Below, one piece after another: positions 1-50,454 of a stretch of DNA of 50,454 nt. Within the stretch, counting starts at the first letter, position 1. Each line of letters opens with the position of its first letter. The position numbers were made by a program, and so were the translations under genes. The stretch covers positions 1-50,454 of the forward strand of contig JANOTI010000018.1 in the NCBI GenBank assembly GCA_031416255.1, read 5' to 3'. The notes under the pieces were generated by a model. It saw only the letters and a list, made by a program, of their open reading frames with translations. It was not told the origin of the DNA and did not search any database. The stretch is from Sphingomonadales bacterium (GTDB taxonomy: Bacteria; Pseudomonadota; Alphaproteobacteria; Sphingomonadales; Sphingomonadaceae).

Positions 1-1194
1 TTTTGCGCCGTGCTTGGCGATACCCTCCGCCTCATATTTGCCGCCGACCATGAAGCCGCTGATATTTTGCAGGAACAACAGAGGTATCCGCCGCTGGCAG
101 GCGAGTTCGATGAAATGCGCGCCTTTGACCGCGCTTTCCGAAAACAGCACGCCGTTGTTGGCGAGGATCGCGACGGGCATCCCCCAGATATGCGCGAAAC
201 AGCAGACAAGCGTGCTGCCATAAAGCGCCTTGAATTCGTGAAACTCGCTTCCGTCGACGATGCGCGCGATGACTTCGTGGACGTCATAAGGTGCACGGAC
301 GTCGTCGGGGATGACGCCGTAGAGTTCTTCGGCGTCATATTTGGGCGGGCGCGGGTCTTTCAAGTCGATGTCGGGTTTATGGATTGGGCCAAGGTGCGAA
401 ATAATATCGCGCACGATGGTCAGTGCGTGTTCGTCATTTTCGGCAACATGATCGACGACGCCCGATTTGCGGCCATGCAGGTCGCCGCCGCCCAAATCCT
501 CCGCGCTGATTTCCTCGCCCGTCGCGGCCTTTACCAATGGCGGGCCAGCGAGGAAGATCGTGCCTTGGTTGCGGACGATCACGCTCTCGTCGGACATCGC
601 AGGCACATACGCTCCACCAGCCGTGCAACTGCCCATGACGCAGGCGATTTGCGGGATGCCCTTGGCGCTCATGTTCGCCTGATTGAAGAAAATGCGGCCA
701 AAATGGTCACGGTCGGGAAAGACTTCGTCCTGATGCGGCAGGTTCGCGCCGCCGCTATCGACCAGATAGATGCACGGCAGGCGGTTGGCCTCGGCAATTT
801 CTTGCGCGCGCAGATGCTTTTTGACGGTCATCGGGTAATAAGTGCCGCCCTTCACCGTCGCGTCGTTGCAGACGATCATGCACTGCCGCCCCGATACACG
901 GCCAATGCCGGTGATGATCCCCGCGCCAGGGATTTCGCCGTCGTACAGGTCGTTTGCGGCCAATTGACCGATTTCGAGGAACGGCGAACCCGGATCAAGC
1001 AAGCGCTCCACCCGCTCCCTTGGCAGCAACTTACCCCGCGCGGTATGCCGCTCGCGCGACTTCTCGTTCCCGCCCAAGGCCGCCTCGGCCACCTTCGCCC
1101 ATAACGCATCCTTCAACGCGACATTGTGCGCAAAGTTCAGGCGGAAATTCTCGCTTTCGCGATCAGCGGCGGTGGGCAAAACGGGTGCGGTCAT
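1..1194 (-). CDS. liuB: 3-methylcrotonyl-CoA carboxylase beta (carboxyltransferase) subunit, truncated at window edge
   Basis: Not in the ORF track. Read by hand on the minus strand from ATG 1194: [10 protein letters not shown]...[17 protein letters not shown]...[12 protein letters not shown]...[11 protein letters not shown]...GIAKHGAK; frame is open to position 1. Confidence 0.9.
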
Positions 1195-1269
1195 ATTTGG
1201 ACTATAACGCGCAAACCGCTGTTGGGAATACGCAACTTTATTGCGCTATCAGGATTATCGCCGCGACGG

Positions 1270-1692
1270 TTATCCAGCGAATTTTGTGCGCAGATCGAGC
1301 ATCGCGATAGCAGCCTTCGCCGCCTCGCCGCCTTTGTCTTTCTGTTTCGGGTCAGCGCGGACGAGCGCTTGCTCCTCATTCTCCACCGTCAAGATACCAT
1401 TGCCTATTGCTAGCCCGTCCATGGTCAACGCCATAATCCCGCGCGCACTTTCCCCAGCGACGATTTCGAAATGATAGGTTTCGCCGCGAATGACGACGCC
1501 GATGGCGACATAGGCGTCGTACAGGTCGCTTTCCGATGCCAGAGCAATCGTGCCGGGAATTTCGAGCGCACCGGGAACGGTCACAACTTCGAATTCATGC
1601 CCAGCCGCTTTCAGCGCAGCCTTGGCCCCCTCCACAAGCATATCGTTCAAATGGTCGTAAAAACGCGCCTCAACTATCAGGAATTTTGCCAT
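1270..1692 (-). CDS. ribH: 6,7-dimethyl-8-ribityllumazine synthase
   Basis: VPGALEIP and [14 protein letters not shown] motifs; TAATG overlap with ribB. Confidence 0.97.
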
Positions 1693-2993
1693 TATTCGCC
1701 TTTCGTACCCGGTATCGGGCGTTCGCCCACAATCGATAGGCCGTAACCTTCAAGCCCGACCAGAGTGTGGTGTGTGTTTGTCAGCAGGATCATATCGTGT
1801 ACGCCCAATTCGGTTAGGATTTGTGCCCCGCCACCGTAATCGCGCAGTTCCTCCACCTCAGGCGCGCCTGCGCCTTTGCCTTCGGCGCGCAGCTGCATAA
1901 AGCGGGAGACCATGCCCTGCATAGGCTTGTTAATCACAACGATCACGCCGCAACCTTCGTCAGCAATCGCCTGCATCGAATTGGACAGCAACCCGGCGCG
2001 CTCATGCTCTTCGCCAAAGACATCGACGAACATCGACATCGTGTGCATGCGGACGAGCGTGGGCTGATCGGGATCAATCCGCCCTTTGACCAGCGCCATT
2101 GTTTCCTGCGCGGTGGCTTTGTTAAAGAAAGTCATCGCGGTCCATTCACCGCCCCATTTGCTGGTGAACTTCATCTCTGCGCGCTTTTCGACCAGATGGT
2201 CATGCTTGCGGCGATAAGCGATCAAATCGCGGATCGTACCCATCTTCAGATTGTGCATCCGGGCGAACGACACAAGGTCGTCCATCCGCGCCATCGTGCC
2301 ATCGTCTTTCATAATCTCGCAGATCACACCCGATGGATTGAGCCCCGCAAGCCGCGATATATCGACCGCCGCCTCGGTATGCCCTGCCCGCACTAGGACA
2401 CCGCCATCGCGCGCAGTCAGCGGGAATATATGGCCGGGAGAGACGATGTCGTCAGGGCCCTTCGACGCATCAACCGCGACCAAAATCGTCCGTGCCCGGT
2501 CAGCTGCGCTGATACCGGTGGTGACGCCCTCTTTTGCCTCAATCGAGACGGTAAATGCCGTTTGCATAGACTCGCGGTTGTCCTGCGCCATCGGGGCAAG
2601 GCCGAGCAGATCGCAGCGTTGTTTCGTCATCGTCAGGCAGATAAGACCGCGGCCATGCGTTGCCATAAAATTGATCGCATCGGGCGTTGCCATTTGCGCT
2701 GGGATAATCAGGTCGCCTTCATTCTCGCGGTCTTCATCATCGACAAGAATGTACATGCGGCCATTGCGCGCTTCTTCGATGATCTCTTCAATCGGTACCA
2801 ACGCAGGGGTATCGTCATTGGCAAAGAGATAGCTTTCCAGCTTGCGCAGCGTCTCTGCCGTCGGGTTCCAGTCGGACTGGTCCAGATCGCGCAGCGTGTT
2901 AGCGTGAAGGCCAGCGGCGCGGGCGAGGCCGGAGCGGGAAAGACCGCCGTCATTGACGAGCGAGCGTAATTTAGCGATGAGCTGTGTGGACAT
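1692..2993 (-). CDS. ribB: DHBP synthase RibB with an N-terminal Cro/XRE-like HTH and a C-terminal degenerate GTP cyclohydrolase II-like domain
   Basis: [30 protein letters not shown] and GVICEI motifs; N-terminal [27 protein letters not shown]; C-terminal domain keeps [12 protein letters not shown] but lacks the Zn cysteines. Confidence 0.95.
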
Positions 2994-3005
2994 ACCCCTG
3001 CAATA

Positions 3006-3050
3006 ATCACATCACAGTGTGAACGTCAATGCGGATTATCACATCGCAGT
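3006..3050 (-). promoter_or_regulatory. Putative ribB promoter (-35 TTGACG at 3024-3029) with two 13-bp direct repeats (candidate operator)
   Basis: ATCACATCACAGT 3006-3018 and ATCACATCGCAGT 3038-3050; TCACA-N6-TGTGA palindrome 3007-3022. Confidence 0.55.
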
Positions 3051-3282
3051 ACAAATTTAACGAATGCTGCAAGCAAGCTTACAGACCTGCGGATGCTGCT
3101 TCCCCGCATTTTGCGGCACAAGCGATCATTACTATGCCGCAAGGAGCACTGCGTGATTTAATGGTAGCTGGATGGCAACGCCGTAATTGCACTTTTGCAT
3201 TTGGCGCGTCGATAGTGCTTGACGGCTTTTGCTTTGCGAGTGATGAATTCGCTTGTAAAAACGTGCAATTTGGAGAGGCAAT

Positions 3283-5493
3283 ATGAAACCGAGCCGTATG
3301 GTATTATTCTTCGCCGCAACGGCAATGTCGGGCCATGTTGCGATGGCAGCTGACGATATCGCCATCATTCTGCCCGGCGCACCCGGCCAGCCGGGTCAGC
3401 AAATCAGCAGCAGCGATGCGACAAAGCTGGCCGATAGCCGCTATTCGCCCGCTGACGTCCAGTTCATGCAAGGCATGATCATGCACCACAAGCAGGCCGT
3501 GGATATGGCCGCATTGGTGAAAGACCGGACCAATCATCCCGCTGTCACCACCGCCGCAGCGCGCATTTCCGCCAGCCAGACAGACGAAATGAAGTTCATG
3601 CGCGATTGGCTGTCAGAACGCAGTGAGCCGCTGGAAATGGCGGGAATGGGGCATGCGCATCATGATATGAAGGGCATGGCTAGCCCTGATCAGATGGCAG
3701 CATTGGCGTCTGCAAGCGGAGTTGCGTTCGACGCCTTGTTCCTGTCGTTGATGGTTGCGCATCATGACGGGGCATTGAAAATGGTCGATGAACTCCTGAA
3801 ATATTCTGGCACGGCCTATGATCCAGTGATGGCGCAATTTGTCGATGACGTAAAAAGCGAACAGAAAAACGAAATCGAGCGGATGAATGTCGAGCTTGCC
3901 GGCTTGTCGCCCGACCCGCGCGCCACATTAAAACCGGGATTTGCAGACGCCGGTGAAGCGATCAGCAACCTGCGCAAAGTTGCGTCGTTGCCCAAACCTG
4001 CTGGCTTTTTTGATCCAGCGAATCCCGCCGAATTGCAACCGTTAAAGCCAAAGAAGAAAGAGGATGCGCAGACGCCTCCAAAACCCGAGCTCAAAAATGA
4101 AACAGGCACCGAAGCCAAGCCGGAAAAGCCCGAATATACCGAACGCTTTCCACTGCTCAGCTTTGCCAATACTGACATCGCTTTTTCCGGCAATATTATG
4201 GTTGCAGGCAATTATCATGGTTGGAATGCTTACCGCCTTGGCGAAGACGGAAAGCCGCAATTGGTCAGCTCAGTCGTCTGCCCCGGAGGCCAGGGCGACG
4301 TCTCGATCAGCGGTAACCTGTTGATCATGAGTGTGCAGGATGCGCGCGCGCGAACCGACTGCGGGTTGCAAGGCGTGCAGGGCAAGGTCAGTAAAGAACG
4401 GTTTCGCGGTCTCCGCATTTTCGACATTAGCGATATTGCCCGTCCCGTTCAGGTCGGCCAAGTTCAAACCTGTCGCGGATCGCACACCCATTCGGTGGTG
4501 AAACAGACCAAGGATGCGCTGATTGTTTACAACAGCGGCACGTCACGCATACGGGATAAAGAGGAAATGCCGGTATGCGTCGGCGATGTGCCCGGCGATG
4601 ACCGGACGGCGCTGTTCCGGATCGATGTTATCGAAGTTCCGCTAAACGATCCATCAAAAGCCCGGATAGTCGATAGCCCCGCCGTGTTTGCCGATCCCAA
4701 GTCCGGGCGGCTTGCGGGGTTGTGGCAGGGTGGCGATCATGGCGATGATACGCAAGAGACTAACCGCACCGATCATTGCCACGACATCACCGTTTTCCCG
4801 ACCAAAAATATCGCTGCGGGGGCCTGTTCAGGCAATGGCGTAATTTTCGACATAAGCGATCCGCGCAAGCCAAAGCGGATTGATGAAGTCACTGACAAAG
4901 GCTTTGCCTATTGGCATTCGGCAACGTTTAGCAACGACGGCAGCAAAGTGCTGTTTACCGATGAATGGGGCGGAGGCGGCCGTCCGCGTTGCTTGGCCTC
5001 CGATCCCAAAAACTGGGGCGCAAACGCGATTTATGAAATCGTCGATAAGAAGTTGCAATTTCGCAGCCTTTACAAACTGCCCGCGCCTCAAAGCGACAAG
5101 GAAAATTGCGTTGCTCATAACGGATCGATCATCCCGGTGCCAGGCCGCGACATTTTTGTGCAGGCATGGTATCAGGGCGGAATATCGGTGATCGATTTCA
5201 CCGACGCCAAAAACCCAAAAGAAATCGCCTATTTCGATCGCGGCCCAATTGACAAGGACCAGCTGGTTACAGGAGGCTACTGGTCAGCCTATTGGTATAA
5301 GGGACGCATCTACGCGACCGAAATTGTGCGCGGTATTGACGTGTTTGCGCTCAGCCCTAGCGAATTCCTGACAGCGGAAGAAATTGCCGCAGCAGAGGCT
5401 GCGGACCAAGGCAGCGTCTTCAACCCACAAACTCAATTCCCGGTCACCTGGACAAAGGGGAAAGTCATGAGGGCCACATCGGTAGGCAAGTAG
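3283..5493 (+). CDS. Secreted DUF305-domain / LVIVD-repeat fusion protein
   Basis: Signal peptide; ADVQFMQGMIMHHKQAVDMA and FLSLMVAHHDGALKM (DUF305 HH helices); repeated IFDISD/VIDFTD strands; GGAGAGG RBS. Confidence 0.85.
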   Translation: MKPSRMVLFFAATAMSGHVAMAADDIAIILPGAPGQPGQQISSSDATKLADSRYSPADVQFMQGMIMHHKQAVDMAALVKDRTNHPAVTTAAARISASQTDEMKFMRDWLSERSEPLEMAGMGHAHHDMKGMASPDQMAALASASGVAFDALFLSLMVAHHDGALKMVDELLKYSGTAYDPVMAQFVDDVKSEQKNEIERMNVELAGLSPDPRATLKPGFADAGEAISNLRKVASLPKPAGFFDPANPAELQPLKPKKKEDAQTPPKPELKNETGTEAKPEKPEYTERFPLLSFANTDIAFSGNIMVAGNYHGWNAYRLGEDGKPQLVSSVVCPGGQGDVSISGNLLIMSVQDARARTDCGLQGVQGKVSKERFRGLRIFDISDIARPVQVGQVQTCRGSHTHSVVKQTKDALIVYNSGTSRIRDKEEMPVCVGDVPGDDRTALFRIDVIEVPLNDPSKARIVDSPAVFADPKSGRLAGLWQGGDHGDDTQETNRTDHCHDITVFPTKNIAAGACSGNGVIFDISDPRKPKRIDEVTDKGFAYWHSATFSNDGSKVLFTDEWGGGGRPRCLASDPKNWGANAIYEIVDKKLQFRSLYKLPAPQSDKENCVAHNGSIIPVPGRDIFVQAWYQGGISVIDFTDAKNPKEIAYFDRGPIDKDQLVTGGYWSAYWYKGRIYATEIVRGIDVFALSPSEFLTAEEIAAAEAADQGSVFNPQTQFPVTWTKGKVMRATSVGK

Positions 5494-5580
5494 GAGCCGG
5501 ATGACCCGCCGAAATATCGTTGCGGCTGCTTCCGTCAGGATCTGACCGGGTTGGCGACGACAACGCCCATCCGACTCCCG
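5492..5580 (-). ncRNA. ffs: Small signal recognition particle RNA (4.5S)
   Basis: Minus strand GGGAGTCGGATGGG...CAACCCGGTCAGATCC-TGAC-GGAAGCAGCC...TCATCCGGCTCC: helix-8 core plus terminal pairing; upstream TTGCAT-17-CATACG promoter candidate. Confidence 0.9.
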
Positions 5581-5744
5581 CCGCGCGTATGGCTGTGTCC
5601 ATGCAAAAATGCAAGCGTGCGAAAGGGAGCAGATTTCTTCCGCCGTTTTGCGCGGCTTACGTGGTTAATCTGCGCTAGCCAATAAACGCCATTATATGTT
5701 TACCGCACCGGATTACTGAAAAGTATTCATCAGGAGGTGGGTTA

Positions 5745-6098
5745 ATGGCCATCAGTACCCAATATAAGTCGCCTATCAATTACGACGATGCAGCTCTCGA
5801 AGATCGAAGCTCGCCGCGCGTAACGCTAAAAATTCCGGCGACCTTAAGGCCGTCCGGTATCACTGGCTTTAGCGTAAAAGTTACCAACCTCTCCCTATCA
5901 GGATTCGCGTGCGAAGCGGCCACCGGCATTCCTGTGGGTGGACGATGCTGGCTGTCCTTGCCCGGCCTTTCGCCGTTGCAAGCCGAAGTTATCTGGAACA
6001 ACGGAAACATGGTTGGGTGCGCATTTTCCAATTTGCTAAACCGGGCAATACTTGACACGATCCTTAATCGGTTTGGTGTTGTTGTGCCCAGTTTTTAA
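5745..6098 (+). CDS. PilZ domain protein
   Basis: RSSPR (RxxxR) and NLSLSG (D/NxSxxG) c-di-GMP motifs; AGGAGG RBS. Confidence 0.9.
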   Translation: MAISTQYKSPINYDDAALEDRSSPRVTLKIPATLRPSGITGFSVKVTNLSLSGFACEAATGIPVGGRCWLSLPGLSPLQAEVIWNNGNMVGCAFSNLLNRAILDTILNRFGVVVPSF

Positions 6099-7291
6099 TT
6101 CTTGGCTGCAAGCTCTGAATCGATAGCTTTCTGCACAGCTTTGTAAAATGCATCCCGGTCGAGCTTGGACTTCTCATCGGTTGCCCGCGGCCAGTTGCTA
6201 TTTGACGCAATAACCAGTTTGCGCTTAGCATCAAAAAAGATGCCTTGGCCAAAAATGCCCTGTGCCGCGAATGTACCGTCATCAAACGTCCACCATTGAT
6301 ACCCGTATCCGGCTCCCGGCGCGCCAATATCGGCTTTCTTTGTGGTCGCCAAAGCGAACCAATCATCGGGCACAACCGATACGCCGCCTACCTTTCCACC
6401 AGTTTGCACAAACAGGCCAAAACGAGCCATATCCCGGACCGATGCCTGAACACAGCAGCCGCTGATTTCATGTCCGGTTGCACCAAGCAGCCAGCTAGCG
6501 TCTTGCTCCATCCCGAACGGTGCCCAGATTTTTTCAGACAGATACGCAGACAATGTTTTCTTGGAGGCTTTACTGACCAACACACCAATCAAATTGGTTT
6601 CGCCGGTTTTATACACCCATTTAGACCCTGCGGGCGCTTCGCGGGGCAGTTTGCGCATATAGCTGACGGTAACGTCGATGCCAGGTTCTGCTTTGTGAGC
6701 GTTAAACCGCGCTACGTCGCTATTTTTATCCTCATAATCTTCATTCCATTTGACGCCCGATGTCATCGTCAACAGCTGTTCGACAGTAACATCATCATAG
6801 GCCGACCCCTTCAAATCGGGAATATAGACGGTGACTTTGTCTTGCAGGCTTTTGATATAGCCATCTTTCACCGCCGCCCCAACCAATGTCGAAGTTAACG
6901 ATTTAGCCACAGAAAAACTGGTCCATTTGCCGTTACCGTCAAAATCGAGACCGTATTTTTCAAGCCTGATCTTTCCGTCGTGAAGGATAACAAGACCTGC
7001 GGTGCGCTGCGCCTTCATATAAGCGTCAACATCCGTATCCAGCAGCAGCGGCGCGCCTTTGGGCAGCGGATAGACTTTGTCGCCCGCCTCAATGATGTTC
7101 GATTTAGCCAGCGCTGGAATACGATCAATCGCGCGGAAAGCGGCGTCGCGTTGCGGGATAGTCCAGAACAGCACGTCGCTATTGGTCGGCAAATTGGAGG
7201 CAAGGGTACGCATGTCTTTGTCCATGCTGAACCAGCTGATTCCCAATGCAGCAACAATCGCCAAGCCGATGCCCAAGATCCATTTTTTCAC
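6095..7291 (-). CDS. Serine hydrolase, beta-lactamase/6-aminohexanoate-dimer hydrolase family
   Basis: SVAK (SxxK), LLTMTSG, YGYQWW, AQGIFGQ; N-terminal signal/anchor. Confidence 0.9.
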   Translation of the reverse strand: MKKWILGIGLAIVAALGISWFSMDKDMRTLASNLPTNSDVLFWTIPQRDAAFRAIDRIPALAKSNIIEAGDKVYPLPKGAPLLLDTDVDAYMKAQRTAGLVILHDGKIRLEKYGLDFDGNGKWTSFSVAKSLTSTLVGAAVKDGYIKSLQDKVTVYIPDLKGSAYDDVTVEQLLTMTSGVKWNEDYEDKNSDVARFNAHKAEPGIDVTVSYMRKLPREAPAGSKWVYKTGETNLIGVLVSKASKKTLSAYLSEKIWAPFGMEQDASWLLGATGHEISGCCVQASVRDMARFGLFVQTGGKVGGVSVVPDDWFALATTKKADIGAPGAGYGYQWWTFDDGTFAAQGIFGQGIFFDAKRKLVIASNSNWPRATDEKSKLDRDAFYKAVQKAIDSELAAKN

Positions 7292-7310
7292 AGCGTTCCC
7301 CTCCCATTTT

Positions 7311-8576
7311 TCAACTCTTAACCAGCGTCACTTGTGCGACATTGATGCCGCCACCGCGAAAACCGCCCTCGCTGTACATCAGGTAGTAACGCCACAAAGC
7401 AATGAATTTCGCATCAAAGCCTGGCGACAGTCGGCCCTCTGCAACGGCCAAATCAAACCGGACACGCCAAAGGCGAAGTGTTTCGGCATAATCCGGTCCA
7501 TAATCCTGTTGGTCACACCAGCTAAGCCCACGCGCCTCGGCCAGCGCACGGAAACGGCTTTCGGACAGCAACATCCCGCCGGGAAAAACATAGCGCTGAA
7601 TAAAATCAGCACCACTGGCATAAGCCTCAAAAATATCATCCTCGATACGAATGTACTGTATCGCAGCGCGGCCACCGGGTTTTAGGTTGCGGGCAATGCA
7701 ATCGAGATAGGACGGCCAATATTCCATGCCCACTGCTTCGACCATTTCGACGCTGGCGATCGCATCATATTGCCCCGAAACGTCCCGATAATCAGTCAGG
7801 GTGATCGCACAATTAGCAGCGCCCGCAAGCCTATTATCTGCAAAGGCCTTTTGTTCTGCCGATAAAGTTATGCCGTGATAGGCAATGTCCGCTTTATCGA
7901 TAGCCTGTTGCGCCAAGCCGCCCCAGCCGCAGCCGATTTCAAGCATACTATCGCCGGGTTTCAAATTGAGCCGGCCTAGGATGCAATCATTTTTGCGGCG
8001 CTGCGCCATTTCCAGATCATCGTCGCCACAAAATACCGCGCTGGAATATGTCATCGTCGGATCGAGCCATGCCGCATAAAAATCATTGCCCAAATCATAA
8101 TGGGCTGCGATGTTTTCACGCGCATTCGACCGGTTGTTGCGTCGCAGCCAATGTGCGACGCGCCCAATGAACTTCGCGACCCCAGATGCACGCCCGACAG
8201 CACCCAGCGTATTGCGGTTCCGTGTGAACAGATCGAACACTGGAACTGGATCAGGACTTTCCCAATCGCCATCGGCCCATGCCTCGTACCAACCGATCGA
8301 ACCGCCACGCACCAATCGCGTTAGCGCGCGCCAATTGTTCAATTTGACGACAGCGGCTGGTCCAGGCGAACGTCCACCCATGATGGCAACGGTGCCATCC
8401 GGCAGATGCCCTTCGATTGTTCCCGCTTCTAGCCCTTCATTAACTCTTTTGATTATGGCCGAAAAAAAACGGTCTTCGGCGCCCGTCCGCAAGCGCGAAA
8501 AAAGGCCGCCTCTGGTCGCAGGCAAAGCTGGCTTATCAACCAAATGGCGGCCTCGATTCAATTCTGGAGCGTTCAT
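7311..8576 (-). CDS. cfa: Cyclopropane-fatty-acyl-phospholipid synthase family methyltransferase
   Basis: HYDLGNDFY, MTYSSA, LEIGCGWG, SVEMVEAVG, FIQRYVFPGG. Confidence 0.93.
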   Translation of the reverse strand: MNAPELNRGRHLVDKPALPATRGGLFSRLRTGAEDRFFSAIIKRVNEGLEAGTIEGHLPDGTVAIMGGRSPGPAAVVKLNNWRALTRLVRGGSIGWYEAWADGDWESPDPVPVFDLFTRNRNTLGAVGRASGVAKFIGRVAHWLRRNNRSNARENIAAHYDLGNDFYAAWLDPTMTYSSAVFCGDDDLEMAQRRKNDCILGRLNLKPGDSMLEIGCGWGGLAQQAIDKADIAYHGITLSAEQKAFADNRLAGAANCAITLTDYRDVSGQYDAIASVEMVEAVGMEYWPSYLDCIARNLKPGGRAAIQYIRIEDDIFEAYASGADFIQRYVFPGGMLLSESRFRALAEARGLSWCDQQDYGPDYAETLRLWRVRFDLAVAEGRLSPGFDAKFIALWRYYLMYSEGGFRGGGINVAQVTLVKS

Positions 8577-8599
8577 GGCGCCAGCCTAGCGAAACGCGA

Positions 8600-9046
8600 C
8601 TACTTCTTCAACGAATCACGGATCTCGGTCAACAAATCGACTTCGGTCGGACCTGCATCTGCGGCTTTGGCTTTCAACGTTTTGTTCACCCAACGCACAA
8701 CCAAAAAGATCACAAATGCAAAAATCAGGAAATTGATAATGGCCGAAATAAAGGCACCATAGCCCAACATCGGGATCCCGGCGGCCTTAAGCACCGCATA
8801 ATCGCCAGCCGCAGCTGCATCATTTAGTTTTTCGGGAATACTGCCCAGAAGAATGAACTTGTTGGTAAAATCGACGCCACCGAACACTGCCGAAACAATT
8901 GGCATAATCAAATCATCGGTCAACGATTTGGTAATCGTCGCAAATGCACCACCGATCATTACGCCAACGGCAAGGTCGAGCACATTTCCACCCGCAATAA
9001 AGGTCTTAAAGTCGTTTAATATAGAAAACTCTCCCGTTCCCATCAT
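8600..9046 (-). CDS. mscL: Large-conductance mechanosensitive channel (start uncertain: ATG 9046/9043 or ATA 9022)
   Basis: GNVLDLAVGVMIGGAF, YGAFISAIINFLI, LLTEIRDSL. Confidence 0.95.
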   Translation of the reverse strand: MMGTGEFSILNDFKTFIAGGNVLDLAVGVMIGGAFATITKSLTDDLIMPIVSAVFGGVDFTNKFILLGSIPEKLNDAAAAGDYAVLKAAGIPMLGYGAFISAIINFLIFAFVIFLVVRWVNKTLKAKAADAGPTEVDLLTEIRDSLKK

Positions 9047-9159
9047 AGGCAGCTGGCTATGTGCCTGTTTTGTTACAAGGAGTCGAGTAGATCATTGCAA
9101 TGGTCGATGTCCTGCCCTATTTGAGTAATACACATAATTTGGGGTAAGGAGATCACCCG

Positions 9160-9768
9160 ATGCGTTCCAATCTTGCAAAGTTCCTGCTGGTTCCTGTGGC
9201 CGCTATTTCGGTTTCGGCATGCGGCATAAACAGCGTCCCGACAGCTGAAGAAAATGCCAAAGCAAAATGGGCCGATGTACAGGCCGCGTTCCAAGAACGG
9301 GCTAACCTGATTCCAAACCTGGCCAACATCGTCAAAGGTGCAGCGGCTCAGGAAAACAAAACGCTGACCGAGGTGATTGAAGCACGCGCCAAAGCAACTT
9401 CGACCAACGTCAGTGTCACCGGTGCAGACCTTAACGATACAACAAAGATGGCCGCATTCTCGGCTGCGCAAAACCAATTGTCGGGCAGCCTGTCGCGTTT
9501 GCTGGTGTCTGTTGAGCAATACCCACAACTAAAAAGCCAGGAAGGCTTTCTGAAGCTGCAAGACCAGTTGGAAGGCAGCGAGAACCGCGTGCGTATTACG
9601 ATCCGCGATTACAACGAAGCGGTGCGTCAATATAACACTACGATCCGAACCTTCCCTGACATCATCGGTGCTAAAGTCATTCATGGCGCCAAGGAAATGG
9701 TTCCCTACAAAGCCGCAACCGAGGGCGCCGAAGTTGCACCAACGCTGGATATGACGCCTAAACAATAA
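9160..9768 (+). CDS. lemA: LemA family protein (lipoprotein-like N-terminus)
   Basis: RANLIPNL, EQYPQLKS, LEGSENRV, YNTTIRTFP; VSAC lipobox. Confidence 0.93.
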   Translation: MRSNLAKFLLVPVAAISVSACGINSVPTAEENAKAKWADVQAAFQERANLIPNLANIVKGAAAQENKTLTEVIEARAKATSTNVSVTGADLNDTTKMAAFSAAQNQLSGSLSRLLVSVEQYPQLKSQEGFLKLQDQLEGSENRVRITIRDYNEAVRQYNTTIRTFPDIIGAKVIHGAKEMVPYKAATEGAEVAPTLDMTPKQ

Positions 9769-9791
9769 ACCCCTTTTACAGGGATAATCCT

Positions 9792-10625
9792 ATGCGCAAG
9801 GCCACAGGCCTATTGTTGTTTTTCATGTTGGTTTTCGCCGGGAACACTGCTTATGCGCAGACTTTTCCGGCGCTGACTGGCCGCGTGGTTGATGAAGCCA
9901 ATCTGCTTGACCCTGCACAGGAAGCAGCAATTACGGCAAAGCTCGAAGCACTGGAGACGCGCACAAATCGTCAATTTGTGGTCGCGACGCTGAACAGTTT
10001 GCAAGGCTATGATATCGCCGATTACGGTTATCAACTGGGCCGCCATTGGGCCATCGGTCAAGACGGCAAAGGCGAAACCGAAAAAGACAACGGAGCGATT
10101 TTAATTATCGCGCCAAACGAGCGCAAATTGCGGATTGAAGTGGGTTACGGCTTGGAACCCGTTCTAACGGACGGTTTTTCCTCATCCGTAATCCGCAACG
10201 ACATCACGCCATTTTTCAAGGCTGGCGATTTCGCAGGCGGTATTAACGTCGGCGTCGATAAAATCATCACGCAGATCGAGCTGCCACCTGAGGAGGCTGC
10301 AAAGGTCGCGGCGGAAGCCGAAAAGTCACAAAAGAATTCCGGTGACGGTGGTGAAATCGGCGCAGTGCTTTTCTGGTTGTTCGTTTTCTTCTTTTTCATC
10401 CTGCCGATTATCACCTCTATCCGCCGCCAAGGTCGAAAATATCGCGGCAAGCGGCGTGATGATGATGATGATGACAATTGGGGTGGCCCTGTCATTATTT
10501 GGGGCGGCGGATCCGGCTGGGGCGGCGGGTCGTCCGGCTCTTCGTTTGGCGGGGGCGGTGGTTTCGGCGGCTTCGGCGGTGGTGGCGGCGGCTTCGGCGG
10601 CGGTGGCGCGTCGGGCGACTGGTAA
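9792..10625 (+). CDS. TPM domain (YgcG family) membrane protein with Gly-rich tail
   Basis: GRVVDEANLL, RIEVGYGLE, C-terminal GGGGFGGGGASGDW. Confidence 0.92.
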   Translation: MRKATGLLLFFMLVFAGNTAYAQTFPALTGRVVDEANLLDPAQEAAITAKLEALETRTNRQFVVATLNSLQGYDIADYGYQLGRHWAIGQDGKGETEKDNGAILIIAPNERKLRIEVGYGLEPVLTDGFSSSVIRNDITPFFKAGDFAGGINVGVDKIITQIELPPEEAAKVAAEAEKSQKNSGDGGEIGAVLFWLFVFFFFILPIITSIRRQGRKYRGKRRDDDDDDNWGGPVIIWGGGSGWGGGSSGSSFGGGGGFGGFGGGGGGFGGGGASGDW

Positions 10626-10635
10626 GGAAAACGGT

Positions 10636-11325
10636 ATGGCATTGCGCAAAATCAGCCATGTAAGCGAAGCCGACCACATGTTGGTCACTGCAGCCGTTGC
10701 CGCTGCGGAGCACCACACAAGCGGCGAGATCGTCACTATCGTCACCGACCTGTCCGACGATTACGGCGATATCGCATTGGCTTGGGCGACAATGATCGCG
10801 TTTCTCGCGCTGTCGGTGGTCGCATTCATGCCTGGTTCTTTTCTGGGATTGGTGGACCAATGGCTTGGTGGATGGGGCCATGTCTGGCTGCCAAGCGAAT
10901 ATCTGGCGTTAATTTTTCTGTTCATGAGTGCCAGCTGGCTGGGCACATGGCTGTTGATGAAATGGATGCCCCTGCGGCTATTTTTGACGCCCAAGCATAT
11001 AAAGCAAAGCCGCGTTCGTGCGCGCGCTATTGATCTGTTCAAAGTTGGCATTGAAAGCAACACAGTCGGGCGGACCGGTGTTTTGCTCTATGTTTCCCTT
11101 CACGAACACCAGGCCGAAATCGTAGCAGATGAAGCAATTGTTGCGAAGGTTTCGATCGAAGTCTGGGGCGATGCGATGCTCGCACTGATCCGTAAAGTCC
11201 GCGCTGGGCTGCCGGGTGAAGGGATGGCAGACGCTGTCAAGCGCATGGGAATTGTCCTTGCGGAACATTTCCCCAAAGGCAGCGAGAACCCGAATGAATT
11301 GCCGGATCGGTTGATCGAAATCTAA
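10636..11325 (+). CDS. TPM domain membrane protein (second gene of LemA-TPM cluster)
   Basis: Start reassigned to ATG 10636 after AAGGAAA; AEHHTSGEIV, RTGVLLYVS, NELPD. Confidence 0.88.
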   Translation: MALRKISHVSEADHMLVTAAVAAAEHHTSGEIVTIVTDLSDDYGDIALAWATMIAFLALSVVAFMPGSFLGLVDQWLGGWGHVWLPSEYLALIFLFMSASWLGTWLLMKWMPLRLFLTPKHIKQSRVRARAIDLFKVGIESNTVGRTGVLLYVSLHEHQAEIVADEAIVAKVSIEVWGDAMLALIRKVRAGLPGEGMADAVKRMGIVLAEHFPKGSENPNELPDRLIEI

Positions 11326-11843
11326 TGACCGGCTCCGAAACCGAAGAAATCCTATGGCAGGGCAAGTTCATAACAGCAAAGCGCCAAGGCAAATGGGAAT
11401 ATGTCAGCCGCGCGCGCGGGATCAAAGCGGCGGTTATCCTTGCGGTCGAAGACGGGCATGTGCTGCTGGTCGAACAATTCCGCGTGCCTTTGGACAAAAT
11501 GTGCATCGAATTCCCCGCAGGCCTTATCGGTGATATAACCGAAGACGAAGATCCCTTGGAAGCGGCGGGCCGCGAGTTGGAAGAAGAAACCGGCTATCGC
11601 GCCGAAAGCCTCGAGTCGCTCGGCGAATATTATTCCTCACCCGGCATGGTCAGCGAAAGTTTCATGCTTGTCCGTGCCACTGCCTTGACCAAAGTCAGTG
11701 AAGGCGGTGGAGTGTTTGGCGAAAACATAATCCCTCACCGCGTCGCTTTGGAAAATCTGACGGACTTCATTGCCAAAAAACGCGCAGAAGGACGTGGTAT
11801 TGATGTGCGGTTGCTAATGCTGCTTGGACCAACACTTATTTGA
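11325..11843 (+). CDS. NUDIX hydrolase (ADP-ribose pyrophosphatase-like)
   Basis: Nudix box AGLIGD...AAGRELEEETGY; VEQFRVP, SPG; TAATG coupling. Confidence 0.92.
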   Translation: MTGSETEEILWQGKFITAKRQGKWEYVSRARGIKAAVILAVEDGHVLLVEQFRVPLDKMCIEFPAGLIGDITEDEDPLEAAGRELEEETGYRAESLESLGEYYSSPGMVSESFMLVRATALTKVSEGGGVFGENIIPHRVALENLTDFIAKKRAEGRGIDVRLLMLLGPTLI

Positions 11844-12117
11844 AATTGTCAGCGTATGTTTGCAATTTCAATACTTTCGGCGCGGCAGGCACAACCGAAT
11901 AGCTAATATCATTTTTGTCTGCATAAGCCTTGGCAGCTTCTAACGTAGCAAACTTCAAATTCAGCTGACGCCGCGTATCCGATGATCCAGCCCAACCCAT
12001 CAGCGGATCGGGGCGTTGCGAATCAGCTGGATTATATTCCAGCACCCAATTGCCAGCACTGTAACGGCCAGACTGCATGGCGTTTTTCGATTTTTCACTG
12101 ATGCGTGCTTGAGTCAT
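11836..12117 (-). CDS. ETC complex I subunit (NDUFS4 family)
   Basis: KNAMQSG, DPLMGWAGS, YADNF. Confidence 0.9.
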   Translation of the reverse strand: MTQARISEKSKNAMQSGRYSAGNWVLEYNPADSQRPDPLMGWAGSSDTRRQLNLKFATLEAAKAYADKNDISYSVVPAAPKVLKLQTYADNFK

Positions 12118-12154
12118 ACCATGCCTTTCGCCGATTTGACTGTGACGGGCAAGT

Positions 12155-14572
12155 TCAAATTCCCTGCCGTTTTTTCGTTTTCAAACTCGCCACCGCCGCC
12201 GCTGGATCGTCTGGCCAATGATGCCTTGGATAGCGTCCACGCATGTCTTTAGCGACGTCAGCCCAGCTGCCTTTCCAAAATCCGGGCAGGTCACGTGTAG
12301 TTTGGATCGGGCGGCCTGCGGGCGAAGTTAGCGACAACACTAGCGGCACACGTTTTACTCCCACCGCCGGATGGTCCGCAACGCCAAATAAAGCCTGCAC
12401 ACGCAGCTCTACTGTAGGTCCAGCCTCGGCACTGTAATCGATCGCATGTGTTGTCCCTGCCGGTGATGTAAAATGCGAAGGCGCAAGCCGTTCGACGGTT
12501 TGCTGGCCATCCCAGCCGATCAAACCGAGCGTTGCATTGTGAAGCGAACCTGCGTCGATATCCAAAAAACGGCGTTTGCCAGACAGCAACGGCGCAAGCC
12601 AAAGGGTGAGAGTGTCCATAAGGTTGGGATCAGACAGGCCCGTTACACCAGCCCAACTGGCCCGTTCGCGCAAGCGCATGCTGACATCCGGCCAAGGCAG
12701 CTGATCGAGGCCATAAACGCGCACGCCTTCAAGCAATGCGGCTGCCACCGTCTCCGGATTGGGTTTAGCGTCCTGCCCTTTGGAAATCGTAACTGCACCA
12801 AGCCGTTTACCGCTTTCCGTTTTCACTCCTCCGCTGGCCGGATCAAATGTCGTGTGCGCGCCGCTGATGATTCGGTCGCTGTACAAAGCCTCGATTGTTG
12901 CAAAATCTATGGCGGCTGCGGATACTATCCGTGCGCTTTGCGCGGCACCTTGGATGTCGGCCACGGCAAGCCACTCTTCCTTGGCAAGCGGGTGAGCGGG
13001 ATCAAGCCGGTATCCTCTGCCGCCTACACTCAGCCAATGTTCACCGGACGCATCGCGGCGTTTGGCAATGCGGTCAGGGAAAGCCAGCGCGATAGCGGCA
13101 GCCACACCCGCACGGCTGTTTTTGGCAACCGCAGGTGAAGCAAGTTTTTTCCAACGCAGCGCCAGCCCTCGCGCTGCTTCCGCCCGTTTACCCCGATCAT
13201 TGCGCCAACGGTCGAGCCGCCTTTCGACATCCACATTGTTACCACCAAGGCCGCGTTCAGACAAAAGCACCGCAACATCCGCCGCAACAGCGATAAAGCC
13301 GCCACGTCCTGCCTCGATCATCATATGGGCAAGCCGCGGCGGCAGCGGCAGTTTGGCCACGGCGCGGCCATGATCGGTCGGGCGTCCGCTGTCGTCAATG
13401 GCACCAAGGTCGCGCAATCGCATACCGGCTTCATCCAGAGCAGGCTTAGGAGGAGGATCCAGCCAAAGCAAAGACGCGGGGTTGCTCACGCCCCACAGCG
13501 TGCAATCGAGCAACAAGGGGGACAGATCAGCCTCCAGGATTTCGGGTGGGTCGTAGCTTGGCAGACCTGCTGTCGCTGCTTCCTCCCACAGTCGATACGC
13601 TACACCCGCTCCTTGCCTTGCTGCACGGCCAGAACGCTGCGTAGCGGCCGCTTGGCTAACACGTTCCGTCACCAATCGTGTCGATCCCGCCGCACGATCA
13701 TACCGGGCGCGACGGGCCAAGCCGCTATCAACGACGATGCGCACACCGTCGATGGTCAGGCTGGTTTCGGCAATAGACGTGGCGAGGATGACTTTGCGCC
13801 CCCGCCCCTTACGGATTGCTGCGCGCTGTTCTGAAGGATCAAGGCTGCCATGCAATCGGTGAAGTTCGGCAGCGACGCCCACCAAACGTTCTGCTGTGCG
13901 TTCAATCTCGGCTACACCGGGCAAGAAAGCGAGCACATCGCCTTTTTCGTCGATCAAGGCACGGCGGATGACAGCGGCCATTTCGTCCTCAATCCGCGCT
14001 TCGGCTTTGCGCCCAACATGATGCAGTTTCAGCGGCCAGCTGCGCCCTTCACTTTCAATCACAGGCGCATTCATCAGGTTTGCAAAGCGGCTGCCATCCA
14101 ATGTCGCCGACATGGCAACCAGGCGCAGGTCCGGACGCAGTCCCCCTTGCGCATCAAGCGCCAATGCAAGGCCGAAATCGCTATCAAGGCTGCGTTCGTG
14201 AACTTCATCAAACAGCACCGCTGAAACACCGGACAGTTCCGGGTCCGCCTGTATGCGATTGCGAAAAATTCCCTCTGTTAGCACCAAAATCCGCGTTGCG
14301 GTCGACTGCTTGCTGTCAAGCCGGGTCGCATAGCCGATCGTCTTGCCGACGGCCTCCCCGGCCAGTTCGGCCATGCGCTCGGCTGCTGCCCGCGCCGCCA
14401 AACGACGGGGAGAGAGCAACAATATTTGCCCGGTGCACCAATCTTCGCGCAGCAGAGCTGGCGCTACCATCGTGGTTTTGCCCGCACCGGGTGGCGCAAC
14501 CAGCACTGCATTGGATCCAACCCACAGCGCGGCTGTCAGTTCTGGCAGGATTGCTTCAACAGGAAGCGGCAT
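12155..14572 (-). CDS. hrpB: ATP-dependent helicase HrpB
   Basis: APPGAGKTT, DEVHER, MSAT, QRSGRAAR, C-terminal SPAGRPIQTTRDLPGFW; start at ATG 14572 overlapping the upstream stop. Confidence 0.96.
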   Translation of the reverse strand: MPLPVEAILPELTAALWVGSNAVLVAPPGAGKTTMVAPALLREDWCTGQILLLSPRRLAARAAAERMAELAGEAVGKTIGYATRLDSKQSTATRILVLTEGIFRNRIQADPELSGVSAVLFDEVHERSLDSDFGLALALDAQGGLRPDLRLVAMSATLDGSRFANLMNAPVIESEGRSWPLKLHHVGRKAEARIEDEMAAVIRRALIDEKGDVLAFLPGVAEIERTAERLVGVAAELHRLHGSLDPSEQRAAIRKGRGRKVILATSIAETSLTIDGVRIVVDSGLARRARYDRAAGSTRLVTERVSQAAATQRSGRAARQGAGVAYRLWEEAATAGLPSYDPPEILEADLSPLLLDCTLWGVSNPASLLWLDPPPKPALDEAGMRLRDLGAIDDSGRPTDHGRAVAKLPLPPRLAHMMIEAGRGGFIAVAADVAVLLSERGLGGNNVDVERRLDRWRNDRGKRAEAARGLALRWKKLASPAVAKNSRAGVAAAIALAFPDRIAKRRDASGEHWLSVGGRGYRLDPAHPLAKEEWLAVADIQGAAQSARIVSAAAIDFATIEALYSDRIISGAHTTFDPASGGVKTESGKRLGAVTISKGQDAKPNPETVAAALLEGVRVYGLDQLPWPDVSMRLRERASWAGVTGLSDPNLMDTLTLWLAPLLSGKRRFLDIDAGSLHNATLGLIGWDGQQTVERLAPSHFTSPAGTTHAIDYSAEAGPTVELRVQALFGVADHPAVGVKRVPLVLSLTSPAGRPIQTTRDLPGFWKGSWADVAKDMRGRYPRHHWPDDPAAAVASLKTKKRQGI

Positions 14573-14961
14573 CAATGGCGTACCACCGGGCTGCCAAGCT
14601 CGGCATTCAACGCGGCGGCTTCCCTCGCCCATTGCGTGACCACTGCCGGATCAAGCCCGGGATCAGCTTTCACAATGAAGTTGGCGAGCTCAAATTTGCC
14701 ACTCGGTTTTATGCGCGGATCAAGATGGACCAACCGCTTGCCCAGAAAGAATGCGATGATGACACGGGTTTCCTCGGCACGCACAACGATGCAAGGACCG
14801 TTGGAAACAAACAGAAAATTGGTCCATTTGATCGTTTCGGAAAAATCACCACCGGCATGGAACGCTGCGCGCAGCTTTTCAACATAGTCTCGCTGCCAGC
14901 CAGTCAGCGCCTCGACATAGGCGTCCGGGTTTTTCGCAGCTGAGCCTTTAATCATCCCCAT
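14572..14961 (-). CDS. DUF1801 (YdhG-like) domain protein
   Basis: PDAYVEAL..WQR...LR, ETIKW motif; TGATG coupling to hrpB. Confidence 0.75.
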   Translation of the reverse strand: MGMIKGSAAKNPDAYVEALTGWQRDYVEKLRAAFHAGGDFSETIKWTNFLFVSNGPCIVVRAEETRVIIAFFLGKRLVHLDPRIKPSGKFELANFIVKADPGLDPAVVTQWAREAAALNAELGSPVVRH

Positions 14962-14979
14962 CGCCGCTTCATGCGACGA

Positions 14980-15993
14980 TCAATAGGCGCGTGCAACGGC
15001 AAACTCGACAGCCTCGACCAATGCGGCCTTTGCGGTGCTTTGAGGAAATGCGCCAAGCGCATCGATGGCACGCTGCCCGTAATGACGGGCCCGTTCCACA
15101 GTATCATCAATCGCGTTGTATTTGCGCAGCAACAGCGTGGCACGGTCCAGATCAGCATTGCTTGCCTTGTGCCCCAACATCGCGTCGCGCCAGAAACTGC
15201 GTTCTTCGCTGTCGCCCCGACTGTGCGCCAAAATGATCGGCAACGTCACTTTACCATCGCGAAAATCATCGCCGCGCGCTTTGCCCATAGTCGCGCCGTC
15301 AGATGCATAATCCATTGCATCATCAACCAGTTGAAAAGCGATGCCGAGATTGCGGCCATAGGAATCAAGCGCAATCTCGGTTGCCTCGTCCCGTTCTGCA
15401 ACCACCGCAGCGATACGGCATGCAGCCGCAAACAATGCAGCGGTTTTGGCGCCAATAATATCAAGGTATTTTTCTTCGCCGGTGGCAATCTGCCGCTGGG
15501 CTGTCAATTGATTAACTTCGCCCTCGGCAATCACTGCGGACGCATGGCTCAAGATTTTCAGGACTTTTAACGATCCGTCCTCGACCATCAATTCAAACGA
15601 ACGGCTGAACAGAAAATCACCGACTAAAACAGCGGCAGGATTTCCAAAAATTAGGTTCGCCGCCGTCTTACCGCGCCGCATCTCGCTGCCATCGACAACA
15701 TCATCATGCAGTAATGTTGCAGTGTGGATGAATTCTACCGCAGCGGCCAGCTTATGATGCCGGTTACCGGGGTAATCGAGCAGCCGCGCTGATGCCAGCG
15801 TCAGCATTGGCCGCATGCGTTTCCCGCCGCCAGCAATCAAATGCCCGGCAAGTTCGGGAATCAGCGGAATTTCCGACTGCATCCGATCCAGTATAACCGC
15901 ATTTACGCGGTTCATTTCAGGTGCAACGAGCGTCATGATTGGATCAAGCGACGGCGCAGCCTTGTTCGTTATGGAGTGTATAGTAGCGTTCAT
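14980..15993 (-). CDS. ispB: Long-chain polyprenyl diphosphate synthase
   Basis: GGKRMRP, LHDDVVD..MRRG, FQLVDD; start at ATG 15993. Confidence 0.93.
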   Translation of the reverse strand: MNATIHSITNKAAPSLDPIMTLVAPEMNRVNAVILDRMQSEIPLIPELAGHLIAGGGKRMRPMLTLASARLLDYPGNRHHKLAAAVEFIHTATLLHDDVVDGSEMRRGKTAANLIFGNPAAVLVGDFLFSRSFELMVEDGSLKVLKILSHASAVIAEGEVNQLTAQRQIATGEEKYLDIIGAKTAALFAAACRIAAVVAERDEATEIALDSYGRNLGIAFQLVDDAMDYASDGATMGKARGDDFRDGKVTLPIILAHSRGDSEERSFWRDAMLGHKASNADLDRATLLLRKYNAIDDTVERARHYGQRAIDALGAFPQSTAKAALVEAVEFAVARAY

Positions 15994-16087
15994 TTCTCGT
16001 CCGCTCTGACAAGCGGTCGCTGCCAAGGCAAGTGCAAAACAGGCAAAAGCGCTTGTCCACATGGGAAAGTGGCGGCAAGGGTGGCTA

Positions 16088-16372
16088 ATGTCAGACGAAA
16101 TGCTCTCTCGTTATCGCGATTCCATCGACAACATCGATGCCGCACTGGTTTTCATGCTTGCCGAACGGTTTAAGGTAACGCAGGCCGTGGGCGAATACAA
16201 AGCGACAGCGCAGTTGCCACCTGCTGACCCAGGACGCGAAGACCGGCAGATTGAACGATTGCGTCAATTGGCAAAGGACGCAAAACTCGATCCGGATTTT
16301 ACCGAAAAATTCCTGCGGTTCATCATTGACGAAGTGATCCGGCATCACGAACAAATTCGTGCGGCCAACTGA
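16088..16372 (+). CDS. Chorismate mutase (AroQ, monofunctional)
   Basis: RDSIDNIDAALVFMLAERF, VGEYK, DPGRE; start at ATG 16088. Confidence 0.92.
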   Translation: MSDEMLSRYRDSIDNIDAALVFMLAERFKVTQAVGEYKATAQLPPADPGREDRQIERLRQLAKDAKLDPDFTEKFLRFIIDEVIRHHEQIRAAN

Positions 16373-16420
16373 GTGTTTATCTTAACTGAACGGTAACGCG
16401 CTCCGATTTATTTAGCCTGC

Positions 16421-16750
16421 ATGATAATCGTACAAGGTTTTATGAAAGTCCTGCCAGAGGATTTCGCGCAGTATAAACGCCGGATCGTTCTGCACATGGC
16501 GCATGTGCAGATGCTTGATGGTTGCATCCAATATTGCCTGTCCGAAGACCCCGGTATCCCCGGCCTTATCTGGGTTGCGGAACGCTGGCGCGATAAAGCG
16601 GCGCAAGCGGCGCATCTCGCCGGTGATCATATGGGGCAGTTCAACCAGTTCATGAAGCACATGCCGATCAGCGCGGCACACATCGCCAATTACGAGATTG
16701 AAGGCGAAGGCCAGTGGCTCATGCGTGTGGGGTCGTCTTCGGTTAGCTGA
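16421..16750 (+). CDS. Antibiotic biosynthesis monooxygenase (ABM) family protein
   Basis: GCIQY..ED, ERWRDKAAQAAHL pattern. Confidence 0.8.
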   Translation: MIIVQGFMKVLPEDFAQYKRRIVLHMAHVQMLDGCIQYCLSEDPGIPGLIWVAERWRDKAAQAAHLAGDHMGQFNQFMKHMPISAAHIANYEIEGEGQWLMRVGSSSVS

Positions 16751-18142
16751 TTAGCCCGCGGTCTTTGGCAATCGCAACCGTACCAACAATCCGCCCATAT
16801 CTTCGCTTTCATCCAACTCGACAGCACCGTTATAGATTTCGGCGACATCGCGGACGATGGCCATGCCAAGACCAGTACCAGGCTTACTGGTATCCAACCG
16901 GACACCGCGATCAAAAATGCGCGTGCGCTCTTCCTCTGGAATACCGCGACCGTCATCCTCGATCTGGATTTCAACCATATCGCCTTGTTCAACCACCGTC
17001 ACAAAGACGCTGCCGCCGCCATATTTGGCTGCGTTTTCAACCAGATTGCCAAGCATTTCGTCCAGATCCTGACGTTCGACGCGGACAGCCAGGTCCTTTG
17101 CACCCGCCATATCCAGACGTACATGCGCGTACAGTCGGCCGACCGCACGCTCGACGGACTCAAGGCTTGGCCACACATCAGAACGGCTATGGCTATGGCC
17201 TCTACGTCCCACCGCACGCGCACGGGCAAGATGGTGGTCGACTTGGCGGCGCATTGTAGTCGCTTCGCGGATAACGGTATCGGCCAAGTCTGTGGCTTGT
17301 GCTGTCGCGCTGTTCATGATGACGGTCAGAGGTGTTTTAAGCGCGTGCGCCAGATTGCCCGCGTGCCGCCGCGCTTCCTCTGCCTGCATCTCGTTATGAT
17401 CGATCAATGCATTCATTTCCTGCACCATCGGCATCACTTCATCGGGCAATGCCCCTTCGTTGATCCGGTCTTGCTTGCCACTGCGCATTAGGGCAATTTC
17501 GCGGCGAACATCGCGCAGTGGCCATAATCCGTACAGCGTCTGCAAAGCTGCCAGCGCAATCAATCCCAACGCTAGCAACGCAAAGCTGGTAATAAGCACT
17601 GTCCGAAGAACGCTGACCTGTGCGTTGAGCCCGTCAAGATTTTGCGCAACCAAAAACGTCCACTGCGTATCGGAATCAGGCAATGTTACTGTGCGCGTGA
17701 CCACGCGGAGTGGTTCCTCTGGAAACTGGTTGCTATTGAAATAATGTGCTTTTTTATAAATTTTAGACGGCACTTGCAAACGGCGGTCCCATAAGGATCG
17801 CGAGGGCCAATCTTCATGGCCTTTACCGCTAATCTGATAGTAAATTCCGCTGTTGGTTTCCAAAAACCGTTGGTCGCCCAAAGGGCGATTAAGGCGCACA
17901 TCGCCTATCGGATCAATCTCTGAAGATGCGACCATAGCGGTCAGCACATATTGCATCTGATCGTCAAAATTATCTGTAACGGCATCCGCCAACACGCGAT
18001 CAAGTGCGATACCGCCACCAATCAGCAGAAGCGTGATCCAGCCCGCAGCAATCACAATCATCCGGCGGCTTAAAGAGCCTGTACCGCGTGCGGGCTTCTC
18101 CTTTGCCGCCGGAGTTGGGATTACGTCCGCGCCATCTGCCAT
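16751..18142 (-). CDS. Sensor histidine kinase (PhoQ/FeuQ-like)
   Basis: Two TM segments, AHALKTPL H-box, NLVENAAKY, EDDGRG, GTGLGM. Confidence 0.95.
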   Translation of the reverse strand: MADGADVIPTPAAKEKPARGTGSLSRRMIVIAAGWITLLLIGGGIALDRVLADAVTDNFDDQMQYVLTAMVASSEIDPIGDVRLNRPLGDQRFLETNSGIYYQISGKGHEDWPSRSLWDRRLQVPSKIYKKAHYFNSNQFPEEPLRVVTRTVTLPDSDTQWTFLVAQNLDGLNAQVSVLRTVLITSFALLALGLIALAALQTLYGLWPLRDVRREIALMRSGKQDRINEGALPDEVMPMVQEMNALIDHNEMQAEEARRHAGNLAHALKTPLTVIMNSATAQATDLADTVIREATTMRRQVDHHLARARAVGRRGHSHSRSDVWPSLESVERAVGRLYAHVRLDMAGAKDLAVRVERQDLDEMLGNLVENAAKYGGGSVFVTVVEQGDMVEIQIEDDGRGIPEEERTRIFDRGVRLDTSKPGTGLGMAIVRDVAEIYNGAVELDESEDMGGLLVRLRLPKTAG

Positions 18143-18147
18143 AAGAT

Positions 18148-18813
18148 TTAGCCGCGTGGCTCCTCAAGGCTGTAGCCAAGACCGCGAATTGTTGAGATTA
18201 CTTCTTGGCCGAGTTTCTTGCGGATGCGGGTTACGAACACTTCGATAGTGTTCGAATCGCGGTCGAAATCCTGATCATAGATATGCTCAATCAGTTCGGT
18301 ACGCGACACAACTTTGCCCTTGTGATGCATCAAATACGACAGCAATTTATATTCCTGCGCAGTCAATTTCACCGGCTCGCCAGCCAGTGTAACGCGGCCC
18401 GAACGGGTGTCGAGGCGCACATCGCCAGCGGTCAACTCGGACGATGCATTGCCCGATGCACGGCGGATAAGCGCGCGCAGACGAGCGATCAGTTCTTCGG
18501 TCTGGAACGGTTTAGCCAAATAATCATCGGCGCCTGCATCAAGCCCTGCAACCTTATCTGACCAGCTATCACGCGCGGTCAGCACCAGCACCGGGAATTT
18601 CTTCCCCTCGCGACGCCAGCGATCAAGAATCGTCAGACCGTCAATCGTCGGCAGCCCAAGATCAAGAACGACGGCATCGTAATTTTCGGTTGAGCCCATG
18701 AAATGGCCGTCTTCGCCATCGTTGGACAGGTCAACAGCATAGCCTGCACCTTCCAAAGTCGTTTTCAGCTGTTGCCCCAGCGTGGGTTCGTCTTCAACGA
18801 TTAGGATGCGCAT
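18148..18813 (-). CDS. OmpR-family response regulator (PhoP/FeuP-like)
   Basis: VEDE, LDLGLP, GADDYLAKPF, TIRGLGY. Confidence 0.96.
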   Translation of the reverse strand: MRILIVEDEPTLGQQLKTTLEGAGYAVDLSNDGEDGHFMGSTENYDAVVLDLGLPTIDGLTILDRWRREGKKFPVLVLTARDSWSDKVAGLDAGADDYLAKPFQTEELIARLRALIRRASGNASSELTAGDVRLDTRSGRVTLAGEPVKLTAQEYKLLSYLMHHKGKVVSRTELIEHIYDQDFDRDSNTIEVFVTRIRKKLGQEVISTIRGLGYSLEEPRG

Positions 18814-18908
18814 TTTTGCCCCTTTTACCTTTGGCTAATTGTCTTATGGTTGCGCGATAACAGATAAGCTACGCGACAGCAAAAGGCTTAAACACCCTGT
18901 ATCAGGGA

Positions 18909-19208
18909 TTAACGCTGCCGGATGATCGAACCCGAACGCGCGTCAACATCGACAAAGATCACCCGGCCATCATCCACAAATTTCAGTCGATAGATTTTGC
19001 TATCCTGATCATATTCGGGGCCCAAATATTCCATACCCCTCATCCGCGGCAGGATGATGCCTTCAATCTGCCGCAGCGAGAGCACTTTGCCGTCATTCAT
19101 TTGCTTTCGCGCGCTTTGTTGATCGGCTTTAGGCGAAAGGGCAAAAGCAGGCGAGGCGCTGGTCGCAAGGACAGCGGCTGCGACGAAAAGGGCGAGACGG
19201 TTTTTCAT
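18909..19208 (-). CDS. Secreted PepSY-like protein
   Basis: Signal peptide; YRLKF..G...VDVDARSG pattern; first gene of the two-component operon. Confidence 0.75.
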   Translation of the reverse strand: MKNRLALFVAAAVLATSASPAFALSPKADQQSARKQMNDGKVLSLRQIEGIILPRMRGMEYLGPEYDQDSKIYRLKFVDDGRVIFVDVDARSGSIIRQR

Positions 19209-19234
19209 AGTCTCACCCTTTAATGCCGCAGCGT

Positions 19235-19251
19235 TGAATGGAAACTGAATG
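19235..19251 (-). promoter_or_regulatory. Candidate OmpR-family binding box CATTCA-N5-CATTCA
   Basis: TGAATG at 19235-19240 and 19246-19251 (11-bp period), upstream of the PepSY-RR-HK operon. Confidence 0.55.
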
Positions 19252-19288
19252 CCATCGCAAGGATTTGGAAAGCATGTTTCGCGAAGTC

Positions 19289-20053
19289 TTATCGCGTCAT
19301 TTCAAACGTAATGGCAAGGGTTACGCTGGTGCCGATCTCGCCACCTTGAATGGGCGTTGAGGCCGCTGAGTCTGCGGCCTCCGCAACAGCCATTTTTTCA
19401 TAGGCCATCGGCTGCTCAATTCGCTGCTGCTTAATAGATTCCGCAACCCGCAACACACGAACATCGGAATATCCGGCCTTTTGCGCATGATACCGAGCTT
19501 GCTTCATCGCCGTCGCCCAAGCCTTATCACGCGACTGAGCCTCAGCCGCACTGTCATCATCCAGCGTGAAATTCGGTCCCGAAAATTCGGTGGCGCCATT
19601 GGAAGCCAGTGTGTCCAGCACATCGCCCAATCGCTGAAAATCCCGAAGTTTGGCAGTGACAACATTGGATACGATATAGCCCTTCAGCCGCTGTTTTCCG
19701 GTCGGCAGATACTCAATATCACGATAAAGGTTGATCGTGCTGGTCTGGATATCTTTGTCGGCGATCCCAGCGGCTTTGAGCTGTGCAACGACCAATGTCA
19801 TTTTTTCGGCGTTTTTGGTGATGGCATCACGCGCTTTCGGGGTAGTGGTCTGAACACCGGTGGTAAAGGTCGCAGCATCGGGTGCGGATTGGACCGTGGC
19901 GGTTACTGTCAAATCGACGATGGGCCTTGCGGGATCGACTTTCACTTCACTGGTACTCACCGTTAACATTTCTCCACGCTGCGCAAATGCCACTTGCGGC
20001 AAAGCCAGTAACAACGCTGCACCGCATAGCATCTTGGATATCGTTTTCATCAT
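19289..20053 (-). CDS. SIMPL (DUF541) domain periplasmic protein
   Basis: PDAATFTTGV, GIADKDIQTS, GYIVSN, PIQGGE; signal peptide; start after AGGAG. Confidence 0.88.
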   Translation of the reverse strand: MMKTISKMLCGAALLLALPQVAFAQRGEMLTVSTSEVKVDPARPIVDLTVTATVQSAPDAATFTTGVQTTTPKARDAITKNAEKMTLVVAQLKAAGIADKDIQTSTINLYRDIEYLPTGKQRLKGYIVSNVVTAKLRDFQRLGDVLDTLASNGATEFSGPNFTLDDDSAAEAQSRDKAWATAMKQARYHAQKAGYSDVRVLRVAESIKQQRIEQPMAYEKMAVAEAADSAASTPIQGGEIGTSVTLAITFEMTR

Positions 20054-20073
20054 TCCGTCTCCTGAAAAGCTAT

Positions 20074-20931
20074 TCAAATCGCCGTATTTCGGGCGAATTC
20101 TATGTAAATATCGCGCAACTTGCGCGTCACTGGCCCCGCTTTGCCACTGCCAATCTGAATGCCGTCTATACGGGTGACCGGCATGACAAAGGCCGATGCA
20201 GCTGTGTTCATTGCCTCCGCCGCGTTCTTAGCCTCATCCACGGTGAAAACGCGCACTTCGATGGTAATCCCATCACGCGCCGCCAGTTCTTTCAGCGCGA
20301 CTTGCGTGATTCCGTGCAGCGCCTGATCGTCCAGCGGATGCGTGACCAGCACGCCCTCTGCCGTCACGATATGGGTGTTTTGCGACGTTCCCTCAGTCAC
20401 AAAACCATCGCGAACCAGCCACGCGTCATCTGCGCCAAGGGCCTTTGCCTCCATCTTCATCAATGATGCATAGAGCAATTGCGTCGTCTTGATATGCGCC
20501 ATGCCCCAGCGTTTGTCGGGCAACGTCACCACCGAAATGCCATCCTCAGCCTCTGGCCGGTCCACCAATGCCATTTCTTGCGTAAACGCACAGATCGTCG
20601 GAACAGTATCGGCGGGCGGAGCCGCGAAATTGCGGTCACCGGGGTTGCCGCGTGTGACCTGCATATAAACGACGCCTTCATTGACCGCATTGCGCGAAAC
20701 CAATTCGCGGCAGAAAGTCAGTACGTCGTCACGGGCTGGAACCTGCAGCATTTTCAGCCCCGCCATCGACCGCGCGAGCCGATCCACATGCCGATCAAAA
20801 TCCGCCAGCTTTCCTTCAAGAACAGAGACGACTTCATACACCGAGTCCGAAAACAGAAACCCCCGGTCAAAGATCGAGATTTGAGCTTCGTTTTCGGGGA
20901 GATATTCGCCGTTGAGATAAATCGTTCGCAT
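20074..20931 (-). CDS. dat: D-amino acid aminotransferase (class IV PLP)
   Basis: DRGFLFSDSVYEV, YMQVTRG, RWGMAHIKT, TEGTSQN, LHGIT. Confidence 0.88.
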   Translation of the reverse strand: MRTIYLNGEYLPENEAQISIFDRGFLFSDSVYEVVSVLEGKLADFDRHVDRLARSMAGLKMLQVPARDDVLTFCRELVSRNAVNEGVVYMQVTRGNPGDRNFAAPPADTVPTICAFTQEMALVDRPEAEDGISVVTLPDKRWGMAHIKTTQLLYASLMKMEAKALGADDAWLVRDGFVTEGTSQNTHIVTAEGVLVTHPLDDQALHGITQVALKELAARDGITIEVRVFTVDEAKNAAEAMNTAASAFVMPVTRIDGIQIGSGKAGPVTRKLRDIYIEFARNTAI

Positions 20932-20990
20932 CAAATCCATTTGCGCGATGGCTTGCGCAAGGTCAACCTTCCCCCTATCCGCCGCGCATC

Positions 20991-22775
<1,785 letters not shown>

Positions 22776-22795
22776 AAGCGACAGAGTTCTATTAA

Positions 22796-22880
22796 ACCGT
22801 TAGCCCGAGCCTGTCGAAGGGGGTCCCTAAGGAGAGCGCTGGGCTGTGGGACGTGCTTCGACAGGCTCAGCACTAACGGT
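22796..22880. repeat. Palindromic intergenic repeat, type A copy 1
   Basis: ACCGTTAGCCCGAGCCTGTCGAAG ... CTTCGACAGGCTCAGCACTAACGGT between convergent genes. Confidence 0.9.
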
Positions 22881-22906
22881 ATTTATTAGAACCCAGCTTA
22901 TTCAGC

Positions 22907-23425
22907 TTACGCACCAGGCAACCGGTAATAATCAGCCAAGCGGTCCAGCGCGATCCGCAGCACGAGCTTACCCGAACGTGCGGGCCAGCCCATCGATTTC
23001 TCCGCCACCGGCATAGCCTCGCCCGCGCAGATTACGCGCCACGCGATGTCGGACAGATCGCGCCCTAACGCCGCAACACCGCCATCGAAACGCTGCTTTG
23101 CATTCAACATCCGGTCGGTCGGATTGCCATGCGATGGCGCACTTCGTTTACCACGCGCCATCGCCATATGCTCCCAAGACATCGTTACACGCGGTGCCAG
23201 CCCACCCTGTTCAAAATCACTGCGCAGTTTTTCACCAGCCAAAAACTGGCGGTCGGTCAAATGACCATATGTGTGAAGCCAGGCTAAAGGAGACTCAGCC
23301 AAGTTTACCGTTACGGTTCGTTTGGGGCGTTTCGAATGGCTGCGACCGAACTCAGGATCGGGTAAAGCACGCTCTACCAATGGCCTTGGATCTTGAAACA
23401 CTGGGGCGGTCGATTTTTTGCGCAT
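22907..23425 (-). CDS. DUF6456 domain protein (GafZ / GafA C-terminal-like GTA activator candidate)
   Basis: NLAESPLAWL..HL..RQFLAGEKLRSDF and E..MGWPARSGKLVLRIALDRL motifs; AAGGAG RBS. Confidence 0.8.
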   Translation of the reverse strand: MRKKSTAPVFQDPRPLVERALPDPEFGRSHSKRPKRTVTVNLAESPLAWLHTYGHLTDRQFLAGEKLRSDFEQGGLAPRVTMSWEHMAMARGKRSAPSHGNPTDRMLNAKQRFDGGVAALGRDLSDIAWRVICAGEAMPVAEKSMGWPARSGKLVLRIALDRLADYYRLPGA

Positions 23426-23439
23426 ACTATCTCCTTTAG

Positions 23440-23504
23440 ACGAATCATCACAAACGACTTGCCAATGACGTGCGTTTGTAGGACAGTAAAAAACCTATTT
23501 GGTT
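23440..23504. promoter_or_regulatory. Divergent DUF6456/XRE control region
   Basis: ACGAATCAT 23440-23448; ACAAACG/CGTTTGT inverted repeat 23450-23479; TTTGTAGGACAG 23475-23486; AACC-N5-GGTT 23492-23504. Confidence 0.65.
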
Positions 23505-23514
23505 GGAGAAAGAC

Positions 23515-24078
23515 ATGCTCAGCCGCGTTCGCGAAGTGCGCAAAGCCAAACGCCTCACCCTGTTCGACGTTGCCGAACGCTGTGATCCGCCGACAACAGC
23601 CCAAACCATCGGACGTCTGGAAACAGGCATGCGTACATTGTCACTAGGCTGGTTGAACCGCATTGCCGGTGCACTTGGGGTTGATGCCAGCGAACTGGTT
23701 CAATTGCCCGATCAGCAAGAGCTACCCGTAGCAGCGTATCTTGGCGTCGATGGGGCACAAGCTCCTGCAAAGGCCGATCTGCTGCTTGCACCGCGCCTTC
23801 TAGGCAAAATGCTGGGCTTACGCGTTACTGACAGCATTGGCGATTACCGGCGCGGGGATGAGCTTTGGTTAGAGCAGCTATCGCCTGAACATTTTGGCGA
23901 AGCGCTGAATTGCGATGTTCTGGTGCCCCGTCCAGCAGGGCGCTTTCTCTTTGGTCGGCTGCTAGGGCGCGAAGATGGCAAGTTGCATCTGCTGCCACTG
24001 GCGGCGGGGGCAAGACAACAAGTCGTGGCTGATCCTGTGTGGATCGGGCGCGCCGTCAAGCTTGTCCGCTCGCTCTAA
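23515..24078 (+). CDS. XRE-family HTH transcriptional regulator with S24-like C-terminal domain
   Basis: VREVRKAKRLTLFDVAE..TTAQTIGRLETG.R.LSL.WL..IA.ALGV; start at ATG 23515 after GGAG. Confidence 0.9.
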   Translation: MLSRVREVRKAKRLTLFDVAERCDPPTTAQTIGRLETGMRTLSLGWLNRIAGALGVDASELVQLPDQQELPVAAYLGVDGAQAPAKADLLLAPRLLGKMLGLRVTDSIGDYRRGDELWLEQLSPEHFGEALNCDVLVPRPAGRFLFGRLLGREDGKLHLLPLAAGARQQVVADPVWIGRAVKLVRSL

Positions 24079-25244
24079 TGCGGGTTCTGTCACTCTCAAC
24101 CCTCCACCCTTCATCCGCCGCGCCGAATTTTGGGCGCTTCGTGCAATTGTCGCTGGATGCCGCTGACTCAACGGGTGAGGCTGACATTGTTCGCATGTGC
24201 CCGAACGGCTTGCCGCCTTGGCCATTGGGCCATATCCACCCACGCTATCGCGGCGCGGCCGCGTTGCCGTTGCAGGACAGAGCCGTCCATCGGCCGCATT
24301 TCACGCTGATCCCTGGCCTTAATGCGAACAGGAACGCTCGTTCCATTGCTAAGGCTGTAATCCCATTGGCGCGCGCATTGCATGCCGAACAAGCGTTCGA
24401 TCTGGTTGATGCCCAGTTTTTCTGGCCCGATGGCCCTGCAGCGAAGCAGATCGCCGACGAACTTGGGCTGCCCTATTCGATCAAAGCACGCGGGTCAGAC
24501 ATTCACTATTGGACTACGCGTGGCGGATGCCGCGAACAAATTGTCGATGCGGCGCACGGTGCCGCTGGTTTGCTCGCCGTGTCCGAAGCCATCAAGTGCG
24601 ACATTGCGGCGCTTGGCGTCGATCCGGCAAAAATATTGGTGCACCGAACTGGCATTGACCGTTCGCTCTTTCAGGTCGCGACCGAACCAAGAGCGGACCT
24701 TCGCCAGCGGATTGACTTACCAACCGATGGCAATTTGATCGTCACAGTCGGCGCTCTCATCCCGCGCAAAGGGCAGTTGTTTGCCATTGAGGCCTTGGTT
24801 CAAATTCCCGATGCGCGTCTAGCCATCATCGGCGACGGACCCGATCTAGCTATGTTACGGCAATTAGCTCAGGATCAGGGGGTTTCGGATCGAGTGCATT
24901 TCCTTGGTTCGTTGCCGCATAGCGAAATTGCCCGCCACGTACAGGCCGCTGACGTCTGTGTACTGCCATCGGAAAACGAAGGCATTGCCAATGCCTGGAT
25001 CGAGGCTCTGGCGTGCGGCACGCCGTTGGTCATTACCGATGCTGGCGGCGCGCGCGAAGTTATTACAGGGGACGCAGGCGGACGGATCGTTGAGCGCAAG
25101 GCAGGCGCTATAGCCAAAGCTGTGCGCGACCTGCTGCGAACACCGCCCGAACGCACCGATGTAGCATCCGTCGTTGCGGACTATAGCTGGGAACGAAATG
25201 GCAAAGCGTTGGTCGCCTTTTGGCGGTCAATAGCCTCTGCCTAG
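24078..25244 (+). CDS. GT4 family glycosyltransferase
   Basis: DAQFFWPDG, KARGSD, VGALIPRKG, LPSENEGIANAWIEALACG; TAATG coupling to the XRE gene. Confidence 0.92.
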   Translation: MRVLSLSTLHPSSAAPNFGRFVQLSLDAADSTGEADIVRMCPNGLPPWPLGHIHPRYRGAAALPLQDRAVHRPHFTLIPGLNANRNARSIAKAVIPLARALHAEQAFDLVDAQFFWPDGPAAKQIADELGLPYSIKARGSDIHYWTTRGGCREQIVDAAHGAAGLLAVSEAIKCDIAALGVDPAKILVHRTGIDRSLFQVATEPRADLRQRIDLPTDGNLIVTVGALIPRKGQLFAIEALVQIPDARLAIIGDGPDLAMLRQLAQDQGVSDRVHFLGSLPHSEIARHVQAADVCVLPSENEGIANAWIEALACGTPLVITDAGGAREVITGDAGGRIVERKAGAIAKAVRDLLRTPPERTDVASVVADYSWERNGKALVAFWRSIASA

Positions 25245-25276
25245 TGGCTTTCCGATTACCCTATACAAGCATCAAA

Positions 25277-25399
25277 ACCGTTCGTGCTGAGTAGCTGCAG
25301 AGGCCGAAAGGCCGAGGTGGCGTATCGAAGTACTGATGGTGCAGAAACCCTTCGATTCGGCACTTCGCTTCGCTCAGTACCTACTCAGGGCAAAAGGGT
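25277..25399. repeat. Palindromic intergenic repeat, type B copy 1
   Basis: ACCGTTCGTGCTGAGTAG...TATCGAAG ... CTTCGA...CTACTCAGGGCAAAAGGGT; homologous to 39410-39530. Confidence 0.88.
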
Positions 25400-25429
25400 T
25401 TAATTACTTCAACCCTAATAGAACGCTTC

Positions 25430-26410
25430 CTAAACCACACCTTCGCTGTTGTTGTTCAACTTGCTCAGTTTAACTGTTTCCGCAGGAACAAAGCTGTCCT
25501 GCGTGACTTTCAGCCAGATCAAAATCGGTGCCGCTTGATAGATTGACGAGTAGCTGCCGACGAAAATACCAAATGCCATCGCAACGCTAAATCCAAAGAT
25601 TACATCCGGACCAAAGAACACCAACACCACCAAAGGCGTCAGGATTGTTAAGCTGGTCATGACTGTACGCGACAGTGTTTCGTTGACCGAAAGATCAAGC
25701 AAAGCTGTGATATCCATCTTGCGGTACTTTTTCAGGTTTTCGCGAATCCGGTCATAAATAATGATGTTATCATTCAGCGAATAGCCAATGATCGTCAGCA
25801 AGGCTGCGATGGTATTGAGGTCAAACTCCATCTGCGTTAGCGAAAATAGCCCTAATGTGATCACCACATCGTGGACCAACGCCCAGATCGCACCCACCCC
25901 GAATTGCCATTCAAACCGGAACCATATGTAAAGCCCAATGCCGATTGATGCGGCGACAAGTGCCATGATACCGTCGGAAAACAGCTCGCTGGATACTTTG
26001 CCCGATACCGAATCCACCCCATCAATGCGGACAGTCGGATGCTTGACTTTAAGCGTGGCGACAATCTTATCGGCCATTGCATTGGCCAGTTCGGGTTTTT
26101 TATCCGCGCCATCGGGCAGCTTCATCCGGATCGAAACCTGATTTTCCGCACCGAAACGCTGAATAGTCGGATCGCCATACCCAAGCGAACCAATGGTGTT
26201 GCGCAGCTCCTCCACCGGAGCGATTTTTTCGCCAACAAAGGTTGTACGGATCATTTGGCCACCGATAAAATCGACGCCGTAGTTCAACCCTTTGGTGAAC
26301 AGCAACGCCATCGACGCCACCATCAGCAGGATCGAAACGCTAAACGCGATGTTCCGCCATTTGAGGAAACCGATATTGGTATCGTCGGGCACGAGTTTCA
26401 GGAGTTTCAT
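25430..26410 (-). CDS. secF: Protein translocase subunit SecF
   Basis: GVDFIGG, IWFRFEW, GYSLND...DRIREN; start at ATG 26410. Confidence 0.97.
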   Translation of the reverse strand: MKLLKLVPDDTNIGFLKWRNIAFSVSILLMVASMALLFTKGLNYGVDFIGGQMIRTTFVGEKIAPVEELRNTIGSLGYGDPTIQRFGAENQVSIRMKLPDGADKKPELANAMADKIVATLKVKHPTVRIDGVDSVSGKVSSELFSDGIMALVAASIGIGLYIWFRFEWQFGVGAIWALVHDVVITLGLFSLTQMEFDLNTIAALLTIIGYSLNDNIIIYDRIRENLKKYRKMDITALLDLSVNETLSRTVMTSLTILTPLVVLVFFGPDVIFGFSVAMAFGIFVGSYSSIYQAAPILIWLKVTQDSFVPAETVKLSKLNNNSEGVV

Positions 26411-26421
26411 AGTCCAGAGCC

Positions 26422-28020
26422 TCAAATATGGATTTCTTGGGGACGGTTGCGCTTCAACCAAATAGCAACCCACATGCGGGTCAGCGTGACTGCAGTGAAC
26501 ACCGACGTGACAATACCGATCATCAGAACGACGGCGAAGCCTCGGATCGGTCCAGAACCGATGAAGAACAGCAAGGTCGCCGCAATAACGTTGGTAATGT
26601 TCGCATCGAAAATCGCACGGCTGGCTTCGGAATAGCCATGTTCGACCGCCAGCGCAACACGGCGCCCTCGCCGTCGTTCCTCGCGTATGCGTTCGTTAAT
26701 AATGACGTTAGCGTCCACCGCAGCGCCGATAGTCAAAACAAAACCAGCAATACCCGGCAGTGTCAGAGTCAAATTGGCTATCGCCATCACGGCAAGGATC
26801 ATCACAACGTTTGTGATCAGCGCAAAACACGAATAAACTCCAAACCGCCCATAAGCGAGCAGCATCCATACAAGCACGCCAGTCGTCCCGATCATTGCCG
26901 CAATCATCCCGCGGCGGATTGAGTCTGCGCCAAGATCAGGCCCGACCGAGCGTTCCTCAACCACTTTAAGATCAACAGGCAAAGCGCCGGAGTTTAGTGC
27001 GATCGCCAACTGGTTGGCGCTATCTACCGTAAAACTACCCGAAATTTGCGATGTGCCGCCAAGAATGGCCTCGTTGATCTGCGGAGCCGAGATTACCTTT
27101 CCGTCCAGTATGATCGCGAACAGTTTGCCAGTGTTCTGCTGCGTCATCCGCGCAAATTTTTGCCCGCCTTCGCTGTTGAATTGAATAATAACGACAGGCT
27201 CGTTCGTTTGCTGGTCATAGCTTTGCTGAGCGCCTGTCAATTGGTCGCCCTTAATGCCCCCAAGACGCCGGACAGCGATAAAGGGAATGCCGCTGGGATT
27301 GCTTGGATACGGCAAAGCCTGACTGCCAACGCGCGCTTTGCCTTTCAGCGTATCGTCTGGATTTGCAGCTTCATCAACCAGCTTAAACTCCAGCTTAGCC
27401 GTTTCGCCGATGAGCTTCTTAAGCGCTTCGGGATCTTCAAGTCCCGGAACCTGCACGACTATACGGTCCGCACCCTGACGAATAATTGTCGGCTCCAGCG
27501 TGCCAAGCGCGTTGATCCGGCGGTCGATGACGTCTTTGGCTGAATCCATAGCGCGGTTCAGTGAATCTGTGCGTCCGGTTCCTGCCGGGTTGAGGGTAAT
27601 GCGGTTCCCGTCGGTGATCTCGATATTCCAGTCACGTCCACCCTGATTGTTGGCGACAACCGGTTCAAGCGCTTTACGGGCCGCATCGATTTTGTTCGCT
27701 TCGGTGACAAGAAAGCTCAGCTTTCCGTCTGTGCGTGTAACGGTGTCGATGTCAATTTTGGGCTCTGCGCGGCGCATTGCCGTGCGAACGCTGTCTTCTA
27801 GCGATTCCAGCCGGTCACGCTCCAATTGTGCACGATCCGCTTCTAGCAAGATGTGGCTACCGCCAGCAAGGTCCAGACCGAGATTGATCGTTGGTGTCGC
27901 TAACCAGGACGGCGCAAGGTCGAGCGTCGTTTTGGGGAGGAAACTGGGGATAGAAAGCAGGATGGAGAACGCAATTAAAGCGTGCAACATCCAGATACGC
28001 CAGCGAGGAAAATCGAGCAT
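26422..28020 (-). CDS. secD: Protein translocase subunit SecD
   Basis: LGLDLAGG, RRINALG, AVDANVIINERIREE. Confidence 0.97.
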   Translation of the reverse strand: MLDFPRWRIWMLHALIAFSILLSIPSFLPKTTLDLAPSWLATPTINLGLDLAGGSHILLEADRAQLERDRLESLEDSVRTAMRRAEPKIDIDTVTRTDGKLSFLVTEANKIDAARKALEPVVANNQGGRDWNIEITDGNRITLNPAGTGRTDSLNRAMDSAKDVIDRRINALGTLEPTIIRQGADRIVVQVPGLEDPEALKKLIGETAKLEFKLVDEAANPDDTLKGKARVGSQALPYPSNPSGIPFIAVRRLGGIKGDQLTGAQQSYDQQTNEPVVIIQFNSEGGQKFARMTQQNTGKLFAIILDGKVISAPQINEAILGGTSQISGSFTVDSANQLAIALNSGALPVDLKVVEERSVGPDLGADSIRRGMIAAMIGTTGVLVWMLLAYGRFGVYSCFALITNVVMILAVMAIANLTLTLPGIAGFVLTIGAAVDANVIINERIREERRRGRRVALAVEHGYSEASRAIFDANITNVIAATLLFFIGSGPIRGFAVVLMIGIVTSVFTAVTLTRMWVAIWLKRNRPQEIHI

Positions 28021-28059
28021 GATAGTACCAGACTTAAATATTTTGCGCGGCTGCGCGGA

Positions 28060-28398
28060 TCAATCGTTGGCAGGTTTGGTATTACGGCTTTTAACATCTG
28101 ACAACATTGATTTCAAAGCCTTAACGCGAACGTTAGGCGCAATCTCAACCTCAATATAGTCATCTGCGACCTTTATTACTTTGCCCATCAGTCCGCCACC
28201 CGTGACGACTTCATCATTTTTCTGAACCGCGTTCAATTTTGCTTCATGCTCTTTCGCACGCTTTTGCTGCGGACGGATCAGCAGGAAATAAAACACGACA
28301 AAGATCAACAGCAATGGAACGATTTGCATAAAAAAACCTGCAGCGCCTGCACCACCGGTGCTGCCTGTAGCAGCCGAGAAAACCAGCATAGAAGTCAT
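28060..28398 (-). CDS. yajC: Preprotein translocase subunit YajC
   Basis: FYFLLIRPQQKR, DEVVTGGGLMG. Confidence 0.96.
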   Translation of the reverse strand: MTSMLVFSAATGSTGGAGAAGFFMQIVPLLLIFVVFYFLLIRPQQKRAKEHEAKLNAVQKNDEVVTGGGLMGKVIKVADDYIEVEIAPNVRVKALKSMLSDVKSRNTKPAND

Positions 28399-28604
28399 TA
28401 TCGTTCGTCCCCATATTATCGTGTTGGCCCATATAACGGCTGGGCGCGCCTATTCCAAGGGCGGGCCGTTATCATGACGCCAGAATGCGCGCAACGGATA
28501 ACGGGTTTGCACCTTGCTTTTAACAAATGCTGTCCATATAGGCCCGAGCATATTGATGCGGTTTCGCAGCACTGGAAATTTCCAGTGTGAAATCGCCTCA
28601 CGGT

Positions 28605-28681
28605 CGGGACGTAGCGCAGCCTGGTAGCGCATCACACTGGGGGTGTGGGGGTCGGAGGTTCGAATCCTCTCGTCCCGACCA
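28605..28681 (+). tRNA. tRNA-Pro (GGG)
   Basis: CGGGACG/CGTCCCG acceptor stem, anticodon loop CT-GGG-GG, GTTCGAATC T-arm, encoded CCA; 77 nt. Confidence 0.97.
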
Positions 28682-28826
28682 ATTTTATTCATTCACAGCA
28701 TCGCAGAATATATTGCTTTTGCGCGGGATCGGTTCTCACTGCTGGTTTGTCCCATCGATATTTCGGCTAGCCCGGACAAAACTGTTTCTATACAGCTTTG
28801 TGCATTCACCAATATCGGGATGGACA

Positions 28827-30107
28827 ATGCTTCAAAGCATCAAAGGCAGGATTGGGCAGTACCCCGTGTGGAGTGCGCTGATTATCCTGATCGCAGCAAT
28901 TGCGATCTATAGCATCATCACCCCGACACCCCGCGAGTATGAATATGTCAGTGAAGCCGCGTCGCGTGGTGAGGTAACGCGCAGTGTTTCTGCAAGCGGC
29001 AAAGTACGCGCGTTAAATACCATTAAAGTCGGTGCCGAAGTTTCCGGCCAGATCACCAAAGTGTATGTGGATTTTAACACACGGGTAACCGCTGGGCAGA
29101 TATTGGCAGAAATCGACCCCACCAGAGTTCGCGCACGGGTTGAACAGTCCGAAGCACAAGTCGCTTTGACGAAAGCAAATTTGCAACAGGCTACCGCTAA
29201 CGTAAACCGCTCACGCGCCGATCTTGAAATTCAAGAGCGCGATTTTGCTCGGCAAAAGGCGTTGGCTGATCGAGGTTTTGTTTCAAAAGCGGGACTCGAT
29301 GCTGCGCAGAGCAAACTCAATTCCGCTCGCAATGCTGTGCAGGTGGCGTTGGCTCAGTCGCAAAGCGGGAACGCACAAATCCGCCAAGGCATAGCAGAGC
29401 TATCCTCGGCAAAGCTGGACCTTAGCCGCACTCTGATTGTAGCCCCTGCAAGCGGCGTGGTGATAAACAAGCTGGTTGAACCCGGAACAACCGTTGCTGC
29501 GTCATTCCAAACGCCAAACCTGTTCGAAATCGCGTCTGATACTACAAAGATGCAGGTCGAGGCATCGGTTGACGAAGCCGATATCGGCCAAATTCGCGAG
29601 GCGCAAAACGTTAATTTTACGGTTGATAGCTATCCCGATTATGTCTTCAAAGCCAAAGTCCGGCAGGTGCGGCAAGCGCCAGTCGAGACCCAGAATGTTG
29701 GCAGCTATCTGGTGATAATCGATGTCGATAAACTGGACGGCAAGCTACTGCCGGGTATGACTGCCAATGTTGAAATTATTACTGGCACCAAATCGAACAT
29801 TTTGCGCGTTCCTACAAACGCGCTCCGCTTTCGCCCCCGTGCAGAGGATCGGGAGAAAGTCGTAAAGGGCAAAACGCCCGGTAGCCCTGCCAAAAAAGAA
29901 GATCCCCGCCCGGTTTTGTATCTCGCAACAAAGGACGCCTATAAACCCGTCAAAAAACCCGTCAAAATCGGACTAGAAGGAGATGAATATACCGAAATCC
30001 TTTCCGGAATAAAATCCGGCGATAAAGTTTTGGTTCGTGCGAAATCGTTGAAACCCAAATTGACGCCCAATTCCGATGCGGAAGACGATGACGCCACCGC
30101 TTCTTAG
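28827..30107 (+). CDS. Efflux periplasmic adaptor subunit (MacA-like)
   Basis: VGAEVSGQI, IVAPASGVV, VDEADIG, LLPGMTA; start reassigned to ATG 28827 because the longer ORF overlaps the tRNA. Confidence 0.92.
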   Translation: MLQSIKGRIGQYPVWSALIILIAAIAIYSIITPTPREYEYVSEAASRGEVTRSVSASGKVRALNTIKVGAEVSGQITKVYVDFNTRVTAGQILAEIDPTRVRARVEQSEAQVALTKANLQQATANVNRSRADLEIQERDFARQKALADRGFVSKAGLDAAQSKLNSARNAVQVALAQSQSGNAQIRQGIAELSSAKLDLSRTLIVAPASGVVINKLVEPGTTVAASFQTPNLFEIASDTTKMQVEASVDEADIGQIREAQNVNFTVDSYPDYVFKAKVRQVRQAPVETQNVGSYLVIIDVDKLDGKLLPGMTANVEIITGTKSNILRVPTNALRFRPRAEDREKVVKGKTPGSPAKKEDPRPVLYLATKDAYKPVKKPVKIGLEGDEYTEILSGIKSGDKVLVRAKSLKPKLTPNSDAEDDDATAS

Positions 30108-30801
30108 CACCAACGCGCTGGTTAAAGATTATGTGATCGGCGGCGAAACTGTGCACGCGGTAAACAACGTCTCGCTGTCAATTGCGCGCGGCGAATTTGT
30201 CGCTATCATGGGCGCAAGCGGTTCGGGCAAATCGACTTTCATGAATATGATCGGGTGTCTGGATGTGCCAACATCGGGCACATTGCTGCTCGATGGTACC
30301 GATACCAAACTGCTGAGCAGCGATGAGCTGGCAGAAATTCGCAACCGCAAAATCGGATTTGTGTTTCAGCAGTTCAATCTTCTGGCGCGAACCAGTGCGC
30401 TGGATAATGTCGCGGTGCCGTTAATCTATGCAGGCCTTGGCTATGCTGAACGGCGCGAGCGATCGAAAGCAAAGCTGGAGGCACTGGGGCTTGGCGACCG
30501 GCTGGAAAATACACCGGCCAAGCTATCGGGTGGCCAGCAGCAACGCGTTGCCATCGCGCGTGCGCTTGTGACCGATCCTTTGATGTTGCTCGCCGACGAG
30601 CCAACGGGAGCGCTCGATACACAAACTTCACTCGATATAATGAGCATTTTTCAGCGGTTGAACGACGACGGGATCACGGTGGTTGTGGTCACCCATGAAC
30701 CGGATATCGCCGAATATGCCGCACGCAGGATTATTTTCCGCGACGGCAAAGTCATAGAGGACGAGGCAGTGAAATCGCGCCGACGGGCCGCCACTGCATG
30801 A
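30088..30801 (+). CDS. ABC transporter ATP-binding protein (MacB/LolD type)
   Basis: [33 protein letters not shown]. Confidence 0.95.
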
Positions 30802-32048
30802 CGCGGTTTTTGAACCCCATCGCCGATTGGGGCGTCAACGTTGCGATTGCTATGACCGCACTGCGCACCAATTTGATGCGGTCGATTTTGACGACGCTTG
30901 GCGTAATGATTGGTGTTTTTTCTGTGATCCTTGCGGTGGCGGTTGGAAATGGTGCGCAGGTATCGGTGACGCAACAAATCGCTACGCTTGGTTCAAACAT
31001 GGCGATTGTTGTTCCCGAACCCGACAACGGCGACGGCCCACCCCGCCCACGTGAGCGAGGAAGATTGACCGAGCGCGATGCCAAAGCGATTGAACGGCAA
31101 GTTCCTGGCGTCAACGCCGTCGCACCACAAATCCGCAACAGCGTGCAAGTGGCAACAGCGGGACGAAATGTAACAACCTTGGCCGTTGGGGCAACGCCTG
31201 CTTATGGCATAGTTTCCAACATCACCGCATCTGATGGCCGGTTTTTGACCGATAGCGATGTCGGCTCTGCGGCCCGGGTCGCTGTCATTGGCGAAACTGT
31301 TGCACGCAGAATTTTCCAAGACGCAAATCCTGTGGGACAGACGATCCGGATCAATCGCGTGCCGTTTGCTGTCATTGGAATATTGGAGAGCAAAGGCAGC
31401 AATCTGGGCAGTGACAACGATGACCAAATTATTGTTCCAATCTCGACATTGCGCCAGCGGCTTTCAACCAGCGCCGCACAGGGGCCCGACGATATCCAGC
31501 TGATGTTTGTAGGCTTTGATGACGAAGAGGCTTTGATTGCTGGACAAAAGGAAATCAAAACCCTGTTACGAGCGCGTTACCGCGTTGCAAAAGGCAGCGT
31601 AAATCCGTTCACAGTCCGGACCACAACCGAGATTGCCGAGGCGACAGGTCAAGTCACGCAGATTTTTCAGGCGGTTCTGGTCGCCATTGCGTCAATCTCG
31701 TTATTGGTCGGAGGCATCGGAATCATGAACATCATGCTCGTCAGCGTGACCGAGCGCACCCGCGAAATCGGGCTGCGTATGGCTTTGGGGGCCAAAAGGC
31801 GCGATATCCGCAACCAGTTCCTAGTTGAGGCTGCTGTTTTGTGCGTCATCGGCGGCGCAATGGGCCTGGCTCTTGCGGTACTAGCGGCCATAACCTTTCA
31901 GCGCATAGCGAATTTCCCTGCGCCGATTGGATGGGACACAGCGGCGATGTCTGTTGCTTTCTCCGCAGTCATTGGCTTGGTCTTTGGCGGCTATCCAGCG
32001 ATCAGAGCCTCGCGGTTATCGCCGATAGAGGCGCTGCGTAGCGAGTGA
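30798..32048 (+). CDS. ABC transporter permease (MacB type)
   Basis: RSILTTLGVMIG, VGGIGIMNIMLVSVTERTREIG, PIEALR. Confidence 0.95.
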   Translation: MTRFLNPIADWGVNVAIAMTALRTNLMRSILTTLGVMIGVFSVILAVAVGNGAQVSVTQQIATLGSNMAIVVPEPDNGDGPPRPRERGRLTERDAKAIERQVPGVNAVAPQIRNSVQVATAGRNVTTLAVGATPAYGIVSNITASDGRFLTDSDVGSAARVAVIGETVARRIFQDANPVGQTIRINRVPFAVIGILESKGSNLGSDNDDQIIVPISTLRQRLSTSAAQGPDDIQLMFVGFDDEEALIAGQKEIKTLLRARYRVAKGSVNPFTVRTTTEIAEATGQVTQIFQAVLVAIASISLLVGGIGIMNIMLVSVTERTREIGLRMALGAKRRDIRNQFLVEAAVLCVIGGAMGLALAVLAAITFQRIANFPAPIGWDTAAMSVAFSAVIGLVFGGYPAIRASRLSPIEALRSE

Positions 32049-32077
32049 TTTTGAGATGGTGATTCACTATCGACTAT

Positions 32078-32163
32078 ACCGTTAGTGCTGAGCTTGTCGA
32101 AGCACGCCCCAAGGCATAGCGCCACCCTGATGGACGCCCTTCGACAGGCTCAGGGCTAACGGT
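32078..32163. repeat. Palindromic intergenic repeat, type A copy 2 (inverted relative to copy 1)
   Basis: ACCGTTAGTGCTGAGCTTGTCGAAG ... CTTCGACAGGCTCAGGGCTAACGGT; spacer homologous to the reverse complement of copy 1. Confidence 0.9.
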
Positions 32164-32183
32164 TTTATTAAAAACTTTGACCT

Positions 32184-33152
32184 TTAACCAGCAATCCGCG
32201 CCCGTACTGCCTCAGCCTGCGCCATAATGTTTCGCACCAATTCGGCGCAGGTCGGGATGTCGTGGATCAACGCTTGGCTCTGCCCGCTGGTCCAGATGCC
32301 ACCATCGGTATCGCCATCGCGCAGCACATTGTCACGGCCGCGCTTGCCCGCCATCAACTCGCGGACTTCTTCGAATGTTTTTGTTGGGTCGCGTTGAATC
32401 GCGGCCACTTCTTCAGAGACTGCGTTGCGCGCGACGCGGGCAGTATTGCGCAAGCTGCGACCAACCAGCACAGTATCCAGCTCATCGCTATCGACAATCT
32501 TCTGCTTCACATTCTGGTGAATTTTGGCCTCAACGGTCGCACAAAAACGCGTCCCCATGTTGACCCCGGAAGCCCCCAGAGCGAGCGCCGCGACAAGGCT
32601 ACGCCCATCCGCCATCCCGCCGCTGGCGATGATCGGAACACCAGGCAAGGCATCGACGGTCGCAGGCAACAGCACGACCAAGCCGACATCGTCTTCGCCC
32701 GGATGCCCTGCACATTCAAAGCCATCAATGCTGATAATATCGACACCCTTTTTGACCGCCGACACCGAATGGCGGACGCTGGTGCATTTGTGGATAACGG
32801 TAACGCCATTGTCCTTAAAACGCGGCAGATGATCTGTCGGTGCGCGGCCTGCGGTTTCAACTATCTTGATTCCCGATGCGATAATCGCTTCGCGGTAGTC
32901 GTCATAGGGGATCGGGTTGATCGACGGCAGCAATGTCAGGTTCACGCCAAAGGGCTTGTCGGTTAGTCCGCGTGTCTTTTCAATCTCGTCAAACAGCGCT
33001 TGGCCGCTATCAAACATGTGTGCGGTAATAAAACCCAGCGCGCCCGCATTGGCGACCGCCGCGACCAATTCGCCATAGCCGACGCCGGTCATTCCGCCCA
33101 TCAGGATCGGGGTTTCAACACCGAACATTTCGGTGATGCTAGTTTTGAACAT
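32184..33152 (-). CDS. Nitronate monooxygenase / FabK-like flavin oxidoreductase
   Basis: AVANAGALG, DGFECAGHPG, IASGGMADG, VNMGTRF. Confidence 0.9.
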   Translation of the reverse strand: MFKTSITEMFGVETPILMGGMTGVGYGELVAAVANAGALGFITAHMFDSGQALFDEIEKTRGLTDKPFGVNLTLLPSINPIPYDDYREAIIASGIKIVETAGRAPTDHLPRFKDNGVTVIHKCTSVRHSVSAVKKGVDIISIDGFECAGHPGEDDVGLVVLLPATVDALPGVPIIASGGMADGRSLVAALALGASGVNMGTRFCATVEAKIHQNVKQKIVDSDELDTVLVGRSLRNTARVARNAVSEEVAAIQRDPTKTFEEVRELMAGKRGRDNVLRDGDTDGGIWTSGQSQALIHDIPTCAELVRNIMAQAEAVRARIAG

Positions 33153-33179
33153 ATTTCTCTCCTGATCGTAATCGCGGCA

Positions 33180-34415
33180 TCACCGCCCCGTTGGCAAATC
33201 CTTGAAAGGCAAATCCTTGTCAACGCGGATATCGCCGGGCATTCCCAATACCCTCTCGGCGATAATGTTGCGCAAGATTTCGTCTGTGCCGCCGGCGATC
33301 CGCATTCCGGGCGCACCCATCACCATATCCTGAAACGCACCGCCGGCTGCAGCGTATTTCGGATCGGTGATGATCCCGAACTGGTCTTGCAATTCCAGCA
33401 TCTCGTTCGCCATATCCTGCGCGCTGGCTGCTTGAATCAGCTTTGATACCGATGCCTCTGGCCCCGGTGTTTGGCCGCGCGATAATGCCGTCAACGAACG
33501 CAATCCGGTAAAGCGAAGCCCCTCGCCGCGCACATACCAATCGGCCAGTTTTTCGCGAAATGCGCGATCCGTAGACAAAGGCGCGCCGTCCTCATCGGTC
33601 ATTTTTTGCGCCAGTTTCAGCGCACTTAGTGCCCCACCACCCGGTGCTCCGCGCCCGCCGCCAACCGAGGCACGTTCGTTCATCAGTGTGACGATGGAGA
33701 CTTTCCAGCCATCGTTCAATGCGCCCAGCCGCTGGCTGTCCTTCACGCGGACATCGGTGAGGAACACCTCGTTAAAACCGCGTGCGCCGGACATTTGATG
33801 GATCGATTTGCACTGGATACCCGCCGACTTCATGTCGATCCAGAACATCGTCAGCCCTTTATGCTTCACCGCATCGGGATCGGTGCGGACAAGCAGTATG
33901 CCGTAATCGGAATAATGCGCGCCGCTGGTCCAGATTTTCTGGCCGTTGATGACCCATTCGTCGCCATCTTTGATCGCCTTTGTGCGGATCGCGGCAACAT
34001 CGGAGCCGCCAGCGGGTTCGGAGAACAGCTGACACCACAGGTCTTCACCGCGCACGGCGGGGCCGATGAAGCGAGCTTTGGTTTCCTCATCCGCAGTTGC
34101 CATCACCGTCGGGATGCACATACCAAGGCCAATCGCGAACGGCCCGCCGAGATTAACGCCAAGCCGCGATTCTTCTTGCCCAAAAATCACGCTTTCAATT
34201 GTGGAGCCGCCACCGCCGCCCCATTCTTTGGGCCAGCGAATTTGTGCGTAGCCAGAGGCGGCTTTCTTCGCCTGCCATGCTTTGCACGCGATCAACAGCT
34301 CGGGATCTTCATCGCCGAGCGAGACGCCTTTGATGCCGCGCGGTGCGTTTTCCTCAAGCCATGCGCGCACTTTGACGCGGTATTCGGCTTCTGATGGGGT
34401 GTCGTTGAAGTCCAT
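33180..34415 (-). CDS. Acyl-CoA dehydrogenase (catalytic-type subunit)
   Basis: WCQLFSEP..GSD, NGQKIWTS, TLMNER, IAGGTDEILRN. Confidence 0.93.
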   Translation of the reverse strand: MDFNDTPSEAEYRVKVRAWLEENAPRGIKGVSLGDEDPELLIACKAWQAKKAASGYAQIRWPKEWGGGGGSTIESVIFGQEESRLGVNLGGPFAIGLGMCIPTVMATADEETKARFIGPAVRGEDLWCQLFSEPAGGSDVAAIRTKAIKDGDEWVINGQKIWTSGAHYSDYGILLVRTDPDAVKHKGLTMFWIDMKSAGIQCKSIHQMSGARGFNEVFLTDVRVKDSQRLGALNDGWKVSIVTLMNERASVGGGRGAPGGGALSALKLAQKMTDEDGAPLSTDRAFREKLADWYVRGEGLRFTGLRSLTALSRGQTPGPEASVSKLIQAASAQDMANEMLELQDQFGIITDPKYAAAGGAFQDMVMGAPGMRIAGGTDEILRNIIAERVLGMPGDIRVDKDLPFKDLPTGR

Positions 34416-34427
34416 GGACTTGTCTCC

Positions 34428-35543
34428 TTAGGCAGCGTTGCTGCGTTCCAACATTGTAACCAAACGGTGTTTCCAGCTGCGCGGGCTGCCTGCAACGACG
34501 GAAAGCTGGCGGCTGCGGCGGTAATGCAGGTGGCAATCGACCTCCCACGTATAGCCCATGCCGCCATGCACCTGGACGTTTTCTTTCGAACCAAACCAAT
34601 AAGCATCCGATGCCGAAATCCGCGCGCCAGCCGCCGCAATCGGCAATTCGGGCGCATCGCTGTTCAGCGCCCATGCGCCGTAATAGGCATTGCCGCGTGC
34701 CAATACATTCTTGGCATACATGTCCGCCAGCCGATGCTTTATCGCCTGATAGCCGCCGATTTGGCGACCAAAGGCAAAGCGTTCGAGCGCATAAGCGCGC
34801 GCCATTTCAAGGCACATGTCGGAACCGCCGAGCTGTTCGAATGCTATTAGCACAGCGGCGCGGTCGTTGATCGCTTCGTAGAGCGCCAAGCCATCGCCGA
34901 TTGCGCCGAGGCGCGAGGCGGGGGCGTCTTTGAACGCGATACGCGCCGCGTCACGAGATCGGTCGAGCGTTTCCATCGTTTCGCGAGACACGCCTTCGCC
35001 GTTAAGGTCGACAAGGAACAAAGTTGGCTTTCCGCCTTCATTGGCCAGTACAATCGCGTGGTCGGCTATGCTGCCATCGGTGACTGGGATTTTAACACCG
35101 GTCAGTTTACCACCCGATACTTCAGCCGACAATTTCGATGCCGAAACAGGGCCCGTGCCTTCCGAGCTGGCGATCGTTCCGATCAATTCACCCGAAACGA
35201 TCTTCGGCAAATATTCGGCCTTTTGCACAGCATCCCCTGCCCGCAACAAAGCCTCGGCAAAGAAATAGACCGTTGATGCAAACGGGATAGGTGCAACGGC
35301 GCGGCCCAGCTCCTCGGCAATGCAGCACAGTTCCAGATAGCCAAGGCCGAGGCCGCCATGTTCTTCAGGTATCGCAGCACCCAGCCAGCCCTGTTCGGCG
35401 ACTTGCGCCCATAATGTCCGGTCCACGCCAGGGCTGTCGTCTTCCATCAGCTTGCGTACAGTGTCGGGCGGACACTTCGCAGCGAGGAATTTCCGCGCCT
35501 CGTCCTTCAGCGCCAGTTGGTCGTCGGAAAAATCAAAATTCAC
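34428..35543 (-). CDS. Acyl-CoA dehydrogenase (partner subunit)
   Basis: GTG start after GAGGAG; R.AFGRQIGGYQAIKH, QVHGGMGYTWE. Confidence 0.92.
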   Translation of the reverse strand: MNFDFSDDQLALKDEARKFLAAKCPPDTVRKLMEDDSPGVDRTLWAQVAEQGWLGAAIPEEHGGLGLGYLELCCIAEELGRAVAPIPFASTVYFFAEALLRAGDAVQKAEYLPKIVSGELIGTIASSEGTGPVSASKLSAEVSGGKLTGVKIPVTDGSIADHAIVLANEGGKPTLFLVDLNGEGVSRETMETLDRSRDAARIAFKDAPASRLGAIGDGLALYEAINDRAAVLIAFEQLGGSDMCLEMARAYALERFAFGRQIGGYQAIKHRLADMYAKNVLARGNAYYGAWALNSDAPELPIAAAGARISASDAYWFGSKENVQVHGGMGYTWEVDCHLHYRRSRQLSVVAGSPRSWKHRLVTMLERSNAA

Positions 35544-35614
35544 GCGCGCACTCTCCTCAGCAACTGTTTGTATGTGCACCTTCATACGCCATTCACGCTA
35601 TCGGGCAACGCAAA

Positions 35615-35632
35615 TTTAATCGTGTGATTAAA
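35615..35632. promoter_or_regulatory. Inverted repeat TTTAATC-N4-GATTAAA upstream of the acyl-CoA dehydrogenase operon
   Basis: Perfect 7-4-7 palindrome in an AT-rich intergenic region. Confidence 0.45.
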
Positions 35633-35682
35633 GTTTATTGTTACTAGCCAACTTCTTCCCCATACTTTTTTTGGATTTTTCT

Positions 35683-35720
35683 CTGTCCTACAAATAACCA
35701 CATTGGTTATTATGATTCGT
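35683..35720 (+). promoter_or_regulatory. Putative GH108-holin promoter/operator
   Basis: CTGTCCTACAAA 35683-35694; AATAACCA-CAT-TGGTTATT 35693-35711; -10-like TATGAT 35711-35716; ATGATTCGT 35712-35720. Confidence 0.7.
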
Positions 35721-35751
35721 ATGAAAGCCAAAGGGCGCGAAGGGACAGTTT

Positions 35752-36300
35752 ATGGACAAGGCAAATATCAACGACCTGATTGAAGAACTGATCGAACGCG
35801 AAGGCGGCTATGTGAACCATGCTGCAGATCGCGGCGGCCCGACCAACTGGGGTATCACCGAAGCAGTTGCGCGGCGTCAGGGCTATGTCGGCGCTATGCA
35901 CGCAATGCCAAAAAGCGATGCCGCGGCGATTTACAAACGGCTGTATTGGTTATCCCCGCGCTTTGATGCGGTTGCGGAACGCGCGCCAAGGCTTGCCGCA
36001 GAAATGTTTGATACCGGCGTCAACATGGGGACCGGCACAGCAGTAGGCTTTCTGCAACGCGCGCTGAATGCTCTCAACCGCAACGGCTCTGATTACACCG
36101 ACATTTCGGTCGATCGCGCCATCGGTTCTGCCACAATCGCCGCGCTCGACGCGTTTCTAAATAAGCGCGGCTCTGGCGCAGAGGCCGTTCTGTTGAAAGC
36201 CGCCGAAGCACTGCAAGGCGCACATTATTTGAAAATCGCTGAAGCGCGCCCTTCACAAGAAGCCTTTGTCTATGGCTGGCTCGCCAACCGGATTGGCTAA
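35752..36300 (+). CDS. Glycoside hydrolase family 108 muramidase with C-terminal peptidoglycan-binding domain
   Basis: EGGYVNH..DRGG.TNWGIT catalytic motif, FDTGVNMG, F.YGWLANR. Confidence 0.93.
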   Translation: MDKANINDLIEELIEREGGYVNHAADRGGPTNWGITEAVARRQGYVGAMHAMPKSDAAAIYKRLYWLSPRFDAVAERAPRLAAEMFDTGVNMGTGTAVGFLQRALNALNRNGSDYTDISVDRAIGSATIAALDAFLNKRGSGAEAVLLKAAEALQGAHYLKIAEARPSQEAFVYGWLANRIG

Positions 36301-36359
36301 TTCAGCACCATTTAAGGTGAGGCTTTAGTGGGACCTTCCAAATATTACGGAGAAAAAAC

Positions 36360-36773
36360 ATGCCCTTAATCGAAACTCTGATCGGCCCACTTGCGGCCCT
36401 AATCGACAAGCTTATCCCCGATCCTAAAGCCCGCGATGCGGCCAAGCTGGAGCTTATCAAGCTGCAAGGCGGCCAAGACCTAGAGACCCTGCAAACGCAA
36501 CTGTCCGCGATCCTTGCCGAGGCACAGGCACCAGATCCATGGACCAGCCGCGCACGGCCTTCATTCCTTTATGTGATGTATATTATCATTCTTTGGTCGT
36601 TGCCGATGGGCCTGATAGCCGCGTTCCGCCCACAAGCTGCTACCGATATTGCAACGGGAATGAATGCCTATCTGTCTGGCCTGCCAGAGCCGCTTTATGC
36701 ATTATTCGGTACCGGATATCTTGGCTATACAGCGGCACGGCAGTGGGGAAAGGTTAAGGGCGTGGAGAGATAA
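36360..36773 (+). CDS. 3TM holin (GTA-release holin family-like)
   Basis: IDKLIPDP, EAQAPDPWTSRARP, hydrophobic helices, YLGY..R..GK..G tail; directly after the lysin. Confidence 0.85.
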   Translation: MPLIETLIGPLAALIDKLIPDPKARDAAKLELIKLQGGQDLETLQTQLSAILAEAQAPDPWTSRARPSFLYVMYIIILWSLPMGLIAAFRPQAATDIATGMNAYLSGLPEPLYALFGTGYLGYTAARQWGKVKGVER

Positions 36774-36804
36774 AGCTCCAATCCCCAACGCTGCATCAAA
36801 AAAG

Positions 36805-37326
36805 CTACTGGCCATTCCCGGAAAACGACCAATTCTGGATCGCATCCCATGGCCCTTCGCGATAGTAATACGCAGAAAGACCAGTGATGGTAAACGAACG
36901 AGGACGGAAGTCTGCTGATAGCTTCGCGTATAGAGCCTTCGCCACCACAGACTCAACTTTGTTCTGAACGGTGATGTGCAGACGAGGCCGCGCCTGATCC
37001 TGCGGGGTCAGCAATCCCGTTAGTCCCTCCGCCAGCGCATCGCGCATCATCAGCAAATCGGGGCATTCCACGCGGTATGCTACGCCGCGTGCCAGCAACA
37101 TCACGTCGCTTAGCATCGCCGTCGGTGGCGCAAACTCACGCGCAATTGCCGCCAGCCGCTTCTTTATCTCTGGCAAATGCAGCGGCGGCAAATGCTGGAA
37201 CAAAGTGATATGCGCCTTCACCACATTGCGCTCCGCCGGGTAATGCGCGGCACGCAGGCTATCCGCCCAGATCTGGTCGGCCTTTCCCATCGTTGCAGTG
37301 ATGATGATCGGTGCGTTCTTGCTCAT
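36805..37326 (-). CDS. 2H phosphoesterase (2'-5' RNA ligase family) protein
   Basis: Two HxT motifs: AHITL and LHITV. Confidence 0.85.
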   Translation of the reverse strand: MSKNAPIIITATMGKADQIWADSLRAAHYPAERNVVKAHITLFQHLPPLHLPEIKKRLAAIAREFAPPTAMLSDVMLLARGVAYRVECPDLLMMRDALAEGLTGLLTPQDQARPRLHITVQNKVESVVAKALYAKLSADFRPRSFTITGLSAYYYREGPWDAIQNWSFSGNGQ

Positions 37327-37425
37327 CCAGTTGGTTTAGCGGACGCGTAACATCCCCTCAACCCAGCCAAAGCCCCTTGCAAGCCTGACTTTGCCTGATA
37401 GCATCACGAAGAATTTAGGGAGATA

Positions 37426-39378
37426 ATGATGCGCTATTTGTTGCCCGTGTTGCTCGCAACCACCAGCCCGGCGATTGCCAACACACAGCCGAACCTTGAC
37501 GCCAAGCCAGCGAGCGCCGCAACAATAGACGCGCAAAAGGCCAACGCGGCATCTCTCCCCGCCGAGGATGGCCGCGACGCTGCCTTTGCCGACCAAGGCT
37601 TTATCACCACCCGCGCCGACCCGATCATCAAAACCAGCAACGGCAAACCCGTTTGGAATTTGGAAGCCTATGGCTGGATGGACGGAGAAGCGCCTGCCAC
37701 TGTAAACTCCAGCCTTTGGCGGCACATGAAGCTGTTGCGCAAACACGGGCTGTACAAAGTGTCCGACGGCGTTTGGCAAGTCCGCGGCTTTGATGTGTCG
37801 AACATGACCGTTGTTCAGGGCCAGGCCGGCTGGATCTTGATCGACCCGTTGACCACCAAAGAGGCTGCCGCCGCTGCGTTGGAATTGGTCAATCAGCAAC
37901 TGGGTGCGCGGCCTGTAACCGGCGTCATCTATAGCCACAGCCATGCTGACCATTATGGCGGCGTGCGCGGAGTAATTGAAGACGCAGACGCCCGATCGGG
38001 TAAAGTCGCAGTGGTTGCGCCCGAACATTTCATTGAAGAAGCATCGTCCGAAAACGTCCTGGCTGGCCCTGCAATGAGCAGGCGAGCAAACTATCAGTTC
38101 GGCGTATCACTAAAACCCGGCCCCCAAGGGCAGATGGGCAGCGGGATCGGCAAAGGCATTTCCGGCGGAGCGATCACATTAATCACGCCGAATGACTATA
38201 TTCTGAAAACCGGCGATACGCGGATAATCGATGGCGTCACGCTAGAGTTTCAAATGGTACCGGAAACTGAGGCACCGTCAGAAATGAATGTTTATCTGCC
38301 TGCCGCCCGGACGTTCCTTGCCGCCGAAATCGCGACCTGTTCGTTGCACAATATCCTGACGCCGCGCGGTGCAAAGGTTCGGGACGCATTGGCGTGGTCG
38401 GAGTTTCTGGGTCAAGCGATTACCCTTTACGCAAGTCGCAGCGATGCGATTGTTTCGAGCCACTGCTGGCCGCGTTTCGGCAACGCCGAGGTTAAAGGCT
38501 GGCTAACGGGGCATCGCGACAACTATCGCTATCTGCACGACCAGACGCTCCGGATGATGAATCAGGGTATGACGCCAGTCGAAATCGCCGAGGTTATCAA
38601 AGCGCCACCCGCGATCGCCGATCAATGGTATAACAAAGGATATTACGGCACGTACAGCCACAATTCCAAGGCTGTGTATCAACGCTATCTGGGCTGGTAT
38701 GATGCGGTCCCGGCAAATCTGAATCCGCATCCCCCTGTGGAGCGGGCGAAGCGATTTGTTGCGGATATGGGCGGTGCAAACAAGGTTTTGGCAGCGGCGA
38801 AAAAAGCGATGAAGGCTGGCGATTATCGTTGGTCATCCGATCTGCTCAATCAGCTTGTCTTTGCAGACCCAAAGAACGCAAATGGTCGCGCGCTGCTTGC
38901 CGACAGCTACGAACAGCAGGGCTATCAGGCGGAATCCGCTATCTGGCGCAACCAATTTCTTTTGGCTGCCGAAGACTTGCGCAAAGGCGCACAGCCCGGT
39001 CCGACGGCTCAAAGCCCCGATATGATAGCAGCGATTCCAACAGGTCTGCTGCTCAATTCGGTCGCAACCCGCCTGAACCCGGTGGCGATTGGCGACAAAG
39101 CCTTGGCGATCAACTTTGCGATCACTGATCGTAAGGAAAGCGCCAAGATCAGCGTTGGCAACGCGGTGATGATTAGCGAGATGGACGCCGCGCATATCAA
39201 CCCAGCGGCGACCATTACTGGCCCGCGTCAGCTATTCCTCGCGATGCTGTTTCTGAAAATGCCGTTGGCGCAGTTGGAGGCAGCGGGATTGAAGATTGAG
39301 GGGGACAAGGCAGCGATAGAGGCGTTGCAGGCGGCGCTCGATGCCATGCCAGCACCATTCAACATCGCTGAACCTTGA
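37426..39378 (+). CDS. Alkyl/aryl sulfatase (SdsA1-type metallo-beta-lactamase fold)
   Basis: HSHADH, QVRGFD.SN, RGAKVRD, GYYGTYSHN, C-terminal SCP2-like region; signal peptide. Confidence 0.93.
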   Translation: MMRYLLPVLLATTSPAIANTQPNLDAKPASAATIDAQKANAASLPAEDGRDAAFADQGFITTRADPIIKTSNGKPVWNLEAYGWMDGEAPATVNSSLWRHMKLLRKHGLYKVSDGVWQVRGFDVSNMTVVQGQAGWILIDPLTTKEAAAAALELVNQQLGARPVTGVIYSHSHADHYGGVRGVIEDADARSGKVAVVAPEHFIEEASSENVLAGPAMSRRANYQFGVSLKPGPQGQMGSGIGKGISGGAITLITPNDYILKTGDTRIIDGVTLEFQMVPETEAPSEMNVYLPAARTFLAAEIATCSLHNILTPRGAKVRDALAWSEFLGQAITLYASRSDAIVSSHCWPRFGNAEVKGWLTGHRDNYRYLHDQTLRMMNQGMTPVEIAEVIKAPPAIADQWYNKGYYGTYSHNSKAVYQRYLGWYDAVPANLNPHPPVERAKRFVADMGGANKVLAAAKKAMKAGDYRWSSDLLNQLVFADPKNANGRALLADSYEQQGYQAESAIWRNQFLLAAEDLRKGAQPGPTAQSPDMIAAIPTGLLLNSVATRLNPVAIGDKALAINFAITDRKESAKISVGNAVMISEMDAAHINPAATITGPRQLFLAMLFLKMPLAQLEAAGLKIEGDKAAIEALQAALDAMPAPFNIAEP

Positions 39379-39409
39379 ATACTGCAATTACAACGAGCCA
39401 CCCCTAAAC

Positions 39410-39530
39410 CCGTTTGTGCTGAGTAGCTGCAGAGGCTGCAAGCCGAAGTAGCGTATCGAACTACCCGATGCGCACTCAACCCCTTCGATATGGCACTTCG
39501 CTTCGCTCTGCACCTACTCAGGGCAAACGG
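39410..39530. repeat. Palindromic intergenic repeat, type B copy 2
   Basis: CCGTTTGTGCTGAGTAGCTGCAGAG ... CTCTGCACCTACTCAGGGCAAACGG between convergent genes. Confidence 0.88.
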
Positions 39531-39560
39531 TGGGGTGAGGATTGATCGATTTGGTCAAAC

Positions 39561-40577
39561 TCAAGCAAATCGTCGGACAGCCGCCACATGCTCTTCCTGA
39601 TCAGTTTGCGGCAGGAACGATCCGGTGAAGCTGTTTTCGGCCAGCTGAACCAGCTGCTCGCGACTAAGGTCCAGCGCATCAGCAATAGCCCTAAAGTTTG
39701 CGTTCACATAGCCGCCGAAATAAGCAGGATCATCGGAGTTCACCGTCGCGCGGATGCCCAGATCGAGCATGCGCTTTACAGGGCTGTCCGCGATGTCGTG
39801 AATGACACACAGCTTTAGGTTGGACAGTGGACACACCGTCAGCGTCTGTCCGTCCGCAACAATCCGCTCTACGAGTTTCTCATCTTCCAAAGCGCGGTTG
39901 CCATGGTCGATGCGGTCGATGTTCAACACATCGAGTGCCTGCCAGACATAATCCGGCGGCCCCTCTTCGCCTGCGTGTGCGACGAGTTTTAAGCCCTTGG
40001 CTTTCGCCGCGGCAAAAACGCGCGCGAATTTCGATGGTGGATGGCCGACTTCGGACGAGTCCAAGCCAACGCCGGTGATCCGATCAAGCCACGGCTCTGC
40101 TTCGCGCAATGTGGTGAACGCGGCATCCTCGTCCAGATGGCGCAGGAAGCACATAATGAGGCAGTAGCTAATCCCGAACTGGTCCTGCCCCGCGTCCAGC
40201 GCACGCAAGATGCCGCCGATGGCGGTGTCAAACAACACGCCGCGTTCAGTGTGCCCTTGCGGGTCGAAGAAGATTTCGACGTGGCGAACAGTGTCCGCGT
40301 GTGCGCGTGAGAGATAAGCGAAGGTCAGGTCGAAAAAGTCCTGCTCAGTTAGCAGCACGCCCATGCCTTGGTAATAAATATCCAAGAAATCTTGCAGGTT
40401 CGAAAAATCATAAGCGGCGCGGACTTCTTCGACGCTGGCAAAGGGGATTGCCACATTATTACGCTTGGCCAAAGCGAACAGCATTTCAGGCTCCAGCGAG
40501 CCTTCGATGTGGAGATGCAACTCCGCCTTTGGCAGCACATCGATCAAAGCGTTGCGCGCTGCATTATCCATCGTCAT
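39561..40577 (-). CDS. add: Adenosine/adenine deaminase (ADA family)
   Basis: PKAELHLHIEG, AHAGEEG, RIDHG, NSDDPAYF. Confidence 0.92.
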   Translation of the reverse strand: MTMDNAARNALIDVLPKAELHLHIEGSLEPEMLFALAKRNNVAIPFASVEEVRAAYDFSNLQDFLDIYYQGMGVLLTEQDFFDLTFAYLSRAHADTVRHVEIFFDPQGHTERGVLFDTAIGGILRALDAGQDQFGISYCLIMCFLRHLDEDAAFTTLREAEPWLDRITGVGLDSSEVGHPPSKFARVFAAAKAKGLKLVAHAGEEGPPDYVWQALDVLNIDRIDHGNRALEDEKLVERIVADGQTLTVCPLSNLKLCVIHDIADSPVKRMLDLGIRATVNSDDPAYFGGYVNANFRAIADALDLSREQLVQLAENSFTGSFLPQTDQEEHVAAVRRFA

Positions 40578-41137
40578 TCTTTCCCTTGCAGGATGATGTC
40601 AGCACCGGATTTGTTGGCGCGGATTTCGTCTTCGGTCAGGCCATTAATCTCGTGCGGAAAGACCAGCCAGTCATCGGTTTGGTGCACATAAAAGTCAGGC
40701 GCAAGGTCCGTCACATTACGCGCCGGCTTAAAATACACCGTCGCGATTTTGACCGTGCGCGGCATATTGTGGCGGCAGCGAGCCTTTAGTTCTTGCAAGA
40801 ATGCGCGGATCGAACGGCCCGAATCAAACACATCATCAATGACCAGCAAAGCATCGTAGGGGTTCAGAGTGTCTATGAGGTAACCCAAAGCATAGACGCG
40901 CACTTCGGGTTCTTGTTGGTCGATGCCGGTATAGGACGATGTGCGGATCGCAATATGATCGCAGTCTATGCCGCGATATTCGAGCAGTTCCTGCACCGCG
41001 ATACCAATCGGCGCACCGCCGCGCCAGATTCCAACGATGTGCGTTGGCCGAAAGTCGGATTCAGCAACCAGATTGGCGAGACGGAATGAATCTTCGAGCA
41101 GCCGATCTGCTGTCAGATAGACTTTCGCGGTGCTCAC
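40574..41137 (-). CDS. Type I phosphoribosyltransferase (purine PRT-like)
   Basis: GIWRGG, PRPP loop VIDDVFDSG, WLVFPHE. Confidence 0.88.
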   Translation of the reverse strand: MSTAKVYLTADRLLEDSFRLANLVAESDFRPTHIVGIWRGGAPIGIAVQELLEYRGIDCDHIAIRTSSYTGIDQQEPEVRVYALGYLIDTLNPYDALLVIDDVFDSGRSIRAFLQELKARCRHNMPRTVKIATVYFKPARNVTDLAPDFYVHQTDDWLVFPHEINGLTEDEIRANKSGADIILQGKE

Positions 41138-42105
41138 ATATCCCCGCGTTCACGGCGCAGCGTATACCATTTTTCGACATTGGCATTATGCTCTTTCAAC
41201 GTGTTGGCGAACACATGCCCGCCTTTTCCATCGGCTACGAAAAATAGCGCATCGGTTTTTGCAGGATTCAAAACAGCTTCGATGGCGGCACGCGATGGAT
41301 TGGCAATCGGTCCCTTTGGCAAGCCAACCATTGCGTAAGTATTGTAATCATTGACCGAGGAAATTTCGGACTGACGGATACGGCGACCAAGCGGTTTGCC
41401 CTTGGTTATCGGGTAGATTATCGTCGGGTCCGCTTGCAGCATCATGCCTTTGGTGACGCGGTTCGAATAGACCCCAGCGACAGTCCGAAGCTCGGACTTC
41501 AGCGATGTTTCCTTTTCGACAATCGAGGCAAGAATGATGGCCTCAGCTTGCGTTTTTACAACGCTATCGGCGCTTTTCTTTGGCCACAACTTCGCCATCG
41601 CTTGCGTCATTGCCGCCTGCATTCGCAGCACAACCGCCGCACGGCTCTCACCTTTGTCAAAGGCGTAGCTGTCGGGAAGGATGGAACCTTCGGCTGGAAC
41701 AGGGATCGTCCCCTTCAACATGTCATTCGCCATCAACCGGTCGAATATCATAATTGACGGCATGCCTTCTGGTACCGTCACCATCCGCTGAACGGTTTTT
41801 CCACCGGTCAGGATTGACAGAATATCGGCATTGGAAGCCGCAGCGGGAATCAAAAACTCACCCGCCTTAATTGTACTCGTTGCACCAAAAATCCGCGCAC
41901 GGTTGACGAAAGCATCGGCGGATTTGATGATGCCGCCTTTTTGCAATTGTTTCGCGACCAATCGGATACCCGAGCCAGATTTGACCACGACAGTCACTTC
42001 ACGCGCCGATGGCCCCGACGCATGCCAGCCATAAACGAAGTTCCCGCCCACCAACGCAATTAACAGCGCCGGAACAAGCAGCAGCCATTTCAGCACGCGC
42101 GACAT
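41134..42105 (-). CDS. mltG: Endolytic transglycosylase
   Basis: LASIVEKET, LQADPT, YNTY...GLP.GPIANP, FFVADG. Confidence 0.96.
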   Translation of the reverse strand: MSRVLKWLLLVPALLIALVGGNFVYGWHASGPSAREVTVVVKSGSGIRLVAKQLQKGGIIKSADAFVNRARIFGATSTIKAGEFLIPAAASNADILSILTGGKTVQRMVTVPEGMPSIMIFDRLMANDMLKGTIPVPAEGSILPDSYAFDKGESRAAVVLRMQAAMTQAMAKLWPKKSADSVVKTQAEAIILASIVEKETSLKSELRTVAGVYSNRVTKGMMLQADPTIIYPITKGKPLGRRIRQSEISSVNDYNTYAMVGLPKGPIANPSRAAIEAVLNPAKTDALFFVADGKGGHVFANTLKEHNANVEKWYTLRRERGDM

Positions 42106-42109
42106 CGCG

Positions 42110-43366
42110 TCAGATCGCCTTCATAATCAGGCTGGCGTTGGTTCCGCCAAAGCCGAAACTGTTGTTCAGCACAGCCTTCACCACCCGTTTTTTGGCAACC
42201 AACGGCACCAGATCAACGCCCTCGGTCCCCTCATCAGGATTTTCCAGATTGAGCGTTGGCGGCACGATTTGATCGCGCAGCGCTAGAATGCAGAAAATGG
42301 CTTCGACAGCGCCTGCACCACCCAACAAATGCCCAATCGCCGATTTTGTCGAGCTCATCGACACTGTGCTGATCGCATCACCGAACAAGCGCTTTACCGC
42401 CGCCAGTTCAATCGTGTCGGCCATCGTCGATGTGCCATGGGCATTGATGTAGTCGATGTCGGCAGGTGTCATGCCTGCCTTTTTCAGCGCCATCTGCATA
42501 GAACGGAACGCGCCGTCGCCTTCGGGATGCGGGGCCGTTACGTGATTGGCATCGCCCGACAAACCATAACCGACAACCTCGGCATAGATTTTCGCGCCGC
42601 GTGCTTTGGCATGTTCATATTCCTCCAGCACAACAACGCCGGCGCCTTCGCCCATGACAAAGCCGTCGCGGTCTTTGTCATACGGGCGGCTGGCGCGTTC
42701 CGGTTCGTCATTAAACGCGGTGCAAAGGGCGCGGGCTTGTGCGAACCCTGCAATGCCGAGCGGACAGATCGTCGCCTCTGCGCCGCCTGCGAGCATGACA
42801 TCAGCATCATCGTCGCGAATCATCCGCGCCGCATCACCGATGGAATGCGCACCGGTTGAGCACGCCGTCACAACTGCATGATTCGGCCCCATCAAGCCAT
42901 ATTTAATCGACACCTGACCAGAGATCAGATTGATAAGCCGACCATGGACAAAATGCGGTGAAACGCGGCCTGGGCCTTTTTCGGCGAGCAAAAGCGATTC
43001 GCTTTCGATGCCCGGCAAACCGCCAATGCCCGATCCAATCGAGCAACCAGCACGCAGTTTCTGTTCATGCGTCATCTCGGTCAGGCCAGCGTCTTCCAAC
43101 GCTTGTCCAGCGGCATCGATGCCAAAGATGATAAACGGATCAACCTGACGCTGCACCTTGTGGTCAACGCGCTTGTCAGGATCAAAGCCCCATGGGTGAT
43201 CCTTTGGCTTCACTTCACAGGCAATATGGCATTTCTGGTCGCTGTGGTCGAAGTGCGTAATAAATCCCGCACCCGATTTGGAATCAAGCAGATTGGCCCA
43301 GCTGGTCTCCACATCGGCGCCCAATGGCGTGACAAGTCCCAATCCGGTTACAACGACGCGACGCAT
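42110..43366 (-). CDS. fabF: 3-oxoacyl-ACP synthase II
   Basis: TACSTG, NAHGTST, KSAIGHLLG, NSFGFGG. Confidence 0.97.
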   Translation of the reverse strand: MRRVVVTGLGLVTPLGADVETSWANLLDSKSGAGFITHFDHSDQKCHIACEVKPKDHPWGFDPDKRVDHKVQRQVDPFIIFGIDAAGQALEDAGLTEMTHEQKLRAGCSIGSGIGGLPGIESESLLLAEKGPGRVSPHFVHGRLINLISGQVSIKYGLMGPNHAVVTACSTGAHSIGDAARMIRDDDADVMLAGGAEATICPLGIAGFAQARALCTAFNDEPERASRPYDKDRDGFVMGEGAGVVVLEEYEHAKARGAKIYAEVVGYGLSGDANHVTAPHPEGDGAFRSMQMALKKAGMTPADIDYINAHGTSTMADTIELAAVKRLFGDAISTVSMSSTKSAIGHLLGGAGAVEAIFCILALRDQIVPPTLNLENPDEGTEGVDLVPLVAKKRVVKAVLNNSFGFGGTNASLIMKAI

Positions 43367-43427
43367 CAAACGCCCTCCCTCAATTTCATATTCTCTGACC
43401 CTTTATGGAAGGCCAGCGCCAAAATGC

Positions 43428-43470
43428 AAACGGCTTTCCAGTCTGGTCAACCCAAGCCGGAAAGCCGTTT
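43428..43470 (-). terminator. Stem-loop between acpP and fabF (partial terminator or mRNA stabiliser)
   Basis: 12-bp inverted repeat AAACGGCTTTCC / GGAAAGCCGTTT. Confidence 0.55.
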
Positions 43471-43508
43471 TATTCTTATCCGAATTGGCTGCAATACGCA
43501 GCGCAAAT

Positions 43509-43742
43509 TCAGCTGTTGCTTGTGATAAAGTCGATTGCGTCCTTAACAGTCGCAATCTTTTCAGCAGCATCGTCGGGGATTTCGACGTTAAATTCTTCTT
43601 CAAACGCCATAACCAGCTCAACAATGTCAAGGCTGTCTGCACCCAAATCGTCGATGAAGCTCGCTTCTTCGGTTACCTTCTCGGCTTCTACGCCCAGATG
43701 TTCGACCACGATCTTTTTGACGCGTTCTGCAGTATCGCTCAT
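43509..43742 (-). CDS. acpP: Acyl carrier protein
   Basis: [12 protein letters not shown]. Confidence 0.98.
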
Positions 43743-43903
43743 ATCTTTGCCCCTTCGTTGTTGGGAGGATGAATTTCACTTCCCGCCCCTAATGCCCCGT
43801 CACCCTGCTGGCAAGAGGGCAGCGGCAAATTGGACGAAAGCATCGTCGGATGTGCACAGGAAAGATATCGCTATGCGGTGCGACATAATTGACTGCGCTC
43901 AGC

Positions 43904-44656
43904 TTACAGCATCGCCATCCCGCCATTAACATGCAATGTGTGACCAGTAATGTAGCCCGCCTCGCGGCTTGCCAAATAGGCCACAGCGGCACCTATATCG
44001 CTGCCTTCGCCCATACGCCCCATCGGAATACGTCCATTAAGCGCCTCTTTTTGCGCTTCGGGCAGTGTATCGGTCATCGCGGTGCGGATGAAGCCGGGTG
44101 CAACGCAGTTGACCGTCACATTGCGGCTGGCAAGCTCTGCACCCAGCGCCTTTGACATGCCGACTAGGCCTGCCTTTGATGCGGCATAGTTGATCTGTCC
44201 GGGGTTACCCGTTGCGCCTACGACGCTGGTGATGGTGATGATACGGCCAAAGCGCGCCTTCATCATCGGCTTAGTCGCGGCGCGCATGATTCGGAACGCG
44301 GCTTCGAGGTTAATTGTGATCACCTCGTCCCATTCCTCATCCTTCATGCGCATAGCCAGATTATCGCGGGTGACGCCAGCGTTGTTGACCACGATGTCAA
44401 GCTGACCCAGCTTTTCGAGCGCTGCAGGCACCAAAGCCTCTACACTGTCTTTGTCGGACAGATTGCAAGGAACGGCGACATGATCTGCATTTGGATATTC
44501 TGTGGCAAGCGAAGCACGATACGCCTCAAGTTTTTCGACATTGCTGCCCGAAACCACAAGCCGCGCGCCTTGCCCCGCCAATGCGGCACATATCGCGCTG
44601 CCGATACCGCCCGAGGCGCCTGTGACCAAAGCCGTCATCCCGGTTAAATCGAACAT
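43904..44656 (-). CDS. fabG: 3-oxoacyl-ACP reductase
   Basis: TGASGGIG, NNAG, YAASK; start at ATG 44656 after AGGAG. Confidence 0.96.
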   Translation of the reverse strand: MFDLTGMTALVTGASGGIGSAICAALAGQGARLVVSGSNVEKLEAYRASLATEYPNADHVAVPCNLSDKDSVEALVPAALEKLGQLDIVVNNAGVTRDNLAMRMKDEEWDEVITINLEAAFRIMRAATKPMMKARFGRIITITSVVGATGNPGQINYAASKAGLVGMSKALGAELASRNVTVNCVAPGFIRTAMTDTLPEAQKEALNGRIPMGRMGEGSDIGAAVAYLASREAGYITGHTLHVNGGMAML

Positions 44657-44657
44657 C

Positions 44658-45470
44658 TTATTCTCCTGTAAAAATAGGTGCGCGTTTTTCGATGAACGCG
44701 GTGATAGCTTCGTCGTTGTCGCTGGTGGCATGCGCAAGGCTTTGCATCGCAGCGGACATTTCGAGGATGTTTTTCAGCTCCGCTGTCTGTCCTTCGCGCA
44801 ACAGGCGCTTGGTCATACGCACCGCATGGGGGGGATTGGCGGCAATTTTGCTGGCAATTTCTTTGGCCTTGTCCATCAGTTTGCCGTCGGGGACAACATG
44901 GCTGACAAGCCCGATCCTTAGCGCCTCGGCAGCGTCGATTGTTTCGCCGGTCAACGCCAATTCGGTTGCGCGGCTGAAGCCGACGATTCGTGGCAATAAC
45001 CATGCGCCACCGTCGCCCGGAATGATCCCCAGCTTCACAAAGCTTTCCGCAAACTTGGCGCTTTGTGCCGCAACGCGGATGTCACACATCGTTGCAAGGT
45101 CCAGCCCCGCGCCGATTGCGTGGCCGTTCACCGCTGCCACAACCGGCACTTCCAGCGCCTGAAACATCAACGGCAGCCGCTGAATGCCATATTTGTAATT
45201 CCGTCGCGTTTCGACCGGATTGCTCGACCGCAGCCCGCCGCTGTCAGGACGCATTTGTTTCAGATCGCCGCCAGCGGAAAAGGCTGTGCCCACGCCGGTC
45301 AGGATGACGCAGCGCACCGACATGTCGCGATCCGCCGCGTCAAACTCAGTGCACAAAGCATCGACTACCGCCACATCCGAAATCGGATTGCGCTTTTCGG
45401 GCATATTCAATGTGATCGTCAGGATCGCGCCATCGCGAGTTTGCAATAAAGGTTCGTTCAATTCTCTCAC
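44658..45470 (-). CDS. Crotonase/enoyl-CoA hydratase-isomerase family protein (start GTG 45470 or TTG 45461)
   Basis: AFSAGGDL, AVNGHAIGAG, DIRVAA..AKF, AFIEKRAP. Confidence 0.92.
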   Translation of the reverse strand: MRELNEPLLQTRDGAILTITLNMPEKRNPISDVAVVDALCTEFDAADRDMSVRCVILTGVGTAFSAGGDLKQMRPDSGGLRSSNPVETRRNYKYGIQRLPLMFQALEVPVVAAVNGHAIGAGLDLATMCDIRVAAQSAKFAESFVKLGIIPGDGGAWLLPRIVGFSRATELALTGETIDAAEALRIGLVSHVVPDGKLMDKAKEIASKIAANPPHAVRMTKRLLREGQTAELKNILEMSAAMQSLAHATSDNDEAITAFIEKRAPIFTGE

Positions 45471-45471
45471 T

Positions 45472-45543
45472 CCGTTAGTCCTGAGCCTGTCGAAGGACGG
45501 TTAGTGCGGGGGCGGCGTGCTTCGACAAGCTCAGCACGAACGG
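45472..45543. repeat. Palindromic intergenic repeat, type A short copy
   Basis: CCGTTAGTCCTGAGCCTGTCGAAG ... CTTCGACAAGCTCAGCACGAACGG between fabD and the crotonase gene. Confidence 0.9.
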
Positions 45544-45547
45544 TGGG

Positions 45548-46486
45548 TTACAGTATTTTCAAGGCGGCTTCGATATCGTCCATCGAAATCAGGCTGGTCG
45601 TTGTCACGTCTTCGCCCGCGCTGCGTTTGACCATAGGCGAAAGCACTTTACCGCCAAATTCATAGAACTGCGTGACACCTGCCGCTGCCATAGCAATAGC
45701 GGATTCGCGCCAGCGGACGCGGCCGGTGACTTGTTCGACCAGCAACCGGCGGATGTCGTCAGTATCCGAAACTGGTGACGCGATAACATTGGCAAAGACG
45801 GGAACAAAGGGCGCATTGATCGCTGTTTGTCCCAGCGCATCGGCCATGCGGTCCGCCGCTGGTTGCATCAACGGGCAATGAAAGGGAGCCGAAACGGGAA
45901 GCAAAATGCTGCGTTTTATGCCGTGCTCTTTGACCAATTCAATCGCGCGCTCAATCGCGCCTTTATGACCGGAAATCACGACCTGCGACGGATCATTGTC
46001 ATTGGCAACGGTGCAGGTCTCGCCCTCAGCCGCCGCCTCTGCAAGCGCCTCGGCCTTTTCAATGTCTGCGCCCAGCAACGCCGCCATCGCGCCCACACCT
46101 ACCGGTACCGCCGCTTGCATCGCTTGTCCGCGTAGTTTCAGGAGCCGCGATGTTGTGGCCAGATCCAAAGCTCCCGCAGCACACAGCGCACTATATTCGC
46201 CCAGACTATGCCCCGCTACAAAATGCGCTTTTTCCGCCAAAGTCACATTGCCTTCACGCTCCAGCACACGCAGGGTAGCAATTGCGTTGGCCATGATCGC
46301 CGGCTGCGCATTTTCGGTGAGCAGCAACTGATCGTCCGGCCCTTCGCACATTAGCTTGAATAGGCTTTGCTCCAAGGCATCATCAACTTCTTGAAACACC
46401 TCACGCGCAACGGCACTCGCCTCGGCCAAGGCTTTGCCCATACCAACGGCCTGGCTGCCCTGCCCCGGAAAGATAAATGCGCGCAT
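45548..46486 (-). CDS. fabD: Malonyl-CoA:ACP transacylase
   Basis: FPGQGSQ, GHSLGEY, VSAPFH. Confidence 0.97.
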   Translation of the reverse strand: MRAFIFPGQGSQAVGMGKALAEASAVAREVFQEVDDALEQSLFKLMCEGPDDQLLLTENAQPAIMANAIATLRVLEREGNVTLAEKAHFVAGHSLGEYSALCAAGALDLATTSRLLKLRGQAMQAAVPVGVGAMAALLGADIEKAEALAEAAAEGETCTVANDNDPSQVVISGHKGAIERAIELVKEHGIKRSILLPVSAPFHCPLMQPAADRMADALGQTAINAPFVPVFANVIASPVSDTDDIRRLLVEQVTGRVRWRESAIAMAAAGVTQFYEFGGKVLSPMVKRSAGEDVTTTSLISMDDIEAALKIL

Positions 46487-46501
46487 GTTGTATCCCCTGT
46501 A

Positions 46502-47323
46502 TCAGGCCAGCATGCCAAACGGCACGACCTTATTATCAATGTCATGCCCGATATCGGCGCTACCCAAAAATTCAATTTTATTCTTTGCGCACCAGCGTTT
46601 TGCGATTTGCGTGGGGCTTTCGCCAAAGGGGCGATCGTTTTCTGGAATGTCTGAGACGCGGCCCAATCTTAACCCGAGGACGTCCGCATCTTTAAGGTGC
46701 GTGGTGATGTTGAACATCGCCCGGTCAAAAGCATAGAGATGTTCGCTGACTTCCTCGATCAGTATAACATGCCCTTTAAGGTCAGGCATGATCGGGGTTC
46801 CTGTCATCATCGCGAATGTCACAGCATTAAAGGCAACATGCCTTTCATTACGCATTAGACTTTTTTCCAATGATTTAGGGTCGCTTCTGATGAGCCAGTC
46901 TAATGCAGTGGCAACTGCTTTCTCCCCGCCCTCACGGCGAATATCTCCCGGCATGGGGCCATGCACTGGCCAGCCAATTTGTGCCTTGTATAATGCGGCA
47001 AGCAGGTTTCCCTGATCGCTATAGCCCATATAGGTTTTGTTTCGGGCTGCGGATTTCAGCTCGCCAACCGCTTCTTCGGCGATGCGACAAACACCATAGC
47101 CACCGCGCACAAACCATATTGCATCAAACGCCGGATCATTGGCCATCGCGACAAAGGCTTCCAACCGTACTGCATCGGATCCTGCAAAATGGCCCTTTTC
47201 GATGAAGCATTGCTTGTGGAATATCAGCTCAGCACAGGGATAATGCTGCGCCGCAAGCGCGACTACCCTGTCCGCATCGTCGCGCGAAAAAGGTGTGGCC
47301 GGCGCACAGATACCAATCTTCAT
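46502..47323 (-). CDS. ldcA: LD-carboxypeptidase (peptidase S66)
   Basis: RGGYG, GYSD (Ser), IEEV (Glu), IGH (His); start reassigned to ATG 47323. Confidence 0.85.
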   Translation of the reverse strand: MKIGICAPATPFSRDDADRVVALAAQHYPCAELIFHKQCFIEKGHFAGSDAVRLEAFVAMANDPAFDAIWFVRGGYGVCRIAEEAVGELKSAARNKTYMGYSDQGNLLAALYKAQIGWPVHGPMPGDIRREGGEKAVATALDWLIRSDPKSLEKSLMRNERHVAFNAVTFAMMTGTPIMPDLKGHVILIEEVSEHLYAFDRAMFNITTHLKDADVLGLRLGRVSDIPENDRPFGESPTQIAKRWCAKNKIEFLGSADIGHDIDNKVVPFGMLA

Positions 47324-47379
47324 CACGCTTTGCCCCGATGCCAATTGCCAAACATGGATCAAGTCAATAGCGGGGGCGG

Positions 47380-48783
47380 ATGGCAAATACCAAATCCTAT
47401 TTCTTTTGCGGCATCGGTGGTTCTGGCATGCTGCCGCTTGCAAACATTGTGCGCGATAATGGTGCAAAAGTTGCGGGTTCAGACCGTGCGCTTGACCAAG
47501 GCCGCCTTGCGCCAAAGTTTGAGTGGCTGAAAAGCCTTGGCATTGATTTGTTCGCGCAAGACGGCAGCGGATTGACGAGCCGCGAGCAGATACTGATAGC
47601 CTCCGCCGCTGTCGAGGATAGCGTCCCTGACGTAGCAAAAGCGCTTGAGCTCGGCTGTGCACGTTTGACACGCGCCGAACTGTTGGCCGAATTATTCAAC
47701 GCAGCACTGCGTTCTGTCGCTATCGGCGGCACCAGTGGTAAATCCACTGTCACAGGCATGATCGGCTGGATACTGACCGACGCTGCACTTGACCCGACCA
47801 TCATGAACGGCGGGGTGATGAAGAACTTCGTCTCCGCCGATGCACCCTTTGCTAGCGCGCGCGTTGGGCGCGGCGGCATGTTTGTGTCAGAGGTGGACGA
47901 AAGCGATGGATCAATCGCTCTGTTCAAACCGGAAGTAGCGGTATTGAACAATGTCAGTCTCGATCACAAATCGCTCGACGAACTGCGGCAATTGTTCGGT
48001 GATTTTGCGCGCAAAGCGAAACAAGCCGTATGGAACGCCGATGATATTGAGACGGTCGCGCTGATCGCGCCTTTGGGTTTGAAAGGTGCAACCAGTTTCG
48101 GCTTTACTGACCGTGCCGATTTCCGTGCCATCGACATTGTCGAAATGCCATTGGGCAGTCATTTCACGCTGAACTTCAAAGGAGAAAGCTGGCCGGTGAC
48201 TCTGCAAGTACCCGGACGGCATAACATCGCCAACGCTCTGGCCGCGATCGCCGCTGTGGCTGCGCTGGACGTTCCCGTCGCGCAAGCTATCCACGGCGTT
48301 GAACGCTTTGCCGGCCTCGCGCGCCGGTTTGACATTGTCGGCATTGCAGGTGGCATCACAGTCATCGATGATTTCGGGCACAACCCCGATAAAACCGCTG
48401 CGACGTTAGCCACGTTGAAAGCCTTTCCGGGCCGGATCATTGCCTTTTTTCAACCGCATGGATACGGCCCGATTCGCATGATGGGGCATGAATTGGCCGC
48501 AGTGTTTGCAAAACATTTGGGCCGCGATGATTATTTGATCCTGTGCGATCCGGTCTATTTCGGCGGCACCGTGGATCGCAGCCAAGGCAGTCCGTTAATT
48601 ACCGACGCTGTGGTCGCGGCAGGACGCAACGCCGAACATATTGCGTCACGTGAAGACTGCGGCAACCGCATCGTCGAGCTGGCGCAAAGCGGCGACCGCA
48701 TCGTCATCATGGGTGCACGCGACGACACACTCAGCGCCTTTGCTGCCGACATCTTGGCGCGGCTGGTGAAATCGAGTGTGTGA
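47380..48783 (+). CDS. Mur ligase family protein (MurC/Mpl-like)
   Basis: GIGGSGM, GTSGKST P-loop, EVDESD, DDFGHNP, FQPH. Confidence 0.9.
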   Translation: MANTKSYFFCGIGGSGMLPLANIVRDNGAKVAGSDRALDQGRLAPKFEWLKSLGIDLFAQDGSGLTSREQILIASAAVEDSVPDVAKALELGCARLTRAELLAELFNAALRSVAIGGTSGKSTVTGMIGWILTDAALDPTIMNGGVMKNFVSADAPFASARVGRGGMFVSEVDESDGSIALFKPEVAVLNNVSLDHKSLDELRQLFGDFARKAKQAVWNADDIETVALIAPLGLKGATSFGFTDRADFRAIDIVEMPLGSHFTLNFKGESWPVTLQVPGRHNIANALAAIAAVAALDVPVAQAIHGVERFAGLARRFDIVGIAGGITVIDDFGHNPDKTAATLATLKAFPGRIIAFFQPHGYGPIRMMGHELAAVFAKHLGRDDYLILCDPVYFGGTVDRSQGSPLITDAVVAAGRNAEHIASREDCGNRIVELAQSGDRIVIMGARDDTLSAFAADILARLVKSSV

Positions 48784-48819
48784 CTTGATCCTGTCACGCG
48801 CTTTCGTCATGTTGCGCAG

Positions 48820-50454
48820 ATGAAACAGATTATTATTGCAACTGCGCTGCTTACTCTGTCGGGTTGCGCCACGCTTCCTGACACTGCCGAACCCGTTGAC
48901 GTAAGAATCATCGGATTTAACGATTTTCACGGTCATCTCGATCCGCCCAAAGCAGCGACGGAAACCATAAACGCAGCAGGCGAGAAAATCCGAGTGCCGT
49001 CTGGCGGCGTTGCTTATCTGGCATCGGCAGTGGATTCGTTGAAGGCAGGGCAGAAAAATACTGTCGTCGTTGCCGCGGGTGACTTGATTGGCGCATCGCC
49101 GTTGTCGTCGTCTTTGTTTCTTGACGAGCCATCGGTGATGGCAATGAATATGGTCGGGCTGGAATTTAACGCTGTCGGCAATCACGAATTCGACCGCGGC
49201 ACCGAAGAATTGCTGCGTATTCAATCGGGCGGGTGCGAGAAATATACAGCCACCGAACCGTGCCGCGTTGACAGGCCCTTTGTTGGCGCGAAATTTCGGC
49301 AACTGGCGGCAAACACGATCAAGGCAGATGGACAGACACTGTTTGCGCCTTACGCAATCAAAACATTCGGCACAGGCCGCAATAGCGTCTCGGTTGGCTT
49401 CATAGGCATGACATTAAAAGGCACCGCCAATCTGGTGTCTGCAGGTCGGATCAAAGGCATCAGCTTTGCCGATGAAACCGAGACGGCCAACGCACTGGTA
49501 CCGAAATTGAAAGCCGCCGGGGCCGATGTCATTGTCGTCCTGATCCATGAAGGGGTCAGCAACCCCGGCGACATCAACAACCCGAAATGCGATGGCGTGG
49601 CAGGTTCGCTAACTGCCATCCTCGACCGGTTGGACGCAGCGATTGACGTAGTAGTGTCAGGCCACACCCACCAAGCCTATGTTTGTGACTATAGCCAGCT
49701 CAATAAGGATCGCCCGACTCTGTTGACCAGCGCCGGTTCGCGCGGACAGGTTGTGACGAGCATCGACCTGAAGATAGATCCTGTCAGCGGAAAATTGCTG
49801 TCCAAATCGGCGCACAATATCGTGGTGCAAAGTGAAGCTTATACCGGCTCGAGCGGTCCGGTTCCTTTGGTGACGGATATTCCTACATTCATCCCGCGTG
49901 CTGATCTGGCTGCTTTAGTTGCCCGCTATCGTGATGCGGCAAAAGCCGATGAAACCCGCGTTGTAGGTTTGCTTGCCGGTCCCGCCACGCGCGAGCAAAG
50001 CCGTTCAGGCGAAAGCCAGATGGGCAACTTGATTGCCGATGCGCAACTTGCGGCCACCCAAGCCGCCGACAATGGCGGCGCGCAAATCGCCTTTATGAAT
50101 CCCGGTGGCATCCGCGCCGAAATCGTGCCGGGGGCAGACGGCACAGTAACCTTTGGCAACGTCTTTTCCGCGCAACCCTTTGGCAACCAGCTGGTAGTCA
50201 AAACCCTGACCGGTAGCCAGTTGAAGGACGTGTTGGAACAACAGTTCAACAACCCAAACTGGGTTCGTGTATTGTCACCATCCAACGGGTTCCGCTTTGG
50301 CTATGACCTGTCGAAGCCACTAGGTCAGCGGGTCTTATTCGCTACGCTGAACGGCGCGCCGATTGATGACGCAAAAAACTATCGTGTTGCCGTTAGCGAC
50401 TTCCTTTCTAATGGCGGCGACCTGTTTGCAGGGTTTGCCGCAGGAACCAACCCG
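48820..50454 (+). CDS. Bifunctional metallophosphatase/5'-nucleotidase lipoprotein, truncated at window edge
   Basis: Not in the ORF track. Read from ATG 48820: MKQIIIATALLTLSGC lipobox, NDFHG, AGD, GNHEFD, SGHTH, NPGGIR, QPFGN. Confidence 0.92.
   Translation, partial: MKQIIIATALLTLSGCATLPDTAEPVDVRIIGFNDFHGHLDPPKAATETINAAGEKIRVPSGGVAYLASAVDSLKAGQKNTVVVAAGDLIGASPLSSSLFLDEPSVMAMNMVGLEFNAVGNHEFDRGTEELLRIQSGGCEKYTATEPCRVDRPFVGAKFRQLAANTIKADGQTLFAPYAIKTFGTGRNSVSVGFIGMTLKGTANLVSAGRIKGISFADETETANALVPKLKAAGADVIVVLIHEGVSNPGDINNPKCDGVAGSLTAILDRLDAAIDVVVSGHTHQAYVCDYSQLNKDRPTLLTSAGSRGQVVTSIDLKIDPVSGKLLSKSAHNIVVQSEAYTGSSGPVPLVTDIPTFIPRADLAALVARYRDAAKADETRVVGLLAGPATREQSRSGESQMGNLIADAQLAATQAADNGGAQIAFMNPGGIRAEIVPGADGTVTFGNVFSAQPFGNQLVVKTLTGSQLKDVLEQQFNNPNWVRVLSPSNGFRFGYDLSKPLGQRVLFATLNGAPIDDAKNYRVAVSDFLSNGGDLFAGFAAGTNP

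Follow-up and report, generated by a model that had tools for sequence, protein, structure and literature searches.

In Caulobacter, the circuit that controls the gene transfer agent (GTA) CcGTA has been described in terms of the repressor RogA (Gozzi 2022, PMC9632790), antitermination by GafZ (Tran and Le 2024, PMC11150451) and a further CdxB layer (PMC13236601); what we say of these and of the other regulatory systems holds for the portions of the papers at hand. In those portions, GafZ alone failed to induce the GTA and 494 of 759 GafZ homologues had an adjacent GafY (Gozzi 2022, PMC9632790). Homologues of gafA, annotated as DUF6456, are given for 196 of 208 genomes that carry a GTA, taken over all orders, in the available text of PMC9765227, and those of sphingomonads are already published. 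For Hyphomicrobiales, the accessible text of PMC9638019 places a mucR or HTH gene upstream and describes occasional loci without a DnaA-like gene, while that of PMC10883770 does not mention gafA, gafZ or rogA. The GTAs of sphingomonads have been recognised at the level of sequence and seem to be under strong selection (Kogay and Zhaxybayeva 2022). Going by titles and the starts of abstracts, we found no report of the induction of a sphingomonad GTA, and the literature yielded no description of the XRE repressor, operator or layout presented below, with the proviso that Figure S2 of PMC9638019 may show the XRE family.

The locus described here lies in a window of 50,454 nucleotides (the whole stretch of DNA that was analysed) from a Sphingomonadales bacterium, which is contig C18 of a 2.59-Mb assembly estimated to be 94.5% complete. 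It consists of a gafZ-like gene encoding a DUF6456 protein and of a gene for an XRE/cI-like regulator (xre). That this pair belongs to a GTA circuit in some form is very likely. As to its role, comparison of sequences makes it probable that the pair is the control switch of an RcGTA-type GTA, in which XRE would repress the switch, the head-tail operon and the lysis genes through the palindrome AACC-N5-GGTT, and the short GafZ, once repression ends, would act as antiterminator for the head-tail operon.

The gene pair and the GTA genes of the genome

An earlier note on this DNA had placed a DUF6456 gene and an XRE gene head to head, 89 bp apart, amid housekeeping genes, and the ORF and Pfam evidence bears this out (Table 1). 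The ATGs of the two divergent genes are separated by 89 bp (23426-23514), the neighbours encode an ABC-F ATPase, a glycosyltransferase, an aminotransferase and SecF, and no phage structural gene adjoins the pair. The DUF6456 match in the window is the only one of the whole genome. A prophage origin of this copy was rejected, neither protein having a match in 50,697 phage records; on the three IMG/VR contigs that hold XRE, the same switch is accompanied by GTA head genes. We also noted a long imperfect inverted repeat (REP-like, 22800-22880 of the window) in the gap where the ABC-F and DUF6456 genes converge, and a similar element is inserted in the switch region of another locus (L033).

Table 1. 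Genes and promoter elements of the putative switch and of the lysis cassette, in window coordinates
Feature	Position	Strand	Evidence
gafZ-like gene (DUF6456, 172 aa)	22907..23425	-	PF20057, 133 bits (cut-off 26.3)
XRE/cI-like regulator gene, 187 aa	23515 (ATG)..24078	+	Pfam HTH_3/HTH_31 at residues 8-66
Putative XRE operator AACC-TATTT-GGTT	23492..23504	.	48/59 family loci versus 1.2 in shuffles; XRE binding predicted
GTCCTA (within CTGTCCTACA), putative -35 position of the gafZ promoter	23479..23484	-	TAGGAMA in 58/59 loci
TGG-CAAGTC, putative extended -10 of the gafZ promoter (TTGCCA on the + strand)	23456..23464	-	Spacing
Putative lysis promoter: GTCCTA, 17-nt spacer filled by AACC-ACATT-GGTT (35696-35708), TATTAT (-10)	35685..35713	+	Matrix hit 22.2 bits, rank 2
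Endolysin gene (GH108 + PG_binding_3), 182 aa	35752..36300	+	Domain matches
Holin gene, GTA_holin_3TM family, 137 aa	36360..36773	+	PF11351, 97 bits

Elsewhere in the genome, a GTA head-tail cluster was found, split over three contigs (C206, C229 and C122), which together hold the RcGTA-type order terS-terL-portal-protease-capsid-...-DUF2460-hub-NlpC-large tail protein; the GTA_TIM family was not found in this genome. Two frameshifts in tail genes of the assembly are missing from other assemblies of the same DNA: the first, of one base, is absent in all four sequencing runs, and the second, a 10-base repeat, in two of the three runs that cover it, two of the four runs being possible sources of the assembled DNA. 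The endolysin-holin pair sits 12 kb from the switch, inside the window. The genome also holds a stand-alone terS paralogue (G000:C187 1975-2781, minus strand, L202; terS match E 1.6e-21), which is preceded by the best putative operator of the genome, and, between the portal and DUF6127 genes of the GTA cluster, a 173-aa acidic ORF with no Pfam match (L002 2389-2910, G000:C206).

The order was sampled as 200 genomes plus that of the window. DUF6456 occurs in 128 and XRE in 134 of these 201 genomes, with 100 and 106, respectively, of the 106 genomes of the window's family, and families f4 and f8 are mostly devoid of both (f4, 2/38 and 1/38; f8, 0/30). The pair is divergent within 1.5 kb in 124 of the 126 other genomes of the order that hold both genes, and in the remaining two the orientation is the same with larger insertions between the genes, these counts coming from related, non-independent genomes. 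On contigs that hold both DUF6456 and a GTA capsid gene, the latter follows on the same strand, within 20 kb downstream, in 13/13 cases from other families and in 9/33 from the window's family. In the 20 loci chosen for linkage (including the three IMG/VR contigs), xre, gafZ, terS, terL and the head-tail genes all follow in this order, and in several linked loci the stop codon of gafZ and the start of terS are 58-330 bp apart; in one further genome (L076), part of the GTA cluster is inverted. The reading of the pair as a GTA switch, put forward by the earlier note, thus draws support from the DUF6456 match, from the presence of a head-tail cluster and from the position of the pair directly before that cluster in many relatives.

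A close XRE homologue, predicted for families f4 and f8, failed to appear at E 1e-8, and DUF6456 was not found in the four f4/f8 genomes checked; with a looser search, two of three f4 genomes proved to have a distant cI-like gene ahead of the GTA. In two f4 genomes without DUF6456 (L280, G003:C1:1440500-1448500; L281, G093:C1:2981500-2999500), the GTA cluster is preceded by a cI-like gene of 240 aa, which faces genes for DUF1376 and, as a weak match, DUF6362. This cI-like/DUF1376 locus is a parallel, more prophage-like switch made of other parts. At two GTA promoters of family f8 (L066, L067), a palindrome-like CCTA-TTTA-TAGG stands upstream of TTGAC before terS, and neither XRE nor DUF6456 of the window type was found in these genomes.

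The two proteins and the missing RogA and GafY

The DUF6456 protein has 37% identity over 139 aa with the protein at the GafZ position of C. vibrioides, aligning to residues 108-243 of its 244 aa (E 2e-20), so that about 100 N-terminal residues of that GafZ are missing from the 172-aa protein. DUF6456 proteins are mostly 144-199 aa long in family f1 and mostly about 240-300 aa in other families. The kinship with GafA and GafZ that the earlier note had claimed therefore stands, while its label of activator needs refining, GafZ being an antiterminator in the available part of Tran and Le (2024). A fold search with the DUF6456 protein gave nothing at E<=0.001; its C-terminal helices have weak Foldseek matches to ECF sigma region 4 (E 1.5-2.4). 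PDB searches of the window proteins, by sequence or fold, returned no match to AlpA or Q, and sequence searches of the PDB with the switch proteins gave generic HTH matches or nothing.

The AlphaFold model of XRE, built from a 92-sequence alignment, has a pLDDT of 91.9, and its best fold matches are the lambda-186 hybrid repressor (E 2.7e-6) and LexA. The S24-like C-terminus announced by the earlier note accordingly holds at the level of the fold, with a LexA/cI-like model, but not as a Pfam S24 match, of which there is none. In the alignment, the column that we take from the LexA motifs to be the catalytic Lys is occupied by G in 73 of 92 homologues and by K in none; the presumed Ser-equivalent column holds S in 30/92, and the residue before the conserved Gly80, at the presumed scissile Ala-Gly, is A in 9/92. 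XRE hence appears to lack the Ser-Lys dyad and the scissile Ala-Gly of self-cleaving LexA/cI repressors such as lambda cI and AlpR, and to combine an HTH with an S24-like domain without catalytic residues, as RogA does. On the model and alignment, it appears to be a Cro/cI HTH joined to a non-catalytic LexA/cI-type C-terminal domain.

For comparison with Caulobacter we used the genome of C. vibrioides DSM 9893, in which the RogA query was picked by its 213-aa length and HTH-S24 domains, not by locus tag; 213 aa is the published length of RogA, and GGAA-N4-TTCC precedes the gafY of this genome. XRE was rejected as a RogA orthologue: BLAST gave no match, and a profile match reached 28% identity (E 3.4e-6) versus 45-56% for the best class-level RogA hits. 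Eight genomes hold a separate RogA besides an XRE adjoining gaf(Y)Z. RogA was found in none of the 201 genomes of the order, its search matching 76 of 251 genomes of the class (one of the 76 flagged as unpublished), and its operator GGAA-N4-TTCC is absent from 23426-23514. Conversely, XRE was not found in two Caulobacter genomes and one genome each of Rhizobium, Phyllobacterium and Ruegeria. The proposal of a GafZ-like protein with its own repressor as a sphingomonad GTA switch keeps its link to the GTA, but XRE is not RogA and forms a separate family. A second HTH-S24 cI-like regulator of this genome (L078, G000:C26, ORF 1228-1875; 215 aa), present in 34 of 61 genomes of the order, was likewise rejected as RogA, its 28% identity being restricted to the C-terminal part (E 1e-4), and is assigned to a third family.

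No gafY lies beside the pair, as had been noticed, and a profile search found none elsewhere in the genome either. This profile, made of 12 sequences, scores the C. vibrioides GafY at 115 bits; in the genome of the window it matched DnaA only, and in the 201 genomes of the order it gave 26 matches of at most 72 bits, all in 450-570-aa frames that we read as DnaA. Outside the order, the XRE family faces gafY-gafZ (L120-L123, L126, L132) or gafZ alone (L125, L127, L128), which suggests that XRE is a long-standing partner of the gaf genes and has been retained in the absence of RogA and GafY.

A palindrome shared by switch, particle and lysis promoters

The gap between the two genes had been called dense in motifs, and the density is above chance. 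Among 59 family gaps, TAGGAMA occurs in 58 (0.8 in base shuffles), TTG-N17-TAGGAMA in 48 (0.0) and the palindrome WWCC-N5-GGWW in 48 (1.2), the last also in 16 of 23 loci from other families; GANTC methylation sites are present in 28/59 family loci versus 16.9 in shuffles and in 7/23 versus 9.7 in other families. Within the palindrome, CC and GG hardly vary and form an inverted repeat, in a matrix that was symmetrised and from sites chosen by that pattern. At the switch of the window, the putative operator lies 10 bp before the start codon of xre and 7 bp upstream of the presumed -35 of the gafZ promoter.

With a matrix from 55 switch-region sites, taken from other genomes only and used at a threshold of >=8 bits, the palindrome was located 6-9 bp upstream of the -35 at 26 of 34 terS promoters (shuffles: mean 0.05, maximum 1), the other eight scoring below 8 bits. 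In most loci these promoters read TTGACA, the consensus -35, followed by a conserved CGTNACGC-like element in the spacer and by YA at -12/-11. Between promoter and terS, the genome has a terminator-like hairpin with a T-rich tail, which is not unusually stable (z -0.57); similar hairpins stand at 16 of 24 scored terS promoters, in a survey that had no control set and whose pattern missed 10 loci. Scanning the genome with an 80-site matrix from other genomes gave 112 matches above 11 bits, among which ranks 1, 2, 7 and 12 precede the terS paralogue on C187, the endolysin-holin pair (window 35694), terS and the switch, respectively, and rank 3 falls within the ABC-F gene. AACC-N5-GGTT thus stands at four promoter-like sites in this genome: switch, terS, terS paralogue and lysis.

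In relatives, 15 of 22 endolysin loci have the palindrome (0.6 in shuffles), between the -35 and a TATWWW -10, and in 4/22 of these loci TTGACA takes the place of KTCCTA. This substitution points to KTCCTA as the -35 position, and the gafZ promoter can then be read with the geometry of the terS promoter, the commonest form, TG.CAA 14 nt after KTCCTA (34 cases), having the same spacing. Since a generic sigma-70 scan detected a promoter at neither switch nor terS, the -35 and -10 assignments derive from spacing. Readings of the motifs as sigma-54, sigma-32 or ECF promoters were dismissed by eye against their usual consensus sequences. Also by eye, GTTC-N7-GTTC boxes, which we take to be the alphaproteobacterial LexA site, were seen in gafY promoters (L120, L123, L129, L130) and endolysin promoters (L210, L214, L215).

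The identity of the protein that binds the palindrome can be approached through its variants. ACC-N5-GGT accompanies a near-invariant recognition helix, TAQTIGRLE, ACG-N5-CGT is found at four of eight class-level loci with Ser for Gly in the recognition helix of XRE, and two f4 genomes have TTACG-N5-CGTAA both beside the distant cI-like gene and before terS. The site thus changes in step with the repressor beside it, which speaks against binding by CtrA or IHF. A binder other than XRE (CtrA, IHF, GafZ or the C26 cI-like regulator), with XRE as a linked neighbour or an autoregulator, would explain why TAACC resembles the CtrA half-site TTAAC (Fogg 2019, PMC6363796, in the part available), why the left half of the palindrome is better conserved than the right at some terS promoters, and why TAGGAMA coincides with the half-site of the palindromes preceding the C26 regulator. 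We hold this to be very improbable, because the CC and GG form a near-invariant inverted repeat, the palindrome changes with the adjacent repressor and persists in four of six genomes without gafZ, and no CtrA box (TTAA-N7-TTAA, at most one mismatch) is present at the switch or lysis promoter. As to the C26 regulator itself, TAGGA-N4-TCCTA palindromes lie upstream of it, their half-site being the TAGGAMA of the GTA-related promoters, and an exact TAGG-N6-CCTA precedes it in 12 of 25 loci.

In the mechanism that we favour, a dimer of XRE would bind AACC-N5-GGTT. The palindrome lies between the pair and before particle and lysis genes, which makes the pair the likely on/off switch of the GTA, and the putative operators at the head-tail and lysis promoters suggest that XRE probably controls both directly. 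Binding would repress, most clearly at the promoters of the lysis genes and the terS paralogue, whose -35/-10 spacer is occupied by the palindrome, and less clearly at those of gafZ and terS, where the palindrome stops 6-9 bp short of the -35, on the upstream side. Repression would be lifted by a non-proteolytic route, not by RecA-driven self-cleavage, and GafZ would be made; it may then load at the CGTNACGC-like element in the -35/-10 spacer of the terS promoter and take RNA polymerase past the hairpin before terS, as in Caulobacter. The lysis genes would be derepressed directly, alongside the GafZ-driven head-tail operon. GafY may be dispensable here because the terS promoter has the consensus TTGACA.

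Several points weigh against this mechanism. A site upstream of the -35 at gafZ and terS also fits activation, the genome's own switch site ranks 12th of 112, behind a match within the ABC-F gene, the hairpin before terS is of ordinary stability, and eight terS promoters fall below the matrix threshold. The GafZ-like protein, moreover, is shorter at its N-terminus than Caulobacter GafZ, which by itself did not induce the GTA, has no fold match at E<=0.001 and is only loosely tied to the particle genes. A dual-role XRE, activating the gafZ and head-tail promoters in GafY's place and repressing itself and the lysis genes, would account for a site that is upstream of the -35 at the former and spacer-filling at the lysis promoter, for GafY not being found in the order and for the poor -35 and -10 matches of the gafZ promoter; the set of marked promoters moreover resembles the Caulobacter GafY set (gafYZ, cluster, accessory genes) in the available text of PMC11150451. 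We nevertheless find such a role unlikely: with TTGACA in most loci the terS promoter would need no activator, XRE also adjoins an intact gafY-gafZ in at least six class-level loci, and none of the 41 capsid-negative genomes or of the six without gafZ lacks it. Equally doubtful is an extended form, according to which a single non-cleavable cI-like protein replaced RogA and GafY, turning on gafZ and the head-tail operon from a site upstream of the -35 and holding lysis off from the same site in the lysis promoter, the XRE-gafZ-terS block, which neighbouring families retain, being the surviving cI/Q/late-promoter core of a prophage ancestral to RcGTA-type elements. If true, such one-protein control would act as a timer, with particle assembly before release.

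The capsid-negative genomes bear on whether the switch still serves a GTA. In the window's family, 41 of 106 genomes have no capsid match, 37 of these also being without the DUF2460 tail gene. The retention of XRE in all of them fits what is expected of a repressor kept to silence lethal remnants. DUF6456 is kept in 37 of the 41 (two of them broken) and is thus only loosely tied to the particle genes; between two capsid-negative congeners, its dN/dS is 0.07. Five hand-picked capsid-negative genomes contain the composite site 11 times (reversed controls, 0), four times before endolysin-holin pairs and twice before proteins that look terS-like by eye, and the operator-marked endolysin-holin pair is kept in four of the five. 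This DUF6456 retention, the dN/dS value and the persisting operator-marked lysis genes would suit a former GTA switch now serving mainly particle-independent, AlpR/AlpA-like programmed lysis, or a slowly decaying relic. To either we give a very small chance: the genome of the window has a full head-tail set, its operator and promoter are intact and its frameshifts are absent from other assemblies, and by eye there is no evident hairpin before the endolysin gene for GafZ to act on. In addition, a congener with a capsid match is just as close as the two without one; the losses may thus be of recent date or reflect gaps in the assemblies. In many capsid-negative genomes of several genera (e.g., G039, G079, G147, G153, G160, G178, G196), the terL match ends at about residue 154 of 438, and others have a full terL despite the lack of a capsid match.

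Comparison with described circuits

On the favoured reading, with XRE as repressor and GafZ as antiterminator, this would be a GTA circuit that does without RogA and GafY; its contiguous repressor-antiterminator-late-operon layout bears on the prophage origin of GTAs. Since one gene could be deleted, another overexpressed and a 13-bp site mutated, sphingomonad GTA production and its trigger become directly testable.

In lambda, the logic of cI and Q couples a repressor to an antiterminator. The pair is proposed to work like lambdoid cI/Q/pR'-tR' and like AlpR/AlpA (PMC7969949, available part), a cI-type repressor controlling the gene of an antiterminator and also binding the target promoter. 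As with AlpR/AlpA and lambdoid Q, the putative loading element occupies the -35/-10 spacer, and the first gene is preceded by a terminator-like hairpin. AlpR self-cleaves after DNA damage in the available account, whereas XRE has no catalytic Lys.

The DUF6456 protein resembles the C-terminal part of R. capsulatus GafA, and in both systems a separate lysis cassette appears to be under the same circuit (PMC6363796, PMC9638019, parts available). Unlike GafA, it has neither the DnaA-like N-terminal domain nor the central region, and its switch has no CtrA box and has a dedicated adjacent repressor.

The likeness to the RogA/GafY-GafZ/CcGTA system of Caulobacter extends to a GafZ-homologous DUF6456 regulator, a non-cleavable HTH and S24-like repressor placed upstream in the circuit, an element in the -35/-10 spacer, a terminator-like structure close to where the head-tail operon begins and the RcGTA-type gene order. 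The differences are that the repressor is of another family, is encoded beside gafZ and would use an operator other than GGAA-N4-TTCC; that GafZ is shortened and RogA and GafY were not found in the 201 genomes of the order; that the putative operator also stands at the head-tail and lysis promoters, whereas RogA, in the portion of the source at hand, binds only the promoter of gafYZ and one other; that the terminator-like hairpin lies before terS and not, as in Caulobacter, after the first gene; and that lysis here is of the holin-endolysin type, where Caulobacter uses LypABC.

Follow-up and report, generated by a model that had tools for sequence, protein, structure and literature searches.

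Conserved promoter motifs suggest a repressor- and GafZ-controlled regulon of a gene transfer agent in Sphingomonadaceae

Motifs shared by two loci in the window

The window (the whole 50,454-nt stretch of DNA analysed here) carries, separately and among host genes, two loci whose 5' regions share short sequence motifs, which raises the question of whether they answer to the same regulators. The first encodes a GafZ-like protein with a DUF6456 domain (172 aa; 22907..23425, minus strand; Pfam PF20057, E 8.5e-39) and, divergently, an XRE regulator (187 aa; 23515..24078, plus strand) with a helix-turn-helix (Pfam HTH_3) and an S24-like C-terminal domain (CI/LexA fold). The second encodes a GH108 endolysin with a PG_binding_3 domain (35752..36300, plus strand; Pfam PF05838 and PF09374) and a GTA_holin_3TM holin (36360..36773, plus strand; Pfam PF11351, E 1.2e-27). 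An earlier note on this DNA described three motifs common to both regions, and all its motif coordinates proved exact at both loci.

A 12-mer is found at 23486-23475 (minus strand) and 35683-35694; these two matches in the window compare with none across 100 shuffles, and the source genome has three, one of them within a coding sequence, where a 4th-order Markov model predicts 0.06. Over 62 sites conservation is confined to the 9-bp core T[GT]TCCTACA, the flanking C and AA being variable, and the "GG and T-run" said to precede the 12-mer is, on the gafZ side, merely the right arm of the palindrome. As TGTCCTACA, this 9-bp box occupies 23477..23485 (minus strand) in the -35 region of the gafZ promoter and 35684..35692 (plus strand) in that of the lysis promoter. 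The second motif, AACC-N5-GGTT, lies 5' of the gafZ -35 region at 23492..23504 and again at 35696..35708, where it is part of an 8-3-8 palindrome (35693-35711). It has three matches in the window against 0.48 expected, one of them at 21824 in an ABC-F gene, and 110 strand-hits in the source genome, so the palindrome by itself is common. The third motif, ATGATTCGT (23448-23440 on the minus strand; 35712-35720), we attribute to chance as a 9-mer: 13 of 100 shuffles also reach the two matches seen in the window, the source genome has four against 7.5 expected, and it is absent from all counted promoter sets of relatives.

The -10 hexamer originally proposed for the lysin, TATGAT, gives way to a predicted TATTAT (35708..35713, plus strand), where the register found across the family places it and where it begins inside the right arm of the palindrome. 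For gafZ we predict a weak -10, CAAGTC, with TGG before it (23456..23461, minus strand), 15 nt past the box; the box-to-TGGCAA spacing is 12 in 24/24 loci where both were found, and we infer that the gafZ -10 stands in the same register as those of the lysis promoters. The gafZ promoter overlaps an xre promoter predicted from its hexamers, TTGCCA-17 nt-GACAGT (23459..23487, plus strand), and TGGCAAG, at the predicted overlap, is retained in four of seven gafZ-less loci.

A dispersed regulon across the family

A search for the exact composite T[GT]TCCTACA-N2/3-AACC-N5-GGTTA returned 91 matches in 61 of 121 Sphingomonadaceae genomes, against none for the reversed motif used as control, and no match in 248 alphaproteobacterial genomes from other families. 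Seventy-eight of the 89 examined sites stand before lysis, small-terminase-like or spike-base genes. While 48 of the 91 lie within 1.3 kb upstream of a holin, 40 non-holin sites were fetched. Small-terminase-like genes follow 21 of these (18 recognised by tblastn, 3 by eye), lysins two, spike-base or spike-base-like genes six and unannotated genes two, nine being without a clear downstream gene. An ATG occurs 5-8 nt past the -10-equivalent hexamer in 16 of the 21 small-terminase-like targets. At lysis cassettes the composite stands before whichever lysis gene is first in order; at 30 loci chosen by their holin the box is present in 26, and the palindrome in 19 exactly and in 23 in a relaxed form.

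Further matches had been predicted at the GTA head cluster and at accessory genes, and both were found, the former in the source genome (G000:C206), the latter at G000:C187 and at the spike-base genes of relatives; with the queries used, no spike-base homologues were detected in the source genome itself. The head genes of its RcGTA-like cluster lie on contig C206, and neck and tail homologues on C229 and C122 (tblastn with queries from a same-genus cluster); the genome has no match to PF13547 (GTA_TIM). By these matches it has the head-tail cluster by which an RcGTA-like agent is recognised (small and large terminase, portal, protease, capsid, neck, tail, g12-g15). The family-wide composite and its target genes thus bear out the proposal that the two window loci are parts of one dispersed regulon. 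The two conserved motifs belong to the promoters of an RcGTA-like gene transfer agent throughout the family, and we regard the predicted dispersed regulon as real. The stronger claim, that of an undescribed system, finds no support: the regulon appears to be the published GafA/GafYZ control of GTAs in rewired form.

The box by itself is mildly over-represented in the source genome (18 against 8.5 expected), with one copy before ftsH; other single-box sites are on contigs C234, C207, C235, C245 and C279. A scan of IMG/VR with a shortened composite gave 29 stretches, none with a tblastn match to the GTA queries and many with other flanks.

The palindrome as the predicted operator of the XRE regulator

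The earlier suggestion of a repressor-type operator at both loci finds support in the palindrome, which is likely to be the operator of the divergent CI-like XRE protein. We make this assignment because of its position at the xre start, its tracking of the recognition helix, its persistence without gafZ and the CI/LexA-like fold of the protein, whose structure model (pLDDT 92) has its best Foldseek matches among the lambda/186 repressor and LexA (E 6.5e-6 to 5.6e-4). The xre gene is divergent to gafZ in 30/30 family loci, the region between them contains ACC-N5-GGT in 25/30 relatives, and the palindrome, which covers the predicted start of xre itself, is kept exactly in five of seven gafZ-less genomes. 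ACC-N5-GGT occurs within 130 nt upstream in 85 of 95 XRE loci with the recognition helix ..GRLE and in only 2 of 27 with ..SRLE/SRIE, several of which have ACG-N5-CGT instead, this covariation being a single event on the XRE tree; the tracking extends to non-family homologues and to the distant XRE at L193. Against the assignment, CC-type palindromes occur at two SRLE-type loci and at L229 and L313. In two family members whose helix is altered (TAVTIGRLE) the palindrome is missing upstream, yet AACC-type sites persist at targets in their genomes. Judged by eye in the XRE alignment, the S24 catalytic residues look degenerate: of the two positions that we take for the Ser-Lys autocleavage dyad, the first is variable and the second reads G-R-L.

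The XRE protein was also considered as an orthologue of RogA, and this was rejected: BLASTP detects no resemblance between it and the 213-aa HTH/S24 protein of C. vibrioides (presumed, from its length and domains, to be RogA), the profile match between the two is weak (71% probability, E 3.6e-5), and a search with the presumed RogA in 61 family genomes gave weak matches in two only. The sequence comparisons suggest that it is a remote RogA homologue only. Neither GGAA nor TTCC, the arms of the RogA site GGAA-N4-TTCC, occurs in 23425-23520.

The 9-bp box and GafZ

DUF6456 was found in 109 of 121 family genomes. The GafZ-like protein of the window and the GafZ of C. vibrioides have 37% identity along 139 aa (E 9e-22); the former lacks the N-terminal extension of Caulobacter GafZ, and its gene has no gafY upstream. 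A GafY profile detected only DnaA in the source genome (positive control, C. vibrioides GafY, 9e-32); across the family there was one long-frame match per genome in 116 of 121, with weak second matches in five. A fold search with GafZ gave no match at E <=0.001; weak matches to sigma region 4 all have E >0.6.

On the XRE tree gafZ has been lost about six times, with at least four losses forced. The exact box stands beside xre in 29/30 relatives versus 0/7 after gafZ loss, two of the gafZ-less loci retaining eight of its nine letters, and TTGAC is found at the lysis promoters of 3/3 gafZ-less versus 2/49 gafZ-bearing genomes, a swap that rests on two lineages; kin are not independent, so Fisher values for such counts are overstated. 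Where TTGACA replaces the lysis box, it lies 17 nt before the -10 hexamer. Box decay beside xre and the TTGAC swap at lysis promoters, both matters of observed gene content and correlated loss, argue that the box, in the -35 region, is likely GafZ-dependent. Two genomes speak against this: gafZ-less G059 has one full composite before a small-terminase-like gene (L128), and in G104 (94% complete), where neither gafZ nor xre was detected, the holin still has the box. The earlier note had proposed for both loci an activator or antiterminator site; a second, activator-like site stands, and the sequence that matches the antiterminator-loading site of Caulobacter GafZ is instead a CGCTG element at the head cluster.

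Loss of the box beside xre would be expected for any gafZ promoter element, and under the GafZ assignment a single small HTH protein would have to recognise two dissimilar sequences. That the box might serve recA or the general stress response was rejected, as it is absent from 30/30 recA upstream regions, so the recA match of the source genome is not conserved. Its reading as the -10 of RpoH or the -35 of EcfG, judged against the consensus sequences of these factors, was rejected too, for no fixed partner hexamer was seen by eye.

The head cluster and its leader

The head promoter of the source genome, on C206, has a consensus -35, a feature that makes the Caulobacter cluster promoter GafYZ-independent (PMC11150451). 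Spacer positions 7-11 read CGCTG in the source genome and in Caulobacter alike, i.e. in the register of the Caulobacter ZBE, a likeness of sequence and position only; the element lies outside the window. CGCT at spacer 7-10 is found in 31/39 gafZ-bearing versus 0/4 gafZ-less genomes (31/40 head promoters). The lysin palindrome was rejected as a ZBE, the spacer there being without CGCTG and the palindrome persisting without gafZ.

A terminator-like hairpin with a T-run follows the head promoter of the source genome, and such hairpins occur in 20/39 relatives versus 2 shuffled sequences; the difference from the gafZ-less genomes (0/4) is not significant (p 0.11), and with a looser stem pattern two of these four leaders match. 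As in the gafZ promoter, the palindrome lies about 50 bp upstream, separated from TTGACA by an AT-rich linker of 7-10 nt (the only spacings that the search pattern allowed). In gafZ-less genomes operator-like sequences were seen by eye inside the head-promoter spacer.

GANTC sites

The third motif contains a GANTC site at both loci, and GANTC is enriched near the predicted starts of gafZ and lysis promoters. It lies within 40 nt of the gafZ -10 in 11/25 relatives, against a 6-7% background, and is present in 15/25 lysis promoters. Both window promoters have a GANTC site in TGATTCG context, at 23442..23446 (minus strand, about +3 of the predicted gafZ start) and at 35714..35718 (plus strand, between the -10 and the predicted start), and sites near predicted starts are mostly in a [CT]GANTCG context. 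The source genome encodes gcrA (partial, at a contig end) and a ccrM-like methyltransferase. The likeness to GcrA/CcrM activation (PMC9976885) consists in these genes and in GANTC near predicted starts; unlike there, the lysin site, at about -6 to -2, falls outside the reported GcrA windows (-20, -30 and +5 to +30).

A proposed circuit and its alternatives

The motifs likely mark a rewired circuit with a repressor on every GTA promoter and GafZ standing in for GafY. The XRE protein would be a direct repressor, via the palindrome, of gafZ as well as of the head cluster, the lysis cassette and accessory genes, and GafZ, bound to the -35 box, would activate its own, lysis and accessory promoters. 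At the head cluster, with its consensus -35, GafZ would load at the spacer CGCTG and antiterminate the leader terminator, as in Caulobacter. Lifting of repression would set off positive feedback of GafZ, leading to particle production and lysis, and GANTC sites near the starts may add CcrM/GcrA input. The presence, position, conservation and target genes of the motifs are observed; from them we infer how proteins pair with sites, whether a protein activates or represses, where transcription starts and that particles are made. We consider it probable that XRE represses GTA promoters via the palindrome while GafZ activates via the box and antiterminates the head cluster. On the fuller combination our judgement is evenly balanced: a CI-like repressor, hitherto unstudied, on every GTA promoter, a GafY-less GafZ serving both as a sigma-region-4 stand-in at the -35 box and as head antiterminator, operator position that sets early and late classes, and TTGACA restored after gafZ loss.

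It is unlikely that, with the regulon and the XRE operator as proposed, the box is read by a host activator or alternative sigma factor and GafZ is the head-cluster antiterminator only, as in Caulobacter. The switch to TTGAC at the lysis promoters of all three gafZ-less genomes, absence of the box from recA upstream regions and the lack of a conserved TTG, by eye, 14-16 nt 5' of CCTA, as an RpoH-type promoter would need, argue against such a factor, while the unlikeness of box and CGCTG, the composite in G059, the mild excess of the box in the source genome, including the copy before ftsH, and the single ChIP target of Caulobacter GafZ (PMC11150451) would fit it. We are more doubtful that XRE is dual-acting like lambda CI, an activator where its operator is near -50 (gafZ, head) and a repressor where it covers the -10 (lysis, spikes, terminase paralogues), although this would order assembly before lysis. 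There are indeed two distinct promoter architectures, the second shared by lysis and spike genes, and the head linker is of the kind described above (7-10 nt by the search pattern, AT-rich). Against this, the operator spacing at gafZ ranges between 4 and 9 nt, which is not the pattern of a stereospecific contact, a consensus -35 is already present at the head promoter, and the operator-like sequences of gafZ-less head promoters (by eye) are in a repressing position.

Very improbable is a global regulator such as CtrA at the palindrome: TAACC resembles one of its half-sites, and in R. capsulatus the gafA promoter is bound by CtrA at TTAAC-N6-GTAAC (PMC6363796), but inverted arms at N5 are unlike the tandem arrangement of a CtrA site, and the palindrome tracks the XRE helix, non-family homologues and the distant XRE at L193 included, and covers the xre start. 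Chance or generic promoter sequence, to which the frequency of the palindrome alone and of the 9-mer might point, is already refuted by the composite (91 against 0 in the control, and 78/89 sites before GTA-type genes) and deserves practically no credence.

If the circuit with an XRE repressor and GafZ at the box is right, the composite would reveal the GTA regulon of any family genome, down to the small-terminase paralogues that stand alone and are often leaderless, and Sphingomonadaceae would have a two-protein GTA switch unlike the circuits of Caulobacter and Rhodobacter. The present results offer a named candidate repressor with a predicted operator, a means of finding dispersed accessory genes, and, in autoregulated and lysis promoters, a candidate site at nucleotide level for the C-terminal domain of GafA/GafZ, unmapped in Rhodobacter; according to PMC11150451 no nucleotide-level GafA site has been published. 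The repeated cis-compensation after regulator loss would show clearly how a domesticated phage circuit has been rewired. Our literature search, with most subscription papers outside its reach, found no paper on GTA regulation in Sphingomonadales, the alphaproteobacterial order in which selection for efficient translation of GTA genes is strongest (PMC9765227).

Comparison with known control circuits

With the RogA-GafY-GafZ-IHF system of Caulobacter (PMC9632790, PMC11150451) the predicted circuit shares a GafZ homologue, a ZBE-like CGCTG at the same spacer positions, a terminator-like hairpin 3' of the cluster promoter, a predicted CI/LexA-like repressor at the promoter of the activator and dispersed accessory targets. 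It differs in that no GafY was found, in the predicted operator (AACC-N5-GGTT rather than GGAA-N4-TTCC) and in its range, operator-like sites being on every GTA promoter, while the binding of RogA is confined to gafYZ and a single further promoter; further, the cluster has a consensus -35, gafZ, lysis and accessory promoters have the 9-bp box in their -35 regions, and there is a holin-endolysin cassette, which C. crescentus lacks.

In R. capsulatus the C-terminal part of GafA binds a gafA -35 fragment, the gafA promoter is still activated by GafA that lacks the N-terminal domain (PMC9638019), and GafA binds the lysis promoter (PMC6363796). The DUF6456 domain, autoregulation via the -35 region and an activator at the lysis promoter (the last two predicted here), as well as a GTA_holin_3TM-family holin with holin-associated muramidase, are common to both. 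Unlike GafA, a GafY-GafZ fusion under CtrA and GtaR, only the C-terminal part is present here, under a predicted dedicated divergent repressor.

Phage lambda combines the CI repressor and its palindromic operator with the antiterminator Q, which loads between -35 and -10 ahead of a leader terminator. The divergent CI-fold repressor, the palindromic operator and the predicted Q-like loading in the spacer recall this arrangement; in contrast to lambda, the circuit described here is host-domesticated and spread over the chromosome, and its antiterminator appears to act also at the -35 region.

A promoter motif shared by dispersed GTA genes

The three motifs that the earlier note had placed both beside gafZ (the DUF6456 gene, 22907-23425, minus strand) and xre (the XRE gene, encoding a divergent CI-like HTH/S24 regulator, 23515-24078, plus strand) and ahead of the genes for a GH108 endolysin (35752-36300, plus strand) and a GTA_holin_3TM holin (36360-36773, plus strand) lie exactly where it put them. 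The 12-mer common to the gafZ/xre region and the lysin promoter is not a product of chance: 0 of 100 shuffles reach it, and the source genome (G000; 2.59 Mb, 279 contigs, 94.5% complete) contains 3 matches against 0.06 expected. The palindrome AACC-N5-GGTT occurs three times in the window (0.48 expected), and alone it is frequent across the genome (110 strand-hits). The 9-mer ATGATTCGT, proposed as a third shared motif, is at chance level, since 13 of 100 shuffles match its window count, and it was not found in the lysis, gafZ, accessory or head promoters of relatives. By eye we noticed a 7-bp inverted repeat ACAAACG...CGTTTGT across the gafZ promoter (23450-23479), and none in relatives.

Names such as Sphingomonas, Sphingopyxis and Alteraurantiacibacter among the relatives identify the family as Sphingomonadaceae. 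The family sample comprised 121 genomes (120 relatives and G000), with DUF6456 in 109; a large terminase was found in 94 and a holin in 91. All of the 30 gafZ loci that scored best have xre divergent to gafZ, 29 contain the box T[GT]TCCTACA (the 9-bp core of the 12-mer, and the only part of it conserved) and 25 contain ACC-N5-GGT; the spacing from the box to TGGCAA is 12 in all 24 gafZ loci where both were found. The 30 best-scoring holin loci contain the box in 26 cases and the exact palindrome in 19, and the motif stands before the first lysis gene, whichever gene that is. The exact composite, T[GT]TCCTACA-N2/3-AACC-N5-GGTTA, gave 91 matches in 61 of the 121 genomes, none with the reversed control pattern and none in 248 genomes from other alphaproteobacterial families. 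Some genomes have 4-5 composite sites each.

Of these 91 sites, 48 lie at most 1.3 kb upstream of a holin gene. The remaining 43 comprise 40 that were fetched, one on contig C187 of G000 and two that were omitted. Small-terminase-like genes follow 21 of the fetched sites (18 by tblastn, 3 by eye), lysin genes 2, a spike-base gene over the NCBIfam cut-off 1, a related family of 115-120 aa 5 (two scanned, both under the cut-off) and unannotated genes 2, while 9 have no clear gene. Together, the holin-proximal, fetched and C187 sites give a GTA-type gene downstream in 78 of the 89 composite sites examined. A family-specific promoter code is thus common to scattered GTA genes, which almost certainly form the single dispersed regulon that had been proposed. 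Stand-alone small-terminase-like paralogues (phrog_4044; L002:1975-2730, minus strand, and loci L124-L163), many with predicted leaderless starts, are the commonest non-lysis targets. Under the composite at L127 and L138 lies a 142-144 aa protein family without NCBIfam or PHROG match, a candidate new GTA accessory gene.

Scanned with a 30-position pattern of the lysin promoter at up to 6 mismatches, G000 gives no match other than that promoter itself and G000:C187:2767; the gene after the latter is small-terminase-like and stands alone (phrog_4044, E 2e-12). Contig C206 carries the head genes, and the neck and tail homologues lie on C229 and C122. A motif match at the head cluster had been predicted, and at the C206 head promoter a palindrome with a single mismatch indeed lies 8 nt ahead of a consensus TTGACA; this promoter has TCGTCACGCTG in the spacer, no box, and a leader with a 10-bp hairpin and T-run. 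The sole further site of this kind in G000, a palindrome with TTGACC 7 nt on (C16:11299, locus L401), lies within an ORF of the opposite strand. On C206 the portal gene is fused in frame with an Endonuclease_NS_2 domain (L003:2846-4873, minus strand, 675 aa) and followed by an unannotated 173-aa gene (L003:2389-2910, minus strand), resembling a polymorphic nuclease-immunity pair; the portal of a same-genus relative has 396 aa and no fusion. In another genome four palindrome-plus-TTGACA sites are grouped around a split terminase region (G041:C3:657660-683784).

Promoter geometry and the palindrome

Of 21 small-terminase-like targets, 16 have their first ATG 5-8 nt past the hexamer beginning at the TA of GGTTA, an arrangement that places the predicted -10 within the right arm of the palindrome and would fit leaderless transcripts. 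Where TTGACA stands in for the box, it lies 17 nt ahead of the same TA; given this exchange at a fixed register, the box is predicted to occupy the -35 region, 14-15 nt ahead of the predicted -10. Two promoter classes can be predicted: at gafZ and the head cluster the operator precedes the -35 region, and at the lysis genes, spikes and terminase paralogues it lies over the -10. The head-cluster promoter L088 (G076) has the box instead of TTGACA, with a CGCT element immediately after.

The proposal of a repressor operator holds as regards the palindrome, which is conserved and tracks the XRE helix; binding by XRE itself is a prediction. The XRE model (pLDDT 92) matches lambda-type repressors and LexA, and the recognition helix is almost invariant within the family. 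At most 130 nt upstream, ACC-N5-GGT was found in 85 of 95 homologous loci with a ..GRLE helix versus 2 of 27 with ..SRLE/SRIE, of which 5 have ACG-N5-CGT within the same distance and more within 220 nt (the counts leave out duplicates, loci with short flanks, 3 loci without a tblastn match and 2 whose helix could not be read). This covariation is only suggestive, because the helix change is one event on the tree. Seven genomes retain xre after loss of gafZ, and in 5 of them the palindrome is still exact; XRE very probably reads it. In one gafZ-less genome (G045, locus L325) xre is directly divergent to a large-terminase gene, and the promoter there combines TTGACT with a site across the -10 that resembles the operator.

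GafZ and the box

A GafY profile that retrieves Caulobacter GafY at 9e-32 finds only DnaA in G000, and gives one long-frame match per genome in 116 of 121 genomes. With no detectable GafY, another factor must serve the promoters without a consensus -35. The DUF6456 model gave only weak fold matches, to sigma region-4 domains. According to PMC9638019, the C-terminal part of R. capsulatus GafA that matches the DUF6456 protein binds a gafA -35 fragment, and GafA without its N-terminal domain still activates the gafA promoter; the lysis promoter is bound by GafA as well (PMC6363796). Most gafZ genes of the family, that of the window included, are short; those of L005, L006, L009, L021 and L032 have a long N-terminal extension as in Caulobacter GafZ.

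Changes in the box correlate with loss of gafZ, which occurred about six times (at least four forced on a quick XRE tree). The exact box beside xre is found in none of 7 gafZ-less cases, although two keep 8 of its 9 letters. In the three gafZ-less genomes with xre and a lysis cassette (G059, G025 and G120, two lineages) all three lysis promoters have TTGAC and keep the palindrome, compared with TTGAC in 2 of 49 gafZ-bearing genomes, 20 of which were picked because they lack the exact composite; TCCTAC is still present in 14 of those 20. An activator other than GafZ may possibly read the box, as the gafZ-less G059 keeps one full composite at another site and the box persists in G104, in whose 94% complete assembly neither gafZ nor xre was found; against such a reader stands the TTGAC at all three gafZ-less lysis promoters. 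GafZ is the likely reader, and of the second, activator-type site that had been proposed, the conserved box stands, with GafZ as its inferred partner.

The head cluster

An antiterminator site had been sought among the motifs of the lysin promoter; the equivalent of the Caulobacter GafZ site (ZBE) is instead at the head cluster, outside the window. The Caulobacter cluster promoter has CGCTG at spacer positions 7-11, and PMC11150451 reports that a mutation taking out its CTG abolishes GafZ binding. In sphingomonads CGCT occupies spacer positions 7-10, the Caulobacter register, in 31 of 40 head promoters (chosen as terminase-gene upstream regions with palindrome and TTGAC; the gafZ-less G059 contributes one), and is absent in the four gafZ-less genomes that retain the cluster. 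Terminator-like leaders occur in 20 of 39 gafZ-bearing loci (shuffled, 2) versus 0 of 4 gafZ-less ones, a difference that is not significant. Right after the -10, the head promoters L064-L093 and L367-L396 have a conserved GGAAC and then either ATCG or GCTG. Q-type antiterminators use promoter-proximal pause elements, and by analogy this could possibly be one.

GANTC sites

A GANTC lies at most 40 nt from the -10 in 15 of 25 promoters of lysis genes and in 11 of 25 of gafZ; the counts are 17 of 36 for the head cluster and 11 of 40 for accessory genes. By comparison, background gives 6-7% and recA 5 of 27. Near GTA promoters it is mostly [CT]GANTCG, and at 17 of 36 head promoters its distance from the start of the -10 is constant at 26-27 nt. 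G000 has gcrA (partial, at a contig end) and a ccrM-like methyltransferase gene. PMC9976885 gives -20, -30 and +5 to +30 as positions of GcrA sites, and the lysin GANTC, at about -6 to -2 from the predicted start, is outside these positions. From this enrichment a methylation input on GTA promoters is plausible, although the shared 9-mer on which it had been based is absent in relatives and the lysin site itself fits poorly.

Relation to known GTA circuits

XRE would repress every GTA promoter as well as its own; upon relief GafZ would amplify its own expression via the box, activate lysis and accessory genes, and act as antiterminator on the head cluster. Taken as a whole, this mechanism seems fairly probable. 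It resembles in its working both the Rhodobacter GafA circuit and the Caulobacter RogA-GafYZ circuit, but lacks two features of the latter, namely GafY, and RogA with its site. XRE has no match in C. vibrioides at E 0.1, and BLASTP detects no similarity between it and the 213-aa HTH/S24 protein which, from its length and domains, we take to be RogA. The two share only a remote profile match (71%), which rules out close orthology, and the presumed RogA gives weak matches in 2 of 61 family genomes. We regard GTA control here as a variant of these circuits that is itself new. Of 208 GTA-bearing genomes, 196 have DUF6456/gafA homologues according to PMC9765227, whose available part describes no promoter motifs or repressor, and our literature search found no paper on a sphingomonad GTA control circuit.

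The same XRE family is divergent to gafY-gafZ in several other alphaproteobacterial families (L165, L168, L171, L177, L226, L227, L236 and L237), there with a ..SRLE helix and in several cases an ACG-N5-CGT palindrome, making it a candidate GTA repressor outside Sphingomonadaceae. Upstream of gafY in L165 and L168 is GTTC-N7-GTTC, a form that also stands ahead of recA at most of the 30 loci compared, which hints that the SOS response controls the GTA of that family. The XRE of L193 (G278), a distant one whose helix reads ..QIGRLE, has AACC-N5-GGTT before a TTGACA promoter and a weak DUF6456 match nearby, and is possibly a prophage relative of the GTA switch.

Follow-up and report, generated by a model that had tools for sequence, protein, structure and literature searches.

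A lysin-holin cassette with a two-box promoter, a probable GTA release locus in a sphingomonad

We describe a lysin-holin cassette in a 50,454-nucleotide stretch of a Sphingomonadales genome (the window; assembly GCA_031416255.1, contig JANOTI010000018.1), which is probably the release (lysis) locus of a GTA, situated apart from the head-tail cluster and, judging from its promoter, switched on together with the GTA by a DUF6456/XRE regulator pair via two boxes. It is a real, conserved and selected lysis cassette, known in kind but new in lineage, and is linked to the GTA by a promoter code that we did not find described. A domesticated GTA release module had also been favoured in a first-pass annotation of this DNA, and this view gained support from the presence of a GTA cluster in the genome, a box common to the cassette and the terminase promoter, purifying selection, and lysin decay that is confined to capsid-less genomes. 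RcGTA-like clusters are known in Sphingomonadales (PMC5721377). A literature search, which covered few subscription papers, found no published account of sphingomonad GTA lysis genes or promoter boxes, although the homologue tables of PMC5721377 and PMC9765227 may already include the genes described here.

The cassette and its setting

An intact EGGY-type muramidase without signal peptide, followed by a holin, had been called in the first-pass annotation, and both open reading frames were recovered as called, with profile matches above the cut-offs (Table 1). Against Pfam profiles, the lysin scored 89.3 bits for Glyco_hydro_108 (cut-off 21.2) and 57.8 bits for PG_binding_3 (cut-off 24.6), and the holin 97.3 bits for GTA_holin_3TM (cut-off 24.8) over profile positions 2-123 of 123; the latter also matches the holin family phrog_3427. 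The EGGY motif corresponds to lysin residues 17-20, E17 and T31 align with E14 and T28 of TtsA (TtsA residues as given in PMC6996933), and the catalytic set is kept in nearly all intact lysins of the genus (E17 64/65, D26 65/65, T31 65/65). The N-terminus of the lysin is not hydrophobic, with a maximum 19-residue hydropathy of 0.82. Strong hydrophobicity in the holin is limited to residues 69-87 (hydropathy 2.08), accompanied by an N-terminal segment (1.44) and a weak C-terminal one, the 'three membrane helices' being the family name of this holin, and its predicted structure is all-helical in a poor model (pLDDT 64, pTM 0.33). Neither gene shows an indel or new stop where covered in four sequencing runs of four studies, two of which cover the whole cassette stretch in one contig.

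The flanks are metabolic (acyl-CoA dehydrogenases, a 2H-phosphoesterase and an alkyl sulfatase) and, as the first reading of this DNA had also held, free of phage genes: the window has no integrase, its ORF lists contain no capsid or spanin-like gene as read by eye, no spanin was found 3' of the holin, and the two tyrosine recombinases of the genome are on contigs other than that of the cassette. The description as an 'orphan' cassette, in turn, is true only locally, because a GTA head-tail cluster is present elsewhere in the genome, on contigs other than this one. The closest relatives are named Sphingorhabdus or Sphingomonadales. Upstream of the divergent acyl-CoA dehydrogenase operon, at window positions 35603-35640, we noticed a near-palindromic TTTAATCG-TG-CGATTAAA-like site, which is also present in relatives where this operon adjoins and is likely a separate operator.

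Table 1. Coordinates of the features discussed, numbered from the first base of the window.
Feature	Position	Strand	Basis
DUF6456 protein, 172 aa, GafA/GafYZ-related candidate activator, 12.3 kb from cassette	22907..23425	-	domain profile
DUF6456 promoter: box B (23491-23505) then box A (23485-23477)	23477..23505	-	
XRE helix-turn-helix protein, LexA/cI-like C-terminal fold, start possibly ATG 23515; candidate RogA-like repressor binding box B	23503..24078	+	
tRNA-Pro, between DUF6456/XRE regulator pair and cassette	28605..28681	+	
Box A, TGTCCTACA, 5' of lysin; putative activator-dependent promoter element	35684..35692	+	
Box B, palindrome TAACC-N5-GGTTA, 5' of lysin; putative operator	35695..35709	.	
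GH108 N-acetylmuramidase (lysin), PG_binding_3 domain, 182 aa, no signal peptide	35752..36300	+	ORF, profiles
Holin, PF11351 GTA_holin_3TM, 137 aa	36360..36773	+	ORF, profile

The GTA head-tail cluster of this genome

Contig C206 holds one capsid and one portal match, in the gene order terS-like, terL, portal, DUF6127, protease and capsid. With the intact cluster of genome G091 as query, connectors and tail tube were located on C229 and tail genes on C122, beside ompA as in relatives, and all three contigs have host flanks. The tail hub gene is present by tblastn, the GTA_TIM profile gave no match in the genome, and for tail genes without a Pfam call the names are those we presume to apply. 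Two tail genes are frameshifted in the assembly; as both indels are absent in 4/4 sequencing runs, a decay of the GTA in this organism was rejected, and one of the four runs has a different single-base insertion. The portal gene on C206 (L065:2389-4873, minus strand) carries a DNA/RNA non-specific endonuclease domain (PF13930) as a C-terminal fusion, and a 173-aa ORF comes next; such a layout is that of a polymorphic nuclease borne by the portal, for which the ORF may provide immunity. In G217 and G091 the portal is unfused and 388-396 aa long.

Two promoter boxes shared with regulator and GTA genes

At the lysin promoter no consensus sigma-70 promoter was found; box A occupies the -35 position (GTCCTA, 17 bp 5' of TATTAT at 35708-35713), and TTGACA replaces it at the same position in loci L056 and L059. 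A motif common to the cassette and the DUF6456 locus, as claimed by the first-pass annotation, was recovered as CTGTCCTACAAA, which occurs three times in the 2.59-Mb genome, two of these being the lysin and DUF6456 promoters. Box matrices were built from 37 lysin promoters of other genomes and none from this genome. Only 3 of 2.58 million positions scored at least 19.6 bits with the box-B matrix, namely those at a lone small-terminase-like (terS-like) gene on contig C187 (a phrog_4044 match), at the lysin, which ranks second, and at the GTA terminase promoter. The site between DUF6456 and XRE is among the best eight box-B sites of the genome, and the two best box-A sites are those of DUF6456 and the lysin.

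The same arrangement recurs in relatives. The holin lies directly 3' of the lysin in 44/62 related loci, and holin-adjacent lysins with enough upstream sequence carry box A in 39/43 and box B in 40/43 cases, whereas both boxes are absent from 12/12 lysin copies in prophage context. At a score of at least 11, box A was found at 20/21 lysin loci of other genomes (control 0) and at 28 of the 30 best DUF6456 loci (control 0), with box B at 22/30 of the latter (control 2). In a set of 80 family genomes, the 30 best terL loci had box B at this threshold upstream in 19/30 cases compared to 1/30 in the control; in 26/30 it stands a few bases 5' of TTGACA, followed by a conserved TCGTCACGCT, and box A was found at the GTA terminase promoter in 0/30. 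Within the genus, box A was present at 76/76 and box B at 75/76 promoters, counts that are partly circular because the matrices were trained largely on this genus; the circularity spares the box results for the GTA promoter and DUF6456.

Other exact two-box sites that were examined lie 5' of terminase-like genes, a small ORF or a non-coding stretch. The last is a conserved region of ~170 nt without clear ORF (L287, L289, L304), with a tatC-like neighbour in two cases and no match in Rfam. Lone terS-like genes (phrog_4044) with the same two-box promoter, far from the GTA cluster, are found on C187 (L066:476-1282, minus strand) and in L295 and L299, and occur also in genomes that lost the GTA cluster.

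The alphaproteobacterial LexA box has the consensus GTTC-N7-GTTC. That box B is such a box was rejected for the genus, in which GTTC-N7-GTTC is absent at this cassette and was found at 0/74 box-A sites; it occurs elsewhere in the genome, including at recA, where the box-B score is -0.4. Five distant lysin promoters (L040, L041, L068, L071, L089) have a perfect GTTC-N7-GTTC 3' of box A, which suggests that some lineages may have placed the lysin under SOS control.

The DUF6456/XRE pair and a proposed mechanism

Box B of the DUF6456 promoter abuts the ribosome site of the XRE gene, which is divergent from DUF6456 in 30/30 loci. The predicted structure of the XRE protein (pLDDT 90) matches the lambda and 186 repressors and LexA. 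DUF6456 genes are described as gafA homologues (PMC9765227, PMC9638019), which are known across GTA-bearing orders (PMC9765227), and in 21/34 genomes the distance between DUF6456 and the holin is no more than 30 kb. We infer that the XRE protein binds box B and that DUF6456 acts at box A. The XRE protein would then, bound to the palindrome, keep the DUF6456 gene, the GTA operon, the terminase-like genes and the cassette off. Upon its relief, DUF6456 would act at box A, the non-consensus -35 element, and boost both its own gene and the cassette, leading to an ON state in a few cells, in which the holin would let the signal-less muramidase reach the wall, so that the cell would lyse and DNA-filled particles would be freed. 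Since the cassette shares its promoter signature with the GTA particle genes and the regulator pair, it likely serves to burst the cell for this purpose. Sphingomonadales GTAs are known mainly from genomes; the boxes and the DUF6456/XRE pair offer a direct handle on GTA production and release in a third alphaproteobacterial order.

Spread, selection and modularity

The holin family is present in 249/301 genomes of the order and in 176/206 of the family, with a single match in every listed family genome. In comparison with seven relatives, the lysin has a dN/dS of 0.06-0.14 and the holin one of 0.012-0.032, both far below 1, and the neighbouring dehydrogenase gives 0.017-0.096 (six pairs); lysin and holin are under strong purifying selection. 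Conservation and dN/dS had been proposed as checks in the first-pass annotation, with a patchy distribution and decay of the prophage-remnant type named as an outcome that would refute its inference. A decaying prophage remnant without host function is highly improbable, as no patchy spread was found and decay is seen only where the GTA was lost. The holin is single-copy in the family, the conserved host-type promoter is absent from true prophage copies, DUF6456 often lies close by, and the window is free of integrases. Points in favour of a remnant are that both genes have phage homologues, that a tRNA-Pro is found directly 5' of the cassette in some relatives, and that prophage and cassette lysins are intermingled in a lysin tree, which was a quick search with 51 rows, one of them (L046) wrongly labelled as prophage. 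In this tree, lysins of Mu-like prophages cluster together with a host cassette lysin from a related genome (L025, L028, L068; support 98), hinting at a possible exchange between prophages and cassette.

The two genes are separable. Nine of 30 holin loci are without lysin, 8 of these 9 keep box A ~60 bp 5' of the holin, and a GH108 match is absent in 17/35 strong-holin genomes. Conversely, in other genera the promoter and the lysin are retained but the membrane gene next to them is a different one, and ORFs behind lysin-only copies appear spanin-like by eye but gave no PHROG spanin match. Among holin-negative family genomes, terL is still matched in 21/30, and terL and DUF6456 are also absent in 8/30. 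Given the terL-bearing genomes without holin and the strong-holin genomes without GH108, the pair is neither required by every GTA nor limited to GTA carriers. In many genera a lone holin stands behind a two-box promoter in a genome without GH108 (L067-L096; G039, G232). The strict two-box pattern missed the promoters of five holin-only genomes because the spacing is 2 bp there, and a relaxed pattern recovered 4/5 of these holin promoters together with two other sites; no substitute hydrolase was found at the relaxed sites, of which one of the two other sites was read. A different layout is present in G261 (L168:5938-7299), where a small holin-like ORF and Rz/Rz1-like spanins come after another GH108 lysin, all surrounded by host genes; this genome has no match to the present holin, terL or DUF6456.

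A holin next to a signal-less peptidoglycan hydrolase, without a spanin, is also what is expected for non-lytic holin/hydrolase (type 10) secretion as in Salmonella TtsA or Serratia ChiW/ChiX, in which the lysin would loosen the wall locally and periplasmic cargo would leave. The best solved relatives of the lysin are Sen1395 (E 9e-52) and TtsA (E 1e-44), the DAP-binding aspartate of TtsA (D118, PMC6996933) is invariant as D121 in 65/65 intact genus copies, and type 10 systems are also described to act in subpopulations (PMC9527704). However, ordinary phage endolysins are equally close to the lysin (50-59%), and for this reason the likeness to TtsA is not diagnostic. Moreover, no linked cargo was found in 62 related loci, the downstream sulfatase being present in 1/62 with flanks that vary between genera, and the two-box sites examined elsewhere are without recognisable secreted enzyme. 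The secretion route, which the first-pass annotation had offered as an alternative to GTA release, found no support, given the changing neighbours and the lack of a cargo that accompanies the two genes, and we regard it as very unlikely.

GTA loss and cassette decay in the genus

Of 81 genomes of the genus, 38 gave a capsid match and 76 a lysin match; many of these genomes are metagenome assemblies where an absence may be a gap, and kin among them are not independent. The lysin is intact in 35 of the 38 capsid-bearing genomes (at contig ends in 2, not found in 1), in 15 of the 17 capsid-less genomes that retain remnants of terL or the tail hub (broken in 2) and in 16 of the 26 from which capsid, terL and tail hub are all missing (broken in 6, not found in 4). 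Broken lysins amount to 8/39 in capsid-less and 0/35 in capsid-bearing genomes (Fisher p 0.006, kinship ignored), and broken holins to 4/39 and 1/35, respectively. DUF6456 is kept in 42/43 capsid-less genomes, and 3/3 genomes with a broken DUF6456 also have a broken or missing lysin. Co-occurrence with GTA and DUF6456, another comparison put forward in the first-pass annotation, is in line with a GTA function in that broken lysins are confined to capsid-less genomes and broken DUF6456 genes to genomes with a broken or missing lysin. The strongest argument for the GTA as the source of selection on the cassette is this gradation in decay.

The intact copies in the same genomes can be read differently, with the DUF6456/XRE switch and the holin, plus the lysin where present, as a self-useful module for programmed lysis or envelope release (free DNA, vesicles or public goods from a sacrificed minority), which would have the GTA as one client and would be selected after particle-gene deletion. 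In support of this, the 16 genomes without capsid, terL and tail hub that have an intact cassette, among them the single-contig G327, also keep the boxes and DUF6456, as do nearly all capsid-less genomes for DUF6456; G039 and G232 have holin and DUF6456 without a capsid, terL or lysin match; and the constraint on the holin equals that on the neighbouring metabolic gene. Selection was analysed by pairwise dN/dS in 18 sister pairs, one of them saturated, and intact copies showed no rise of pN/pS in capsid-less pairs (lysin 0.134 v 0.164; holin 0.065 v 0.080; 5 and 8 pairs). In a group of seven genomes with the GTA locus collapsed to <2 kb, the holin is intact in 7/7 and the lysin in 5/7, with a low pairwise dN/dS of 0.01-0.10 and 0.04-0.18, respectively.

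A single ancestral deletion in these seven genomes was rejected by alignment, which revealed different deletion endpoints within the group and a microhomology artefact, and 'selection after GTA loss' is consequently not established. The GTA remnants of the group also have a low pN/pS (terS 0.10, last tail gene 0.22), and L319 (G301) and L320 (G122) share a deletion scar with 99.3% identity across 301 bp although their genomes are 93-95% identical nearby, so that the deletion allele seems to have been exchanged recently between species. Differing endpoints, low remnant pN/pS and the near-identical scar point to recent, partly shared deletions, and the low dN/dS of the cassette may predate the loss of the GTA. 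With broken cassettes clustering in GTA-less genomes, albeit uncorrected for kinship, a self-useful module is unlikely as the explanation. Also unlikely is the wider proposal that a switch of GafA-like activator and cI-like repressor together with the holin has outgrown the GTA, surviving repeated particle-gene deletion and working in many genera without GH108 as a family-wide lysis or release module. Internal deletions of the GTA cluster recur, after which only a few kb separate the terminase, at one end, from tail-hub sequence (L157 of G217; G350, G235), and in G217 the protease gene runs straight into NlpC/P60. In one genus, about half of the species have lost the capsid but still have the switch and the lysis genes, which is relevant to the question of why GTAs are retained or lost.

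Comparison with known systems

Like TtsA and Sen1395 of Salmonella, the lysin is a GH108 two-domain muramidase (~50% identical) without signal peptide, in which the catalytic Glu and Thr as well as the DAP-binding Asp are conserved; at the position of the TtsA specificity residue N166, 61/65 genus lysins have Gln and 4 have Asn. Unlike TtsA and type 10 secretion, it comes without linked cargo and is tied by its promoter to GTA genes. ZliS of Zymomonas is likewise a GH108 member. It is named as activating levansucrase expression and secretion (PMC3712917). The one GH108 protein examined in G261, a small-genome family member, belongs to another subfamily, is accompanied by Rz-like spanins and has no significant BLAST match to this lysin.

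With regard to control, the XRE protein resembles RogA of Caulobacter crescentus in its architecture of helix-turn-helix and S24-like repressor domain (PMC9632790), with a predicted fold like LexA/cI, and the candidate activator belongs to the GafA family as does GafYZ. For CcGTA, a degenerate -35 at target promoters is also described, along with a conserved sequence that separates -35 and -10 in the GTA promoter (PMC11150451), the position taken here by the conserved element 3' of TTGACA. In contrast to RogA, which binds GGAA-N4-TTCC, box B reads WWCC-N5-GGWW and is located at the GTA and lysis promoters themselves. Caulobacter is described as being without holin-endolysin and as lysing via LypABC (PMC13236601).

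The closest parallel is the pair rcc00555 (endolysin) and rcc00556 (holin) of Rhodobacter capsulatus, a separate locus on which the release of RcGTA is described to depend (PMC5026251, PMC3423380) and which GafA induces (PMC9638019). Both pairs lie outside the head-tail cluster among host genes and are retained by vertical descent, and both hosts have an RcGTA-like cluster as well as a regulator of the DUF6456/GafA type (PMC5026251, PMC9638019). The present pair differs in that the lysin reaches 67.5 bits against NF040573 (cut-off 240), a family that we infer from the cycJ synteny in PMC5026251 to mark the rcc00555 group, has 29% identity to a cycJ-linked NF040573 member and is joined by a holin without significant match. 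The promoter boxes differ as well, with no CtrA box recognised, and here the promoter can stay while one or the other of the two genes is lost or replaced. Our best reading is that the cassette would work like rcc00555-556 but forms a separate lineage, not to be filed as its orthologue. Together with the other lysin lineage of Rhodobacter and LypABC of Caulobacter, this suggests that the release machinery was recruited separately in each order.
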